Of a stretch of DNA of 64,000 nt, positions 1-64,000 are shown in pieces; position 1 is the first letter of the stretch; every line of letters begins with the position of its first letter. The notes beneath the pieces were generated by a model that worked only from the letters and a program-made list of their open reading frames with translations, was not told where the DNA came from and made no database searches. A program made the translations under genes and the position numbers. The DNA is from a virus. Location of the stretch: positions 32,001 to 96,000 of IMG/VR virus record IMGVR_UViG_3300032238_000599, one strand, 5' to 3'.

Positions 1-1835
1 CCTACGTTATTAATATTTTTATGTTTAAGAGCAAAGCCTAATTCACTATCTGCTGTTCCGGTGCCAATTGCATATGAAAATAATTTTGTACCGATGAATG
101 TTGAACCGTCGTATATTGTTTTGTCGCCAAAACTATAACGGTTAGTATCAACTACATCAAACAATGGTGTTTGATTAAGGGAAGTTTTTGTCTGAGAAAC
201 TACCCAAGTAGTTCCGTTATACCAGTACATTAATCCTTGATTATTATTTCCGTACTTAACTAATGCTGTCTGATAAAGGACCGGAGAACTTTCTTCAACT
301 AATCGAATTTGTCTACGACGAGCTTCGCCGGGCGGTACAACTTCAATAAATTCAACTCGGTAAATTTTATTTTTTACAAGAATATCAGTGTCGGCTAAAA
401 ATAATACACGCTGTCCTTGAGACAACTGCACACCGTCTACATTATAACCTAGCTGGCCTTCGATTGTACTAAACACATCTGCTGTAAATGTATCAATTAC
501 ATCTACATCAAGTATAGCCTCAAGTCCAGAATTAAATAATTTTAAGCCAGCTTCAAATTCAATAATAGGACGAATAGCTCGAGCTAGTTGATCTAAACTA
601 GCGATTTTGCCATTATAAGCCGCACTAGTTTCAATTACATCTTTGTGAAACCAGCGATTATATCTTGCCCATGGATTTCTATCCTTGCTTGCTCTGTTAA
701 TTACAATATAATCTTTCTTGTTTGAGTATGACGTGGCAATATCAAAAGGATAGTAGTCAAACGTTGTATCATCGAACGGAACTACAACACTATCAGAATA
801 ATTAGAAATAATTTCTAAGTCACGTTCTGCAACTAATTGAATTTTATCGCCAACACCTTCTACATAAAATAAATCTGTAGCATATTTTTCAGGTGTAACT
901 ATTCCTCTAAATTTTAATTTCATACCATTGCTTAACTGTGTTCCGTTAGGCAATGTATAAGTTTTCTTACCTATAACATCTCTTTCAACATCAATTTCTG
1001 TATTTTCAGTAATGTTATAAATTTTAATAACGCCGCCAACGTTAGCATCATTTTCACTAACATAAAATAATACATTAGGCGCATTGTTTGGAATCTTAAT
1101 TGTGATTGTGCCGTCTTCTACCGCAGAAATAGTACTATCACCCCAATCATATCTGTCTGAGGTTCCGGCTGTTTTAGCAGTTTTAAAACTAAACGGTTCG
1201 CCTTGACTCTTAATAACAAAGTTATAAGTTTGTCCTCTAAATAGTTTTAATATGGGATTTCTAGTAAGGCCGTTTGGAGTAAACACATACTCTTTGCTTC
1301 CGCCCTCGTCTTCAACATTAACAGTATATGTACTTTCAATGGTACGTTGTTGTCCAACTATATCGATAACATCAGGACCGTAAGGCAACCAGTAGTATTG
1401 TTGGAAGTTAACAAACTTGTCCCAATCAATGTGCGGATTCCAAGAATAAAATTCTTGGCGATTTAAACGTTCGTGATTAGAAACATTGCCGCCAAACACA
1501 TCTAGTTGATTAATATAATCAATATAGTCTTTATAATATTCAACGTTACCTAACGAATCTTTAACTGTTAGACTTGGTTCTAACTGATAATTTTGTCTAT
1601 CGCCGTCAACCGATTTAACAAAAATATTTGATCCGGTTGAAGATTTTGCGTTTTGACGTCCGATATATCCGTTAACTTTTTTAACCGTTCCGGGTTGTAC
1701 TAATTGATCTAATGTAGCATTAGTAAATTTTTTGTTACTGTCTGTTCTATAGAACCGAGGTAACAACGAAGAAGTTTTAATAGTCTTCTTGCTACCTCTT
1801 GAAGGAACCGGATATTCGTTTTGATTCTTTGCCAT
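1..1835 (-). CDS. Large baseplate wedge-type structural protein (probable T4 gp7 analogue), partial; runs off the left edge
   Basis: Not in the ORF track because it has no stop in the window. ATG at 1835 lies just after the gp6 stop. Manual translation gives MAKNQNEYPVPSRGSKKTIKTSSLLPRFYRTDSNKKF...WNPHIDWDKFVNFQQYYWLPYGP. Its position directly after gp6 suggests gp7. Confidence 0.6.
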   Translation of the reverse strand, partial: MAKNQNEYPVPSRGSKKTIKTSSLLPRFYRTDSNKKFTNATLDQLVQPGTVKKVNGYIGRQNAKSSTGSNIFVKSVDGDRQNYQLEPSLTVKDSLGNVEYYKDYIDYINQLDVFGGNVSNHERLNRQEFYSWNPHIDWDKFVNFQQYYWLPYGPDVIDIVGQQRTIESTYTVNVEDEGGSKEYVFTPNGLTRNPILKLFRGQTYNFVIKSQGEPFSFKTAKTAGTSDRYDWGDSTISAVEDGTITIKIPNNAPNVLFYVSENDANVGGVIKIYNITENTEIDVERDVIGKKTYTLPNGTQLSNGMKLKFRGIVTPEKYATDLFYVEGVGDKIQLVAERDLEIISNYSDSVVVPFDDTTFDYYPFDIATSYSNKKDYIVINRASKDRNPWARYNRWFHKDVIETSAAYNGKIASLDQLARAIRPIIEFEAGLKLFNSGLEAILDVDVIDTFTADVFSTIEGQLGYNVDGVQLSQGQRVLFLADTDILVKNKIYRVEFIEVVPPGEARRRQIRLVEESSPVLYQTALVKYGNNNQGLMYWYNGTTWVVSQTKTSLNQTPLFDVVDTNRYSFGDKTIYDGSTFIGTKLFSYAIGTGTADSELGFALKHKNINNV

Positions 1836-1838
1836 TTA

Positions 1839-4800
1839 TTACCCGCCTGATGCACTAGTGATTGTTTGTTGTGCTGTAGCTGTTGATGATGTTACAGCGA
1901 TGCCCGTTGTTTTAATACTACTTGCTGTTATGCCTGTAATAATTTCTATGTCGTCTACAGTAGCTCCGCTAATAAACAACTGATCGGCTTCTGCTTTAAT
2001 TTCATAGAAACTACCAAATCCTAAACTACCTGATCGTGGAACTATTACGAAATTAGTAATTGTAGGTGCAAGATTGTTCATAACATAAGTTGCTAGTTCT
2101 GAGAAATAGAAAGTATCTCCAAAGTCCCAATTTTCTAAAGCAAAAAATTCATTAATTGCAATTAGAACATTTGTTTTAATTTCATTATCACTTACTACTT
2201 GTGCAGAGTTTTTAACTACTTTAAATATAGCCTGGACATCTGCATTTGATTTGGTACCAAATAGTACTCGGTACTTTACTGGGTGATAGATAATTTCATC
2301 ACTAATTGATTTAATTAAATTTAAACTCGGGCTAAGTGAACTGTATAATTGATCTGAACTAGGTGCCAATGGTTCATAAGTTCTGCTACCATCTAGCCAT
2401 TGTCTAAATTGTACATCATAATTTCTAGTCAATACAAAAATGTCAATGATATTACTAATTGTTGGATCAATCCTAGTCTCATAGTCAGCACTATGCACAT
2501 ATTGGAATTTGATATTTCCACGCCCAGAAAAAACTTTATAATCTAAACTAGGCACTAACTTACTTTGTAATAAGTTTAGTCGTTTAACAACGTTAGTTTT
2601 TACAAAATAAAAATATTGCCCGTCAGTATGATTAATTAACGGATACGCATTATTTTCCGCATAAAATATTTTAACTTTGTTGTTTATATTACTAACATAT
2701 CTATAATCTTCTTGTCCTTTTTCAACAAGGTATTTTTCTAAGATAACAAATTTTGTTTGCAGTACTGCGGCTTCTGTTTCATTAACATCCGGCGGGGCAA
2801 CTAGATTAAAAAACAAATCTGGATTGTCTACAATGCCGTCATCGTTTTCATCAGAGAATGTAATTTCAATCTTTTTAGTATCTTTATATCCATCTAATCC
2901 TATAAACTCTTTCGATATTTCCCAATTCAAATCATAGGTAAAAGGTACGGTATCATCTGGTTGAGTGTTGATGTTTAAAATTCGAATTTGATCTTTAACA
3001 ATTAGGTTAGTTCTACTATCGTAGATTTTATTTGTTTCATCAAAATAAAAACGAACTTTTGCGTCACTTTCAAACACATATCTTAATAAACGAGATGTAA
3101 CAGTATAGTATTCATTATCTGTAGTAAACAGTATTAGCCAGCTTGAATCTAACTGCTGATTTGTGTTATCACCTTGTTTACCTAGACTAAAATTACTCTT
3201 AGAGTCAAGATTTGTTTCAAAAACTATTACCCAACTCTTCTGATCAATATCATAACGTAAGCCAAAAGGCTTGTTAGAAAAGATTAAATTGATCATTGTA
3301 GAAATAGTACTAGTATCTAAAGTAGTTCTCCACTTTGGAATTATCCTATTAAGAATAGCACCGTCAGGAACGATAGAACTTAATACCACTGGACCAAGGC
3401 CTGTTAATAATGTTCCTACTCCGCCGGCGCGGCCGTCGCCTGTTACTCCGACTACAGTAGCCCATAATTCAGTAGAAGTGTTAAGTCCTTGAACAGTTGT
3501 TAGCTCATTATTCTTGTCTCTTTGAAAATATTGAGGAAGACCACCTGGAGTGTCAGGAGCGGTAAATTTAATCAAACTTCCAAGATCGACATACTTTAAA
3601 GTAGTAAGTGCATAGGTAGAAACTGGCAATATTGCGCCGTCATTTGTTGATCGAAAATACCCAGTGCCTTCATTTGTATCACTAGTTACAAATCCCCATG
3701 CTACTTCTGCTTCAGTATAAGATATTAAATTAAAGTTAGCATAATAGTAATTTCTTAGAGCAGGTTCTTTTAGAGTATCAATAATTTTATTGTATATAAT
3801 ACCTTCAATGTCAGTTCTAGTTACGTAAGTAAATCTATAACTGTCATTGTATTCTTCTCGATAAATCACGCCATCGTCAGCAAATATATTTGTTGAGCTA
3901 TACTTTCCTGTAGGATCAACTAGATCAAAATATCGACTAATTCCGCTTGCTGAACGATTCATTGCTTTAACTTTAGCAACATCTTGGCTAACGCCTAGCG
4001 GACTAATATTATAATCTTCGCCTGTAATCATACGGTTTTGTGTATAATAAGTTTGAGGCGCATTAGTCTTGATACTGTCGTTTGTTTCACTAACACTCGA
4101 ATTAGTTACAGATGTTTGTAAACTTAAAGTTAAAGTCAATACTTCTTGTTGTCCTACATTTGAAATGTACGGAACATCAATGCTTATACTTTTAATGTCT
4201 TTAGCATTAATTGTATAAGATAGTGCATTGCTAGTTCTATAGTAAGTACGGAATGTGCCTAGTGGAAGGCTCCCAAACGTTCCATCACTAAATGTTAAAC
4301 TAACTCGATCGCCTGCACGAGTTACAACACCATAAATGTTTTTAATATTTTTCTTTAGACTATTATAGATAATGTTGTTGCCTTCAAAGCTAGGAACTTT
4401 TGCCCATAGTTCTGATTCAACACCGTTTTGATTTAATCTGTATAACCATACATCTGAGTCGTTAACGTTTACTGCGTCAATGTCAACGCTTTCGTTATTG
4501 CTAGGCTGAGTAATTGTAAACGTGCCTTGATTTAATGTTCCTTGACGGAAATGTAAAAAGAATCCTGAACTAGGACTTGCCGCGCCGCGGCCGTCATTTC
4601 GATACAAGAACGCAAGATGGTTACCAATTCTTGGGGGTTCTTCATAGATGAATGTTTCGTCTTTGAAAACCGTTGACACTATTTCAAATGTCATAGAACG
4701 TCCGTCGATTGCTTTACTAAAAGTATAAACCGGAACATCAGTATTAGTAGCTTGGAAACGATATTGTTCTGTTGGAATGCCGTTAATTACTGCTTTGTCA

Positions 4801-5321
4801 TCAGGATTACCAAACTGTCCTGTTGTAGGAAGAGATGCATTTATAACTTTAGTAAATTGATCATACCAGTTAGTATTTGCTGGATCATTCCATACAACGA
4901 CTTGTCCAGATAAATTTCTACCATTACTATCTAAAACAGTTTGTGTGGTTTTTACACTGGTAAATTTTAATAATCCGTTGGCAGCAACATTACGTTTTGC
5001 ATTGTAACTTAGCATACGTGCTAGACGTAAGACCGACTCTCGGCGTTCTGCTAGTTCTAAAAAGTTTTCACGAGCATTTAAATCAACACGGAAAGCAATA
5101 CTCTGTCCAAGGAAAGCAATAAGATCAATTAGAGCAAGATATTCACTAGATTCAATATAATCATTGTAATCTTCTGGGTAATTTTGGCGGATGTAGGAAA
5201 TCATTGTCCTACGCAAGTTTTCAAAGTCGTAGCTTTGGAAGTCAGCATTGCGGAAAGATTGGTAAACTTTTTTCCAATCTTCTGCTACTAATAATCTATT
5301 TTGTCTATCTGTTGATGACAT
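1839..5321 (-). CDS. gp6: Baseplate wedge subunit, T4 gp6-like
   Basis: N-terminal DFQSYDFENLRRTMISYIR...LIDLIAFLG...ENFLELAERRESVLRLARMLSY, plus FSDGTFG and ETNDSIKTNAP...QNRMITGEDY motifs typical of gp6/baseplate J proteins; adjacent to gp25. Confidence 0.85.
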   Translation of the reverse strand: MSSTDRQNRLLVAEDWKKVYQSFRNADFQSYDFENLRRTMISYIRQNYPEDYNDYIESSEYLALIDLIAFLGQSIAFRVDLNARENFLELAERRESVLRLARMLSYNAKRNVAANGLLKFTSVKTTQTVLDSNGRNLSGQVVVWNDPANTNWYDQFTKVINASLPTTGQFGNPDDKAVINGIPTEQYRFQATNTDVPVYTFSKAIDGRSMTFEIVSTVFKDETFIYEEPPRIGNHLAFLYRNDGRGAASPSSGFFLHFRQGTLNQGTFTITQPSNNESVDIDAVNVNDSDVWLYRLNQNGVESELWAKVPSFEGNNIIYNSLKKNIKNIYGVVTRAGDRVSLTFSDGTFGSLPLGTFRTYYRTSNALSYTINAKDIKSISIDVPYISNVGQQEVLTLTLSLQTSVTNSSVSETNDSIKTNAPQTYYTQNRMITGEDYNISPLGVSQDVAKVKAMNRSASGISRYFDLVDPTGKYSSTNIFADDGVIYREEYNDSYRFTYVTRTDIEGIIYNKIIDTLKEPALRNYYYANFNLISYTEAEVAWGFVTSDTNEGTGYFRSTNDGAILPVSTYALTTLKYVDLGSLIKFTAPDTPGGLPQYFQRDKNNELTTVQGLNTSTELWATVVGVTGDGRAGGVGTLLTGLGPVVLSSIVPDGAILNRIIPKWRTTLDTSTISTMINLIFSNKPFGLRYDIDQKSWVIVFETNLDSKSNFSLGKQGDNTNQQLDSSWLILFTTDNEYYTVTSRLLRYVFESDAKVRFYFDETNKIYDSRTNLIVKDQIRILNINTQPDDTVPFTYDLNWEISKEFIGLDGYKDTKKIEITFSDENDDGIVDNPDLFFNLVAPPDVNETEAAVLQTKFVILEKYLVEKGQEDYRYVSNINNKVKIFYAENNAYPLINHTDGQYFYFVKTNVVKRLNLLQSKLVPSLDYKVFSGRGNIKFQYVHSADYETRIDPTISNIIDIFVLTRNYDVQFRQWLDGSRTYEPLAPSSDQLYSSLSPSLNLIKSISDEIIYHPVKYRVLFGTKSNADVQAIFKVVKNSAQVVSDNEIKTNVLIAINEFFALENWDFGDTFYFSELATYVMNNLAPTITNFVIVPRSGSLGFGSFYEIKAEADQLFISGATVDDIEIITGITASSIKTTGIAVTSSTATAQQTITSASGG

Positions 5322-5339
5322 ATTCTTTCCTATTTTACA

Positions 5340-5347
5340 TATTTATC
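5340..5347 (-). promoter_or_regulatory. T4-type late promoter (GATAAATA) for gp6
   Basis: tatttatc on the + strand, 19 nt upstream of the gp6 ATG; matches the gp55-recognised TATAAATA box. Confidence 0.7.
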
Positions 5348-5368
5348 GGATACTATTAACTGGGTAGT

Positions 5369-5815
5369 TTATCTTGTTAGTAGCCCGTTATCTTGATCAA
5401 ATTTTAATTGCATACTTTGACTAATGTTGTAGGGCAAATAAGTTAGTACACACTCTATTTGTATTCCTGATTCATAGCTAGTAATTGTAATTTGATCAGC
5501 TTTTATCCTAGGGTCGTAGTTGATAATCATTTCAACGTTTTTAGCAATTGCCTGTTTAAGATCTTCTGTTAATGGTTCAAACAACATATCCCAGATAATG
5601 GTTCCAAAATTAGGATTCATTAATCTTTCGCCTTGTCGTGTATGGAAATGATTTAACAAGTCTTGCTTAATCAATTCTAAATCAAATAAGCTAAAATTTT
5701 CTGTAGACGGATTGACCGTACTAAACCCTTTGTATGTTTTAGTTCCCGGAATATCGTTATTCCTACGTCCAGGAGTTAGTACGATTTTATCGTATAGATT
5801 AGAGTTTGTTGTCAT
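5369..5815 (-). CDS. gp25: Baseplate wedge subunit, gp25-like
   Basis: IKQDLLNHFHTRQGERLMNPNFGTIIWDMLFEP...YDPRI is the gp25/GPW signature. Confidence 0.9.
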   Translation of the reverse strand: MTTNSNLYDKIVLTPGRRNNDIPGTKTYKGFSTVNPSTENFSLFDLELIKQDLLNHFHTRQGERLMNPNFGTIIWDMLFEPLTEDLKQAIAKNVEMIINYDPRIKADQITITSYESGIQIECVLTYLPYNISQSMQLKFDQDNGLLTR

Positions 5816-7179
5816 TATTCTTCCTCATTGCTTGGCGGTTTAATCTTTGCAAATGTGTCTGTTTCAGTTGAATACTTTTTAAATCTTGCAGGAGTTGCTT
5901 GAGCAGGAACAACTAATTTTGCTTCTGTCTTTGCAGGAGTAACTGCTGTTGGATCAAGATTTTCATGTCCTGCCCACGGTTCATGCTGAGGTATCCTAAC
6001 AGGTTTTGATGCTTTAGTTGCTACTGGACCGTTCATATCAATTCTTCCAGCAGTTTCTCTATGAGCTGTAGTACTATTAATATGGCTAACTGCTCCTGAT
6101 GTTATTTTTGTATCTCGCCCAGCACTTAAATTAATATCTCGAGCGGCTGTAAGATTAATGTCTCTATCGGCTGTAACATTTAAATCATTTTTAGTATGGA
6201 TACTAATACTGTCTTCTGCGAAGATATCAATCTTGCCGTTGCTAGTTAATTCAATCCAAGTAGTACCTTTAGCGTTGCCAATATAAATTAAATCTTCGCT
6301 GTTGTGCAATAAAATTTGATGCCCAGTACGTGTTCGTATACGGACTAATTCGTTATGAGGAATTGTTTTAATTCCATCAGTTTCTCCTTGCTCAACGGCC
6401 GCATATAATGGAGGGCCTTCGTCAGCTTTGGTTTTACGAAGAAACTTATCATCACCATCATCCATTACAAACGTTGTACCGCCAAGTCTGCTTACAAAAG
6501 CACCACTAATTCTAGAATCTTTTTTTCCTATATTACCTTTTGTAGCGCCATCTTGTTTGTCAACAGGTCCCGGAGTACTGATACCAAAAACCATACTAGG
6601 AGTTTCGCGACGAGCACTTGATGTAGTAATACCTCGAATGTCGTCTTCAATTAATCCTTGATCAGCTAGAACTTTTGCCAAAGGATGTTTTGGTTTTGTA
6701 ATTTTAGTTGGATCTGTTTCTGGCTTGTCAATTCTTTTATTGTATTCAGCAACAGGAACTCTTGGATAGTCACCGTCGACGTTATACAATGTTGCGGCAA
6801 CACCTGGCATACTAAAATTAATATTTTCATCTTGTACACAACCAATCCAATAACCTTTACGTGGATCTCCGTCAATAAAAATAACCATAACAGTTGACCC
6901 AACATCTGGCGGTATCATCCACATTCCGTAGGCTTTCTGCGTAGCATTATAATCGTCGGTGCCTTCATTTACATAGTCAACACTAGTTTGTCCAAAAAAT
7001 GGACTCATATATTTTACTTGATGTAACTGGCCATCGGCGGCTTCATCGTTCCCTACAGGTCTTAACAACTCAACCTCAAGTCCACCCATGTAGTTAGGAT
7101 CGAGGTGGCTGATAACTTTAGCCAAGTAAGGACCGGGCTTGGGATCTGGTTGTGATGTTGATCTGACTTCTACTGGCAT
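5815..7179 (-). CDS. gp5: Baseplate central spike, gp5/VgrG-like (OB-fold plus beta-helix, no evident lysozyme domain)
   Basis: DP...G...V and PPDVGSTVMVIFIDGDPRKGYWIG OB-fold motifs; RTRTGHQI; C-terminal 8-residue repeats (DLNVTADR/DINLTAAR/DINLSAGR). Confidence 0.75.
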   Translation of the reverse strand: MPVEVRSTSQPDPKPGPYLAKVISHLDPNYMGGLEVELLRPVGNDEAADGQLHQVKYMSPFFGQTSVDYVNEGTDDYNATQKAYGMWMIPPDVGSTVMVIFIDGDPRKGYWIGCVQDENINFSMPGVAATLYNVDGDYPRVPVAEYNKRIDKPETDPTKITKPKHPLAKVLADQGLIEDDIRGITTSSARRETPSMVFGISTPGPVDKQDGATKGNIGKKDSRISGAFVSRLGGTTFVMDDGDDKFLRKTKADEGPPLYAAVEQGETDGIKTIPHNELVRIRTRTGHQILLHNSEDLIYIGNAKGTTWIELTSNGKIDIFAEDSISIHTKNDLNVTADRDINLTAARDINLSAGRDTKITSGAVSHINSTTAHRETAGRIDMNGPVATKASKPVRIPQHEPWAGHENLDPTAVTPAKTEAKLVVPAQATPARFKKYSTETDTFAKIKPPSNEEE

Positions 7180-7182
7180 ATT

Positions 7183-9528
7183 TTAACCGTACCAATCTAA
7201 TAAATCGTTATCAGGAACTGTTTCAGTACCTGGGAACTTAGTTCTAGCTTTTGCCGCAAGCTCTTTATTAAGCTCGGCAGCTTCCTGTAATCCTCTTCTT
7301 AGTAAATGAAGAGTTTGTGTAAATTTTCCACTTGAAAAATTTGTTGAGCAAGTTTGTACTTTATACAATCCTGAAAAATTTAATAAAAGTTTATCGGATG
7401 CAAAATCGTACATGCCTGCGCTTTGGTTAATATCAACTGGCGTTTTAAAATTAACAATAATATCAACTTCGCTCGATTGATAATCAATTGCTCCGTCATT
7501 GTTAATGTTGTCATACCCTGTTTCGTTCTTAGCTGTATAATTACCCATTCCGCTGTCGCCAAGATAATACGGATCACCCATGATCTTCATATCAACTTCA
7601 ATCATGTCTGCACCTTCACTTAACGCTTCGTGGAATTGTCGAGCTCGACGAGTAGCAGAATTTTCAGATCCACCTCCGCCAAGTTTATCTGTCGATGTTT
7701 GCAAACCAACTGGCAATGTCTTCGATCCAGTAGATCCAGTTACTACTGTTTTTTCACCGTCTAACGGAGGAAGTTCTGTGTCGGTTGCATCTTGGCTTCC
7801 TTGTTCTGCTTGCATTTTAATATCTTGCGAATTATTGCCGCCATCAGCCGCAAACTTTTGGAAGAAACTATTTTGAATAGTAATATCAAAGTCTAAAACG
7901 TCTAAATTCTTACCAGTATAAATGTAGTTATACTCTTTAATAGCCTGCTTCTTAAGTTCTTCAAACCCTGGAGCAGGCACGTTAGCTGGCATAAATTTTC
8001 CAGAATGTACTTTATATGGCACAACTCTATAGACAACAATTTTAGGTTTTTGTCCTGTTTTGGCTAAGTTAGAATCATCTGATATTTGATAAAATTGTGT
8101 TTCAATTCTCCACCAAGGTAAAAATCCTTTGTCGTCAATCATGTTACCTTTAAGAGCTTGTTGAGCATAGTTACTTTGTAAAATAACTTGATTAATACTG
8201 TTCATTACGTCAGTATCTTGTCTAAATTTAAACTCGCTCATTGCAGGGTCTTGTTGACTGTCAACTTCACCTCGAATATAAGTTCCACTAGTCTCATCAT
8301 AGGCTTTGTTTTCTTTTCCGTATGATGGATCACCTTTTCTTTCTAAATTAAATCCCATGCTTGATTGTCCAACTGCATTGCAAGCATCTGTATTTTGCAC
8401 TACATTAGTTCCTGCACTAGTTGTAACTTGTGTAACGCCTAACTTTTCAAAAAGAGTAGAAGATGCATTTGCTTTGCTAGTGTCGGCAGTAGCTGGTGTG
8501 CTATCTTCCGGAGTTGCATCTGAGCCTGAAGAATTTGGCGTGGCACTACTTGCAATTTCTTGCGGGAATAAAATTAAAATTTGATCCGCAGTAGCAAGAA
8601 CTTTGTCCTTAACTAATTTTGCTTGATAATCGTTTAAAACTTTTTGTAAACTTTTTTCACCCGTTTGTAAAACTTCTTGAACTGTCTTACCACTAATCGA
8701 AATATCAGTTTTGTTTTTAGTGTAGTTGTCGCTGAATGCACCATCATTCCAAATAATACATTGAACTTGATACGTTGCGCCTTTACCAGTAACTTTCATT
8801 ACTACTTCACGAAATTTAATTGGAAAATATTTTCTTAGCTGAGGTAAATCAACTGTTTCGTTTTGTTCAGTAAATCCTTTAAAATCAATTTGAAACAAAA
8901 ACGGGCATTCAACATAACTAGGTTGTCCTGCTTGGTCGGCGGCAATAGCAACTGACTCCATAAACAATCCCATACTGTATGGTTCTGTAACTGTAAAATT
9001 TAAACTTGTTGCACTACTATTACCTGTATTTTTATCAAATCCTACAATACTTTCAATATTAACGTTATCAATAAAAAAATCAAATTTTCCGTAATCTGTT
9101 TCAATTCGGTTGTCTGGACTACCGGCGGCGCTTTTTGCAATAATAAATTGTGGTATACCTGCTCTATAAGTAGAATCGGGATTGTTAATAGAATTGTCTG
9201 GCAACGCACTTAAAGTAAAAATATAAGTGTAACTAGAAAAAATATTTAAAATATTAGGATAAGGCGGAGCTGGAATATCTCCAGCTGCCTTAGCCAGCAT
9301 TGAAGGTGCTTTAAGTAATTTTGTAATATCAACATTAAATGCACCTAGTGGATCTCTAATTAAGTTACTAACTTGTCCAGCAACTTTGTTTGCCGCGCCA
9401 GCAATTTGTCCTGCTGTTTGAGTAACCGTAGCACTTAAATTACTTGCTAGTCCTGAATTTGTTAGTGTATTCTTTGCTGAGTTGACTGCATTAGTCGCCG
9501 CTGATTGTATAACATCAAAATTTGGCAT
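7183..9528 (-). CDS. Probable baseplate hub protein (gp27/VgrG N-terminal-like)
   Basis: Located between gp53 and gp5; C-terminal IMGDPYYL...FSGLYKVQTCSTNFSSGKFTQTLHLLR resembles hub C-termini. Confidence 0.5.
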   Translation of the reverse strand: MPNFDVIQSAATNAVNSAKNTLTNSGLASNLSATVTQTAGQIAGAANKVAGQVSNLIRDPLGAFNVDITKLLKAPSMLAKAAGDIPAPPYPNILNIFSSYTYIFTLSALPDNSINNPDSTYRAGIPQFIIAKSAAGSPDNRIETDYGKFDFFIDNVNIESIVGFDKNTGNSSATSLNFTVTEPYSMGLFMESVAIAADQAGQPSYVECPFLFQIDFKGFTEQNETVDLPQLRKYFPIKFREVVMKVTGKGATYQVQCIIWNDGAFSDNYTKNKTDISISGKTVQEVLQTGEKSLQKVLNDYQAKLVKDKVLATADQILILFPQEIASSATPNSSGSDATPEDSTPATADTSKANASSTLFEKLGVTQVTTSAGTNVVQNTDACNAVGQSSMGFNLERKGDPSYGKENKAYDETSGTYIRGEVDSQQDPAMSEFKFRQDTDVMNSINQVILQSNYAQQALKGNMIDDKGFLPWWRIETQFYQISDDSNLAKTGQKPKIVVYRVVPYKVHSGKFMPANVPAPGFEELKKQAIKEYNYIYTGKNLDVLDFDITIQNSFFQKFAADGGNNSQDIKMQAEQGSQDATDTELPPLDGEKTVVTGSTGSKTLPVGLQTSTDKLGGGGSENSATRRARQFHEALSEGADMIEVDMKIMGDPYYLGDSGMGNYTAKNETGYDNINNDGAIDYQSSEVDIIVNFKTPVDINQSAGMYDFASDKLLLNFSGLYKVQTCSTNFSSGKFTQTLHLLRRGLQEAAELNKELAAKARTKFPGTETVPDNDLLDWYG

Positions 9529-9529
9529 A

Positions 9530-9829
9530 TTATAGTCCTAAAATAGTTTTTAAACTATTTCCTTTAGGTATGTATATTTGAGTTCCAGGAATAAAATCAA
9601 GGATAGGATCTTGAATAGCATCAAGATTGCGTTGAACAAACACCCACCACAGTGCCGAATCTCCATACAAGTCATGCGCTAGTAGATCTGGACGATGTGT
9701 ATATTGCGGTTCAATTGTATACAAGAAATCATCTTCTTCGGCACTAACTGGTCGAATTTTTAAAATGCCTAGATAATTATCTTGTACTTGAGTGGCGAAC
9801 CAAGGACTTTTAGGAGAATATTTTGCCAT
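9530..9829 (-). CDS. gp53: Baseplate wedge protein, gp53/LysM-like
   Basis: RPDLLAHDLYGDSALWWVF...N...DF.PG..IYIP LysM-like signature. Confidence 0.8.
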   Translation of the reverse strand: MAKYSPKSPWFATQVQDNYLGILKIRPVSAEEDDFLYTIEPQYTHRPDLLAHDLYGDSALWWVFVQRNLDAIQDPILDFIPGTQIYIPKGNSLKTILGL

Positions 9830-10851
9830 TAGATATATCCTGCACCAGAACTTGTCAATGTATCGCCATTGACAAATTTTTGTAAATTAAATGTACGCAC
9901 ACTTTCTCTGCTGTAGGCAACTTGAAGTGTAACGCTGAAAGTACTTTTTGTAGGAACGTGTGTTGTTCCACTAGCTGAGGTGCCGCCTAACCCGCTAATA
10001 AAATTACTAACGCTTGCGGCTGCTCCTGCTACTCCTGCAACTGAATTTGCTAAATTTGATATAGCTGGTATTCCCCCAGTTAGTCCTGCAATAAGGCCTG
10101 CTTGGTTAGCAATTCCTCCTAAGCCCGACGACCTTGATCCTGCCATTGGACTAGTAGCAATATAATCAGAATTTGCATCAAGCTGTACACTAAAGTTTGA
10201 AATTACTACAGGAACATTTTTAAAAACAAAGTCTCCGTATCCATTAAGTGCTAGAATAACAGGAGGATTGCCTGCTGGACTACTGTCGCCAGTAAACATT
10301 TTTGTGGCACTTCTTAAAAAGTGAACTGCCGCAATCCAGTACGCACCTTGTACGCTATCCTCAACTATAAAAGGTGCAGAAATTGTTATTGAATCTGGTT
10401 GACTATTTTGATATGCTTGGAACGGATAGTTATTGTGTACCGGACTTATTGCTTCATACTTAGCACTTCCTGATATATTAATAGTGGGTGTGTAGGGAAA
10501 CACAAGTCCGCCAGCAGCCTTTAACGGTGCAAACACCGAACTTGAATCAAATATGGTTCCGCCTGGTACACTTAATCGAACACGCCAATCGTTGTTAGCA
10601 TCGGCGCCGCCAAATATTGCAGACGCAGAAATTACCTTTCCAACAATGTTTCCACCAGCTGGTAAATTAATGCTTCGCAATTTACTGAGTAGATTAGTTG
10701 GGTTGGCTAAATTACTAAGTGCCGAACTTAATTGCATTCCTGCGCTACTTAAACTGCCTAGTTGCCCAAAGGCAGCTACGGCATTTGAACCCACCGATTG
10801 CGCCGCGTTTGCGACTGTGTTTATACCTGCGCCTAAGTCAAATCCTGCCAT
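9829..10851 (-). CDS. Baseplate tail-tube initiator/cap (gp48/gp54-like)
   Basis: GLVFPYTP and GNPPVILALNGYGDFVFKNVPVVISNFSV tube-fold motifs; first gene of the baseplate operon. Confidence 0.55.
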   Translation of the reverse strand: MAGFDLGAGINTVANAAQSVGSNAVAAFGQLGSLSSAGMQLSSALSNLANPTNLLSKLRSINLPAGGNIVGKVISASAIFGGADANNDWRVRLSVPGGTIFDSSSVFAPLKAAGGLVFPYTPTINISGSAKYEAISPVHNNYPFQAYQNSQPDSITISAPFIVEDSVQGAYWIAAVHFLRSATKMFTGDSSPAGNPPVILALNGYGDFVFKNVPVVISNFSVQLDANSDYIATSPMAGSRSSGLGGIANQAGLIAGLTGGIPAISNLANSVAGVAGAAASVSNFISGLGGTSASGTTHVPTKSTFSVTLQVAYSRESVRTFNLQKFVNGDTLTSSGAGYI

Positions 10852-10871
10852 TTTGAGTATCTCCTATACTC

Positions 10872-10879
10872 TATTTATT
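10872..10879 (-). promoter_or_regulatory. Late promoter (AATAAATA) for the baseplate operon
   Basis: tatttatt on the + strand, upstream of an AGGAG RBS and the ATG at 10851. Confidence 0.7.
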
Positions 10880-10907
10880 TGACAAAATTATCTGCGTAGT
10901 TTATAAT
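10879..10907 (+). promoter_or_regulatory. Perfect-consensus sigma70 (early) promoter for gp55-gp47-gp46
   Basis: TTGACA (10879-10884), 17-nt spacer, TATAAT (10902-10907); the gp55 ATG is at 10931. Confidence 0.85.
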
Positions 10908-10930
10908 AGCACATCAGGATCCGAGGAAAG

Positions 10931-11755
10931 ATGACTAAAGTAAATTACTTAAACAACAAAGACATATTAGAAGAAATCCACCGTTCGAAGAATACCTATT
11001 CGAGCTATACAAAACCAGAATATAGTAGCTACGATCTTATTCTGCCTAATTTGGATAAAATTAATATTCGCACTATAGCAGAAGCTAAACGTGCTAAAGC
11101 CAAACGACAAAGCCAAGCTGAGTACGAAAGGCGCAAAAAAGAGGGTGAAAAAGTCAAACAAGCAGACTGCGAAGTTGACTATAAAAAGATTAAAAAAGAA
11201 GATCTAGTATTCCGTATAATGACGTTTGATCATATACCGACAAACAGCACACGAAAGAAAAATCCTAAAACAGTTGCTGACGGACGAGACAAAGTTAATT
11301 TTCCTCCATATCAGCACTGGAAGTTTGATGAGAATGATCAATTAATCTGTGTTGGAAAGAGTCACTGGAAAGGTCCGGTGGACACTGGCAAGTTCAACAA
11401 AGATCATGGGCAAATTACAAACACCTTAGCTCGTATGTACATTAAACTCTGCGAACGATATGCTACTCGCGGAAACGTTCGCGGCTACACATATAACGAC
11501 GAAATGAAAGGGCAGGCTATTTTACAGCTTACACAAATTGGTTTACAGTTTGATGAAAGTAAATCAAACAATCCGTTTGCCTATTATACTGCGGCTGTTA
11601 CTAACAGTTTCGTTAGAGTTATTAATATTGAAAAACGTAATCAAAACATTCGAGATGACATTTTAGAAATCAACGGCATGAATCCTTCTTACACTAGAAC
11701 AGGGGAAGGTGAATATGCTAATGCTATGAAACGCCACAACGAGGATCATGAATGA
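10931..11755 (+). CDS. gp55: Late-transcription sigma factor, T4 gp55-like
   Basis: NYLNNKDIL, LCERYATRGNVRGYTYNDEM and FDESKSNNPFAYYT motifs; directly upstream of gp47/gp46 as in T4-like phages. Confidence 0.85.
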   Translation: MTKVNYLNNKDILEEIHRSKNTYSSYTKPEYSSYDLILPNLDKINIRTIAEAKRAKAKRQSQAEYERRKKEGEKVKQADCEVDYKKIKKEDLVFRIMTFDHIPTNSTRKKNPKTVADGRDKVNFPPYQHWKFDENDQLICVGKSHWKGPVDTGKFNKDHGQITNTLARMYIKLCERYATRGNVRGYTYNDEMKGQAILQLTQIGLQFDESKSNNPFAYYTAAVTNSFVRVINIEKRNQNIRDDILEINGMNPSYTRTGEGEYANAMKRHNEDHE

Positions 11756-12762
11756 GCTTATTTAAAAAAGCCGCATTATTTACAGACATACACTTTGGTT
11801 TAAAGTCTAACAGCCATACACATAATCAAGACTGTGAGGATTTTGTAGACTGGTATATTGCAAAAGCCAAGGAGGAAGGCTGTGACACTGGAATTTTTAT
11901 GGGTGATTGGCATCACAATCGGAACAGTCTTAACATCACTACTATGGACTATAGCCTTAGGGCCTTGGAAAAACTGGGTCAGGCGTTCAATCAATTTTAC
12001 TTTTTCCCTGGTAATCATGATCTATATTACAAGGACAAGCGGGATATCCATTCAGTCGAGTTCGGTAAGTACATACCTGGAATTACTGTGGTACATGAAC
12101 CTATTACCATTGGCGATGTTACATTATGCCCTTGGCTCGTCGGCGACGAATGGAAGGCAATAGGTAAAAAGAAAGCCAAATATATCTTTGGGCATTTTGA
12201 ACTTCCGCATTTTTACATGAATGCAATGGTACAAATGCCAGACCATGGGGAAATACAACTAGATGCATTTAACGGTTATGAGATGGGCTTTAGCGGGCAC
12301 TTCCATAAGCGTCAAAGCAAAGGTAATATGCACTATATCGGCAATGCATTTCCACACAACTATGCAGATGCTTGGGATGATGACCGAGGAATGTGTATAT
12401 TAGAGTGGGGTGGCACGCCAACTTATCACAGTTGGCCTGAACAACCTACATTCCGTACAGTAAAACTAAGTCAGCTTATCGACGAAGCTGATACTCTGAT
12501 TAAACCTAAACAACACTTGCGTGTTAGCTTAGACATTGATATTAGTTACGAAGAGGCAAGTTTTATTAAAGAAAAGTTTATGTCGGATTATGAGATTAGA
12601 GAACTTACTTTAATCACTGAAAAGAAAGACGTTGAAATTAATACAGACATCAATATTCAAGCCTTTGAAAGTGTTGATCAGATTGTGTCCAATCAGATTG
12701 TAAGTATTCAAAGCGATACGTATAATACAAATACTTTACTGGCAATTTATAACAGCCTATGA
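11752..12762 (+). CDS. gp47: Recombination endonuclease subunit (Mre11/SbcD-like)
   Basis: Metallophosphoesterase motifs DIH, GDWHH, GNHD, GHFE and GHFH; ATGA overlap with gp55. Confidence 0.9.
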   Translation: MSLFKKAALFTDIHFGLKSNSHTHNQDCEDFVDWYIAKAKEEGCDTGIFMGDWHHNRNSLNITTMDYSLRALEKLGQAFNQFYFFPGNHDLYYKDKRDIHSVEFGKYIPGITVVHEPITIGDVTLCPWLVGDEWKAIGKKKAKYIFGHFELPHFYMNAMVQMPDHGEIQLDAFNGYEMGFSGHFHKRQSKGNMHYIGNAFPHNYADAWDDDRGMCILEWGGTPTYHSWPEQPTFRTVKLSQLIDEADTLIKPKQHLRVSLDIDISYEEASFIKEKFMSDYEIRELTLITEKKDVEINTDINIQAFESVDQIVSNQIVSIQSDTYNTNTLLAIYNSL

Positions 12763-14540
12763 TAAAAATTAAAGATTTAACTGTAAAAAACTTTATGAGT
12801 GTGGGCAATCAAACCCAGGCTGTAGATTTTTGCAAAGAACAACTTACACTAGTTCTAGGAGAAAACTTAGATCAAGGTGGAGATGATAGTGGTTCACGTA
12901 ACGGCACAGGTAAAACAACAATTGTCAATGCATTAAGTTATGCACTTTACGGGCAAGCACTAACAAACATTAAAAAAGATAATTTAATCAACAAGATTAA
13001 CAATAAGAATATGTTGGTTACACTACATTTTGAAAAAGATGGGGTAGATTATCGAATCGAGCGTGGACGTAAGCCTAACATTCTTAAGTTTTATATTAAC
13101 GATCAAGAACAAGACGCCGAAGAAAGTGATGATGCACAAGGCGACATGCGTGAAACACAAAAGGATTTAGATGATATCCTAGGTATGAGTCACGATATGT
13201 TTAAGCATATTCTAGCACTTAATACCTATACTGAGCCTTTCTTAAGTATGCGTAGCGGTGATCAACGTGCTATTATTGAACAGTTGCTAGGTATTACTAT
13301 TCTTAGCGAAAAAGCAGAAGCACTTAAAGAATTAGTTCGGTTAACTAAAGAACAAATAACACAAGAAAGTGCTAACATTGAAGCGTCACGTAAGTCTAAC
13401 GAAAAAATACAAGAAAGTATTCTAGCATTAGAGCGTAGACAAACTATGTGGTTAGCAAAGAAAGAAGAAGACTTAACTAAGTTACTAAATCAATGGAACG
13501 AATTACAAAAAATCGACATTGAAGTTGAAATTCAATCTTGGAAGGATTTATCTGCGTACAATCAAAAGAAAAAAGATATTGGTGATATTACTTCAGCTAT
13601 CGCAAGATCCGAGACTGATCTAAATCGAGAACAATCTAATGTTAAGAAGCTAAACAAAGAACTAGCTTCATTAGCAGAACACAAATGTCATAGCTGTGGA
13701 CAAGAACTACATGATACTAAACATGAAGAACTGGTAAAAACTAAAACTGATAGTTTAGTAGAATCTGAAGAAACCATTAAAGAATATGAAGATCGTATTG
13801 TACAACTTCAAGAAGCAATTACAGAGCTAGGTGAATTAGGTCCTCAACCTAGTGTAGTCTATGCAAAAGAAGAAGATGCTATTCATCATCGTAGTACATT
13901 GTCTAGTTTAGAAAAACAAATAGCTTCTAAACAAGAAGAAACAGATCCATATCAAGAACAAATTGACGATATTAAACAAACTGCCTTACAAGAAATTGTT
14001 TGGGACAAAGTTAATGAACTTAACAGTTTAAAAGATCATCAAGAATTCCTACTTAAACTTTTAACTAGCAAAGATAGTTTTATCCGTAAGAAGATTATTG
14101 ATCAAAACTTAGCATACTTAAACAATCGTTTAACTTATTATCTTGATAAGATGGGTTTGCCGCACACTGTCAGTTTCTTAAACGACTTAAACGTAGAAAT
14201 TACACAACTAGGGCAAGACTTAGACTTTGATAACTTGTCACGCGGTGAACGCAACAGACTTATCTTAGGGTTGTCATGGGCATTCCGTGATGTGTGGGAA
14301 AGTTTATATCAAAACATTAACTTGTTATTCATTGATGAGTTAATTGACAACGGACTAGATGCCAACGGTGTTGAAAACGCACTAGCAGTTCTTAAGAAGA
14401 TGGGCAGAGAACGTAATAAAAACGTTTATCTAATTAGTCACAAGGATGAATTAATTGGGCGTGTTAACAATGTACTTAAAGTTATTAAAGAAAATGGCTT
14501 TACATCATACGCGAACGATTTAGAAATAGAAGATGAATGA
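12759..14540 (+). CDS. gp46: Recombination ATPase subunit (Rad50/SbcC-like)
   Basis: Walker A NGTGKTT, coiled coil with CHSC zinc hook, signature LSRGER, Walker B LLFIDE and ISH. Confidence 0.92.
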   Translation: MIKIKDLTVKNFMSVGNQTQAVDFCKEQLTLVLGENLDQGGDDSGSRNGTGKTTIVNALSYALYGQALTNIKKDNLINKINNKNMLVTLHFEKDGVDYRIERGRKPNILKFYINDQEQDAEESDDAQGDMRETQKDLDDILGMSHDMFKHILALNTYTEPFLSMRSGDQRAIIEQLLGITILSEKAEALKELVRLTKEQITQESANIEASRKSNEKIQESILALERRQTMWLAKKEEDLTKLLNQWNELQKIDIEVEIQSWKDLSAYNQKKKDIGDITSAIARSETDLNREQSNVKKLNKELASLAEHKCHSCGQELHDTKHEELVKTKTDSLVESEETIKEYEDRIVQLQEAITELGELGPQPSVVYAKEEDAIHHRSTLSSLEKQIASKQEETDPYQEQIDDIKQTALQEIVWDKVNELNSLKDHQEFLLKLLTSKDSFIRKKIIDQNLAYLNNRLTYYLDKMGLPHTVSFLNDLNVEITQLGQDLDFDNLSRGERNRLILGLSWAFRDVWESLYQNINLLFIDELIDNGLDANGVENALAVLKKMGRERNKNVYLISHKDELIGRVNNVLKVIKENGFTSYANDLEIEDE

Positions 14541-14778
14541 TTCACATGACGAATTACTAAAGGCTTTCAGGCAATACTTTGAAGCTAACCAACGGTGGAT
14601 TAATGACCAAACACGAGTTGCGGGCATGGATATGCGGTGGTGGCTTTCAGAAATTAGGCGAATATGCACAAGGCGACGGGCAGAGGTACAGGAATGGCGC
14701 CACGAAGTGGACAGCGCAAAGCGCGAACGGAAAAAGCGCCAAAAAGAGGAGGCCAGTAAAGGCAAAGATAATACATAG
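14533..14778 (+). CDS. Small basic helical hypothetical protein (81 aa)
   Basis: Overlaps the end of gp46 and abuts the next gene; Arg/Lys-rich. Confidence 0.55.
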   Translation: MNDSHDELLKAFRQYFEANQRWINDQTRVAGMDMRWWLSEIRRICTRRRAEVQEWRHEVDSAKRERKKRQKEEASKGKDNT

Positions 14779-14781
14779 TTG

Positions 14782-15219
14782 ATGTCATGGTATTATCAAA
14801 ACTCAATAATCGAAACTCTACCCGAAGAATGTATAGGCTTCGTTTATTGTATCACTAATAACATCACTGGTCGCAAGTATATAGGCAAGAAATTAGCAAA
14901 ATTCTCTAAGACAACTTATAAAACAGTAAAACTCAAAAACGGCAACAAGAAGAAAAAACGGATTCGATCTAAAATCGATTCTGATTGGCGTGAATACTAT
15001 GGCAGCAACGACCAACTAAACAAAGACGTAGAACAACTAGGCGCAGAAAACTTTCACAGAGAGATACTTTATTACTGCACATCAAAGGCTGAATGTAGTT
15101 ATATCGAGGCTCGAGAACAATTCTCAAGGCGAGTATTAGAATCAGACGACTACTACAACGGACAAATCGCTGTTCGTGTACACGGCTCACATATTAAAGG
15201 CAAACAATTAAACGGTTAA
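14782..15219 (+). CDS. Minimal GIY-YIG family endonuclease (145 aa)
   Basis: GFVYCITNNITGRKYIG (GIY-YIG), candidate catalytic Glu in CSYIEAREQ and the YYN motif. ATG at 14782 preferred over TTG at 14779. Confidence 0.75.
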   Translation: MSWYYQNSIIETLPEECIGFVYCITNNITGRKYIGKKLAKFSKTTYKTVKLKNGNKKKKRIRSKIDSDWREYYGSNDQLNKDVEQLGAENFHREILYYCTSKAECSYIEAREQFSRRVLESDDYYNGQIAVRVHGSHIKGKQLNG

Positions 15220-15220
15220 G

Positions 15221-15650
15221 GCAAGCGTCAGCTAATATCAGACGCCCTATACCTGGATCTTGGATCGCAGGGATGGAAAACTCTCGCCGTTAAGAGTGCT
15301 CAACCACTACCCGAAAGGATGAGGATCGCTTGTAAGCCCTGCGATTTGGTTGTTTGAAAAGGAAAGTATAGGCAAAAGGAAGGGAGAAAAACCCTACGTA
15401 TACGCTAGTGATAGCAGATTTGCGTATACCGCCGTTGTAAGAAGACGGAGCTCGTGGTACAGGACAACCGCCACTGTAATGCTCTACTGCTGTGTGACAT
15501 TGTGCAACTCAGATAATGTTTATTTTTAGCCCGGAAACGGGCTAAGTGTGACTGAACAATCTAGATAATATCTTAAGTGCTTCGCACTTCATTATAACTA
15601 GTAAAATGCGTTGAGCTTTAGCGAAAACGCAAGTGAGCTTCAGCTCACTA
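15221..15650 (+). ncRNA. Candidate large structured non-coding RNA, class not recognised
   Basis: The largest intergenic gap in the window, ~47-48% GC over 15221-15540 by hand count. More than ten helices, GAAA tetraloops, G-U pairs that work on the + strand, and possible pseudoknots. Confidence 0.7.
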
Positions 15651-15652
15651 TT

Positions 15653-15660
15653 AATAAATA
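15653..15660 (+). promoter_or_regulatory. Late promoter (AATAAATA)
   Basis: 20 nt upstream of the ATG at 15681. Confidence 0.65.
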
Positions 15661-15680
15661 AACTATATTGAGCTTGAACG

Positions 15681-16685
15681 ATGAAAATTTCTGAATTATT
15701 AATTGAAAAAGAAACACCTGTTAAGGGAAAGACTGACTCAGGTAATCCTGCTGGTGCGGCTGTAATAGCAGGTGGTGCTGTTGCTGGCGGAGCAATGGCC
15801 TTAAGTAAAGAATCAATTGGTAAATTTATTAAGACTAGCCAACGTCGTTGGAAAGTTAAAAACAAGATGACCGAGCGCAAAGTCGCTCGTATGATGGAAA
15901 AGTGGGGAACAGGTACTGTATGGTTGTTCCGTATTCTAGGAATGACCACAGTTGTATACCAATGCTACAGTGATCTTGCTAATCTAGAAGAAGATTACGA
16001 ACGTGGTGATGAAGAATTCTTAAAGACTCAGGCTGCTTATGAAGCTTGCCGTGAGTATGTATTCGGTGTAGCCATTGCTCAATTTGCTGTACAGACAGTA
16101 CATTGGGTAGCAGGTGGACGTATTGCTATGTGGATCTTCCGTGTGATACGTTGGGTTACAGCTGGTGCTACTGCTGGATTTACTGCTGGAGCTTCCGTTG
16201 CGGCTCTAATTGCCACAGAAGCTATGTTTGTATGGTTTGAAACTTGGATCGGTAGTGAAGAAGGTAAGCGTTGGATCTCTGAAACATTCTTAGGTGGTAT
16301 CTTACGTAACTTTGGTAAGATTCCTGATGGTGCTATCAGCAAACTAACTGATCACTATAGTAAAGCTAACACTAAAAAAGATGCTAATGCCGAGAAAACT
16401 GGCAAGCCAACAGCAAAAGATGACAGTAGAGATCCAGATAAAAACGATCGTTATGTTGACGGTGTGCTAGTAACTAATCCAGACGGATCAATTATTCCAG
16501 GTATTGAATCTAATGTTCGTGTTAAAAACGCTATTACACAAGCGGCAAAAGATGGCAAACCTAATCCATTAACTGCAATACGTGACGAGCTAAAAGCAGA
16601 CCCTGCTAAGACTCAACAAACCGCTCCTAGTCAAGGAGCACCAAAGAGTGCAGATGACTTGAGTTCTTTCAAGTACAGTCTTTAA
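15681..16685 (+). CDS. Late-expressed hypothetical protein with hydrophobic Gly/Ala-rich helices; possible capsid-internal protein
   Basis: N-terminus MKISELLIE; hydrophobic segments AGAAVIAGGAVAGGAMAL, YVFGVAIAQFAV and TAGATAGFTAGASVAALIA. Confidence 0.6.
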   Translation: MKISELLIEKETPVKGKTDSGNPAGAAVIAGGAVAGGAMALSKESIGKFIKTSQRRWKVKNKMTERKVARMMEKWGTGTVWLFRILGMTTVVYQCYSDLANLEEDYERGDEEFLKTQAAYEACREYVFGVAIAQFAVQTVHWVAGGRIAMWIFRVIRWVTAGATAGFTAGASVAALIATEAMFVWFETWIGSEEGKRWISETFLGGILRNFGKIPDGAISKLTDHYSKANTKKDANAEKTGKPTAKDDSRDPDKNDRYVDGVLVTNPDGSIIPGIESNVRVKNAITQAAKDGKPNPLTAIRDELKADPAKTQQTAPSQGAPKSADDLSSFKYSL

Positions 16686-16912
16686 AGTAAAGCAATTCCA
16701 GATTTTTTAGTTAGATCAATATTGTCTTTGACAATTTCGTTGATGATTGTTCGATCTTCTGCAGAGTAAGTATAGAATAATTCATGTGCTGTAACACCTC
16801 CACGCATGTACCAGCTTAGTCTGAAGAACTCATCTTTTAATTCTTTAACTTCTTTTTCTAAACGATCAAAAAAGTTTTGCATGTCAGAGTTCGACAAGCG
16901 CATTATTCTCAT
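16682..16912 (-). CDS. Baseplate hub assembly protein, gp51-like (possible frameshift extension of the upstream gene)
   Basis: FRLSWYMRGGVT.HEL...EDR motif; ATGA overlap with the gp26-like gene. Confidence 0.55.
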   Translation of the reverse strand: MRIMRLSNSDMQNFFDRLEKEVKELKDEFFRLSWYMRGGVTAHELFYTYSAEDRTIINEIVKDNIDLTKKSGIALL

Positions 16913-17733
16913 ACGAAAAAATTTGATTGATCCAATGTAACAACAATGTCATCTTCGTGTTGACATTCTGTGCAGGTAACGTGTTGTTTTGGAATATCCC
17001 AAACAGATTTGTTTTCTTCTAGTTTAGATTTTACTTTAGCATACACAGAACGCTCGCAGTTGCGTAGCCATTCTTCAATAAACTGCTTTTCTGTAACTAC
17101 TGTGCCTGGCAAGTTTACACTTTCAATGCTGGTTAAAAACAGTTGTAACTGTATTTCGCTAAGTGTTTGATAGATTCCGTCAATGGCTTTTTGCTTTTCT
17201 TCGTCTGTGGCTAAGTCTTGTGTTTGATATAGCTGACGCTGTAGTTTAAAGTTTTCAACACTGAAATGTGTCATTTCTTCGTACTGTAAAGGACGAATCT
17301 TTAGGGTAACTTCATCATCGACTTCAACAGAATTAATGAATTTAATGCCATTAAAATAATCAAGTAGTGTGCCAAGACTAATAGTATATTCGTTTTCACT
17401 ACCACATTCTTTGCAGGTATGGGCAACACTTAGCTCAGGACCAAATGTAGCAGTACGAATTGCAATCATTAACGAGTCAACATCAATACTAGGAATAGTA
17501 CGTGCATTAGTAATAAATGGACAGCATGATTCAATTACTTTAGCAGTAGCTTCCCCGTTAAACAAGGCATCGGGAGTTTTATAAATGATCTCGTCCATAC
17601 CACTCATGGCAAAGATAGGTACATTATTGTAGTCGCCTTTTAGATTTCCGGGCTCGTAGAAAAGCCCTTTGCTGGGCAGGCTAATGTAGATTTTAGGCTG
17701 TCTAAAATACTTTTGTAATGGATTTGGTGTCAT
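16909..17733 (-). CDS. gp26: Baseplate hub/tail assembly chaperone, gp26-like
   Basis: NPLQKYFRQPKIYISLPSKG, IDVDSLMIAIR.ATFG, two CxxC motifs (CKEC, CTEC) and a C-terminal NFF. Start moved to 17733 (MTPNPL) because the longer ORF start sits at the promoter. Confidence 0.7.
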   Translation of the reverse strand: MTPNPLQKYFRQPKIYISLPSKGLFYEPGNLKGDYNNVPIFAMSGMDEIIYKTPDALFNGEATAKVIESCCPFITNARTIPSIDVDSLMIAIRTATFGPELSVAHTCKECGSENEYTISLGTLLDYFNGIKFINSVEVDDEVTLKIRPLQYEEMTHFSVENFKLQRQLYQTQDLATDEEKQKAIDGIYQTLSEIQLQLFLTSIESVNLPGTVVTEKQFIEEWLRNCERSVYAKVKSKLEENKSVWDIPKQHVTCTECQHEDDIVVTLDQSNFFV

Positions 17734-17743
17734 TTTTAGTCTC

Positions 17744-17774
17744 GATAAATATCTTACGTATATCAATATTTATA
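17744..17774. promoter_or_regulatory. Face-to-face late promoters: GATAAATA (+, 17744-17751) for the tape measure gene and TATAAATA (-, 17767-17774) for gp26
   Basis: Both boxes are read directly in the 66-nt divergent intergenic gap. Confidence 0.65.
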
Positions 17775-17799
17775 TACGCAGATTTTAGGTGAAAAATTA

Positions 17800-20310
17800 A
17801 TGGCTGATTTTGATTATGATAAACTGTCGGAAGCGATAAAACGCGGTTCAGGCGGCGCAGGCGGCAATACTGTCAGTGCCGGTTATGCTGACTTATTTAA
17901 AAAGCTAGGAACCGATGTTAATCCTTTAAGTCTAGCACTTAAAGGTGCTGGTGAAGCCGCAGGAAAAGTCAAAGATGCCTATGATAAAGTTAGCCCAGTT
18001 GTACAAGAAAACTTAGATACATGGCGTAAGCTGAGTACTACAGGTGCGGCATTCAGCAACGATGTTGTAGGAATGAGCGTCGCAGCCGCAAGTACTCGAA
18101 TGAGTTTGTCTGAATTCGCTGATACTGTTGGTAAAAATGCCGCACAGTTAAGCGGCCTGGGCGGAAACGTTACTAGAGGTGCAGAAGCATTCTCTAGATT
18201 AAGTAAAGAAATGTTTGACAGTGGTGCCACTGACCAACTCAAACAAATGGGTTACACTACAAAAGAAATTAACGATGTTCTAGCTTTACAAGTTGGTTTC
18301 CAAGGTGCTACCCTAGCAAATAGTAAAGCCGCACAACAACAAGCACAACAGTCAGCCATTGAACTTGCCACCGAAATGGACGAGTTAGCCAAGCTAACTG
18401 GTAAGTCTCGTAAAGAACAAGAAGACTCAATGAAGAAAGCTGCCGCAGACATGCAGGCAGAAGCTAAACTTCGCTTGATGACCATGGGCAAGAGTGAAGA
18501 AGAAGCCGCGCAGATACGTGCAGAATACTTAAAAAATTATAACGAAGCTGAAGCTCGCGGTCAAGGACAAATGTTTAAAGAAGTCTTTGCTACTGGTACA
18601 GTTCAAAGTAAAGAAGCTTCGATGCAAGTTGCTTTACAAGGTAAATCAGCTGCCGCAACAGTAGCACAAGCTAGTGCAATATCAAAAGGAAATCTTGACG
18701 CGGCTCGACGCCACAATGAAGATGCTACTAGAGAAATGGGCAGGTTGAATAACAATACTGCTTACTTGTCTGTGGCCATGATGGGAACTGGTGAAGCATC
18801 AAAGAGTGTACAAAAAAGTATGCTTGATACTAGGACTGCATACAACAACGAAAAAGCTATTCGAGACGAATTATTAAAAGATGAAAAGAATAGAAATTTA
18901 AGTAAAGACGATTTAGAAAAGAAAGTACAAGCTACACTTAAAGAACGTGCAGGGCAAGCTCAAGCTGGTAAAAATGAAAAAGGTGAAGATGTTAGTGGAG
19001 CAACTCGAGCAGTTGTTCAACTAGGTAATCGTGTTGGAGATGTTAATAGTGCATTAATGAACGGATTAGTTACTCCATTAAACAAAACTGTTGGGCCTGC
19101 AATAGGAGAGTTTGCAGATAAACGATTAAAAGCTCAGACAAATGTAGTTGATCCAAAAACTGGCAAAGCTGAAAGAAGATCCTTTGCTAAAGATATTGAA
19201 CTCGAAGCCGAAGCAGGATTTAAAGCAGGGTTTGAAGGTAAGAAGCCAAGCGACACGTTACCTCCTGATTCAAGTAATCGACAGGGTTGGCGAGCAAATA
19301 TGGGAGCTCAAGGTGGAAAGTCAACACTTGGCGGCGCCGCAAACTCAATTGGTGAAGCATTAGGCTCAATTACAGCAAAAACTTTAAACATCACAGGCGA
19401 AGTTACTGGACTAAAAGCACACGCAGAAGGCGGCTACATCGGTAAACCTGAGATAGCACTTATCGGTGAGGCAGGTCCTGAGTTTGTATTAAACCAACCT
19501 CAAATGAAATCTTTAATTGAAGGTGTTGGGGATATAGGTAAACAATCAGGTGCTGGACTAATGCAAATGGGCAAAGACGTAACTGATTCTGGAAAATCAT
19601 CTAGCGTTAGCCTTTCTCAAATAAGCAAAGACATTAGTACAACATTTAGCGCCGTTGCTGGTGGCGGAGCCGGTGGTGGTGGAATGGATAAAGCGCAGGC
19701 AAAAATTGACGAAGCAATTCGATTAAAAGAACAAGCGCAAGAAAAGTTAAACAAATTATGGAATGAAGCAAGTGATGACGAACTAAATGAAAAACATGAA
19801 CAACTTGCTGAAGAATTAAAAGCCGCTAAAGAAAACTTAACTAAAGTAATTGACGAATCAATGTCAGACCTAGTTGGTAGCTTTGATGATTTTGGAGATG
19901 TATTTGAAGACAGTCCAATAGCAGACGCTGTTGAATCAGCTAGCCCAAAAGCAAATCCATTGGCTGGATTGGATACTAGCGGTATTGTGTTAGGACCAAA
20001 CGGTATGCCTATGCCCGGCAGCATCAAAGCCAAAGCCGCAACACTTGCCGCTGAACCAGCAAAGAACGAAACTGCCGCTGCCGCTGCCACAGCCGCTGAA
20101 GAAGAAAAGAAAAAGAAAGAAGCCGCTCAAAAGAAAGAAGAAAAGCCAGCTGGCTCTACTAAAGACGCTACTCTATCTGACGTAGTCAACAAGCTAGATT
20201 CGTTAAATAAGACTATGAACCGTCTACTGTCAACTAGCGAAGATTTGGGTAACAAGCAAGTTAAAGCTACTAAACAAGTTGCCGCAGCCGGTAACACTTT
20301 TGCTAGGTAA
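17800..20310 (+). CDS. Tail tape measure protein
   Basis: 836 aa, Ala/Gly/Lys-rich and helical; HAEGGYIGKPEIALIGEAGPEFV motif common in tape measure proteins; next to the chaperone genes. Confidence 0.65.
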   Translation: MADFDYDKLSEAIKRGSGGAGGNTVSAGYADLFKKLGTDVNPLSLALKGAGEAAGKVKDAYDKVSPVVQENLDTWRKLSTTGAAFSNDVVGMSVAAASTRMSLSEFADTVGKNAAQLSGLGGNVTRGAEAFSRLSKEMFDSGATDQLKQMGYTTKEINDVLALQVGFQGATLANSKAAQQQAQQSAIELATEMDELAKLTGKSRKEQEDSMKKAAADMQAEAKLRLMTMGKSEEEAAQIRAEYLKNYNEAEARGQGQMFKEVFATGTVQSKEASMQVALQGKSAAATVAQASAISKGNLDAARRHNEDATREMGRLNNNTAYLSVAMMGTGEASKSVQKSMLDTRTAYNNEKAIRDELLKDEKNRNLSKDDLEKKVQATLKERAGQAQAGKNEKGEDVSGATRAVVQLGNRVGDVNSALMNGLVTPLNKTVGPAIGEFADKRLKAQTNVVDPKTGKAERRSFAKDIELEAEAGFKAGFEGKKPSDTLPPDSSNRQGWRANMGAQGGKSTLGGAANSIGEALGSITAKTLNITGEVTGLKAHAEGGYIGKPEIALIGEAGPEFVLNQPQMKSLIEGVGDIGKQSGAGLMQMGKDVTDSGKSSSVSLSQISKDISTTFSAVAGGGAGGGGMDKAQAKIDEAIRLKEQAQEKLNKLWNEASDDELNEKHEQLAEELKAAKENLTKVIDESMSDLVGSFDDFGDVFEDSPIADAVESASPKANPLAGLDTSGIVLGPNGMPMPGSIKAKAATLAAEPAKNETAAAAATAAEEEKKKKEAAQKKEEKPAGSTKDATLSDVVNKLDSLNKTMNRLLSTSEDLGNKQVKATKQVAAAGNTFAR

Positions 20311-20312
20311 TT

Positions 20313-22040
20313 ATGAGCTGGAAAAAATATTTTACACCGGTGCCAACTGGTCAACAATCTGCTACAGTAAGTCCGCTGTCTAATGCTAGCCGCGCAGGTC
20401 CAGCTAGAACAAACTACAGTTCGTACCTACCAGATATCTATACAGGCAGTCCAAATCGTGTTGAACGTTATATGCAATACGACACAATGGACGGAGATCC
20501 CGAAGTTAATGCCGCGCTAGATATTCTTGCAGAATTTTGCACACAACTAAACAAAGAAAACGGAGTTCCATTTGCAGTAAAATGGAAATCACAAGCTACT
20601 AACTCTGAAATTAAAATTCTAGGCGAGTACTTACAGCAGTGGACAAAGTTACAAAATTTTGAAACACGTATCTTCCGTATTATTAGAAACACTTTTAAAT
20701 ACGGTGACGGGTTTTTTATTCGAGATCCTGAGACACAAAAATGGTTTTACATTGATCCAGGTAAAATAGTTAAGATTATTGTTAACGAAAGTGAAGGTAA
20801 AAAACCTGAACAATACGTTATTAGAGACATTAATCCTAATTTTATGAATTTAGTTGTAACACAGATTACACCTAACACGACACAGACTAATAATCGAGGA
20901 ACTAGTTATGTAGCAGGCGGTGGCCTTGCACGTGGTATGACTGGAGCATATCCTACAGAATCTGGTTCAAGATTTAGCCAAGGCTTAAACGAAATGGCAA
21001 TTGATGCTAACCACGTAATCCATTTATCGTTAAGCGAAGGATTAGATAATAACTATCCTTTTGGTAATTCTCTGCTTGAAAACGTTTTTAAAGTTTACAA
21101 GCAAAAGGAACTATTAGAAGATGCAATCATTATATACCGTATTCAACGAGCGCCCGAACGCCGTATTTTCTATATCGACGTGGGCAATATGCCAAGCCAC
21201 CTCGCTATGGGCTTTGTGGAAAGAGTTAAAAACGAAATTCACCAACGCAGAATCCCAAGTCAAAACGGTGGCGGAACCAACGTCATTGATAGTGCTTACA
21301 ACCCGCTATCGATTAATGAGGACTACTTCTTCCCACAAACAGCAGAAGGTAGAGGTTCAAAGGTTGAAACACTTCCAGGTGGCACAAACTTAGGTGAAAT
21401 TGACGACTTAAAGTATTTTACAAATAAGTTGTTCCGTGGTTTAAGAATTCCAAGTAGCTATCTGCCAACAGGTGCAGATGATAGTCAAGCGCAGTATAAC
21501 GACGGGCGTGTTGGCACAGCATATATTCAAGAACTACGCTTTAACAAGTACTGCGAGCGTTTACAAAGTTTAATTTCTACAGTGTTTGATCAAGAATTTA
21601 AGATGTATTTGTACAGTAGAGGCGTTAACATTGATGCGGCCCTATTTGATCTTAAGTTTAATCCACCTATGAACTTTGCAAGTAGTCGACAAGCGGCTAT
21701 GGATACTGAAAGAATCAACACATTTAATACTGTTCAAGCAATACCTTACATTAGTAAACGCTTTGCTCTTAAACGTTATTTGGGTCTTACAGAAGAAGAA
21801 ATTGCAGAAAACGAACGCTTATGGGCACAAGAAAAAGGCGAAAACGTTCCTGAACATACAGATAGTGCAGGTGAATTACGCTCAGTTGGTTTAAGTATGG
21901 CTGGCATTCAAGCCGATGTGCAAGCCAGTGATGCAGAAGATGCACCAGAAGGAATGGAAACACCAGAAGGACAAGAAGGTGCTCCACCAGCCGCTCCAGC
22001 AGGTGCTCCGGTTACACCAGCAAGTCCACCTGCCGCATAA
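20313..22040 (+). CDS. gp20: Portal protein
   Basis: LLEDAIIIYRIQRAPERRIFYIDVGNMP, EDYFFPQTAEGRGSKVETLPGG.NLGEIDD and ELRFNKYCERLQ are T4 gp20 signatures. Confidence 0.95.
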   Translation: MSWKKYFTPVPTGQQSATVSPLSNASRAGPARTNYSSYLPDIYTGSPNRVERYMQYDTMDGDPEVNAALDILAEFCTQLNKENGVPFAVKWKSQATNSEIKILGEYLQQWTKLQNFETRIFRIIRNTFKYGDGFFIRDPETQKWFYIDPGKIVKIIVNESEGKKPEQYVIRDINPNFMNLVVTQITPNTTQTNNRGTSYVAGGGLARGMTGAYPTESGSRFSQGLNEMAIDANHVIHLSLSEGLDNNYPFGNSLLENVFKVYKQKELLEDAIIIYRIQRAPERRIFYIDVGNMPSHLAMGFVERVKNEIHQRRIPSQNGGGTNVIDSAYNPLSINEDYFFPQTAEGRGSKVETLPGGTNLGEIDDLKYFTNKLFRGLRIPSSYLPTGADDSQAQYNDGRVGTAYIQELRFNKYCERLQSLISTVFDQEFKMYLYSRGVNIDAALFDLKFNPPMNFASSRQAAMDTERINTFNTVQAIPYISKRFALKRYLGLTEEEIAENERLWAQEKGENVPEHTDSAGELRSVGLSMAGIQADVQASDAEDAPEGMETPEGQEGAPPAAPAGAPVTPASPPAA

Positions 22041-22043
22041 ATA
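22036..22043 (+). promoter_or_regulatory. Late promoter (CATAAATA) overlapping the portal stop codon
   Basis: 7 nt upstream of the ATG at 22051; similar boxes at 22289-22296 and 22358-22363. Confidence 0.55.
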
Positions 22044-22050
22044 CACTACT

Positions 22051-22293
22051 ATGATCTTAAGAGAACTGTTTTATATTGATCCAGAAACTAAAAACATTGC
22101 TACAGATTTGAGATATAATCCGGGCAATGATCGTTCTATGTTTCGTAAACACGATACACGTAGAACACGCCTTACCTTAGGACAGATCAACGAATTAAGA
22201 AAAAGCAGTGAAGCTCACATTCTTGAACAAGAAGATGAGTTATCTTTTATTAACACTATGTACGGAGCAGAGCCTGCGGCGCCTCCGGCATAA
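22051..22293 (+). CDS. Small head-module protein (80 aa), between portal and core genes (gp67/68 position)
   Basis: MILRELFYID...RRTRLTLGQINELRK. Start reassigned from 21916, which overlaps the portal gene. Confidence 0.6.
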   Translation: MILRELFYIDPETKNIATDLRYNPGNDRSMFRKHDTRRTRLTLGQINELRKSSEAHILEQEDELSFINTMYGAEPAAPPA

Positions 22294-22399
22294 ATATCAC
22301 ACGCGGCAAAAAACGGTCGTTTTTTCGCCATTTCACGCTTAATATTACATTTATATGTAAATATAATTGACAGCCTTGCACAATTCACAGGAGACAAAC

Positions 22400-23266
22400 A
22401 TGACTGATCGCAACAAATTCGAGCAGATGCTTGAATATCTAATTAACGAAGATAAAGAAAAAGCCAAAGAAGTTTTTCACGATATCGTGGTAGCAAAATC
22501 ACGTGAAATCTATGAAAGCCTTCTAGCTGAGGACTTTGAGGATTCTGAGCTAGGAGAAGCCAGCGACGACGAAGAGGACATGGAAGAATCCATGGAAGAC
22601 GACGAAGTTGAAGAAGGTTTTGGTATGGAACTAGAAGCCGGACACGAAGAAGACGAAATGGGCGGTGACCCAACAGACGACCTAATGGGCGATGTTGAAA
22701 TGGGTGACGGCGAAGACGAATTCGGTGGTGATGAAGAAGGCGAAGAAGGTATTGAAGATCGTGTAATGGATCTAGAAGACGCACTAGACGAACTAAAAGC
22801 AGAATTTGAACAGCTAATGGCTGGCGAAGAAGGCGAAGAGCACATGGGCGGTGACGACATGGGCGGAGAAGAGCACGGTGAAGAAGAACACGAAGAAGAA
22901 AGCTACGGTTTTGAAGATATCGAAACAGAAAATTTTGAAGAAGGCCTAATGCGTGAATACGTAGAAAAAGTTGCCGCTCCATCACATGGCGACAACGGTG
23001 CTAATACAAAATCAATCGTAGCAGGTAAGAACGATATGGGCGGAACATCTGCTAATATCGCTAAGTCTTTCTCAACAGAGAAAGGCGGCACACAAGGCGG
23101 GTTATTAAACCCAACTACAAAACCACAAGACGGTGGAAACATCAATGTCCCAGGTGGTAAAGCTGGTAAAACAGCATTTAAAAAGCATGAACCAGGTCAT
23201 GGCGCCGAGAAAAAGGGCAAGGCCGAACAAGCTGATAACAAGAAAAGTATCGTAGGTTCAAAGTAA
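22400..23266 (+). CDS. Highly acidic prohead core/scaffold-like protein
   Basis: AGGAG RBS before the ATG at 22400; very E/D-rich; located between portal and protease. Confidence 0.6.
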   Translation: MTDRNKFEQMLEYLINEDKEKAKEVFHDIVVAKSREIYESLLAEDFEDSELGEASDDEEDMEESMEDDEVEEGFGMELEAGHEEDEMGGDPTDDLMGDVEMGDGEDEFGGDEEGEEGIEDRVMDLEDALDELKAEFEQLMAGEEGEEHMGGDDMGGEEHGEEEHEEESYGFEDIETENFEEGLMREYVEKVAAPSHGDNGANTKSIVAGKNDMGGTSANIAKSFSTEKGGTQGGLLNPTTKPQDGGNINVPGGKAGKTAFKKHEPGHGAEKKGKAEQADNKKSIVGSK

Positions 23267-23267
23267 G

Positions 23268-23900
23268 ATGAACTATCTTCGCGAACATTTGAGTTTCGAC
23301 CAAGCTGGAATTACCATCTCTGAATCGGAAGAGAGAGATGGTAAGAAGAGTTTGTACATGAATGGTATTTGCATTCAAGGCGGTATACGCAATGCAAACC
23401 AGCGTGTATATCCTGTACAGGAAATTGGGAAGGCTGTCAAAACCCTCAATGATCAGATTCAGGGTGGTTACTCAGTTTTAGGCGAAGTTGATCATCCAGA
23501 TGACCTAAGAATTAACCTGGATCGTGTGTCACATATGATAACGAATATGTGGATGGACGGTCCTAATGGTTACGGAAAAATGAAAATTCTACCAACTCCA
23601 ATGGGACAACTAGTTAAGTCTATGTTGGAAAGCGGAGTTAAGTTAGGAGTTTCAAGTCGTGGATCAGGAAACGTCCGTGAAGACGGAAGTGGAGAGGTAA
23701 GCGATTTTGAGATTATCACAGTTGATGTGGTAGCTCAGCCCAGTGCGCCTGGGGCATATCCTACAGCAATTTATGAACACCTGATGAACAGTCGTGGTGG
23801 CTATAATGCTCTACGCATAGCGAAGGAAGTTCAGGGTGATCCACAAGCGCAACGTTACATTAAAGAGAGCTTATTATCCGTAATAAGCAAGCTCCAATAA
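23268..23900 (+). CDS. gp21: Prohead protease
   Basis: NANQRVYP, GEVDHP, VSH, GVSSRGSG and DVVAQPSAPGAY catalytic motifs. Confidence 0.95.
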   Translation: MNYLREHLSFDQAGITISESEERDGKKSLYMNGICIQGGIRNANQRVYPVQEIGKAVKTLNDQIQGGYSVLGEVDHPDDLRINLDRVSHMITNMWMDGPNGYGKMKILPTPMGQLVKSMLESGVKLGVSSRGSGNVREDGSGEVSDFEIITVDVVAQPSAPGAYPTAIYEHLMNSRGGYNALRIAKEVQGDPQAQRYIKESLLSVISKLQ

Positions 23901-23914
23901 CAAGGAGAATCACA

Positions 23915-25009
23915 ATGTTGGACGCATTAAAACCGTTATTAGAAAACAATGTGATTTCTGAGGAGATCAAAGTAGCTATTGAGTCAGCTTGGCAAGCGAA
24001 GATCGATGAGAATCGCCAACAAGTTACTCAACAACTACGTGAAGAATTTGCTCAACGTTACGAACACGATAAGCAAGTGATGGCAGAAGCTGTTGATCGC
24101 ATGATCACAGACCATCTATCAGTTGAAATCGCAGAATTTGAAGAAGATCGTAAACAACTAGCACAAGCTAAAGCCAAGTATGCAGTAAAAATGCACGAGG
24201 CTGGCGACGTAATGAAGCAATTTGTTACACGCCAATTAGCTAATGAAGTTCGTGAATTACACGAAGATCAGAAACAAATGGCTGACAAGTTCGGTAAACT
24301 TGAAGAATTCGTAGTTGAGGCTCTAGCTCAAGAAATTACTGAGTTCTACAAGGACAAAGCAGACTTAGCAGAAGCTAAAGTTCGTTTAGTTCGTGAAGGA
24401 CGTGAAGCACTAGCAAGTATGAAAGAAAAATTTGTACAACGTGCCGCTAAGATGGTCGAAGCAACAGTTGAACAAACTCTATCAAAAGAGATTGGACAGC
24501 TACGCGAAGATATCGAGACTGCTCGTCGTAATGACTTCGGTCGCAAGTTATTCGAAGCATTTGCTAATGAATATCAAACAAGTTATCTATCAGAGAAATC
24601 TGAAACTGCAAAATTGCTCAAGGTTATAAACTTGAAAGATCTAGAAATTGCCGAAGCGCAACACGCTGTCGTCGAGGCAAAGAAGATCGCAGAAAGCAAA
24701 CAAGCAGAAGCTCGTCAGCTTGCTGAAAGCATCGAGCGCCAGAAAATTATGAATGAATTGTTAGCTCCTTTGGCTAAAGACCAAAAGGCTATCATGACAG
24801 AATTGTTGGAAAGTGTACAGACTGGCAAACTACAAAATAGTTTTGACAAGTACCTACCCGCAGTAATCGAAGGCAAAACACCGCAGAAGAAACAGGCATT
24901 AGTAGAGGCTAAAGAAGTTACAGGCAATAAAACACAAACTAACAGCGTAAGTAGTAGCGAGATGGATAACATCATTGATATCCGCAAACTCGCTGGATTA
25001 AAAATTTAA
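23915..25009 (+). CDS. gp22: Prohead core scaffold protein
   Basis: Coiled-coil, Glu-rich; lies between gp21 and gp23. Confidence 0.75.
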   Translation: MLDALKPLLENNVISEEIKVAIESAWQAKIDENRQQVTQQLREEFAQRYEHDKQVMAEAVDRMITDHLSVEIAEFEEDRKQLAQAKAKYAVKMHEAGDVMKQFVTRQLANEVRELHEDQKQMADKFGKLEEFVVEALAQEITEFYKDKADLAEAKVRLVREGREALASMKEKFVQRAAKMVEATVEQTLSKEIGQLREDIETARRNDFGRKLFEAFANEYQTSYLSEKSETAKLLKVINLKDLEIAEAQHAVVEAKKIAESKQAEARQLAESIERQKIMNELLAPLAKDQKAIMTELLESVQTGKLQNSFDKYLPAVIEGKTPQKKQALVEAKEVTGNKTQTNSVSSSEMDNIIDIRKLAGLKI

Positions 25010-25020
25010 GGAGATTTTAA

Positions 25021-26184
25021 ATGTCAGAACTACTACACGGTCGCTGGACAGAAACTAAAGAAGCCCTATTAGAAGGCTTACAAGGCACAAAAAAATCAGT
25101 AATGGGTGTCGCTCTAGAAAATACTCGTAAGTATCTTTTAGAAAGCCCAACTGCAGGTGCTACTTCTGCCGGCAACGTTGCAACATTAAATCGCGTGATT
25201 CTTCCAGTAATCCGTCGCGTTATGCCAACCGTTATTGCTAACGAGTTAGTTGGTGTACAACCAATGACTGGACCTGTGGGTCAAATCCACACACTACGTG
25301 TTCGTTATGCAGATAACGGTGACAACGTGGTAGCAGGTGAAGAGGCATTAAGCCCATTCAAGATTGCTGAGGCTTATTCTGGTAATAACAACCAGAGCAA
25401 TCCAAAGGCTGCTTCAACAGCAACTCTTGAAGGCGCCGCTGGTAAGCGTATGTCTATTCAAATCTTGAAACAAACAGTTGAAGCTAAAACTCGTAAATTG
25501 TCTGCTCGTTGGACATTTGAGGCTGCTCAAGACGCACAAGCCCAACAAGGTATTGACGTTGAAGCAGAAGTTATGGCTGCTCTTGCTCAAGAAATTACTG
25601 CTGAAATCGACCAAGAAATTCTAAATAGTCTAAGCGTTCTAGCTGGTTCAGCTGTTGAAACTTATGACCAGACTCAAGTTTCTGGTACAGCAACATTCGT
25701 TGGTGACGAACACGCCGCTTTAGCTGTTCAGATCAATCGCGTAAGCAACTTGATCGCTCAGCGTACACGTCGTGGTGCTGGTAACTGGTGTGTGGTTTCT
25801 CCATACACATTAACAGTTCTACAAAGTGCTACAACTTCTGCGTTCGCAAGAACAACAGAAGGTACATTTGAAGCTCCTACAAACACTAAGTTTGTTGGTA
25901 CATTGAATGGCGCGATGAAAGTATATGTTAACACATATGCAAACGACAGCACACCAGTGTTGATCGGTTATAAGGGTGCATCAGAGAGCGATGCGGCAGC
26001 ATTCTATTGCCCATACATTCCTCTAATGAGCTCTGGTGTTGTGTTAGATCCATCAACATTTGAACCAGTCGTATCATTCATGACACGTTATGGTTATGTT
26101 GAACTAAGCAACACAGCTTCTTCTCTAGGTAATGCGGCTGACTACCTAGGTAAAGTTAACGTACAAGGCGTAAGCTTCAAGTAA
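25021..26184 (+). CDS. gp23: Major capsid protein
   Basis: GVQPMTGPVGQI, EAKTRKLSARWT.E.AQD, EITAEIDQEI, FYCPYIPL and MTRYG motifs. Confidence 0.95.
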   Translation: MSELLHGRWTETKEALLEGLQGTKKSVMGVALENTRKYLLESPTAGATSAGNVATLNRVILPVIRRVMPTVIANELVGVQPMTGPVGQIHTLRVRYADNGDNVVAGEEALSPFKIAEAYSGNNNQSNPKAASTATLEGAAGKRMSIQILKQTVEAKTRKLSARWTFEAAQDAQAQQGIDVEAEVMAALAQEITAEIDQEILNSLSVLAGSAVETYDQTQVSGTATFVGDEHAALAVQINRVSNLIAQRTRRGAGNWCVVSPYTLTVLQSATTSAFARTTEGTFEAPTNTKFVGTLNGAMKVYVNTYANDSTPVLIGYKGASESDAAAFYCPYIPLMSSGVVLDPSTFEPVVSFMTRYGYVELSNTASSLGNAADYLGKVNVQGVSFK

Positions 26185-26214
26185 TTAACTTTAGAGGTTG
26201 TTTTAAACCACAGC

Positions 26215-26239
26215 AAAGGGCTCTTCGGAGCCCTTTTTT
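26215..26239 (+). terminator. Rho-independent terminator after the capsid gene
   Basis: AAAGGGCTC-TTCG-GAGCCCTTT followed by a T-tract (UUCG tetraloop). Confidence 0.9.
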
Positions 26240-26248
26240 ATTCTCAGC

Positions 26249-26335
26249 TAAATACATAGTACGATCTACATGCCGTAGATTTTATGCGGAAATCCAACCG
26301 CGTATGGCCTAGAACGCCAACTTTCTTAAGGAGAA
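26249..26335 (+). promoter_or_regulatory. Late promoter (TAAATA, 26249-26254) followed by a three-hairpin structured 5' leader
   Basis: Hairpins ATCTAC/GTAGAT (26264-26280), TATGCGG/CCGCGTA (26283-26304) and TGGC/GCCA (26305-26319), then an AAGGAG RBS. Confidence 0.55.
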
Positions 26336-26341
26336 AACAAA

Positions 26342-27319
26342 ATGGGACGTCCTTTAAACAAAAAATATTTTGGTAACCGAAACATCGGTACCAACGGCTA
26401 TGTAACAGACAATAGCCCAAACGCTAATACACCAGAAGGTGATGATAAGATTGGTGGTGAAGGTATTGAATCTTACACACTACCAGTACAACTAGGTAGT
26501 ATCGAAGTTGATAGTAATAGCGGTCAACCAACATTAACAATTCCAGCACCGCAGATACCAGGCGGTGTACAAGCTACAGCTACAGTAGTTTGGGAAGTTG
26601 CAAGCATTACCATTAAAAATACAAATGACTATGGTACAAGCTATGTTAATGGCGAAACTGTAACATTTACAGGTGCTACTGGTGTAACTGCTACTGTTGC
26701 AGTTGCCGCAGACGACATTGGAGTTATTACCCCAGTTCTCCGCGGATCATTTACTACAATTCCATCGAGCGAATCATATAATATCATTGGCGCTGTAGGT
26801 AACGACGCACAAGCAGAAATTACTTGGCGTGTTAAATCTATTACTAAATTACAAAGAGGTTCAGGTTATACTACAGCTCCAACACTATCGTGGGCCGCTG
26901 GATTAGCTGGCGCAATTTCTGGAACAAGTCCAGGAGCTCCAACTGCGGTATTAACTGTTGATACAGGTGCAGTTGGTTCATCTACTAATCAAGAAAACGC
27001 AATTATTATTCGTGCTAACACTACTGATGATGGCACAAAAGTTGGCGATATTACTAAACAAACTAACACACGTAGCTACAAAGTTAAAACAGCAGACGGC
27101 ACAGCAGTTTGTAAACTAGTTGCAGACTCAACTCCAGGTTTTCAAGAAGCATATATTGTTGCTACTTCTGCATCGGGTGCTACATATTATGTTACTAAGC
27201 TAACAGGCCACAAAGCAACACTAGTAACAAAAACTGGTGACGGAGCATTAAATGGTAAAGCCGCTCCATGGACATTTAACTCAACAGCTAACGGTCGAGT
27301 AATCATCGAAAACGCATAA
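26342..27319 (+). CDS. Virion structural protein (MGRPL family, paralogue 1)
   Basis: Thr/Gly-rich beta protein directly after the MCP; GSGYTTAPT motif. Confidence 0.55.
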   Translation: MGRPLNKKYFGNRNIGTNGYVTDNSPNANTPEGDDKIGGEGIESYTLPVQLGSIEVDSNSGQPTLTIPAPQIPGGVQATATVVWEVASITIKNTNDYGTSYVNGETVTFTGATGVTATVAVAADDIGVITPVLRGSFTTIPSSESYNIIGAVGNDAQAEITWRVKSITKLQRGSGYTTAPTLSWAAGLAGAISGTSPGAPTAVLTVDTGAVGSSTNQENAIIIRANTTDDGTKVGDITKQTNTRSYKVKTADGTAVCKLVADSTPGFQEAYIVATSASGATYYVTKLTGHKATLVTKTGDGALNGKAAPWTFNSTANGRVIIENA

Positions 27320-27328
27320 GGATAAATT

Positions 27329-28435
27329 ATGGGACGCCCACTAAGCAGGCAACAATTTTTTGGTGCCAATGAAAAAAACAATATTAAAGTACAATTCTTT
27401 AATGGTACTGCTAGTGTCCCAGGATTTATTGTAAAGCAAACAGGTTCTAAACGTTTTATCTGTCAAGATGCAGATGGAATTAGAAGAACTTGTTTGTTAG
27501 TTGATAAAAATTCTGCAGACCTAGGGTACAAAGAAATGACTATTACAGTCAAGTATGACAACGGTGATGTTGACCAAGTTACTAAGATTTCAAGACACGT
27601 AGTAACAGTAACTGGTACACGTCAACCTTGGACATTTGATCCAAGTAATACAGATGGTCGTGTACAAATTGAAGAAGCTGGTACCGATGATCAGTTAACT
27701 GATGCTACAGACTTGGAAGGTGATGGGTTTAGCACATTAGCAGACTATCCAACACCAGGATCAGGTGATTTAACATCAGTTGCTGATGCAATCGGTACTG
27801 TTACATTCCAAGCAGGATTTGAAACTAACGAGCCAGGCTTTAGCAAGACAAATTCACAAGTTGCTGGTTATGGCACAGGTCTACGTCGTCAGAAATATGA
27901 CGGCAACTTCTCGACAAGCGGCAACATGTCCAGCTATTCAAATTGGGACTTCACGTTCTTCTCAGGTCAGACTGTTCCACCTCTTGGCGAAATATTTGAC
28001 TCAACAATCAACTTTGGTGATCAAGAAGACTTACCTATCCCAGGCGGTAATCACTTTAGTTTGCAATGGGTTGGATATATCAAAGCCCCGGCGGCAGGTG
28101 ACTATAACTTCTATGCTAGTTCAGATGACCAAGTTGGACTGTGGATAGGCAGTGGAGCTCTTGATATCGCAGGAGGTACCGGCACTTCAGGAACCCAATT
28201 TATTTTAGGCAGTGCAGGACTAGCATTAGGTCCAGGTGCGCCTATTATTGGTGGTGAGAATTGGGGTAATTATACAGTCACTATGCAAGCAGACACTTGG
28301 TATCCAGTTGTAATTTGGTTCGGTGAGTTTGGTGGAAATTGCACATGCGAAATATTTGCTATAGAATCTGCCGGAGCTAAACTTGCAATGGGAGACTTTG
28401 CGTTCAAATATAATCCAGGCTCTATAGGTTTGTAA
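27329..28435 (+). CDS. Virion structural protein (MGRPL family, paralogue 2) with C-terminal PA14 domain
   Basis: Shares the MGRPL..FG start and KQT...VTK...PWTF module with the upstream gene; FSLQWVGYIKAPAAGDYNFYASSDD...WYPVVIWFGEFGG is PA14-like. Confidence 0.65.
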   Translation: MGRPLSRQQFFGANEKNNIKVQFFNGTASVPGFIVKQTGSKRFICQDADGIRRTCLLVDKNSADLGYKEMTITVKYDNGDVDQVTKISRHVVTVTGTRQPWTFDPSNTDGRVQIEEAGTDDQLTDATDLEGDGFSTLADYPTPGSGDLTSVADAIGTVTFQAGFETNEPGFSKTNSQVAGYGTGLRRQKYDGNFSTSGNMSSYSNWDFTFFSGQTVPPLGEIFDSTINFGDQEDLPIPGGNHFSLQWVGYIKAPAAGDYNFYASSDDQVGLWIGSGALDIAGGTGTSGTQFILGSAGLALGPGAPIIGGENWGNYTVTMQADTWYPVVIWFGEFGGNCTCEIFAIESAGAKLAMGDFAFKYNPGSIGL

Positions 28436-28449
28436 AATAGGAACAGTAC

Positions 28450-29394
28450 ATGTCACAGAAGATAGTTAAAGTAAGTAACGGTGATTATACTCTTTCGGTG
28501 CAAACTGGAGGTAATATCACTTTGGATACAGGAGCCAGAGTTGGTCTAACAACTATTACTGGTAATTTAGATGTTCAAGGAACTGTTACTTACATTGAGT
28601 CTACAAATACTAGCATTAATGATAATATTATTCTATTAAATCAACAAGAAACAAACTCTTATGTTTCTTTACAATACTCTGGTATTGAAATTAGTAGAGG
28701 AACAAATAATACATACGGTAATGTTAGAATTGTATACGACGAAAAAACAAATATCAATGGTGACGGTACTATTGCATTAAAATATACAATTGGAGGAACA
28801 TACGTTCCTCTTGAAACAAACAAAATTACCAGCTACGGAGATTTAATTTTATTTCCGGGAACTACAACAGGCGTTGTTACAGTTGACGGAACAACAAATT
28901 ATGAATCTCGAGTGACTACTAACACTACGCTAACTAACAAAAAATATGTTGACGACTATGTAGCTGTTTATTTTGCCACACACTTTCCAAATCAAATTCA
29001 AGATTTGAACACTAGAGTAACAGTTCGAGATTTTGCCACTACAGGACTACCAAGTGAAATTGGTTTCGTTCTTGATAACACACAAAAAGCAAAAGTTAAC
29101 TCTTTTGGAATTACTGTAGATGGCACTATAAATTTAAACGGCAGTAGTTTATCTAATTTAGATCTTACTAGCAATTTAATTTTAGCATCGGAAAATGGAA
29201 CAATTGAAGTAGATGGAGTTTTGCAATTAGACGACACTACCGGACCTACAGCAGTTGCCGGTTCAACAAAGATATATACACTAAATTCAAGTTCTCCAGG
29301 ACCAGGAGACACTGGTATATACTTTACAAGCTACGGTAACTCGGACGAACTTATAGCTAGAAATAGAGCGTTGCTTTGGTCTATGTTATTTTAA
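28450..29394 (+). CDS. Virion structural/fibre-associated protein
   Basis: ITGNLDVQGTVT...DNIILLN...SGIEISRG and LTNKKYVDDYV fibre-type motifs. Confidence 0.5.
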   Translation: MSQKIVKVSNGDYTLSVQTGGNITLDTGARVGLTTITGNLDVQGTVTYIESTNTSINDNIILLNQQETNSYVSLQYSGIEISRGTNNTYGNVRIVYDEKTNINGDGTIALKYTIGGTYVPLETNKITSYGDLILFPGTTTGVVTVDGTTNYESRVTTNTTLTNKKYVDDYVAVYFATHFPNQIQDLNTRVTVRDFATTGLPSEIGFVLDNTQKAKVNSFGITVDGTINLNGSSLSNLDLTSNLILASENGTIEVDGVLQLDDTTGPTAVAGSTKIYTLNSSSPGPGDTGIYFTSYGNSDELIARNRALLWSMLF

Positions 29395-29403
29395 GGAAAA
29401 ATT

Positions 29404-29733
29404 ATGTCAATTCGAAACGCATCAGTTGGAACTTCAATCGGACAAGTGTACGCAAGCACCAACCAGACTGCTATTACTACTTTAGTATTTTGCAATACTA
29501 GTGCTTACAATGCATCTAGTCCTACCGCAAACACTTCAAACTTAACAGTTTATGCTGTACCAAGCGGACAAGCCGCGGGTACTAGTAACATGGTAGTTAA
29601 TGCTCTACCAATTCCAGCAGGCGAAACATTTACATTTGACACTGAAAAAATGGTGTTAGATAACAATGATGCAATTTACGCAGTTGCTACAGTTGCAAAT
29701 ATTACTGCTACAATTTCTTACATGAGTGTATAA
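29404..29733 (+). CDS. Small beta-sandwich virion protein (paralogue of 37113 and 54826)
   Basis: VY...TTLVFCN...IPAGET...EKMVL pattern shared with the two paralogues. Confidence 0.5.
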   Translation: MSIRNASVGTSIGQVYASTNQTAITTLVFCNTSAYNASSPTANTSNLTVYAVPSGQAAGTSNMVVNALPIPAGETFTFDTEKMVLDNNDAIYAVATVANITATISYMSV

Positions 29734-30530
29734 TGAGATTTTTAAAACGAACCACCGTTAATCCAAGAGATCCTCGAGATGCAAGGATGTATGTCGATGT
29801 GACCAGCAACGTGGTTATGACTGGAAGAGCCAGTTTACAACTTCCAAAAGGTTCAACTAGCGATCGACCAGTTGCCGCTATTCCTACATCGTTAGGAGCA
29901 ACTCCCGGTGTTGCTGATATGAACGGAATGATTCGTTATAATACTACTACTGATGAGGTAGAAGTATATCAATCAGGGACTTGGAGAGCTCTACGTTTTA
30001 AAGAAGCTTCGGGTATTACACAACAACTTATCGGTACAGGTAATGGCGCTACTACATATTTTGGTGTATTAAATCCGGCTCCTCCGGCTACAGTTCAAAG
30101 CGGTTTTTCTTGGGGCGCACAAAATATTATTGTGTTAATTGAAAACGTAGTACAAATTAGTACAACTAATTATGATGTTGTACAAAATCCTACACCAACA
30201 CTAACAGCCACAGGTACTAATCTATCTGGCGCAACAACTATTAATGTTACTCCAACAAATAATGCGGCAACAAATTTTACTAACACACTACCAAACATTA
30301 AAGCTGGAGCAACTGTTACTGCTACAGTTTTAGGAAGTCCAGCATTTGCCGCAAATACAACAGTACAAACTGTTGGAACTAGTAGTTTTACAATTAACAA
30401 TGCTACGCTACAAGCAATTCCTCCAGGAACAACAATTACTATAACTTTACCTTCAGGGTATTACGTTAACTTTACATCACCGGCAACACTCAGCAAATCT
30501 ATTACAGTACTACACGGTTTTGACAAGTAA
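29733..30530 (+). CDS. Virion structural protein
   Basis: LPKGSTSDRP...GMIRYNTTTDEVEVY fibre repeat and GNGATTYF motif. Confidence 0.5.
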   Translation: MRFLKRTTVNPRDPRDARMYVDVTSNVVMTGRASLQLPKGSTSDRPVAAIPTSLGATPGVADMNGMIRYNTTTDEVEVYQSGTWRALRFKEASGITQQLIGTGNGATTYFGVLNPAPPATVQSGFSWGAQNIIVLIENVVQISTTNYDVVQNPTPTLTATGTNLSGATTINVTPTNNAATNFTNTLPNIKAGATVTATVLGSPAFAANTTVQTVGTSSFTINNATLQAIPPGTTITITLPSGYYVNFTSPATLSKSITVLHGFDK

Positions 30531-30565
30531 CTAGCTCTCCATAAATACTATATATGGAGCGATAA

Positions 30566-33052
30566 ATGCCAGAAATAGGAAAAATCTCAGGACAACTACT
30601 AGCAGATGATCTTGCAAGAGACGGCTGGAACTTATCGTTCGACTCAGATTTATTATACCTAGATGTTCGTAACCGACGCATTGGTGCAAAGAACACTGGA
30701 CCTACTGAAGCTTTCTTAGTATCCGGCGACATTAAAACTACTGACTTGTTAGTAGACACAAGAGCAGATATAGCAGATACTGCTTGGTATAGTAATACTA
30801 TTCAAAATGCTACCGGTGGCCTTGTTTTAACAGCTACTGGACTGAATCCTATAGTGTATGCTACTGGATGGAGAACAGGTTCCGAGGCAAGTCCACAACT
30901 TGATGTTCGCTCAAATAATATTACAAACTTAGTATCCGGGCAAGATATTAATTTGTTGCCGACTGGTACAGGTAAAGTAATTGTTAATAGTAGTGTAGAT
31001 ATTTTTGGTAACTTACACGCCACGGGAAATATTACATTTACCGGTGATTCAATTACTATTGGTGACAATGATTCTGATAGCGTTGATTTTAAAGCTGACA
31101 TTGCTTCTAATATTAGGCCAGATGTAACTGAAACAAACAGTTTAGGTACAAGCAACAATCGCTGGTTAAATTTATACACAAAAAACATTACAGCACCGAC
31201 AATAAATGCTGGTCCTAATTTATATGAAGGAACTATTAATTTAGGATTACGTCAAGGTAAAAGTTGGTATGTCAGCGTAAATGGCAACGACACTAATGAC
31301 GGCAATCATCAAAGCGGACCGTTTTTAACAATCACTAGAGCACTATTAGCCGCACAAGCTAACGATACTATTTTTATATTTCCCGGAACTTATACTGAAG
31401 TTACTCCAATGACTATTCCATCCGGAGTAAGTGTTAAAGGATTAGATATACGAACTGTTATTATTCAACCTACTAGTGGCACAAGGAATAAAGATATATT
31501 TTTGTTAAATGGCGAAACTACAGTTGAAGACCTAACAATTCAAAATTTTGAATATGACAACGTGAACAATACTGGGTATGCATTTAAGTTTGCTAATAAT
31601 ATGACCGTGGTTAGTCGTAGCCCTTATATTAGAAATGTTACAATCTTAACGTATGGCAGTTCGGTAAGATTAGCAACAAACCTACCAGAAGATCCAAGAG
31701 GATACCTTGCAGGTGATGCAGGCCGTGCTGCCTACATTGACGGTTCAGTGGTTAACTCCGAAAGTAAAGAAGCTACTATGCTATTTCATTCTTTAACTTG
31801 TATTTGTCCCGGAACAGAAACTGTTGTAATGACTAACGGAGTAAGAGTAGAATGGTTAAATTCTTTTACTTACTTCGCTGAAAAAGGATTATATGCTACA
31901 CAAGGCACACTAGGTTTTGCTAGCCTTGGTGTTAAATTTGGAGCTGAATTAAGATCTATTAATAGTGCCAATGTCTACGGAGATTGGGCCGCATACGGCA
32001 ATGGCGCAAATGTTATTATGTATCTAGTAGGGCACAACTTTGCCTATGTTGGTACAGAATATAGAGCAATTAATGATCCAACTGATGCAGACGAAGGCCG
32101 ACAAGCTCAGCGATTAAATGGCGCACAAATATATTATCAAAGTGTTGATCAAAGTGGTAATGTAAGAGTAGGCAATGTTTTTAAGGTAGTAGGGGACACT
32201 GGTAATATTGTTTTTACTGGTACTAACTTCCAACTTAATAACGGTAGTATTGAATTTTTTAGTGGATCTAGTACAACTTACATTGATAAATTAGAAATTG
32301 ACACTGGAAACATTTTTATCTCTGGTAATCAAATTGATACATTTTCGGGTAACTTAGAATTAAGTCCTACTTCAGGTATCGTTAATTTAAGTTCTGTATC
32401 ATCATTTATTACACCTATTGGAAATACTGCATCAGAACTCTCAATACTTGGCGGCATACGATATAATACGTCTGTATCAAATTATGAAGGTTACACAGCT
32501 TCTGGATTCAAAGGATTTTACGGGCTTTTAGATTCAACTAGAACTACTAAAATTACCCCAGAACTTACTCCAGGCGCCGGAGATAAAACAATTAGAATGT
32601 ATGCTAACAACGATTTAAAAATTAGCATTACAGATACTAAAACAACATTTAAAGATTTAACTATTGGAGACTTGGCATTTTCAACAAGTCAGTTAACAGT
32701 TAATAACAGTCAAGATTTAACTCTAACTCCTACAGGAACTGGACAAGTTTACTTTAGTAATGTTACTCCGTATACAGACACTATTGAAGATATAACAACA
32801 GATGCTGTTTTTAACTTTAGTCAAACAGGATCTGGATTTTTTAAACTTGACACACCTGCTGTGGGATTTCCGTCAGGCGATAATAACGATCAGCCTCTAG
32901 TACCTGAAATAGGCATGCATCGTTACAACACAGAAGTCCCACAATTTGAACTTTGGAACGGCACAGCTTGGGTACCAGCAACTGGTACAGACGTTGTTAG
33001 CGAAGACGATATGCGCGAATACACCAACTTTTGGTCACTGATCTTAGGTTAA
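30566..33052 (+). CDS. Fibre/spike protein with pectin-lyase-like beta-helix (paralogue of 33089)
   Basis: WYVSVNGND...PFLTITRAL...IFIFPGTYTE...G.DIRTV beta-helix start; CATAAATA promoter at 30540-30547. Confidence 0.6.
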   Translation: MPEIGKISGQLLADDLARDGWNLSFDSDLLYLDVRNRRIGAKNTGPTEAFLVSGDIKTTDLLVDTRADIADTAWYSNTIQNATGGLVLTATGLNPIVYATGWRTGSEASPQLDVRSNNITNLVSGQDINLLPTGTGKVIVNSSVDIFGNLHATGNITFTGDSITIGDNDSDSVDFKADIASNIRPDVTETNSLGTSNNRWLNLYTKNITAPTINAGPNLYEGTINLGLRQGKSWYVSVNGNDTNDGNHQSGPFLTITRALLAAQANDTIFIFPGTYTEVTPMTIPSGVSVKGLDIRTVIIQPTSGTRNKDIFLLNGETTVEDLTIQNFEYDNVNNTGYAFKFANNMTVVSRSPYIRNVTILTYGSSVRLATNLPEDPRGYLAGDAGRAAYIDGSVVNSESKEATMLFHSLTCICPGTETVVMTNGVRVEWLNSFTYFAEKGLYATQGTLGFASLGVKFGAELRSINSANVYGDWAAYGNGANVIMYLVGHNFAYVGTEYRAINDPTDADEGRQAQRLNGAQIYYQSVDQSGNVRVGNVFKVVGDTGNIVFTGTNFQLNNGSIEFFSGSSTTYIDKLEIDTGNIFISGNQIDTFSGNLELSPTSGIVNLSSVSSFITPIGNTASELSILGGIRYNTSVSNYEGYTASGFKGFYGLLDSTRTTKITPELTPGAGDKTIRMYANNDLKISITDTKTTFKDLTIGDLAFSTSQLTVNNSQDLTLTPTGTGQVYFSNVTPYTDTIEDITTDAVFNFSQTGSGFFKLDTPAVGFPSGDNNDQPLVPEIGMHRYNTEVPQFELWNGTAWVPATGTDVVSEDDMREYTNFWSLILG

Positions 33053-33088
33053 CCGCTTAAAGATAAATACTAAAACTGGTGTATATCT

Positions 33089-36000
33089 ATGGCTATTGGG
33101 CAAATTTCCGGACAACTACTAAAAGACGACTTACAACGTGATGGTCGTAACCTGTCTTTTGACACAAATTTACTATTTTTAGATGTTGTTAATCGACGCA
33201 TTGGTATTAATAATGCATCTCCTACAGATGCTGTAGACGTTACTGGTAGAACTCGTTCTACAAATTTAAAAGTTAATACTCAAGCAGATATTGCTAGTAT
33301 TACAGTTAACACAAATACTATTACATCAAATACTGGAACACTAAGTCTTAATCCTAGTGCGCCAAATGCTGTTGTTGTACAAGCAAAATTACAAGTTGAC
33401 AACTTAGAACTTACATCAAATAATATTAATGCGTTAGGAACTAACAAAGATATTAATATTAATCCAACAGGATCAGGTAAACTTGTTATAGGTACAGCAC
33501 TATCAAACAAAGATGTATTAATTAATGGTAGTTTACATGCTACTGGAAATATTACGTTTAGTGATGGTGGCGCAGGAACAATTCAATTTGGTGATGCTAA
33601 CACTGATAGCATTACTTTTAATGCCGATGTTATTTCTGACATTAGACCCGATCAAACAGAATTATATAGTTTAGGTACTACTGACAATCGTTGGTTAAAC
33701 ACTTACACTAAAAACTTATACACAACAAATTTAAACGCAACTACAATTACCTTAGCTAATGGGATTAATTTAAGTTTAGCTCAAGGAAAGACATGGTATG
33801 TAGCAACTAATGGAGGTGATACTAAATTAGGTAATCATCAAAACGATCCGTTTGCTTCTGTAACAAAGGCATTAACAGTTGCTCAACCAGGTGATACAAT
33901 TTATATCTATCCAGGAACATATACAGAAACGTTTCCAATGTCAGTTCCAGCAGGAGTAACTGTTAAAGGTGCTGGCATTCGTTCAGTTTTAATTCAACCT
34001 ACTAGTGGAACACGCAATAAAGACGGATTTTTAATTACCGGTGAAGTTACTATTGAAGATTTAACCCTTGCTAATTTTGAATATGACAGCATAGGCAATA
34101 CTGGTTATGGTTTTAGATTAAAGTCAGGATTTAAAGTATCTAGTCGTAGTCCCTATATTAGAAACTGCTCGGTAATTACGGCAGGTAGCACAGTTCGACT
34201 AGCAACCAATCCAGCCAACGATCCAAGAGGATTCTTAGCAGGAGACGCAGGTCGTGGCGCATTATTTGATGGTAGCGTTGCAGACGCTACTAGCAAAGAC
34301 GTAAGTGTATTATTTCACTCTACAACTTTTATTACACCAGGCGCAACTTGTATACGAGTTAGTAACGGTGTTAAAATTGAGTGGTTGAATAGTTTTATCT
34401 ACTTTGCTGATAAAGGTTTTGATATACAAACAAACTTAGGAAGCGCAGGTGGACAATTTGGTACAGCTCAAGTAGGATTAAAAATTCCTGCATCGGGGAG
34501 AGTAGGAACGTGGAACGTTGGCAACACATTAACTTATTATGATACCGATGGCACAACTGTTCTAGCCACAGGAACTATTGCAAGTATTTCAGGCGACTGG
34601 GTTTATATAACAGGCTATCAAACCGGATTTATAACTATATCTGATCGCGTGGGAAAAACTGTTTTTATAGCAGGTGATGCAAAATTATCTACAGCACAGA
34701 AAAAATTTAATACAGCAAGTTTAGTATTAGACGGAACAGGGGATTATATTAATCTTGGATCTGATCCTGATTTTGGATTTGGACTAGCAAACCGACCGTC
34801 AAAGCCTATAGCTGTAACTGGTAACACAGTTGTTAGTGCAACACAAAGTAAGTTTGGTGGAGCAAGTGTCTTCTTTGATGGTACTGGCGATTATATTAGT
34901 ACTACAATACCATATGCAGACCTTGGGTTTGGCACTGGCGAATACACTATCGAGTTTTGGGCATATAGAACTGTAACTCAGTTAGGCACAATTATCGATT
35001 TCCACCCAAGCGGCGCTGGAAATTATCATCAAGTTAACCTAAGTTCCACTGGACTTTTAAGATACTCTATCAATGGCGCAACAGTTATTACTGGAGCAAC
35101 TCTTACACTAAACACATGGTGCCATGTTGCAATAACACGTTCAGGCACCAGCGTTAAAATGTTCTTTAATGGAAACCAAACTGGGGTTACATATACCGAC
35201 AGCACAAATTATCCAGCAAGCGCATTAACTATTGGATCAAGTAATCTTGGTGCTAACGGTTATGGCGGTTACTTAGACGAAGTTAGAATTAGTAATAATG
35301 CAAAATATACAGGAACGTTCATTACTCCTGCAGCCTCGTTTACTCCTGATATCAATTCTGTATTCTTAATGCATGGCGACTCAACTATTTCAGACGATGC
35401 AGATGATCAAACAGTTGGCGAATTTGCATTAGAATCTTGGGTGTATCCTACTACAACAGGAACTACTAAAGTTTTATTTGATTTAAGGGCAACTGCTGGC
35501 GATACTGATGGTATAGTAGTTGGAATTAACAGTTCTAATCAATTATATTTTTACTTAAATGGCAGCAACAGAATAGGGCCTGCAGGGACTATTAACATTG
35601 CTGTCTGGACACATATTGCACTAACAAGGGTCGGCGGCTTTACAAAATTATTTGTTAACGGAATTCAAGTAGGAACTTCGTATATTGATACAAATAACTA
35701 CTCTCAAAGAGGAGTTAGAATAGGTGCAGACATTGATGGTAACAATCTTTTCACAGGATATATTGACGAAATTAGAATTTCAAAAGGAGCAGGACGATAC
35801 TCTGCTACCTTTACACCCCTTGCCTCTGAGTTTGCTAGTGATGCTAAAACAGTATTGTTGTTGCATTTGAACGGTGCAAATAATTCTACTACTTTAACAG
35901 ATGATGGAGTTAGAAGACAAGATCTTAGAACCAGCACAGGTGGAACTGCAACTATTATAACTTATGCCGACTACACTAAGTTTGGCGCAGAGATTAGAAG

Positions 36001-37108
36001 TATTGGTTCGGCAAACGTTTACGGTAATTACGGTTTTGTTGGAGATGGCCCAGGATGTATAGCCTACTTAGTAGGACATAATTTAGCCTATGTAGGTGCT
36101 GGAAGATTCTCTAATAACGATCCAACTAGTCAAATTAAAGCAAATGAAATTGTAAAAACAAATGGCGCTAAGATATATTTTTCAAGCATTGACAATATCG
36201 GAAACTATAGAGTTGGTGATTATTTTGAAATTGATCAAAAGAACGGAAACGTAACATTTAACGGTGCGTCTTTCAATATTCCGTCACAGGCAGCTATTAC
36301 GTTAACTGACGGTGTTAATACTACAATTCTAGATGCAACAAAAGTACAAACAGGAAATATTGTTCTTAGTGGAAATACAATCTCTACTCTTAGCGGAGAT
36401 TTAAATCTAACAGCATACAGCGGTGTTGTTCGAATTAATAGCACTAATAATTTTATTATCCCAGTAGGAACTACTTTACAAAGACCTAGTCCTGGATCTA
36501 ATGGAATGATTAGATACAATACTACAGAAAGTTGGTATGAAGGATATAGCGGAAGCCAGTGGGTCCCGTTTGGTGTAGTATCAGATTTAACAAGAACAAC
36601 ACAGATTCTTACAGACGTTACTCCAGGAGATCAAACATTAAGCTTCTATGCTAACAATACCCTTGCCGCAACACTAACAAGTACTGCATTTAATGTTAAT
36701 AGAGTAAACGTTGGAAATTTTGATATATCTAGCAATACAATTACACCAGTAACATCTAACACAGATATCAGTATTCAACCCACCGGTACTGGCGGAACAC
36801 GTATATCAAATATAAGAATAAGTACTAATACAATTGAAAATACTACCAATAACGCTATAACTACAATTAAAACCAACGGCGACGGTTATGTAAAATTTAC
36901 TGGAGTTAACGGTGTTGTTATTCCAGTTGGTGACAACTTAAATAGACCTTCAAGCCCGGTAACTGGTTTAATTCGTTACAATACACAGCTTGGTACAACT
37001 GAATTGTATGATGGAACTCAGTGGGGCGGACTAAGCGGACAGTCTGGTGCTATTACAATTGGTACTGCTCAAGATATTGCGATCGCAATGGTGATCATTT
37101 TAGGATAA
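33089..37108 (+). CDS. Fibre/spike protein with beta-helix and two LamG/ConA-like lectin domains
   Basis: FDGTGDY...TIEFW...WCHVAITR...GYLDEVRIS motif set occurs twice; GATAAATA promoter at 33062-33069. Confidence 0.7.
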   Translation: MAIGQISGQLLKDDLQRDGRNLSFDTNLLFLDVVNRRIGINNASPTDAVDVTGRTRSTNLKVNTQADIASITVNTNTITSNTGTLSLNPSAPNAVVVQAKLQVDNLELTSNNINALGTNKDININPTGSGKLVIGTALSNKDVLINGSLHATGNITFSDGGAGTIQFGDANTDSITFNADVISDIRPDQTELYSLGTTDNRWLNTYTKNLYTTNLNATTITLANGINLSLAQGKTWYVATNGGDTKLGNHQNDPFASVTKALTVAQPGDTIYIYPGTYTETFPMSVPAGVTVKGAGIRSVLIQPTSGTRNKDGFLITGEVTIEDLTLANFEYDSIGNTGYGFRLKSGFKVSSRSPYIRNCSVITAGSTVRLATNPANDPRGFLAGDAGRGALFDGSVADATSKDVSVLFHSTTFITPGATCIRVSNGVKIEWLNSFIYFADKGFDIQTNLGSAGGQFGTAQVGLKIPASGRVGTWNVGNTLTYYDTDGTTVLATGTIASISGDWVYITGYQTGFITISDRVGKTVFIAGDAKLSTAQKKFNTASLVLDGTGDYINLGSDPDFGFGLANRPSKPIAVTGNTVVSATQSKFGGASVFFDGTGDYISTTIPYADLGFGTGEYTIEFWAYRTVTQLGTIIDFHPSGAGNYHQVNLSSTGLLRYSINGATVITGATLTLNTWCHVAITRSGTSVKMFFNGNQTGVTYTDSTNYPASALTIGSSNLGANGYGGYLDEVRISNNAKYTGTFITPAASFTPDINSVFLMHGDSTISDDADDQTVGEFALESWVYPTTTGTTKVLFDLRATAGDTDGIVVGINSSNQLYFYLNGSNRIGPAGTINIAVWTHIALTRVGGFTKLFVNGIQVGTSYIDTNNYSQRGVRIGADIDGNNLFTGYIDEIRISKGAGRYSATFTPLASEFASDAKTVLLLHLNGANNSTTLTDDGVRRQDLRTSTGGTATIITYADYTKFGAEIRSIGSANVYGNYGFVGDGPGCIAYLVGHNLAYVGAGRFSNNDPTSQIKANEIVKTNGAKIYFSSIDNIGNYRVGDYFEIDQKNGNVTFNGASFNIPSQAAITLTDGVNTTILDATKVQTGNIVLSGNTISTLSGDLNLTAYSGVVRINSTNNFIIPVGTTLQRPSPGSNGMIRYNTTESWYEGYSGSQWVPFGVVSDLTRTTQILTDVTPGDQTLSFYANNTLAATLTSTAFNVNRVNVGNFDISSNTITPVTSNTDISIQPTGTGGTRISNIRISTNTIENTTNNAITTIKTNGDGYVKFTGVNGVVIPVGDNLNRPSSPVTGLIRYNTQLGTTELYDGTQWGGLSGQSGAITIGTAQDIAIAMVIILG

Positions 37109-37112
37109 GAAC

Positions 37113-37439
37113 ATGGCAACAAATTTAAAAAACGCACTATACTCAGAATTAGGAACTACGCCTACAACAGTAGTAACTACAATTTCAAACGGTAAAACAA
37201 CGGTCATCGGTTTAAGTTTAACAAACTTATTAGAAATTCCAGTTCTAGCAAGTATTCAATTAGATGACGGTGTTACGGCCGCGTATTTTTTAAAGAATGT
37301 GGTTGTACCACCTAATCAAAGTTTACGAGTAATTAATGGCGGAGAAAAATTAGTGTTAGGTGTCAGTACAGATGTAATCATCGAAGCCAGCGAAGATATA
37401 AGTTTAGATCTTGTAATGAGTTACGTTGAAATTGTTTAA
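37113..37439 (+). CDS. Small beta-sandwich virion protein
   Basis: TTVIGLSLTN...VPPNQSL...GEKLVL; paralogue of 29404 and 54826. Confidence 0.5.
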   Translation: MATNLKNALYSELGTTPTTVVTTISNGKTTVIGLSLTNLLEIPVLASIQLDDGVTAAYFLKNVVVPPNQSLRVINGGEKLVLGVSTDVIIEASEDISLDLVMSYVEIV

Positions 37440-37451
37440 AGGATAAAAATT

Positions 37452-37811
37452 ATGACTTACTATATTGGAAATGAATCACTAGGTGATGTACAAGGCGGAA
37501 ATCCTAGATATTTTTACGCCTTACGTAGAACAGATGACGGAACTTTGTACTTTACAAGAATTGACCAGTTAACAAACCCAGATGCTGAAGCAATTATCAA
37601 CAACCCGGGTTTAGCTCAAAACGATTTTACTGAATTTGAATATGGTGTTGACTTCTTCGACGGGCGTTTAGAAGAAGATCACAGTCGCCCTTACAGTAAT
37701 ATGCAGTATGACCAATATCGTTGGGACAATCAAAACATCTATTATTATCTAAACGATAACGGCGAGTTTGTGGTTAGAATTAATAAAGTGTATTCAAATT
37801 ACCCAGCTTAA
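37452..37811 (+). CDS. Hypothetical virion-associated protein (119 aa)
   Basis: Clean ORF with RBS inside the structural operon. Confidence 0.5.
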   Translation: MTYYIGNESLGDVQGGNPRYFYALRRTDDGTLYFTRIDQLTNPDAEAIINNPGLAQNDFTEFEYGVDFFDGRLEEDHSRPYSNMQYDQYRWDNQNIYYYLNDNGEFVVRINKVYSNYPA

Positions 37812-37864
37812 CGCAACGAATAAATACAAAATAGAGTAAAAATTACAGTAACAAGGATACTTTA

Positions 37865-40800
37865 ATGGCAGAGTTTAAATTAAACAGGTTGAGATTCAAC
37901 TGGAGCGGACCATGGCAAGCAGCCAAGGCCTATAATAGAGACGCGATTGTAAGATATCGCGGATCAGCATACGTATGCCTAGTACCCCATACTTCGAACG
38001 CAAATTTTAACGTTGATCTTAATGCAGTGATTCCAGTCTGGGAAACTGTACTACAAGGTGTAGCATTTTTAGGAGATTGGACCACTACTACTATCTATAG
38101 CATAGGCGATGTTGTAGTAAACGGTGGTGCAGTCTATCGTTGTATTACTGGTCATACTAGCTCAGTGTTTGCAACCGATGCTGCCAACTGGGAAACTTTT
38201 TCTCAAACTGATAAATGGAGAGCTAGCTGGACTGTTAGCACAGCATATAGCCTTGGTGATATTGTTAAGTACGGCGGTATTGTTTATCGTTGTATAACTA
38301 ATCACACCTCTGCTATTAATACAATTTTAGGACTAGAAGACGACTTGAGCAAGTGGTCTGTATTTGATCAAGGAATTGATTATAAGGGAACATGGGGACA
38401 AAATACTCGTTACAAAGTTCAAGACATAGTAAAAGTTGGTGCTGATCTATGGAAATGTAAAACAGCACATACGTCAACAAGTATTTTTAATGCCGCATAT
38501 TTTGATCTATGGTTAGAAGGTGAAGAGTATGCAGGTGATTGGGATTCTAATGTATTCTATGACGAGGGAGACGTTGTCCGTTTTGGTGGTTACGATTACG
38601 TAAGTACTTTTGCAAATAACAGAGGCTACAATCCTGCAACATCTGCGCCAGCATGGGAACCAGTTACCCCAGGTTATGATTTTGAAGGTGATTGGCAACC
38701 AAATACAACATATCGTTTTAACAGCGTGGTTCGCCAAGGCGGTAACTTGTATGTTGCTAAAATAACAAATAATAATACTGAACCTCAAGTAGGAGTTGAA
38801 CGTTTTCAATATTATGCTTCAGGCAGTACAGGAACAACTTTACATTTAACAGCAGGTTATATTGCTAACTTACGTGTTGGTATGACTGTTACTGGCATCG
38901 GTTTCTCTAGTGGCCAACGAGTAATTGCTAATAATGGCGACAACGGCACCTACTATGAAGTAATTTTAGATCGTGCCCCAGACAGCACACCAAGTGGCCA
39001 ACTATCATTTATCGGTATTAGTCCTGCGTGGAACTGGGTATCTACTGGTGATGATTGGAAGGGATTTTGGTCAATTACTGCAAACTATAACGTTGGCGAT
39101 TTAGTTATTTGGCAAAATGCAACATTCCGTTGTATCAATCCTCACAGCTCTACAGCATTAACACGCCCCGATTTAGATACAACTAATAGTTACTGGATTA
39201 TTTTCTTATTACACGCTCGTTCTAACGCAGGTAATACAATCGGTGACTTAATTACCTATGACAGCGCCCAGAGAAAAACTGTAGCTAAGCCTATTGGAAC
39301 TGAAGAATTCTTATTAACATCAAAGAACGCTAATCCTAATTGGAAGAAAATATTTGCTCTTCCAATGATTTACTATGTCGGAACTAATGGAGTTGACGAC
39401 TCTCACCACGGTGATACATTAGATCGCCCATGGAAAACAGTTAACTATGCTTGTGCTCAAATTAAAGCAGGTATACTAAATCCTAACGCAAAAACTTTGC
39501 TGACTCAAAACAAAGCATGGTTAATTGAAGAAATGTATCAGTGGATGATATATCAAAAGAATAATAACCTAAGCCCGTTCACTACTGGAAGTGTTTTTGA
39601 CGAAACTAAAACTCGTCGTGATGCAGGGTTTGTTATTGACGCACTAATCTATGACATTAGTCGTGGCGGTAACAGTCAAACTGTTGCGGCAACTCTGGCT
39701 TATTTTAACATTGAAGCTGGCGGAACAAGTTTTGTTAACAGCACAGTTACAGCTGAAATGCCTTACTTTATTGCGGCATTAAATCAACTATTCACTTTAG
39801 TTGGATATACATTATCTAATACTTCTCCAGTAATAAGTTATCAATCAGCAAACGGTATTTCTTTAAATCTACAAACAAGTCAGTATTTAAATTATGCTTA
39901 TGTAAGTGAGTCTGGAACTTATACTCCTGCAAATTTAAGTACTAACAATATAACTAATAATTCTGCAATTAATTATACAATTAATGGTAAGCAAAATCCA
40001 ACATTGAATCTTGTAAGAGGCAACACATACACTTTCACTTCAAGTGTTAGTGGATCTCACCCGTTGTGGATTCAAACACAAAACGGCGGCTACAATGCGT
40101 CATATACTTACAATAGAGGTATAACAGGCAATGGTGCTAACAACGGATCTACTCTAACATTTACAGTCCCTTATGATGCGCCTGATGCTTTGTATTATCA
40201 GTGTCAGTACCACCCAGGAATGAATGGTAAAATCAAAATATACAATTCTTTTGACACCATTGTAGACTTACCAAGTGCTCAAACTAGTGTAACCGCACTA
40301 ACTAGTATTTTAAGTACTGCACTATCAGCAGTTAGTACAGCAAGTGTACCTCCTCCAAGCCAAGGCTTAGAAGCTACTGTTTTCGTTAAGACAGGGGTAT
40401 ACAATGAAGTACTACCAATTGTTGTGCCTGCAAATACTGCGGTTGTTGGAGATGAACTTCGTGGTACAGTAATACAACCTGCAACTGCTGTGACTATAAA
40501 AGCACTTGCGGCAGAATCAACAACAGCAACAATTACAGTGAATAACAGTACTCAACTAGTAGTTGGTATGCCTATACAATTTACAGCATCGTTTAGTACA
40601 GTTACTTTAGGTACTACTTATTATGTTCGTTCAAAGCCAACTATAACTAGTATTACTATTAGTTCATCATCATCTTTGACAAGCGTATATAATTTAACTA
40701 CTGCTACTAATTTGTCAATAACTGCCTATGCAGGCGATGCACTAAAAGACATGTTCCGTTTACAAAATGGTACTGGTCTAAGAAATATGACCTTAAAAGG

Positions 40801-43800
40801 ACTGTTAGGAACACTAACAGAACCAAATGAATTCTTAACACAGCGTCCTACAGGCGGAAGTTTTGCGTCATTAGATCCAGGAACTGGGCCGGGAGATTCA
40901 AGTGCGTGGATTATTCGTCGAAGCCCTTATGTTCAAAACGTAACTACTTTTGGACAAGGTTGTACAGGTATGAAAGTTGATGGAAATCTACATAATGGTG
41001 GAAATAAATCAATTGTTGCAAACGACTTTACACAAATTTTAAGTGACGGTATTGGCGCATGGATTACTGGAGCAGACTCTAAAGCAGAACTTGTTTCGGT
41101 ATTCTCGTACTATAACTATGCCGGTTATCTTGCAGAAAACGGCGGACGTATCCGTGCAACAAACGGTAACAGCTCATACGGTACGTTTGGTGTTATTGCT
41201 GAAGGATATGACACTAGCGAAACTCCGATTAGTGGTATAGTTTATAATAAGTCAACACAAGTACAGGCTACTGTACAAAGTGCTTATGGTCTAAATGCAC
41301 AGTTATTAAAGTTATCATACTCTAATGCAGGTAGCAACTATACACGACCAACTACTAATTTATTGAAGTATAGCAACAGTCCATCCAACGGTGTATGGTC
41401 TAACGATGCTACTATTGTGTTACAGCAAAATATTGCCGCCCCAATTGGATACGATAACGGCTGGACATTAACAGCATCATCTGCTACTGGCGATACCGGA
41501 TATATTCAACAAAATACAGCGATACCAGCAGCCGGTGGCAGTTTTACTGGGCTAAGTGGAACAACAAACGGAGGCGGATCTCTTGCTACATTTGACGTAG
41601 TAGTCGGTTCAGCTGGTTACAGCGTAACAATTAATAACCCTGGAACTGGTTTTGTTATTGGCAACACTATTCTAATACTAGGAACTCAACTAAACGGACA
41701 AACACCAGCTAACGATTTGACTATCACAGTGGCAAACGTAGCAGGTTCTGCAATTAGTCAAATTACTACCAGCGGAACTATTCCAGCTGGCTCTGATAGA
41801 TATTACATCTTAAGTGCATACGTTAAGAAAGGTACTAGCTCAACTTGTGATCTATATGCATTTTTCACAGGAAGCTCAACAAGAGGAACAGCATTAACTT
41901 ACAACTTCGATACAAATACCGTAACTGTTGCAAGCTCAGATGGTGCTGGCATGCTTCCTCCAGCAGGAACTTACGGTGCTATTCCACAATTATCAACTGG
42001 CTGGTATAGAATCTGGATGGCAGTTAATGACAACTTAGGTTTAAACACTAGCATTCAGTGGAGATTTTATCCAGCTGGACGTTCTGCGAGAACCGCAGGA
42101 CTATACACTCTGTTCTATGGCGCACAAGTTCAGTCAGAAACTACTGCAACAGCACTAAGTTACTATTTAGAACAACAAAATACTCGCTACACCGCGTATG
42201 CAAACTATAACATTAACAGTTCAGGAACAGGTGCAGTTGTAGTTGGTGACGAAATTCGAAGTCGATCAGTTTTTCAAACTAGAATTATCACTGTTGGTAC
42301 AAACGTTGGCGGTGGCGGATACTTAACCGCAAGTAACAGCGCACAAACTGGTACTAGCACTTACGTAACACTGGCACAGTCTGACAACAATACTGCCGAC
42401 AACTATATTAATATGCGGGTGTTTATTAATAGTGGGACTGGCGCTGGACAATATGGATTTATTACAGCATTTAATACTGTAACTAAAATTGCTCAAGTAT
42501 GTAAAGAATCATTTGATCCAATCACAGTTACTTCAACTACCACTGGTTCAAATTTATTTGGATTAGGTGGAAGTTTTGATACTACAGTACTATATCCAAA
42601 TATGCCTGTACAGTTTATTCCTACATATTATCCTTTAACTGTAACAAGTTCTTCTAACGGAACAGTATCAGTAACAGGAACTGTTGGCGGACTATTTAAC
42701 TATGTAACAGTATCAAGCACAGCTAACCTACGAGTAGGAACAACTGTTACTTTTACAGGCAACTTACCTTCAGGTAATTTAGTTACAGGATACACATATT
42801 ATATTACAGCAGTTATTAACAGTAACAATATTCAACTAGCCACAACTGCTTTTGGCAGTACATGGCAATTAACAACAGCCGCAGGCGGTTATACTTTAGC
42901 ATATCCAAACGGTACTGGATATCTAAGTGGAACAAACATTACTTCAAACATGACTGCTAATATGCCGGTGGTATTTACCGGGCAAGCATTTGGCGGTGTA
43001 ACTACTGCTAGAACATATTATGTAAATGATATTATTGATAGTAATACTTTTACAATTTCAAATTCACTGGTACCGATTACGGTTACTGCAAGTAACTCAA
43101 GCGGAAATATATACACTACATCAGATACTTCTGTATTAACTTCATTGAATCCTATATATTTCAGCGGAGCTTCATTGTTTGGGTTGGTTGGAATATCTTC
43201 AAGTACAAAGTACTATGTAAGTAAGATTCAGTCAGCAACAACATTTACTATTGCATCGAATTTAATTACAACTACAGCAACTGAAACAGCTCAAACAACT
43301 AACCTAGTTACTGTTACTAGCACCGTTGGATTCTCAGTTAATAGTCCAATTATATTCACAGGCGTTTCATTTGGTAATATTATATCTGAGCGTGTTTACT
43401 ATATTCTAGCTATTAATAACTCAACTACTTTAACAATATCAACGGTTCAAGGTGGCGCCGCAGTAAATCAATTTAATGCTACAGGAAATATGAGCGTAAG
43501 AACAGCAACTCCTGATCTAACCTTAACAACTGTAGGATCGGGTTCTATGACTGGAACCACAACTGCTATCAAAACTATTACCACTCAAGGTACTGGTTCC
43601 ATGACAGCAACTATTTCTACCCCACTGTATGGCGGTTCAAATATTACAGCAGGAACAATTTATTACGTACTAGCAACCCCTTCAAGTAGCACATTTACTA
43701 TAACAGCTACTCCTGGTGGAAGTACAGCAGTTAACCTTTCAACAGGTTCTGGTTCTATGAGCTTGGTAGCTGTAGGATGGGATCATATTAACCAAGGAAC

Positions 43801-45883
43801 ACCTATTGCTTCAAGTCTTGACAGCTCTAGTTTATACTATATTGAACCAAGAATTACATTTAGTGATCCTCAGTTTACACAAACAGCTACTACTTTATAT
43901 ACACTAGCTGGAGGAACTACTTATAACTCAGCTGCCTATGGTAACGGTACATGGCTTGCACTACCTAGTCAATATGCAGTAGGAGCAGTAAGTACTAACG
44001 GCACAATCTGGTCAGCAATTACACTACCAACATCTGGTAACTTTGTAAGTTGTGCATTTGGTAATAATTACTTTGTAGGTATTGCAGGTAGTCCTGCAAC
44101 TTGTATCTATTCAAATAGCAACGGCGCCACTTGGAAAACAGCAACTCTTCCAGGAGCAAGCAACATTGGATGGTCAGCAGTTGAATACGGTGCTGGTAGA
44201 TTTGTAGCAATTTCACAAACACCCTCAACTACGGGCGCATACTCAGATGACTTTGGTAAAACATGGACATCAAGTACTATCATTCAAGGTGCATGGAATG
44301 ACTTAGCCTATGGTAACGGAGTATGGGTAGCAGTTGCTACATACTCAGTTGGATTACCTAAGACACTAATGTATAGTACAACCAACGGAGCATCTTGGAC
44401 TGATAACAGTTCTGCGGCAAATACAGCGGCAGTTAATTATGCAAGTGTTACATTTGGTAACGGACGATTTGTTGCAGTATCGGGAAGTATTGGAACACAA
44501 TACGCTATCTGGAGTTTAGACGGTATCAACTGGACAGCATCACTAAACCCTGTGCAAGCAACTAAGATTTCATACGGTAACGGAGTATTCTTAGCAATTA
44601 ATCCAGGACAGTCAACAGCTTATATCAGTGAAGACGGAAGTACTTGGAAACAACGTACAGTTGGTGCCGCAAGTTATAGTGCTATGACGTTTGGTCTAGA
44701 CAACAACGGTGTTGGATACTTTGGAACCTTCACAGGTCAAAATGCAGGTACTTTAATTAACGCAGGTATACGAACAAAAGGTCGTCCTATTGTAGTAAGT
44801 AACGTAATTACTGCTATTAATTTATGGGAACCAGGCAGCGGGTACACTTCTACACCGAGTATTGCATTTACAGATCCTAATTCCACTGCTATTGCACAGA
44901 CACAAATTAGAGTCGGTAATGGGGTTCTATCTAATCCGACAATTATTAGCAGAGGAACTGGTTATAGTATTACTACAACATTAATTGCAATTACTGGTAA
45001 TGGTTACGCAGATCAATATCAAAATGGATATACCCTAATTGCTAATAATTTGACAAGAATTCCAAGTCCTGGAGATAACTTGTTAATTGCAGGAGATCCT
45101 GTAACCTATAAAGTTACTAGTGCTACAGCAATTTACGGAACAACTTCTCCTAATATCGAAGCAAATATTGCTGTCAGCCCTAACATTGCTGTTGCAAGTA
45201 GTCCAGAAGATAGTGCCGCAATTAGTATCCGTACAAAATATAGTCAAGTGCGTTTAACAAATCATGACTTCTTAAGTATTGGATACGGAAACTTTGAAGA
45301 AACTGCATATCCTAATGTACCAACATTGAGATTATCTGCACAGAATCAAACAATTGAAACTAATTATGGTCGTGTGTTCTACACAAGTACCGACCAAGAC
45401 GGTAACTTTAAAGTTGGTACGCTATTTGGAGTTGAGCAAGCAACTGGTATTATTACGCTAAGTGCTAGCCAGTTTGGACTTTCTGGACTATCTAGCTTGA
45501 GCTTGGGAGGTATCGCAGTTGGCGGATCTAGTGTAGTTATTACACAGTTTAGTACTGACGGATCGTTTGTAGCAAACAGCGACAGTATTATTCCAACACA
45601 AAAAGCAATTAAAACTTATCTAACTTCTAGATTAAGCCAGGGCGGTAGTAATACTGCTACTGGTAACTTAATTGCTGGCGTAATTACAGTAGGCGGCGCA
45701 GATAAAATTGGTGATACTGTTCCTGTAGGAACACAAGGTAGCTCAATTAACGTAAAAAATCGTATGGTTTTCAGTGGCCCGTCAGCAGGTGTTGGCGGAA
45801 GTATAGCTGCCGTAGATATGTTCTACAATAGCTTCAACAAACGAGGTGATGATATTAGTAATGACGGACAATATTGGGGTTAA
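37865..45883 (+). CDS. Giant virion fibre/adhesin (2672 aa)
   Basis: N-terminal CBM5/12-like repeats (W...Y..GD.V...G..Y.C...H.S), a split beta-helix, a cupredoxin-like insert, YYV-type repeats and BNR-like propeller repeats (S.DG..W); AATAAATA promoter at 37819-37826. Confidence 0.7.
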   Translation: MAEFKLNRLRFNWSGPWQAAKAYNRDAIVRYRGSAYVCLVPHTSNANFNVDLNAVIPVWETVLQGVAFLGDWTTTTIYSIGDVVVNGGAVYRCITGHTSSVFATDAANWETFSQTDKWRASWTVSTAYSLGDIVKYGGIVYRCITNHTSAINTILGLEDDLSKWSVFDQGIDYKGTWGQNTRYKVQDIVKVGADLWKCKTAHTSTSIFNAAYFDLWLEGEEYAGDWDSNVFYDEGDVVRFGGYDYVSTFANNRGYNPATSAPAWEPVTPGYDFEGDWQPNTTYRFNSVVRQGGNLYVAKITNNNTEPQVGVERFQYYASGSTGTTLHLTAGYIANLRVGMTVTGIGFSSGQRVIANNGDNGTYYEVILDRAPDSTPSGQLSFIGISPAWNWVSTGDDWKGFWSITANYNVGDLVIWQNATFRCINPHSSTALTRPDLDTTNSYWIIFLLHARSNAGNTIGDLITYDSAQRKTVAKPIGTEEFLLTSKNANPNWKKIFALPMIYYVGTNGVDDSHHGDTLDRPWKTVNYACAQIKAGILNPNAKTLLTQNKAWLIEEMYQWMIYQKNNNLSPFTTGSVFDETKTRRDAGFVIDALIYDISRGGNSQTVAATLAYFNIEAGGTSFVNSTVTAEMPYFIAALNQLFTLVGYTLSNTSPVISYQSANGISLNLQTSQYLNYAYVSESGTYTPANLSTNNITNNSAINYTINGKQNPTLNLVRGNTYTFTSSVSGSHPLWIQTQNGGYNASYTYNRGITGNGANNGSTLTFTVPYDAPDALYYQCQYHPGMNGKIKIYNSFDTIVDLPSAQTSVTALTSILSTALSAVSTASVPPPSQGLEATVFVKTGVYNEVLPIVVPANTAVVGDELRGTVIQPATAVTIKALAAESTTATITVNNSTQLVVGMPIQFTASFSTVTLGTTYYVRSKPTITSITISSSSSLTSVYNLTTATNLSITAYAGDALKDMFRLQNGTGLRNMTLKGLLGTLTEPNEFLTQRPTGGSFASLDPGTGPGDSSAWIIRRSPYVQNVTTFGQGCTGMKVDGNLHNGGNKSIVANDFTQILSDGIGAWITGADSKAELVSVFSYYNYAGYLAENGGRIRATNGNSSYGTFGVIAEGYDTSETPISGIVYNKSTQVQATVQSAYGLNAQLLKLSYSNAGSNYTRPTTNLLKYSNSPSNGVWSNDATIVLQQNIAAPIGYDNGWTLTASSATGDTGYIQQNTAIPAAGGSFTGLSGTTNGGGSLATFDVVVGSAGYSVTINNPGTGFVIGNTILILGTQLNGQTPANDLTITVANVAGSAISQITTSGTIPAGSDRYYILSAYVKKGTSSTCDLYAFFTGSSTRGTALTYNFDTNTVTVASSDGAGMLPPAGTYGAIPQLSTGWYRIWMAVNDNLGLNTSIQWRFYPAGRSARTAGLYTLFYGAQVQSETTATALSYYLEQQNTRYTAYANYNINSSGTGAVVVGDEIRSRSVFQTRIITVGTNVGGGGYLTASNSAQTGTSTYVTLAQSDNNTADNYINMRVFINSGTGAGQYGFITAFNTVTKIAQVCKESFDPITVTSTTTGSNLFGLGGSFDTTVLYPNMPVQFIPTYYPLTVTSSSNGTVSVTGTVGGLFNYVTVSSTANLRVGTTVTFTGNLPSGNLVTGYTYYITAVINSNNIQLATTAFGSTWQLTTAAGGYTLAYPNGTGYLSGTNITSNMTANMPVVFTGQAFGGVTTARTYYVNDIIDSNTFTISNSLVPITVTASNSSGNIYTTSDTSVLTSLNPIYFSGASLFGLVGISSSTKYYVSKIQSATTFTIASNLITTTATETAQTTNLVTVTSTVGFSVNSPIIFTGVSFGNIISERVYYILAINNSTTLTISTVQGGAAVNQFNATGNMSVRTATPDLTLTTVGSGSMTGTTTAIKTITTQGTGSMTATISTPLYGGSNITAGTIYYVLATPSSSTFTITATPGGSTAVNLSTGSGSMSLVAVGWDHINQGTPIASSLDSSSLYYIEPRITFSDPQFTQTATTLYTLAGGTTYNSAAYGNGTWLALPSQYAVGAVSTNGTIWSAITLPTSGNFVSCAFGNNYFVGIAGSPATCIYSNSNGATWKTATLPGASNIGWSAVEYGAGRFVAISQTPSTTGAYSDDFGKTWTSSTIIQGAWNDLAYGNGVWVAVATYSVGLPKTLMYSTTNGASWTDNSSAANTAAVNYASVTFGNGRFVAVSGSIGTQYAIWSLDGINWTASLNPVQATKISYGNGVFLAINPGQSTAYISEDGSTWKQRTVGAASYSAMTFGLDNNGVGYFGTFTGQNAGTLINAGIRTKGRPIVVSNVITAINLWEPGSGYTSTPSIAFTDPNSTAIAQTQIRVGNGVLSNPTIISRGTGYSITTTLIAITGNGYADQYQNGYTLIANNLTRIPSPGDNLLIAGDPVTYKVTSATAIYGTTSPNIEANIAVSPNIAVASSPEDSAAISIRTKYSQVRLTNHDFLSIGYGNFEETAYPNVPTLRLSAQNQTIETNYGRVFYTSTDQDGNFKVGTLFGVEQATGIITLSASQFGLSGLSSLSLGGIAVGGSSVVITQFSTDGSFVANSDSIIPTQKAIKTYLTSRLSQGGSNTATGNLIAGVITVGGADKIGDTVPVGTQGSSINVKNRMVFSGPSAGVGGSIAAVDMFYNSFNKRGDDISNDGQYWG

Positions 45884-45922
45884 TTCGACATTAGATAAAT
45901 ATCATTAGAGGAATAAAAAAAC

Positions 45923-48900
45923 ATGGCTGAATTTAAATTAGGTAGAATTAAGTTTGTATGGAAGGGCGCATGGGTAGGAAATACTGCGTATCTTGTTGAC
46001 GATGCAGTATCATATAACGGTAAGAGTTATATGTGCGTTGTAAGCCATACTGCAAACTCATCATCTTTTGAAACTGATCTTACTGCTGTAACTCCCAAGT
46101 GGCAACTAGCCGCCGACGGAGCAAGCTGGAAGGGCAATTGGGCAACTAACACTTATTATGCTGTTGGAAGCCAGGTTAAGTATGGTGGTCAAGTTTATCT
46201 ATGTAAAACAGCTCACACTAGTGCCGCAACTGCCGCACTAGGATTAGAAGCAGATTCAGGCAAGTGGGATTTATTTGCAAGTTCTTTCGTTTGGAAGGGT
46301 GCGTGGACTACAAGTACACGTTATAAAGTAAACGACTTTGTAACTTACGGCGGCATTAGTTATGTTTGTAAGACTTATCACACCAGTGCGGCAACCGCGG
46401 CAGATGGTCTAGAAGTTGATATTCTTAAATGGGACGTATTAAATGCTGGCATTAACTATATCGGTGCATGGAGCGGTAGTTCTGTAAGATATAAACTTAA
46501 TGATGTAGTTAAGTTTGGTGCTGACTTGTGGATTTGTACAGGTGCTCACACATCGACAGGCTCAACTATTGACCTTGTAAACTTTGATATATTCATCAAC
46601 GGATTTGAATTCTTAAATAGTTGGAGCAGTGGAACAAATTACGCAATTGGTGATACTGTAACTTATGGTGGTTACACTTATATTGCCTTAGACAATCATA
46701 TAAACAAAGTTCCAAGTACAGAAACTGCCTATTGGACACCATTTACAACCGGATTTAATTTCCGTGGAGAATGGTCTGGCGCAACACAATACTTAATCGG
46801 TGACGTTGTTCGAGTTGGTGGATACACCTATCTAGCAAACGGAGATAGTTTAAACTCAGCTCCACCTAGCGGCGACTGGTCAAGATTAAATTCAGGTATC
46901 CGTTTTGTTAATACAACAGCAAGTTATACAACAGTTTCAACAACAAACGTAACAGTTACCAACGGTTCAGCAACTGGCGCTCAATTTACTGTTGCTCGTT
47001 CTAATACTGTTTACACATTAACAAGAACTGCTAACGGTAGTAACTATACCAGTGGCGACATTATTAAGATTTTAGGTACTGCCGTAGGCGGACAAACTCC
47101 ATCTAACGATATTACTATTACAGTAACAGCAAGTGCAGGTTCTATCACAGGACAAACTCATACTGGTGTTGCAGTAACATGGACAACCGGTACTGCTTAT
47201 GTAGCAGGCGATGCTGTACAATATGGCGCTAACACATACATTTGTATTCTAGCACATACAGCTGATTCTAGCAAGCGTCCCGACGCAGATGTACTAGGTA
47301 CATATTGGAACTTGTTGACTGCTGGTGCTGAAAGTAATGCTTTAACAACAACTGGTGACACTTACTACTATGGTAGTGCAGGTCCTGCACGTTTGCCAGT
47401 AGGTAACGAAGGACAAGTCCTACGTGTTAATAGCGGATTGCCAAGTTGGGGTTATTTTGGACAAGTTAATAACTTAATTTATGTCGCTCCAACAGGTACT
47501 GACCGTACTGACTTTGGTATTACTCCAGAAAATCCATTGAAGACAGTTCGTTATGCAGCCAAATTAATTGAAGACGGCTATTTAAATCAGAATGCCTGTG
47601 CGTTGTTAGCAAAGAATAAACAATTTGCTATTAAAGAAGTTAACAATTATCTACAATATACTTACAGAACAAGTGTAACTGGTACTAGTGGTGGCGCATT
47701 CACAACTGCTAATACATCAAAACTAGTTGTTAATACACCTATCACTTTTACTAATCAAACAGGAAGTTTAACTTTAGGTGGAAGTGCAATTACTAGCACT
47801 ACTGTTTATTATGTAAAAGCAATTACTACTGATATTAGTTTCACAGTTTCTGCTACAGCCGGCGGTGCCGCATTAGTAGCCGGCGGTACTGGAACCGCAA
47901 CTGGACAATATTACGTAGATCAAACTAAAGCAGAACGAGATTCTGGATTTGTTTACGAAGCGATCGTTCATGACTTAGGTCATAACGGCACATGGAAAAC
48001 CACAGCCGCAGTTCGTTCATACTACACAACTGCTGGAACTAACTATATTACAGCACAAACTGGATATCAAATTACTCAGTTTGCCGCTGGACAATTATAC
48101 TTAAAAACTTTAATCCAAAAGATTTTAGCCAATACTGCTCCATCGAGCAATTATCAAACACTGAACTCTGTTGTTACTACTGCTAATCAAATTATTGATA
48201 CTACATTAACAGCAGAAACAGGTGCAGTTACCACTACAAATACTTTAGTAGATCTTGTAGTTAACGGAATGTTAGCTGGTTCTACAACAAGCCTAGCCGC
48301 AGAAGTATTCCCAAACACTACAATCAGCATTAAAACTGGTACATACAATGAAGTACTACCAATTGTACTTTCAAGCAATACCGCAGTTGTTGGTGATGAA
48401 TTACGTTCAACAGTCATTCAGCCTAAGGCTGCTAACGGATTATTAAGTGGTGACAAGGCAAAAACCACTGCCGCACTAAATCGTATTAAAGCTGTTATTC
48501 CTGACTTAGTTGCAAACACTACTATTAGTGCAACTAGCGGTAATACACAAACGCAAATAAAAACATTACCAGCAGGCAGTGCAGGTAGCACCGCGGCATC
48601 GACCGCCGTAGTATCAAGTGTTGGGGTAATGAACAGTATTGTTGCCGGTGGACTATCAAATGTCCCAGCATTTAGCTACACAACGCCTACAGGTTACAAC
48701 TCAAGTTATTTGATCGGTTTTGGTGACGGCAAAGCACAACTTGTACAGAACTATCAATTTATTAAAGATGAGATTTCAGCTTACTTAAACACTAACTATC
48801 CAGTAGTATGGGCGGCTTTAGGTGCAGGCGGCCAAGCAAGTTGCCAACGTGACGTTGGATACATGTTAGATGCAGTTGTATATGATATGACTTACGGATC

Positions 48901-51900
48901 TAACTATCAAAGTTTAATTGCTGGTAGTGCATACTATTCATTTGGTGTGTCAACTATTGCCGCATCAGAAAAAGCCGCAACTGTTGCTGCCTATTATAGA
49001 TTAGAAGAAGTTGTTAACTATGTTGTGCAGAAAAATACAAGTTGGACAAAATCAACTGGTAACAGCACAAGTCAAATAACTACAGGAACTGCTGGCAGTG
49101 CCGCAAGTGCTTACTTTGCTAGTGCTCGTATTCAAGATATTAACAACTGGGTAACAGCAGGCAGCGAACAAACTACCGCCAGCGCATTCACAGGTAGCAC
49201 AAGTACAACAACTTTAACAGTTACCGCAATTACTAGCGGAACTATTGTTGCAGGATCATGTTTAACTGGTGGCGCAATTGCCGCTGGCACATACATTAAC
49301 ACTCAATTAACAGCAACTAATGCCGCAACGGCAACTACTACAGCAACTGCATCGAGTGGTGCAACAAGTATTACAGTTGCAAGTGCAACTAACATTGTTG
49401 CAGGACAATTAATTACAGCAACAAACATTCCACAAGGAACATTTGTACGCAACGACTATGTATCTGGTACAACAATCAACCTAGTAACTATCTACGGTTC
49501 TCCAGTACAAACACTTGGCGCACTAAGCACAACATCAATTAGTTTCTATGCACCAGGAAATACTGGTACATACCAAATCAGTGTAAGCCAAGCACAAAGT
49601 TCTACAACATTAACAGGTAATGCAAGCATTACCCCTGTAACATCAGGTGCTTATGCTCTAGCAACATCTGCATTACAAACTGCTTGGACTGCACTACAAG
49701 CTCGCCGCACAGAAATTCAAAGCGACACAGTTGTATGGGTACAAAAGTTCTATCAAAACGTTAACTTTAACGCTGGAACAACAAGTCCTTGCTACCGTGA
49801 TGCTGGTTTAATTGTTGACGCACTTGGATGGGACATGGTTTTAGGTACAAACTTTAACTCTATCACAGTTGGACGTTCATACTATAGAGCAATCGCAAGT
49901 GCCCAACTAGTTCTATCAAGTCAGAAGAACGCAGAGATTGGCGCAATTCAATTCATTGGCTATAAAGCTAAGATGGTTGCATCGAGTGGCGCATCTGCTC
50001 AACTTACACAAATGATTGATGATATCAAAGAATATATCAATGGTACTACTTCAATTACTTGTACAGCAACTACCGCTACAACTAACGTAATTACAACAAG
50101 TTCAACAGCTAACCTAGTACTAGGAATGCCAATTGTGTTTACTGGTACAGTAGCTGGCGGCATTGTTGCAGGACAAACATATTATGTTTTAGCAATTCCA
50201 AGCTCAACAACTTTCACTGTTACTAGTGCAAGCGGTTCTACAGTTGCTCTAACATTAACCACTACAACTAGTCAGTCATTTGCTGGTGTACAGACAAGTT
50301 TACAAACTTATGGTACTATAACTTACGACAATACTCTTGCAACTATTAAAGGGGCTGAAATCTTACGTGCTAATAAGACATTCTTGTCATATGAAGCTAG
50401 TGCATACATTACAGCAACTTACACTTATAGTGTAACTACAACAACAGCAAGCAATGACAGATTTACAGTCAGCGGAACTCATGCTTTTGTAACTGGAGAT
50501 CCTGTAGTATTTTCTGGAACACCGTTTGCAGGCAGTGGTGTAACAGCTGGTACAGTTTACTATGTTACATCAACTCCAACTAGTGCAACATTTACAGTAA
50601 GTGCTACACAAGGCGGAACTAACATTGATATTAGTTCAAATGGTAGTGGCACATTTACAGTAGCATACTCATTTGATGCTACAAGCTGCCGCCGAGATGC
50701 CGCAGCCATTATTGATGCTATGGTATATGATTTACAGTACACCGGTAACTATAAGTCACTACGTGCCGCTCAATTATACGTAAATGCTATCAACGGTTCT
50801 AAATTAGAAAACATGTTCTTAGTACGTAACGGTACTGGTGTACGCAACATGACACTACAAGGTCTAAATGGTACACTAACTCAAGTCAACGTTTATGGAA
50901 CAAAACGCCCAACAGCAGGTGCTTATGTGGCACTTGATCCTGGATTTGGTCCTAATGACACTAACGTATGGATTACCACACGTTCTTGCTACTCACAAAA
51001 CGTAACAATGTTTGGTACAGGGTGCTCCGGCGGCAAGGTCGATGCGGCATTACATGCTGGCGGTAACAAGTCTATGGTTAAGAATGACTTTACAACAATT
51101 ATCAGTGATGGTATTGGTGTATGGTGTACTGGTGCAGGTTCGTTAACAGAATTAGTTTCAGTGTTTAACTACTATGGCTACGCTGGTTACCTAGCAGAAC
51201 TAGGTGGACGTATTCGTGCTACGAACGGTAACAGCTCATATGGTACATATGGTGTTATTGCTGAGGGTACTGATACATATGAAACTTCTATCAATGCTAC
51301 AGTTACTAACCGTGCTAACCAAGCACTAATTTCTAACGTAGTAACAGACTCTGTTAACAAGGTATGGCGTTTTGAATACTCAAACGCAGGTAACGCTTAT
51401 ACTAATACTGTACATACAATTAGCGGAACAGGTTACAATGCTGCCGCAACCGCAGATGAATTCCGTGATGCCGCAATATTTGAAACTCGTATTGTTGACT
51501 TAAACGATAACAACGGCGTCGGCGGCACAAATTATGTAACACAAAGCAATGCCGCCCAGGGTGGTGCAGTAGGTGAAATAACTATTGCCGCAACTGATAC
51601 AGCATTATCAACAGCATACACTGGTATGCGTATTCAAATTACTGCTGGTACAGGCGTTGGGCAATATGCAAACATATTAAACTACAACAATGGTAATAAG
51701 AAAGCTATCATTTACAAGGATAGTTTTGCAACACTGACTATAACTGCTACAACTAATGGTAGCCCAAGTACAGTAACCGTAGCAAGCACATCAACACTAT
51801 ATGCTAACATGCCATTCTTGGTAGCGTCAACAGTAGGCGGTTTAACATTAAACACAGTTTATTATGTTAAGACTATTGTTAATGCAACAACATTCAGCGT

Positions 51901-54808
51901 AAGCTCAACTGCTGGTGGCACAGCATTTACTAGTGAAATTACAACAACTACAGCACAGTCTGTATCGTTGTATGCCGCAGGATGGGATCATGTTGTTCCG
52001 GGAACTACAATTACAAACGTTCTTGACTTAACAACAACTTATATCATTGAACCTCGTATTAACTACACTGGTCCGGGATTGTTAGGAACAAGTAGAACAT
52101 TACCAGCAACTGCTACTTGGCAAGCCGCTACATATACATATGGCCAATTCTTAGCAATTGCCAACGGTAGTACAAGCACAGCATATTCCCCAGATGGGAA
52201 AACATGGGCAAGTGCAGGTGCGTTAACAACTACATCTTATGTTGATGTAGTGTTCGGTGGCGGTGAAGGCGCAATAGCAACCGCAGTTGTTGGTGGGTTA
52301 GGAGGTGTTGGCGCAGTACTTACAGCCGCCCTAGGTCCAGGCGGTGTTGGACAAGTTCAAACAGACCAAGTTGCAACCGTAACAGTTCTTAACGGCGGTA
52401 CAGGATATACAACTCCTCCAACAATCGTATTCACAGGTGGCGGCGGATCTAACGCTGTAGCTACTTGTACAGTTCTAAATGGTTCTATTGCATCAGTAAC
52501 TGTTACTGTAAACGGTAGCGCATATACTAGTGCTCCGACAGTAACAGCCGCAACAGATCGTGTAACGCAAATCAATATTGTAGCACGTGGTAAGAATTAT
52601 CTAAGTGCTCCTACCGTTACAATAAGCGGTGGAGGCTCAACTAACCAAGCTACTGGTACAGCGGTATTAACTAATAGTGGTGTAAGCTCAATTACTATTG
52701 GAAATAACGGCGGATCTGGTTATACTAGCACTCCAACAGTAACTATTTTAGATAGTACAGCAAGATATCTAGCAATTAGCGGAACAGCAGTAAACAACTG
52801 TTATCAAACAGTATCTGGAGCTATTACAGCCAGCGCTTGGACAGCAGGATCTAGTACCGGCAAGACAGATTTAAAATCTTTAGCATACGGACAAGTAGGC
52901 GGAGTAGGTTTATGGATTGCAGTAGGTGGTACTTCGGCAACTGCAAGTGCAGTATCAAGTTCAGATGGCGGCACAGCATGGACTGATCGTTCAAGTGCTA
53001 TTACTGCACTAAGCGCAGGATACTACGCAGGCGTTGCATTTGGTAATGGTTATTTTGTTGCTGTTAATAACGGCGGCAATAAGACATCTTATATGACTGG
53101 TAACCCAGCAACTTGGACAGCAGGCGGAACACTACCATTTACTACAGCAGTTAGTGTTGCTTATGGTAACGGACGTTTTGTTGTATTAGGTTCTAACGGT
53201 GCTGTTGCAATTAGTATTGATAACAGCGCAACTTGGAGCGCAATTGATACTGCAACCGGTACAACAACTAGTGTGTTATCAAGTAGCTTAACATGGTCTA
53301 CAATCAGATATGGACAAGGTTTGTTCATGGCAATTGCTCAAGGTACACAAACTTGTGCAACTAGCCCAGACGGTATCAACTGGACAGTATATGCAACAGG
53401 CATGCCAAGCTCAAGCAACTGGAAAGCTCTAGCATTTGGTAATCCAACTTCTGCAACACTAGGCGCACAACCATTATGGATTGCCGCAAGTAATACATCA
53501 GGTTCAATCGCCGCAAGTATTAGAACTGGTGCTCGTCCATTAGGCCGTATGAAAGTAATTGCTGGTGTAATAACTGAAGTTCGTATGGTAGAACCAGGAA
53601 GCGGATTCCCTAAAGGCAACGTTACTGCTACCACTGTAACAACAAACGTAATTACAACCGACGATACAACTAACTTAGTTGATAGCATGCCAGTAGTGTT
53701 TACTGGTTGCAGTACTGGCGGTCTAGCAAACAATACAGTTTATTATGTAATTGGCGCAACTATTGTAACTAACACTAGCTTCAAAGTTAGCTTAACAGCA
53801 GGTAGTGCAACACCAGTTACACTAAGTTCACAAACTGTAACAGGTACATATCGTGCAGGTCCAATTGTAACTCAGACAGATCCTAACAGAACTAAATCTG
53901 CTAACTTATGGTCACGCAATGGCGACGGTGCTCTTGGAAACCCAAGCTTCAACAACCGCGGTACTGGAAACATTACTGCTACAGCCGCAACAATTGGCGA
54001 CGGTTATAGCGACTTGTTCCAAACAGGAACTTATGTTAACGTCACCGGTTTATACAGTCAGCCAACTCCAGGTGCAAACGTACAGTTTGGATCAATTGGC
54101 AACGTATGGTATAAACTAGTTAGTGTTGTTAACTTGTTAGGGGTTGCTGGTAACTACTCTGCTAGCTTCCAAATTAACCCAGCTCTAACTACATTAAATG
54201 CACCACCACATGCTGATACAGTAGTAACAAGATTGAAGTATTCACAAGTTCGTTTAACCGGACATGACTTCTTGTACATCGGTACTGGAAATCAAACACA
54301 AACTAACTATCCTTATGTTAACCCAAATAGCGCAATTCAGGCTAATCAAGCTAACAGTTCGGGTGGCGGACGAGTATTCTTTACAAGTACTGACCAAGAC
54401 GGTAACTTCAACGTTGGTAACTTATTCGGAGTGCAACAGGCAACTGGTACTGCTACATTAAATGCTAACGCATTTAACTTGTCAGGACTACAATCATTGC
54501 AACTGGGTTCAGTTAGTTTAGGCGTCGGAAGTGCTGTAATTACACAATTCAGTACAGATCCATACTTTACTGCTAACAGTGACAACGTTGTTCCAACACA
54601 AAAAGCAATTAAGAGCTATATTAGCTCACAAATTGGTGGCGGAGCAAGTACTTTGAACGTAAATACATTAACAGCTGGTGTGATTTACTTGTCTGGAAAT
54701 AACATCTCAACAACGACAGGTGTTCAAATTAACGTAACAGCTAAAATGAATTTCGTAGGCGGAATAGACGGTGCTCCCGTAGCCCTTGCGTACTTCATGC
54801 AAAAATAA
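45923..54808 (+). CDS. Giant virion fibre/adhesin (2961 aa), paralogue of 37865
   Basis: Same MAEFKL.R start, CBM-like repeats, GDELR, NDFT, GGRIRATNGNSSYG and C-terminal HDFL.IG/STDQDGNF blocks; GATAAATA promoter at 45894-45901. Confidence 0.7.
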   Translation: MAEFKLGRIKFVWKGAWVGNTAYLVDDAVSYNGKSYMCVVSHTANSSSFETDLTAVTPKWQLAADGASWKGNWATNTYYAVGSQVKYGGQVYLCKTAHTSAATAALGLEADSGKWDLFASSFVWKGAWTTSTRYKVNDFVTYGGISYVCKTYHTSAATAADGLEVDILKWDVLNAGINYIGAWSGSSVRYKLNDVVKFGADLWICTGAHTSTGSTIDLVNFDIFINGFEFLNSWSSGTNYAIGDTVTYGGYTYIALDNHINKVPSTETAYWTPFTTGFNFRGEWSGATQYLIGDVVRVGGYTYLANGDSLNSAPPSGDWSRLNSGIRFVNTTASYTTVSTTNVTVTNGSATGAQFTVARSNTVYTLTRTANGSNYTSGDIIKILGTAVGGQTPSNDITITVTASAGSITGQTHTGVAVTWTTGTAYVAGDAVQYGANTYICILAHTADSSKRPDADVLGTYWNLLTAGAESNALTTTGDTYYYGSAGPARLPVGNEGQVLRVNSGLPSWGYFGQVNNLIYVAPTGTDRTDFGITPENPLKTVRYAAKLIEDGYLNQNACALLAKNKQFAIKEVNNYLQYTYRTSVTGTSGGAFTTANTSKLVVNTPITFTNQTGSLTLGGSAITSTTVYYVKAITTDISFTVSATAGGAALVAGGTGTATGQYYVDQTKAERDSGFVYEAIVHDLGHNGTWKTTAAVRSYYTTAGTNYITAQTGYQITQFAAGQLYLKTLIQKILANTAPSSNYQTLNSVVTTANQIIDTTLTAETGAVTTTNTLVDLVVNGMLAGSTTSLAAEVFPNTTISIKTGTYNEVLPIVLSSNTAVVGDELRSTVIQPKAANGLLSGDKAKTTAALNRIKAVIPDLVANTTISATSGNTQTQIKTLPAGSAGSTAASTAVVSSVGVMNSIVAGGLSNVPAFSYTTPTGYNSSYLIGFGDGKAQLVQNYQFIKDEISAYLNTNYPVVWAALGAGGQASCQRDVGYMLDAVVYDMTYGSNYQSLIAGSAYYSFGVSTIAASEKAATVAAYYRLEEVVNYVVQKNTSWTKSTGNSTSQITTGTAGSAASAYFASARIQDINNWVTAGSEQTTASAFTGSTSTTTLTVTAITSGTIVAGSCLTGGAIAAGTYINTQLTATNAATATTTATASSGATSITVASATNIVAGQLITATNIPQGTFVRNDYVSGTTINLVTIYGSPVQTLGALSTTSISFYAPGNTGTYQISVSQAQSSTTLTGNASITPVTSGAYALATSALQTAWTALQARRTEIQSDTVVWVQKFYQNVNFNAGTTSPCYRDAGLIVDALGWDMVLGTNFNSITVGRSYYRAIASAQLVLSSQKNAEIGAIQFIGYKAKMVASSGASAQLTQMIDDIKEYINGTTSITCTATTATTNVITTSSTANLVLGMPIVFTGTVAGGIVAGQTYYVLAIPSSTTFTVTSASGSTVALTLTTTTSQSFAGVQTSLQTYGTITYDNTLATIKGAEILRANKTFLSYEASAYITATYTYSVTTTTASNDRFTVSGTHAFVTGDPVVFSGTPFAGSGVTAGTVYYVTSTPTSATFTVSATQGGTNIDISSNGSGTFTVAYSFDATSCRRDAAAIIDAMVYDLQYTGNYKSLRAAQLYVNAINGSKLENMFLVRNGTGVRNMTLQGLNGTLTQVNVYGTKRPTAGAYVALDPGFGPNDTNVWITTRSCYSQNVTMFGTGCSGGKVDAALHAGGNKSMVKNDFTTIISDGIGVWCTGAGSLTELVSVFNYYGYAGYLAELGGRIRATNGNSSYGTYGVIAEGTDTYETSINATVTNRANQALISNVVTDSVNKVWRFEYSNAGNAYTNTVHTISGTGYNAAATADEFRDAAIFETRIVDLNDNNGVGGTNYVTQSNAAQGGAVGEITIAATDTALSTAYTGMRIQITAGTGVGQYANILNYNNGNKKAIIYKDSFATLTITATTNGSPSTVTVASTSTLYANMPFLVASTVGGLTLNTVYYVKTIVNATTFSVSSTAGGTAFTSEITTTTAQSVSLYAAGWDHVVPGTTITNVLDLTTTYIIEPRINYTGPGLLGTSRTLPATATWQAATYTYGQFLAIANGSTSTAYSPDGKTWASAGALTTTSYVDVVFGGGEGAIATAVVGGLGGVGAVLTAALGPGGVGQVQTDQVATVTVLNGGTGYTTPPTIVFTGGGGSNAVATCTVLNGSIASVTVTVNGSAYTSAPTVTAATDRVTQINIVARGKNYLSAPTVTISGGGSTNQATGTAVLTNSGVSSITIGNNGGSGYTSTPTVTILDSTARYLAISGTAVNNCYQTVSGAITASAWTAGSSTGKTDLKSLAYGQVGGVGLWIAVGGTSATASAVSSSDGGTAWTDRSSAITALSAGYYAGVAFGNGYFVAVNNGGNKTSYMTGNPATWTAGGTLPFTTAVSVAYGNGRFVVLGSNGAVAISIDNSATWSAIDTATGTTTSVLSSSLTWSTIRYGQGLFMAIAQGTQTCATSPDGINWTVYATGMPSSSNWKALAFGNPTSATLGAQPLWIAASNTSGSIAASIRTGARPLGRMKVIAGVITEVRMVEPGSGFPKGNVTATTVTTNVITTDDTTNLVDSMPVVFTGCSTGGLANNTVYYVIGATIVTNTSFKVSLTAGSATPVTLSSQTVTGTYRAGPIVTQTDPNRTKSANLWSRNGDGALGNPSFNNRGTGNITATAATIGDGYSDLFQTGTYVNVTGLYSQPTPGANVQFGSIGNVWYKLVSVVNLLGVAGNYSASFQINPALTTLNAPPHADTVVTRLKYSQVRLTGHDFLYIGTGNQTQTNYPYVNPNSAIQANQANSSGGGRVFFTSTDQDGNFNVGNLFGVQQATGTATLNANAFNLSGLQSLQLGSVSLGVGSAVITQFSTDPYFTANSDNVVPTQKAIKSYISSQIGGGASTLNVNTLTAGVIYLSGNNISTTTGVQINVTAKMNFVGGIDGAPVALAYFMQK

Positions 54809-54825
54809 TTTTGGAGAAATAAACC

Positions 54826-55173
54826 ATGGCATCAGGAAGATTAGGGATTAGTACAAGTTTAACAGGCGGCTCAAATGCTACTGTTTATACTGTTCCAACA
54901 GGCTATTACGCCGTACTAAACGTTAACGTTACAAACACTAGCTCTGTTGGTGTTACTGCAAGAGTTGCCGTTACATCAAATCCAGCGTCAATTGGCGCAA
55001 GCGAGTGGATTGAATACGGTGTAGGTATTGCACCTGGCGGAACTTTAGAAAGAACAGGTATTGTAGCAGACGCAGGAAAAGCTATTGTTGTATGGGCAAG
55101 TACTAGCACTTCGGGCTCAATAGGTAGTTGCGTAAACGCTAACGTGTTTGGCATTGAAACTTCAACAACCTAA
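54826..55173 (+). CDS. Small beta-sandwich virion protein
   Basis: VYTVP...NVTN...IEYG...LERTGIV; third member of the small-protein family. Confidence 0.5.
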   Translation: MASGRLGISTSLTGGSNATVYTVPTGYYAVLNVNVTNTSSVGVTARVAVTSNPASIGASEWIEYGVGIAPGGTLERTGIVADAGKAIVVWASTSTSGSIGSCVNANVFGIETSTT

Positions 55174-55194
55174 ATAGAACAAGTGAGATAAAAG

Positions 55195-56070
55195 ATGGCT
55201 CGATATAATACAGCGTTTAAAACATTAGTTGTTACCGGAACAGCAACTATTAGCACACCATTGCAGGGAACTGTGCTGGTGTCGCTTACAAGCACAGCCG
55301 GCTATACGGTAACATTACCAAGCCCTGTGTTATTTCCTGGTGCAAGTTTACAAATTTATAATAATACCAGCGGTGCGTGTACATTAAGCACACCAGCTGG
55401 TAACTTTACAGTCGGCGCCGCAGGTGCAAGTACGCAAGCGATTGCATCGGGACAAGTTTTTACTCACGTGTCAGATGGCGCAAACTGGATTACATGGTCA
55501 GATGTAAACGGCCCTGGCTCATTTACTACACTAACAGCAAGCTCAACAGTAACATTAAGTCCTGCAAGTGCCAACGTAGCAATTAGTCCAAGCGGTAGTG
55601 GTAACGTAACTATTGCTCCTGCAAGTCCCGGTGCAATTAACAACATGACCATTGGTGGTAGCACACCATTAGCTGGTACATTTAATGCACTAACATCAAC
55701 TGGTACAACTACGTTACAGTTGATTAGTGAGGTATTAAACACAAAATCGGGTGCAAATGGTACTGTTGTCCATGACGCAAGTACTGGCGACATTTGGTAT
55801 CACTCAAGCATTGCATCCTCTTTTACAGCAAACTTTACTAACGTGCCAACTACTTCAAACAGAACTCTAGTTATGACGCTAATACTAGCTCAAGGTGGCA
55901 CACCATTTAATGCGACTGGCGTACAAATTAACGGTACTGGTTATAGTATTAACTGGGCCGGTGGTGTTGTACCTTCAGGTCGTGCAAGTAAGATTGACGT
56001 TGTGACGTTCTTCATCTATAACGTAGGTGGAACATTTGCAGTTACTGGACAGATGAGCTCATTCGGCTAA
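55195..56070 (+). CDS. Fibre-like structural protein
   Basis: TVTLP.P, GAINNMTIGGSTPLAGTF and C-terminal QGGT...INWAGG..P...DVVTF motifs. Confidence 0.5.
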   Translation: MARYNTAFKTLVVTGTATISTPLQGTVLVSLTSTAGYTVTLPSPVLFPGASLQIYNNTSGACTLSTPAGNFTVGAAGASTQAIASGQVFTHVSDGANWITWSDVNGPGSFTTLTASSTVTLSPASANVAISPSGSGNVTIAPASPGAINNMTIGGSTPLAGTFNALTSTGTTTLQLISEVLNTKSGANGTVVHDASTGDIWYHSSIASSFTANFTNVPTTSNRTLVMTLILAQGGTPFNATGVQINGTGYSINWAGGVVPSGRASKIDVVTFFIYNVGGTFAVTGQMSSFG

Positions 56071-56092
56071 TATTGGACACTAGGAGAATTTA

Positions 56093-57718
56093 ATGCCATT
56101 AGTAGGAACATTCGGTGGTAATACCACAGCAAAAGGTGTAGGTGGATATCACCCTGGTGCAGGACCAGTTGACACCACATCCAGCGCCGCGCAAGGTGTA
56201 ATTGGTACTACTACTGTATCAGGAAGTTTAAACGGTACAATTTATAACCTAAGTGCTAGTTCAGTTACTGGACAGCGTATTACACAAGACCCATTTTTTA
56301 TGGGTAACGTTACCTACAGTTTAGTAGGTGCAACTAGTGGAACAGCTAGTAATACTAACGGTACGAACGTCACTGTTAGTACAACTACCGGATTATATAC
56401 TGGACAAGCAATTTATTTTTCTGGTTACGGCACCGGCGCTTTAAATAGTGCAAGTACTAGTGCGGCTTTAACACCCGGGCAGTATTGGATTACAGCAATT
56501 GGCAGTGGCGTTATCAGCATTGCAAGAACAAGCGGGGGAACTGCTATTAACTTTGGCGGATCTACTACGTTAACTGGCGTTAACTGGACTACAGGTCTCC
56601 CTCCGGGATTTAGCTTTAACGCTTCGACTGGAACTATTAGTGGTAGTTTAACAATTAATGCAAATACAAACCCGGGTGAAAAAGCCGGTATTATTAATCA
56701 CACAGTTCCAACAACTGGTGCAAACAGTATTGGTACAGGACCGTATAATCCTAACGGCATTCAGCCAGCAACTTATCGTGTAACTGTCCGTGCCACAGAT
56801 AATAGTTATGCTAACAACTATTCAGAGCGTTACTACGATATTAACTTGTCAGTTCCATTTGCTTACAGACAAATTATTACTGTAGGATATACTCAAGCGG
56901 GATATGCTAATTCAAGTACATGGACCGACAGTCAAAAAACAGTTGGTGCTAATGATACAACAACTTTATTAGCCGGCAACCAAGAAGCAAGCCATAACTA
57001 TCAAATGAGCGCACATAACTATACACGTTCATTTACCTATGGAGCTTCTGGTACGCATTGCGGAGCGGCAAGTAACATTATTGCATTTAACATGAGAACA
57101 GAAACTAACAACACTTCGGGTTATACTAGAAGTTATCCAGTTAGCCAGAATAACTGTTCTACATTAATGAACGAATTTTATTATGCATGGATTTCAAGCC
57201 CAGCAACAGCTTCAGTGTATGAGCATAATATGACCACTGAAACAATCACCGGCGCAGTTCCAGGCATGAGTTTATCAAATCCTCTAGTTGGAGGAAACTG
57301 GGACGGTTACGGATGGTGGGGCCCAAGCGGCGCAACCATGAACTATGCTACACGTACTAACACATCCGGGCGCGGCGGCCAAGGCGGCGACGCTCAGTGT
57401 AAAGTTCTAATGAACAAACAACGTTACCAGTATGCGGGGCGTGAAGGCTGTCCAAATAGTAACTGGCGCCGCAGTGATATGACTACTGCTACAACAAGTG
57501 ATAGCGCACCAGGAAAGTACTATAACTCAGGTGAAGAAAATCACACAACTGTACAAGATTGGGGCTACTGTGTTGGATATTATGGTCCTGCTGGACACGT
57601 TAATACCAGTTACAAGTTTGTTTATGCTACAGAAGCCAACTCTGGATCTACTTCATCATTAGACTGTAAAGGTGGACACCCGGGAAACAGCTCAGCAACA
57701 GCGGCATGGCGAGATTAA
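56093..57718 (+). CDS. Putative receptor-binding protein with Ig-like (He_PIG-type) domain and repeat-rich C-terminus
   Basis: GLPPGFSFNASTGTISG...YRVTVRATD Ig-like motif; C-terminal repeats ending in AAWRD. Confidence 0.5.
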   Translation: MPLVGTFGGNTTAKGVGGYHPGAGPVDTTSSAAQGVIGTTTVSGSLNGTIYNLSASSVTGQRITQDPFFMGNVTYSLVGATSGTASNTNGTNVTVSTTTGLYTGQAIYFSGYGTGALNSASTSAALTPGQYWITAIGSGVISIARTSGGTAINFGGSTTLTGVNWTTGLPPGFSFNASTGTISGSLTINANTNPGEKAGIINHTVPTTGANSIGTGPYNPNGIQPATYRVTVRATDNSYANNYSERYYDINLSVPFAYRQIITVGYTQAGYANSSTWTDSQKTVGANDTTTLLAGNQEASHNYQMSAHNYTRSFTYGASGTHCGAASNIIAFNMRTETNNTSGYTRSYPVSQNNCSTLMNEFYYAWISSPATASVYEHNMTTETITGAVPGMSLSNPLVGGNWDGYGWWGPSGATMNYATRTNTSGRGGQGGDAQCKVLMNKQRYQYAGREGCPNSNWRRSDMTTATTSDSAPGKYYNSGEENHTTVQDWGYCVGYYGPAGHVNTSYKFVYATEANSGSTSSLDCKGGHPGNSSATAAWRD

Positions 57719-57758
57719 ACTAATAAATATTCAACAATTTTATTAGCACGGAGACACC

Positions 57759-58652
57759 ATGATCGAAAGAACCGATAGAATATTTGAGTATCATCAAAAA
57801 TTTCAATTAAGCAAACCAAATACTGACATATCAATGCTTTCAGAGCGAGAGGTAGAAATTATCAAAATCGCTATGAACAAAGAATGGACAAACCCTAAAT
57901 TTAAAATGAAGTGGTTTGTTGGTAACGCACAAGTTACAGCATTTGCACAGTTCCGTCAATTTTTAATGGAACTAAAAGCTAAAGAAGAAGCCATCGAAGA
58001 CTTAGAATATAACGTTGCCAAGTATGATATTGAACTTACTCGCAACGAACGTCTTATTGAAGAAAGCCCAGACGATTTAGAACGTAAACTAGCAGAGTTA
58101 GATATTTGGCGTTTAAAACGAGATAAAGAACGTACACAACGTATTCTTCAAAATTGGTATCTAGAGCGCCAGCAATTCTGTGACCTACTAGTAGAAATGT
58201 CAGGAACTGATGCAGTTAAACTGCCTGACGGTAGTGGTAGAACTTACTGGGATATTATTGGAACCGATGAAGAAGATGTCTATGAAAAAGTGTTATGGAC
58301 AAATCGTCTAGCAAAACAAGCGGCCTGCGACATTATGTTCTATGGGCGTATTAATACCGGTAACATGGATGCTATTTTACAAATGGATCCTGATCAACAG
58401 GCTGAAACATTTGCACTAGCAACTGACTTTAGCATTAAAATACAAACACATTTACATCAGTTACAAGCAAATGCCGAAGAAACTGCTAGACTTCCAGGTG
58501 CACCGTTTGATCTTAAAGAACTAAAAGCTCCTAATATTCCATTAGACGACGGTATAGCACAGAAATTAGATACTATCATGCCTCCCGCAACACCAATTAT
58601 GCCTGAGGATGATAAAGATGACAAGGATTTATTAAATGTATATAATGTTTGA
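57759..58652 (+). CDS. Coiled-coil hypothetical protein (possible fibre chaperone/partner)
   Basis: AATAAATA promoter at 57722-57729; QFRQFLMELK coiled coil and WTNRLAKQAACDI...GRINTGNMDAI. Confidence 0.5.
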   Translation: MIERTDRIFEYHQKFQLSKPNTDISMLSEREVEIIKIAMNKEWTNPKFKMKWFVGNAQVTAFAQFRQFLMELKAKEEAIEDLEYNVAKYDIELTRNERLIEESPDDLERKLAELDIWRLKRDKERTQRILQNWYLERQQFCDLLVEMSGTDAVKLPDGSGRTYWDIIGTDEEDVYEKVLWTNRLAKQAACDIMFYGRINTGNMDAILQMDPDQQAETFALATDFSIKIQTHLHQLQANAEETARLPGAPFDLKELKAPNIPLDDGIAQKLDTIMPPATPIMPEDDKDDKDLLNVYNV

Positions 58653-59202
58653 ATCCCAACACTGGGAAGATCAGCGAATTAAGTACTTTGGAAGTACCTG
58701 GTTTATGCAGATTGCACACATCGATGAAGCAGACGAAGCAAGCGTTGATATTACTCCACTAAAAGGTATTGTAATTTCAAAAGATCTAGCCTATTGCTTA
58801 AAGATGCATCATGCAACTGAAGGTAAAATCATTGTCCGTGAACTAAAAGAAATTATGGACTATGCAGACTATGAAAGCCCAACAGAATTAAACTACGGTG
58901 ATAATGGTGGTCGTAAAGATTATTACACGCTAACCGAACAGCAATTGGCTAACTCTATCCAGTTTATTAAAAATATGATGACTATTTTCATGGACAATTA
59001 TGGACATAGAAAAGATCCTGCTGCCTTAATGGAACTGAAAAAGCAAGTGATGAATTTGCCTGCTACCGGTACTGTAGAAAATTTAAACAATGCTCAAATG
59101 TTTATGAGTACATATTTTGAATATCAAACTCCATATACACAACATAGAGAAAAAACACCGTCAATTGGCATACGCTTTCAATTTGATGGTGAAGGTTGGT
59201 AA
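58636..59202 (+). CDS. Hypothetical protein (188 aa)
   Basis: Overlaps the upstream gene; AAGGA RBS. Confidence 0.5.
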   Translation: MYIMFESQHWEDQRIKYFGSTWFMQIAHIDEADEASVDITPLKGIVISKDLAYCLKMHHATEGKIIVRELKEIMDYADYESPTELNYGDNGGRKDYYTLTEQQLANSIQFIKNMMTIFMDNYGHRKDPAALMELKKQVMNLPATGTVENLNNAQMFMSTYFEYQTPYTQHREKTPSIGIRFQFDGEGW

Positions 59203-59225
59203 ACTCACAACTTCACTAAACAAAC

Positions 59226-59260
59226 AAGATGCTACAATAAGTAATGTAGCATCTTTTTTT
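59226..59260 (+). terminator. Intrinsic terminator-like hairpin with a late-promoter-like sequence in its loop
   Basis: AAGATGCTACA-ataagtaa-TGTAGCATCTT (11-bp perfect stem) followed by TTTTT. Confidence 0.65.
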
Positions 59261-59271
59261 ACGGCAGAATT

Positions 59272-60954
59272 ATGAGAAAAATCTTTAGCGTACCATTAAA
59301 TCCAAAACTAAACGAACAACAATTTAACGAGTTTTATGAGTTTTTAAAAACTTATAAAGACTACATTCGTGACGTATATTTTACTAGCCGAATTGCTCCA
59401 TTTAAGCAAGACGCAATGGGTGATGTATTCTTTATTCAAGAAGATGAAAGCCAAGCAATTCATGCGGCACTACATATTCAGCGTACACTAGACATTCCTG
59501 TTAGCGCAACCTTTAACAATATCAATGTTCCGCCTACGCAACAAAACTTAGATTTGTTTATTAAAAACTTTAAACCATTGTATGATGCTGGGGTACGCAA
59601 TGCTACTATTCCACACACACATTGGATGGCAACAGGACAAATTAAACGTGCATTTCCAGACTTGTATGTTAAAAACACAATCCTACGTAATGTAACAACA
59701 GCACAAGAAGTAGTTAATCTTGCAGGCTATGGGTTTGACTACATTAACCTTGATAGAGATTTAATGCGTAACAGAGATGCACTATTACAAATTAAAAAAG
59801 CCAAGCAATATGTTAAAGATACAATGGGCAAAGACATTGCTATTAGCCTGTTAGCTAATGAGGGATGTGCTGGTGGTTGTTCAATGATGGATGAACACTA
59901 TCACTTTAACAACACTAGAGATAGTGCTCGTCCGCAATACTTTAACGATCCTATTAGTCGTGTTAGTTGCCCAAGTTGGGACGTACAAGATCCCGCTATC
60001 TTCTTAAAACGTGCAAACTTTACTCCATGGAGAGCAGATTGGGACGAGTTTATCGATGAGCTAGGCATTGATAGTATTAAAATGCATGGTAGAGAAGCAC
60101 CTACTCGCCTATACGAAACTATGGATATGATTGAACGTTATGCGGCTGGAGAAGAATTACTGTACCCTACATTTGAACAATACCTAGAAGACACTAATCT
60201 AGCAGAAAAGCCTATTACTGTATGGCGTGAAAAAATTAAAAATTGTAAGTTTGAATGTTGGGATTGTCAATATTGTGATAAAGTCTACAAAGCCAAGTCA
60301 GATATAGAAGCTAGTGAACTAGTTAAACACGTAGCAGCCTGCATCGAACAAAGTGGTGTACCTACAATTAAGTTAGATATTCCAGGATTAACTAGCATTC
60401 GTGTACAATCATTGCTTAATAGATTAGCGCAAGGTGTAGATACTTACTTAGAAGTGGGCACAGCATTAGGCGCAACATTCTGCGCGGTAATCAAAGACAA
60501 TCCAATTACTGCTATTGCTATTGATAACTGGGTTGACAATGTACAACCTCGTAATGAAGGGCGTGTTGCTATGCCACAAAACGACATTCAAGTATTTGCA
60601 GAGAATGTACGCAAGTATCAAGGCAATAGTAAAATTACAGTATTGAATGGTAATTGTTTTAATACAGATGTTACACCATTTGCAGGACAAGTTAAGATGT
60701 TTTTCTATGATGGCCCTCATGAAGTTGAGGCATGTAAGCTAGCAATGACACACTTTGCTCCTGCGCTAGCAGAAGAAGCTATTGTAATTTTTGATGATGC
60801 CAACTGGAATAATGTAGTTGAAGGTGCAAAGCAAGGCATTGAAGCCGCAGGACTAAAAGTCAGCTATGAAAAAATACTATTAAATGATGAAGAAGATGCT
60901 AACGCTTGGTGGAACGGTTTGTATATTGCAGTCGTGAGGAAACCTAATGATTAA
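59272..60954 (+). CDS. Peptidase-U32-family (Fe-S hydroxylase-like) domain fused to a class I SAM-dependent methyltransferase
   Basis: INLDRDLMRN, LLANEGCAGGC, IKMHGRE and CKFECWDCQYC in the N-terminal part; YLEVGTALGATF, FYDGPH and IFDD in the C-terminal part. Confidence 0.65.
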   Translation: MRKIFSVPLNPKLNEQQFNEFYEFLKTYKDYIRDVYFTSRIAPFKQDAMGDVFFIQEDESQAIHAALHIQRTLDIPVSATFNNINVPPTQQNLDLFIKNFKPLYDAGVRNATIPHTHWMATGQIKRAFPDLYVKNTILRNVTTAQEVVNLAGYGFDYINLDRDLMRNRDALLQIKKAKQYVKDTMGKDIAISLLANEGCAGGCSMMDEHYHFNNTRDSARPQYFNDPISRVSCPSWDVQDPAIFLKRANFTPWRADWDEFIDELGIDSIKMHGREAPTRLYETMDMIERYAAGEELLYPTFEQYLEDTNLAEKPITVWREKIKNCKFECWDCQYCDKVYKAKSDIEASELVKHVAACIEQSGVPTIKLDIPGLTSIRVQSLLNRLAQGVDTYLEVGTALGATFCAVIKDNPITAIAIDNWVDNVQPRNEGRVAMPQNDIQVFAENVRKYQGNSKITVLNGNCFNTDVTPFAGQVKMFFYDGPHEVEACKLAMTHFAPALAEEAIVIFDDANWNNVVEGAKQGIEAAGLKVSYEKILLNDEEDANAWWNGLYIAVVRKPND

Positions 60955-62473
60955 TAAAGTCAGACGTATTACAATATTTGGTGGTGGAACTAGTGGTTGG
61001 TTAAGTGCCGCATACTTGTCACGCAACCTAAAGATACCTGCAGAAATTACACTAATTGAAGATACTAGTCTAGGACCCATTGGTGTAGGAGAAGGCACAC
61101 AGCCTATGACTGCTCGGTTTCTACATGAGTGTGGAATTGAACCCAAAGACTGGTTAAAAGACAGCAATGCTGTGTTCAAATATGGTGTTGAACTTATTGG
61201 ATGGAATGACGAGCCTTACTTTGTAGACAATGATGTGCCTATTAACTGTATTGTAGGCAGTAAGTTGTTTACCAGCGATTACTTTATTGACAAACCCTAC
61301 AGCGAAGTTGCCGCGTGGCACCCTGCTTATCAACTAGCCAAGGCAAATGTGTCTAGCAAGTTTGACGAATACCTCGACGTTAATCACGGTAGTGGACCCG
61401 AAAGTTATGGTGCTGTACACTTTGATGCTTATGCTATCCTACGTAGTATTAAAAACATCTTAGGCGACAGTATCAAACACATTGACACAAAGATTACAGA
61501 CATTAGACAAGACGTCTACGGCATTACAGAACTTGTAGGTGTCGATGGAACCAAGTATACTGCTGACTTGTTTGTTGATTGCAGTGGATTTCAAAGTCTG
61601 TTACTAGAAAAAACACTAAAAAGCCCCTTCACAAGTTACAGTAACATTTTACCTTGTGACAGCGCAGTAGTATTTCAGACACAGTATAAGGATCCGCAGA
61701 AAGAATGTCATCCATATACTAAAGCAACTACAATGAACGCTGGATGGCGTTTTACTATTCCCACATTTAAACGTGTAGGTAACGGGTATGTTTACAGTAG
61801 CAAACACATTACACCTGAGCAAGCTGAACAAGAAATGCGTGAAGCGTTAGGTGAGTTTGAAGCACCAGCAAGACATTTAAAAATGAAGTGTGGCGTACAC
61901 AAAGAAACAGCAGTTAAAAATGTCTGTGCTGTAGGACTTGCCGCTGGATTTATTGAACCCTTAGAAGCAACAGGCATTACATTTACTACAGCCGCAGTTA
62001 AATCGTTAACAGAATTACTAAACATGACTAACAATGTTTGGAATGATTTCTGCAGACAAAACATCAATCGCGGGTTTTACGAAATGACGACTGAGATTCT
62101 AGCATTTGTATGGGCACATTACCATTTCAGTAGCCGCAATGACACTGAGTTTTGGCAAGACATACGTAAGCAAGAGTTAAAAAATGCACCCAAAGAAGTT
62201 CAAGAAATACTAAGTTTCTTTTTGCCACGACCCCAGAAATATATCTTTATAAATCCTAGTAGTATGTTCTGTAACTTTCAGTGGTTTACCATGTTACATG
62301 CAGGTGGCGCATACAAGAATGTTGCTAGCGATCTAAGTGAAAAACAAAAAGCCTATACTAAGTATTTCTTAGATAGCCACACAGCTAGAGTAAATCTAGC
62401 TAAAGAAACATTCCCTAATCAATATGACTATTTAGAAACATGGTACACTGATTGGGACTTATCGGAGTTTTAA
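60947..62473 (+). CDS. Flavin-dependent halogenase-like protein (tryptophan halogenase family)
   Basis: GGGTSGW FAD motif, IGVGEGT, conserved Lys in AVFKYG, DCSGF, GWRFTIP (WxWxIP variant) and FIEPLEATG. Confidence 0.85.
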   Translation: MINKVRRITIFGGGTSGWLSAAYLSRNLKIPAEITLIEDTSLGPIGVGEGTQPMTARFLHECGIEPKDWLKDSNAVFKYGVELIGWNDEPYFVDNDVPINCIVGSKLFTSDYFIDKPYSEVAAWHPAYQLAKANVSSKFDEYLDVNHGSGPESYGAVHFDAYAILRSIKNILGDSIKHIDTKITDIRQDVYGITELVGVDGTKYTADLFVDCSGFQSLLLEKTLKSPFTSYSNILPCDSAVVFQTQYKDPQKECHPYTKATTMNAGWRFTIPTFKRVGNGYVYSSKHITPEQAEQEMREALGEFEAPARHLKMKCGVHKETAVKNVCAVGLAAGFIEPLEATGITFTTAAVKSLTELLNMTNNVWNDFCRQNINRGFYEMTTEILAFVWAHYHFSSRNDTEFWQDIRKQELKNAPKEVQEILSFFLPRPQKYIFINPSSMFCNFQWFTMLHAGGAYKNVASDLSEKQKAYTKYFLDSHTARVNLAKETFPNQYDYLETWYTDWDLSEF

Positions 62474-62914
62474 ATGTTAAAAAAATTAACCACAACTAGC
62501 TATGAAATTTACGAAGTTGAGCAACGTGAGTCCACTGACGATAACTATCTAGCAGTAAAAATTTGGAAAGATAGACAAAAGCTACGCCGCTGGCTTATTG
62601 GCTTAATGAACGACCGAGAAGTTATTCTTACTTGGCGCGACAGCGGACAAGAAGTAACCGCAGTAGCTACCCGTAAGTTAGGCAAATATGATATTGCACC
62701 AGTATTACCATCAGATGACGACATGCCTAAGATTAAAGATATTGTTAATCGAGAAGAAGTAGAAGAAATTCGTCACATAGCGTTTTATTCTATGCCTGAC
62801 AAGCAAATTATTGCAGTTTATTTAGACGACATTAGTCACTTTATTGTGTCTAATGAAGGCTTAAAAGAGCTAACAAATAAGCTAGTTGCAGCCGAACCTT
62901 TAATCACAGTATGA
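62474..62914 (+). CDS. Hypothetical protein (146 aa)
   Basis: Abuts or overlaps both halogenase-like genes. Confidence 0.5.
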   Translation: MLKKLTTTSYEIYEVEQRESTDDNYLAVKIWKDRQKLRRWLIGLMNDREVILTWRDSGQEVTAVATRKLGKYDIAPVLPSDDDMPKIKDIVNREEVEEIRHIAFYSMPDKQIIAVYLDDISHFIVSNEGLKELTNKLVAAEPLITV

Positions 62915-64000
62915 AAAGACGATTAGGAATCATCGGCGGCGGCACCGCAGGTATAATGAGTTTATGCCATTTTCTAACTTATTTGGACAGCGAGTGGGAA
63001 GTTGTCTTAGTCTACGATCCTACAGCAGATATATTTGATGCACCAACTAGTGCTACTCCGGGATTTGTATCTGTCCTAGAAAGAGCATTTAATTTTAGTT
63101 TATTAGATACTTTGGAACCTCTCAATGCTACACTAAAGTTTGGTTCCATTTGGAAAAATTGGAGGCAGCAAACATTTAATTTGCCTAACATTGGAGGCAA
63201 TGCGGCTATACATTTTGATAGTCTTAAATTTAGAGACTATGTACTACCTAAATTAGAAGAGCATTGGCCTAATAAATTTAAATCTATCACAGGACATCTT
63301 GACAGTCTTACAAATAAAGAAACACATGTTAGTGCCGTAGTCAACGGTGTTGAACACGTATTCAATTATGCTATGGACTGTCGTGGCGCACCTAATGACT
63401 GGGCGGACTATGAAGTATTAACTGATATGCCAGTTAATCATTCTTTTGTTCACAGTAAGAAATCGCCAGGTGACTGGACATATTCTGGGCAGAATGCAAC
63501 TCCTTATGGTTGGATGTTTGAAATTCCCTTAGGTGATAGGCAATGCTATGGATATCATTACAATGATAATATCACTAGCAAAGAAGATGCATTGGCAAAT
63601 TTTGCAGAAATTATCAACGTCCCAGTTGAAGAATTGACAGTAACAGAATATCAATATAAAAGCTATTATGCAAACAAAGTGTTTGACGGCAGGATAATGA
63701 AGAACGGGAATCGAGCTGTATTCTTTGAACCTATTAGTGCAAACTCTGTTTACATTTTTGATCAAGCCAACAGAATTTTTTATGCTTATTTGGCTAACAA
63801 TATCAAAACCCCTGAAATTGTAAATCGAGAGTTTGTAAAAGTAGCAAATGATTTGCGAGAATTAATTTGCTATTACTATCACGGTGGTAGTATATACGAC
63901 ACTAAATTCTGGGACTATGCTAAAGAAGTTACCGGCAACGTTATTAGAAAAAGTGAAACAATTAAAGAAATTAGTTCCCAGTGTAAAAATTGGGTAGATA
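62911..64000 (+). CDS. Second, compact and divergent tryptophan-halogenase-family protein; partial at the right edge
   Basis: Not in the ORF track. Manual translation gives MKRRLGIIGGGTAG, ATLKFG, AIHFD, DCRG, GWMFEIP and GNRAVFFEPISANS. Confidence 0.75.
   Translation, partial: MKRRLGIIGGGTAGIMSLCHFLTYLDSEWEVVLVYDPTADIFDAPTSATPGFVSVLERAFNFSLLDTLEPLNATLKFGSIWKNWRQQTFNLPNIGGNAAIHFDSLKFRDYVLPKLEEHWPNKFKSITGHLDSLTNKETHVSAVVNGVEHVFNYAMDCRGAPNDWADYEVLTDMPVNHSFVHSKKSPGDWTYSGQNATPYGWMFEIPLGDRQCYGYHYNDNITSKEDALANFAEIINVPVEELTVTEYQYKSYYANKVFDGRIMKNGNRAVFFEPISANSVYIFDQANRIFYAYLANNIKTPEIVNREFVKVANDLRELICYYYHGGSIYDTKFWDYAKEVTGNVIRKSETIKEISSQCKNWVD

What the first reader, a model, noticed from the sequence alone, without database searches (positions are those of the whole stretch)
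14782..15650. Minimal GIY-YIG nuclease followed by a large, ornate structured RNA: candidate nuclease-RNA system
Seen: pairing starts within a few nt of the GIY-YIG stop and continues for ~430 nt in a GC-enriched stretch. Helices: GCGTC/GACGC (15225-29/15241-45); CCTATAC/GTATAGG (15246-52/15366-72), enclosing ATCGCAGGG/CCCTGCGAT (15264-72/15337-45); inside that, a multiloop with ACTCT/AGAGT and CTCA/TGAG capped by CC-GAAA-GG; AGGG/CCCT (15381-95); GTATACGC/GCGTATAC (15398-405/15422-29); CCGTT/GACGG; GAGC/GCTC enclosing GTGG/CCAC; ACATTGT/ATAATGT; TTAGCCCG-GAAA-CGGGCTAA (15526-45). Possible pseudoknots: ATAGCAG (15411-17) with CTGCTGT (15487-93), CAACCA (15301-06) with TGGTTG (15347-52), and CACTA (15305-09) with TAGTG (15406-10). 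Established: GIY-YIG homing endonucleases such as I-TevI get their specificity from appended DNA-binding domains. This 145-aa protein has none, but carries a very basic insertion (KTVKLKNGNKKKKRIRSK). Inference: protein and RNA may form an RNP (RNA-guided or RNA-regulated nuclease, by analogy with HEARO/IscB). Alternatively the RNA is a replication/recombination primer working with neighbouring gp46/47.
Basis: partly seen in the sequence, partly recalled or inferred. Interest (0 to 1): 0.85.

Follow-up and report, generated by a model that had tools for sequence, protein, structure and literature searches.

The report
Twin-box phage RNA behind nuclease gene
The gene-free stretch behind a small DNA-cutting enzyme gene of this uncultured giant freshwater T4-like phage encodes a real, about 430-base, multiply knotted non-coding RNA; only its first third is catalogued (Rfam Polynucleobacter-1), it is probably not the enzyme's guide, and it carries one 7-letter word twice for a purpose still unproven.

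Summary
Window 15220-15649 (+) is a real structured RNA gene. The remaining ~300 nt are uncatalogued but equally conserved.

A consensus of 18 helices, including three pseudoknots, is backed by covariation in 69 relatives.

Two 7-nt boxes (AGATAAT, 15511-17 and 15563-69) are identical to each other in 84 of 94 unique RNAs, in 10 different words. The word changed at least 26 times, always in both boxes. I found no partner for it.

The 146-aa gene upstream is an intact SegE-type GIY-YIG nuclease. Several results argue against a dedicated nuclease-RNA pair:
- Relatives put a PD-(D/E)xK nuclease in the same slot, and cultured cousins a RusA or Endo VII resolvase.
- Cultured phages with the GIY-YIG homologue have no such RNA.
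- Bacterial islands carry the RNA without any such nuclease.

My best reading is an independent RNA at the end of the recombination operon. Its boxes most simply re-pair with its own DNA, giving an R-loop or primer role. This is inferred, not shown.

This scan has reported the same RNA family many times on other genomes.

The parts
11752..14540 (+). gp47-like (Mre11/SbcD-type, 11752-12762) and gp46-like (Rad50/SbcC-type, 12759-14540) recombination nuclease genes. They head the operon that ends with the RNA.
   Evidence: Pfam Metallophos and AAA_23/SMC_N. Synteny gp47-gp46-(orf81)-nuclease-RNA is kept in nearly all related loci. Cultured relatives are annotated as SbcD/SbcC-like.
14533..14778 (+). 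81-aa very basic protein gene (orf81), overlapping the gp46 stop and abutting the nuclease gene.
   Evidence: ORF list. No Pfam or PHROG hit for the window copy. The positional counterpart in L074 hits histone-H1-like Hc1 (PF07432, E 6e-9). Present in only part of the relatives.
14779..15219 (+). 146-aa catalytic-domain-only GIY-YIG nuclease gene (start TTG 14779 or ATG 14782).
   Evidence: PF19835 SegE_GIY-YIG, E 5e-33, full profile. phrog_447, mis-named 'NAD synthetase', E 1e-37. GFVY...YIGK, SDW, R, E and YN motifs are invariant in 148 unique homologues. AF2 model pLDDT 84.
15220..15649 (+). The whole structured RNA, about 430 nt.
   Evidence: Conservation profile. Covariation test of 18 helices. 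nhmmer and CM hits in more than 170 viral loci.
15220..15355 (+). 5' domain, equal to the Rfam Polynucleobacter-1 motif. Helices: P1 15225-29/15241-45; a small 5' pseudoknot 15220-22/15231-33; P2 15253-59/15263-70; P3 15280-84/15293-97; P4 15301-06/15347-52; P5 15311-12/15317-18; P6 15324-29/15341-46.
   Evidence: RF01718, 115 bits against gathering score 37, model 1-141. Helices 1-9 are 77-98% paired with double changes.
15381..15395 (+). Hairpin P7 (AGGG/CCCT).
   Evidence: helix 10: all 4 pairs change on both sides.
15398..15429 (+). Hairpin P8 (12 bp). Its loop 15411-15417 forms a pseudoknot with 15487-15493.
   Evidence: helices 1 and 2: all 12 and all 7 pairs have double changes, at 89.6% and 95.5% paired.
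15434..15485 (+). Second knot. GTTGT 15434-38 pairs with ACAAC 15464-68, which lies inside the loop of the P10/P11 hairpin (15447-51/15481-85 and 15454-57/15471-74).
   Evidence: helices 3-5 (95.3%, 91.0% and 99.6% paired). MI pairs.
15511..15517 (+). Twin box 1 (AGATAAT), unpaired, preceded by CTC.
   Evidence: Identical to box 2 in 84 of 94 unique RNAs, in 10 words of the form RNATRAD. MI to its twin is about 1.0, with no Watson-Crick partner. At least 26 changes on the tree.
15526..15545 (+). Hairpin P13 (TTAGCCCG-GAAA-CGGGCTAA) between the two boxes.
   Evidence: Kept in all relatives. MAFFT shifts its register by one column, so counts understate it. MI 15529-15543 is 0.90 with 5 pair types.
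15563..15569 (+). Twin box 2 (AGATAAT), preceded by TCT, 52 nt after box 1. A GTGTGAC motif also occurs twice (15491-97 and 15547-53).
   Evidence: Spacing in relatives is 47-63 nt.
15577..15649 (+). 3' tail: P14 15577-80/15584-87, P15 15608-12/15626-30 around a conserved GAGC..AGCGAA core, and P16 15632-38/15643-49.
   Evidence: helices 19-22 (P16 is 92.7% paired, with all 6 pairs changing on both sides). The same tail is seen in the divergent variant of L367.
15651..15664 (+). TAATAAATAAA, a T4-type late-promoter-like word just after the RNA and ahead of the 334-aa ORF at 15681-16685.
   Evidence: Sequence. TATAAATA-like words stand at the same place in relatives (alignment end). That this is a late promoter is inference from knowledge of T4.

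Best explanation
**What it is (about 0.95).** This is the full-length form of the orphan Polynucleobacter-1 RNA. It is an independent, strand-specific, roughly 430-nt non-coding RNA with at least three pseudoknots.

**Where it sits.** It is carried in a fixed place by a large clade of uncultured aquatic jumbo T4-like phages. That place is the end of the gp47-gp46 recombination operon, just before the baseplate-hub late genes. It was found once in this 145-kb record.

**The gene in front of it (about 0.7).** That gene fills a 'resolvase slot'. Different relatives place there a minimal GIY-YIG nuclease (as here), a PD-(D/E)xK nuclease, a RusA-like resolvase or an Endo VII. The 146-aa GIY-YIG protein is therefore most likely a structure-specific DNA nuclease that works without the RNA. 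The adjacency reflects a shared operon and a shared process. It does not indicate a guide-effector pair (independence about 0.8).

**How the RNA works (inferred, about 0.3, still my first choice).**
- The transcript folds co-transcriptionally.
- Its two single-stranded, purine-rich 7-nt boxes must be identical. The RNA copy of one box re-pairs with the template DNA strand of the other, or with an antisense copy.
- This anchors the RNA to its own DNA as an R-loop, which primes or marks DNA replication or recombination. ColE1 RNA II and the T4 oriF/oriG transcripts work this way.
- Small integrative islands of Burkholderiales carry the same RNA without the phage enzymes. That is what one expects of elements that borrow a helper's cis-acting signal.

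**Shown:** the RNA, its fold, its distribution, the twin-box rule and the slot swapping.
**Inferred:** transcription, the R-loop and any role in replication.
For: - **Identity:** RF01718 at 115 bits over 15220-15355. Conservation runs over the whole 430 nt.
- **Fold:** 18 helices and 3 knots are supported by covariation.
- **Not coding, not a known RNA class:** no conserved ORF, no tRNA or tmRNA, no other Rfam family.
- **Twin boxes:** 84 of 94 are identical, in 10 words. There are at least 26 independent word changes with both boxes always alike. No intramolecular Watson-Crick partner exists. No third copy or complement lies within 3 kb, and there is no genome-wide enrichment. A partner needing only two coordinated changes, the boxes themselves, is therefore the most economical.
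- **Twin boxes elsewhere:** bacterial copies and a divergent third variant keep twin boxes with other words.
- **Slot swapping:**
  - L074 has PF24608 in place of GIY-YIG.
  - 32-33 of 80 PD-(D/E)xK loci are followed by the RNA.
  - PA5oct has RusA and 121Q has Endo VII after gp46.
  - The two nuclease types look mutually exclusive in the records searched.
- **Independence:** Melnitz, B3 and Syn19 have the GIY-YIG homologue and no RNA. In P-SSM2 the homologue is directly followed by another gene.
- **Bacterial copies:** these lack the nuclease. They sit between a DUF6641 gene and an integrase or cargo genes.
- **Precedent:** T4 origins use R-loop primers and lie at borders between gene modules (PMC3016281).
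Against: - No transcript data could be obtained, so even expression in this phage is inferred.
- T4 R-loop origins need no specific sequence or ornate RNA (PMC3016281).
- Seven base pairs is a weak anchor.
- The cumulative GC-skew minimum lies at window ~10.9 kb, where gene orientation flips, and not at the RNA.
- No unwinding element or dedicated promoter was identified.
- The invariant, knotted 5' and core domains look more like a protein- or ligand-binding RNA than a simple primer.
- A small nuclease gene lies upstream on the same strand in every real instance: directly upstream in 105 of 112, with other genes between in 7. A functional tie between 'a nuclease' and the RNA is therefore not excluded.
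- The viral records are fragments (this one is 39% complete by CheckV). 'Once per genome' and 'mutually exclusive' are provisional.
Confidence: 0.45

Rival explanations
1. Trans-acting RNP or decoy. The RNA is a stable scaffold that binds a phage or host factor. The twin boxes are two identical docking words for two copies of one external reader: a dimeric protein, two copies of a host RNA, or a repeat-bearing nucleic acid. The function is unrelated to priming.
For: - The fold is ornate, with invariant single-stranded nucleotides (CACUA, GGGA.GGAA, GGUAC, ACCGCC) and three knots. This is typical of RNAs that bind proteins or ligands.
- The RNA occurs in two unrelated genetic contexts, phage and island.
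- The boxes are unpaired.
Against: - The word changed at least 26 times among 84 close relatives. An external reader would have had to follow each time.
- No co-varying complement lies within 3 kb.
- No word or palindrome enrichment in the genome.
- No tRNA genes in the record.
Confidence: 0.25
2. The RNA and the adjacent minimal nuclease form an RNP, and the RNA guides, activates or restrains the nuclease. In a wider form, the RNA addresses whichever minimal DNA enzyme sits beside it.
For: - The adjacency is tight and nearly universal.
- The RNA starts 1 nt after the stop codon.
- Two unrelated catalytic-domain-only nucleases alternate in the slot directly in front of the RNA.
- In bacterial islands a short (192-218 aa) tyrosine recombinase often follows the RNA.
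Against: - The nuclease family occurs without the RNA in complete cultured genomes.
- The RNA occurs without the nuclease in bacteria.
- Unrelated genes are inserted between the two in 7 loci.
- Cultured cousins fill the slot with ordinary resolvases.
- No guide-sized variable segment exists, only 7 nt, present twice and identical.
- The nuclease is more conserved than gp46, while the boxes change fast.
Confidence: 0.08
3. Homing-endonuclease target. The RNA gene is simply a very conserved sequence. Free-standing selfish nuclease genes (GIY-YIG, PD-(D/E)xK) lodge next to it and replace each other there. The boxes change quickly to escape cleavage, and the RNA's own function keeps them alike.
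For: - The best Pfam and PHROG relatives of the protein are seg-type homing endonucleases.
- Different nuclease families occupy one intergenic slot beside a conserved RNA gene.
- The boxes evolve fast.
Against: - The slot is filled in all 112 real instances, not sporadically.
- The protein lacks the DNA-binding domain that gives homing enzymes their specificity (146 aa).
- The protein is under strong purifying selection: 74-95% identity where gp46 is 50-70%.
- Cultured cousins have bona fide resolvase families in the slot.
Confidence: 0.1
4. No RNA is involved. The element works as DNA: single-stranded DNA hairpins plus two iterons for a sequence-specific initiator or packaging protein.
For: - Identical direct repeats that evolve in step are typical of iterons.
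- The tail contains small G+C hairpins (P14-P16).
- There is no expression evidence.
Against: - Many G-U pairs are kept on the + strand only (for example UG:13 and GU:16 in P8).
- Long-range pseudoknots are kept by covariation.
- Box spacing varies from 47 to 63 bp, so it is not in helical phase.
- The 5' third belongs to an Rfam family, built from comparative evidence for RNA structure.
Confidence: 0.07

Closest known systems
Polynucleobacter-1 RNA motif (Rfam RF01718; Weinberg et al. 2010, Genome Biol 11:R31, PMC2864571)
   Same: Window 15220-15355 matches the whole 141-position model at 115 bits. The environment is the same (fresh water, Burkholderiales). The upstream gene family is the same one the authors noted (GOS11034 / PSSM2_218, which is this GIY-YIG family).
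   Different: - The Rfam model covers only the first third. The authors saw a 3' extension in a few truncated rows but did not model it.
- The knotted core, twin boxes and tail (15356-15649) are uncatalogued.
- The authors found it in no purified phage. Here it is a fixed gene of T4-like jumbo phages.
- In about a quarter of GIY-type relatives the 5' domain is replaced by one that RF01718 misses, while the 3' core stays.
R-loop origin transcripts: ColE1 RNA II, and the T4 oriF/oriG primers (Kreuzer & Brister 2010, PMC3016281)
   Same: These are non-coding transcripts next to replication or recombination genes and at a border with late genes. RNA II (own knowledge) is a folded RNA of about 550 nt, in which an upstream RNA stretch pairs with template DNA at a downstream stretch of the same sequence. 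That would explain why the two boxes must be identical.
   Different: - Nothing here is shown experimentally.
- T4 R-loops need no specific sequence.
- No promoter plus unwinding element was identified.
- The skew minimum is not at the RNA.
- The boxes are only 7 nt long.
HEARO/omega RNA with IscB, and other RNA-guided nucleases
   Same: A large structured RNA lies next to a small nuclease gene in mobile or viral DNA.
   Different: - Protein and RNA are separable here in both directions.
- There is no guide-length variable segment.
- The nuclease is swapped for unrelated families and for resolvases.
Large orphan bacterial and phage ncRNAs (GOLLD, ROOL, OLE, raiA class)
   Same: Size of several hundred nt, multiple pseudoknots, association with phages or prophages, discovery by comparative genomics, and unknown biochemical role.
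   Different: There is no sequence or model similarity. The twin-box feature and the fixed position behind a recombination operon are particular to this family. What I say about those RNAs is from my own knowledge and was not tested here.

Membership tests
Rfam RF01718 Polynucleobacter-1 | Covariance-model score above the curated gathering score over the full model | tested here: met
   115 bits against 37, model positions 1-141, E 3e-24. 1.7e-27 in the whole record, single copy.
Rfam RF01718 Polynucleobacter-1 | Model helices kept by compensatory changes in relatives | tested here: met
   Helices 2-9 (P1-P6) are 77-98% paired, with double changes in most pairs.
GIY-YIG nuclease superfamily (SegE-type domain PF19835) | Profile match over the whole catalytic domain | tested here: met
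   E 5.4e-33, 114 bits against cut-off 25, profile 1-123/123.
GIY-YIG nuclease superfamily (SegE-type domain PF19835) | Catalytic motifs (GIY, YIG, Arg, Glu, Asn) present and conserved | tested here: met
   GFVY, YIGK, SDW, R93, E109/E112 and Y125-N126 are invariant in 20 to 148 homologues. The assignment to catalytic roles is by analogy with I-TevI (own knowledge). Fold match to 1ln0 is only weak (prob 0.77, E 0.47).
Free-standing homing endonuclease (seg/I-TevI type) | Appended sequence-specific DNA-binding domain | tested here: not met
   146 aa, with the Pfam domain covering residues 4-130. No second domain. The model shows one domain plus a disordered tail.
Free-standing homing endonuclease (seg/I-TevI type) | Sporadic presence or absence among close relatives | tested here: not met
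   A nuclease gene stands upstream of all 112 real RNA instances. The protein is 74-95% identical across the 80 best viral loci.
RNA-guided nuclease system (IscB/HEARO-like) | Obligate co-occurrence of the protein family and the RNA family | tested here: not met
   Protein without RNA: Melnitz, B3, Syn19, P-SSM2. RNA without protein: five bacterial genomes.
RNA-guided nuclease system (IscB/HEARO-like) | A variable guide segment long enough to specify a target | tested here: not met
   The only fast-changing segment is 7 nt, present twice and identical. The word occurs 20 times in 145 kb, with 17.4 expected.
RNA-guided nuclease system (IscB/HEARO-like) | Physical protein-RNA complex and RNA-dependent cleavage | not testable with these tools
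   Needs biochemistry. The complex predictor offered takes no RNA.
R-loop replication origin (T4 oriF/oriG, ColE1 RNA II type) | Promoter followed by an unwinding element; persistent RNA-DNA hybrid; origin activity | not testable with these tools
   The consensus promoter scan is at chance level. The hybrid and initiation need experiments.
R-loop replication origin (T4 oriF/oriG, ColE1 RNA II type) | Compositional-skew switch at the site | tested here: not met
   The cumulative GC-skew minimum is at window ~10.9 kb, where gene orientation flips. That is 4.3 kb upstream of the RNA. T4-type phages have several origins, so this is weak evidence.
tmRNA / tRNA-like / group I intron | Detection by ARAGORN or the Rfam models | tested here: not met
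   ARAGORN finds no gene in the window or the record. No Rfam hit other than RF01718 up to E = 10.

The most novel reading that the evidence does not exclude
The RNA is an addressing module for interchangeable, domain-poor DNA enzymes. In phages these are a catalytic-domain-only GIY-YIG or PD-(D/E)xK nuclease. In bacterial islands it is a 192-218-aa tyrosine recombinase that lacks the usual N-terminal DNA-binding domains. The two identical boxes would hold two DNA sites, or the two strands of one site, that share the same 7-nt word. This resembles a bridge RNA whose two loops read one common core. It would be a new class of RNA-directed DNA cutting or recombination. My data do not exclude this. 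They weigh against it, because protein and RNA are separable and no box-matching site was found at the island borders or within 3 kb.
Probability: 0.06. Interest if true: 0.95.

Novelty: new variant of a known kind. Interest (0 to 1): 0.6.

Why it matters
- Polynucleobacter-1 has been an orphan motif since 2010. Here it proves to be the first third of a 430-nt, triply knotted RNA that is a fixed gene of a very large group of uncultured aquatic jumbo T4-like phages. More than 170 viral contigs carried it in one sampling, and it is also carried by small islands in Burkholderiales.
- Large conserved RNAs of this complexity are rare and have usually led to new biochemistry.
- The twin-box rule (two 7-nt words that changed at least 26 times but never apart) is a sharp, testable constraint that any model of function must explain.
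- If the boxes anchor the transcript to its own DNA, this would be a sequence-addressed R-loop origin. It would also explain how small islands could ride on jumbo phages.
- The 'resolvase slot' reading gives a function to a gene family widely mis-annotated as 'NAD synthetase' in cyanophage genomes.
- The exciting reading, an RNA-guided GIY-YIG nuclease, is probably wrong.

Tried and rejected
- **Public RNA runs:** none was listed for window 14300-16300, so no reads were laid.
- **Partner search for the boxes:**
  - Own-box 7-mer or its complement within +-3 kb of 84 loci: only the two boxes themselves.
  - Genome-wide count in the 145-kb record: 20 and 22 occurrences against 17.4 and 17.6 expected. 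A third copy at 14766, just before the nuclease start, is not reproduced in relatives.
  - Palindromes made of box plus complement: 9 of 83 loci, against 6.3 for foreign boxes. The AGATAATTATCT at 9771 is taken as chance.
  - Intramolecular partner by mutual information: none.
  - Box-matching words at bacterial island borders: none convincing.
- **Translational bypass or small ORF ending at the boxes** (the boxes read codon + UAA/UGA): there is no conserved open frame upstream.
- **tRNA or tmRNA:** none.
- **Other Rfam families** at E up to 10: none.
- **Promoter and terminator scan:** chance level.
- **GC skew:** the minimum lies at the gene-orientation switch and not at the RNA.
- **DNA similarity to cultured phages:** no match.
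- **3' core model R1 in cultured phages:** no match in Melnitz, B3, Syn19, PA5oct, Atu_ph07 or 121Q. An earlier scan note that E. coli giant phages carry the family could therefore not be reproduced with this model.
- **DUF6641, the islands' constant neighbour:** not found in phages.
- **Pattern hits L036, L044, L077 and L097:** chance matches. Most of the 120 genome contigs pattern hits are chance matches too.
- **Foldseek of the nuclease model against the PDB:** nothing significant. phmmer against the PDB gave only a marginal hit.
- **The truncated Limnohabitans copy:** examined as a possible recombination breakpoint at the boxes. The break is about 190 nt into the RNA and not at the boxes.
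Full report
**What is there.** The window is part (32001-96000) of a 145-kb IMG/VR virus record that CheckV rates 39% complete. Around the finding the + strand carries these genes:
- gp47-like and gp46-like recombination nuclease genes (11752-14540);
- an 81-aa basic ORF (14533-14778);
- a 146-aa ORF (14779-15219);
- a 460-nt stretch without a credible ORF;
- a 334-aa ORF of no known family.

After these come gp51-like and gp26-like baseplate-hub genes on the other strand. The 146-aa protein matches the whole SegE-type GIY-YIG domain (PF19835, E 5e-33). It also matches phrog_447, a family of 148-aa stand-alone proteins that databases mis-name 'NAD synthetase'.

**The RNA is real, and its first third is known.** Rfam finds Polynucleobacter-1 (RF01718) at 15220-15355, at 115 bits against a gathering score of 37.
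- The only paper in the library that names the motif is Weinberg et al. 2010 (PMC2864571).
- Its supplement says most examples lie downstream of genes of family GOS11034, with possible homology to PSSM2_218 of cyanophage P-SSM2, and that no purified phage had the motif.
- I checked that PSSM2_218 ('NAD synthetase', 145 aa) is a homologue of the window's nuclease (38% identity, E 8e-22).
- The nuclease-RNA adjacency was therefore seen in 2010 without recognising the nuclease.
- The original alignment also holds a few truncated rows whose 3' extension resembles window 15356-15450.

**Extent and fold.** A pattern scan of IMG/VR gave 120 loci, and a protein scan with the nuclease gave 80 more out of at least 587.
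- In 94 unique relatives, conservation runs from 15220 to about 15650 and then collapses.
- On 69 sequences less than 88% identical to one another, a consensus of 95 pairs in 18 helices is 85.4% paired, against 71.5% in shuffles. Its covariation score is 0.391 against 0.166 (0 of 500 shuffles reach it) and at most 0.102 when partners are slid.
- Three pseudoknots are supported: 15220-22/15231-33, 15411-17/15487-93 and 15434-38/15464-68.
- Six are not: CCTATAC/GTATAGG, ATCGCAGGG/CCCTGCGAT, CTCA/TGAG, CCGTT/GACGG, ACATTGT/ATAATGT and CACTA/TAGTG. These behave like shuffled columns.
- No conserved ORF, tRNA, tmRNA or further Rfam family fits.

**Twin boxes.** Mutual information shows column pairs that co-vary by identity and not by complementarity: 15511/15563, 15512/15564, 15515/15567 and 15517/15569.
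- The two 7-mers at 15511-17 and 15563-69 (AGATAAT here) flank hairpin P13.
- They are identical in 84 of 94 unique RNAs, in ten words of the form R-N-A-T-R-A-D. The exceptions are chance hits or a divergent subtype that MAFFT misaligns.
- On a tree built from the rest of the RNA, the word changed at least 26 times, and position 1 at least 16 times.
- The boxes have no Watson-Crick partner inside the RNA.
- No third copy or complement lies within 3 kb in 84 loci.
- There is no enrichment in the record and no palindromic operator-like sites.
- Bacterial copies and a divergent phage variant keep the same architecture with other words, such as ATCGAAAG, ACCAAAAG, GCAAAAT and GGCAATGT.

**Is the nuclease tied to the RNA?**
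- Positionally, yes.
  - Of 116 testable pattern loci, four are chance hits.
  - Of the 112 real ones, 104 have the GIY-YIG gene directly upstream.
  - Seven have it 0.7-1.9 kb upstream, with unrelated genes in between (radical-SAM and unknown proteins).
  - One (L074) has a PD-(D/E)xK nuclease (PF24608, E 1e-27) in the slot.
  - From the protein side, all 73 loci with enough downstream sequence have the RNA's 3' domain. In about 19 of them the 5' domain is a different one that RF01718 misses.
- Functionally, the tie looks loose.
  - The PD-(D/E)xK swap is not a curiosity. Of 80 viral loci with homologues of that enzyme, all those with recognisable flanks share the gp46-...-gp51/gp26 context. 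32-33 are followed by the RNA.
  - Many of the rest have a 480-660-nt ORF-free gap holding a third variant with the same tail and twin boxes.
  - The window's record has no PF24608 gene, and four of five PD-type records have no SegE-type gene.
  - The closest cultured relatives by gp46 are jumbo phages PA5oct (50%), Atu_ph07 and 121Q. After gp46 they carry a RusA-like resolvase (PA5oct) or Endo VII (121Q).
  - The slot is thus a place for small junction-cutting enzymes of at least four unrelated folds.
  - Complete genomes of cultured phages that encode the GIY-YIG homologue (Melnitz 49%, S. phage B3, Syn19) have no RF01718 next to it and no match to my model of the 3' core anywhere.
  - In P-SSM2 the next gene overlaps the homologue's stop.

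**The RNA without the nuclease.** Screening genome-contig hits with a profile of the RNA left a few phage-like contigs and several Burkholderiales-type genomes: Limnohabitans sp. Bal53, a Comamonadaceae MAG, a Sterolibacterium MAG, a contig binned as Nitrospira lenta, and others.
- Five genomes hold seven copies, one of them truncated.
- None has the nuclease nearby.
- Every copy has a DUF6641 gene divergently upstream.
- A short tyrosine recombinase (192-218 aa) or cargo genes follow.
- Flanking genes differ between genomes, and one genome has two units in tandem. These are therefore small mobile islands.
- DUF6641 was not found in phages.

**Interpretation.**
- The element is the full-length Polynucleobacter-1 RNA, an independent gene (about 0.95).
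- The GIY-YIG protein is best read as a structure-specific nuclease in the recombination operon (about 0.7, by position and by what replaces it). Its catalytic motifs are invariant, and its basic stretch models as a beta-hairpin arm.
- For the RNA's mechanism I commit, at about 0.3, to self-pairing with its own DNA.
  - Identity co-variation needs a reader that changes with the boxes.
  - The only reader that needs no third coordinated change is the complementary DNA strand, or an antisense copy, of the other box.
  - That would tether the transcript as an R-loop. T4 uses R-loops to start replication at origins placed at module borders (PMC3016281). ColE1 RNA II forms one through two like-sequence stretches (own knowledge).
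  - Islands that carry only the RNA would then be borrowing a cis-acting signal.
- Against this reading:
  - T4 R-loops need no special sequence.
  - Seven pairs are few.
  - The skew minimum is elsewhere.
  - I have no expression data.
- The rivals are scored in their own section: an RNP or decoy with an external reader, a homing target, a guide RNA, and a DNA-only element.

**Relation to earlier notes of this scan.** The scan has reported this family many times on other genomes: 218 notes in at least 152 genomes hold the search words.
- Earlier agents also describe the twin boxes, nuclease-free islands, a swappable 'resolvase slot' and a replication-primer guess.
- I reached the twin boxes, the PD-(D/E)xK swap, the islands and the self-pairing idea from my own analyses.
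- These notes are not independent evidence.
- One note's claim of copies in cultured E. coli giant phages was not reproduced with my model.

**Verdict.** A real and remarkable RNA, a known motif in a much fuller form. The proposed nuclease-RNA system is probably not what it is.

Noticed in passing
window 26264-26344 (+): A second catalogued orphan RNA. Rfam freshwater-2 (RF02980, cis-regulatory) scores 72 bits against gathering score 49.9 and ends at an AAGGAG...ATG start site.
   Followed up: no
L074:1666-2184 (-) and loci L342-L408: A PD-(D/E)xK nuclease (PF24608) takes the place of the GIY-YIG gene directly in front of the RNA in many related phages. 32-33 of 80 such loci have the RNA.
   Followed up: yes
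L367:2062-2534 (+); also L380, L397, L377: A third, more divergent variant of the RNA that neither RF01718 nor my 3' core model detects. The gap is ORF-free and has the same GAGCG..AGCGAA tail and terminal hairpin. Twin 7-10-mers (GGCAATGT, CAGCAATGGT) stand 50-56 nt apart around a hairpin.
   Followed up: partly
L150, L185 and about 17 other GIY-type loci: The 5' domain (the Rfam motif) is replaced by a different, unmatched sequence of about 190 nt, while the 3' core is kept. The two halves of the RNA therefore evolve as modules.
   Followed up: partly
L332-L337 (Comamonadaceae, Limnohabitans, Sterolibacterium and other genomes): Small mobile islands have the order small ORF, DUF6641 gene, divergent RNA, then short tyrosine recombinase or cargo. 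One genome has two units in tandem. A three-gene cassette (AAA ATPase plus two unknowns) next to the recombinase is inverted between two genomes.
   Followed up: partly
L337:3766-3973 (Limnohabitans sp. Bal53, contig C4): This RNA copy is truncated after about 190 nt. About 200-480 nt further on lies a segment that, in the full units, sits upstream of the island. The layout is permuted and suggests rearrangement or a circular intermediate.
   Followed up: partly
L271:2096-2212 (-): An ALIL pseudoknot (RF01497, the IS3-family frameshift element) lies about 900 nt from a 5'-domain-only RNA copy. An insertion sequence has probably disrupted that copy.
   Followed up: no
window 14533-14778 (+): The 81-aa lysine/arginine-rich ORF between gp46 and the nuclease has no family hit here. 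Its positional counterpart in L074 matches histone-H1-like Hc1 (PF07432).
   Followed up: partly
window 9771-9782: A perfect 12-nt palindrome AGATAATTATCT, made of the box word and its complement, lies in an intergenic gap. Such palindromes are not enriched in relatives, so I take it as chance.
   Followed up: yes
L425:5659-6494 (Escherichia phage 121Q): An 836-nt stretch without annotated genes lies between Endo VII and the gp51/gp26-like genes, which is the position of the RNA in the window. There is no match to my model or to Rfam, and no convincing twin boxes.
   Followed up: partly
window 10851-10931: Gene orientation flips from - to + here, and the cumulative GC skew of the record has its minimum here. 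This is a better candidate for a compositional origin signal than the RNA locus.
   Followed up: no
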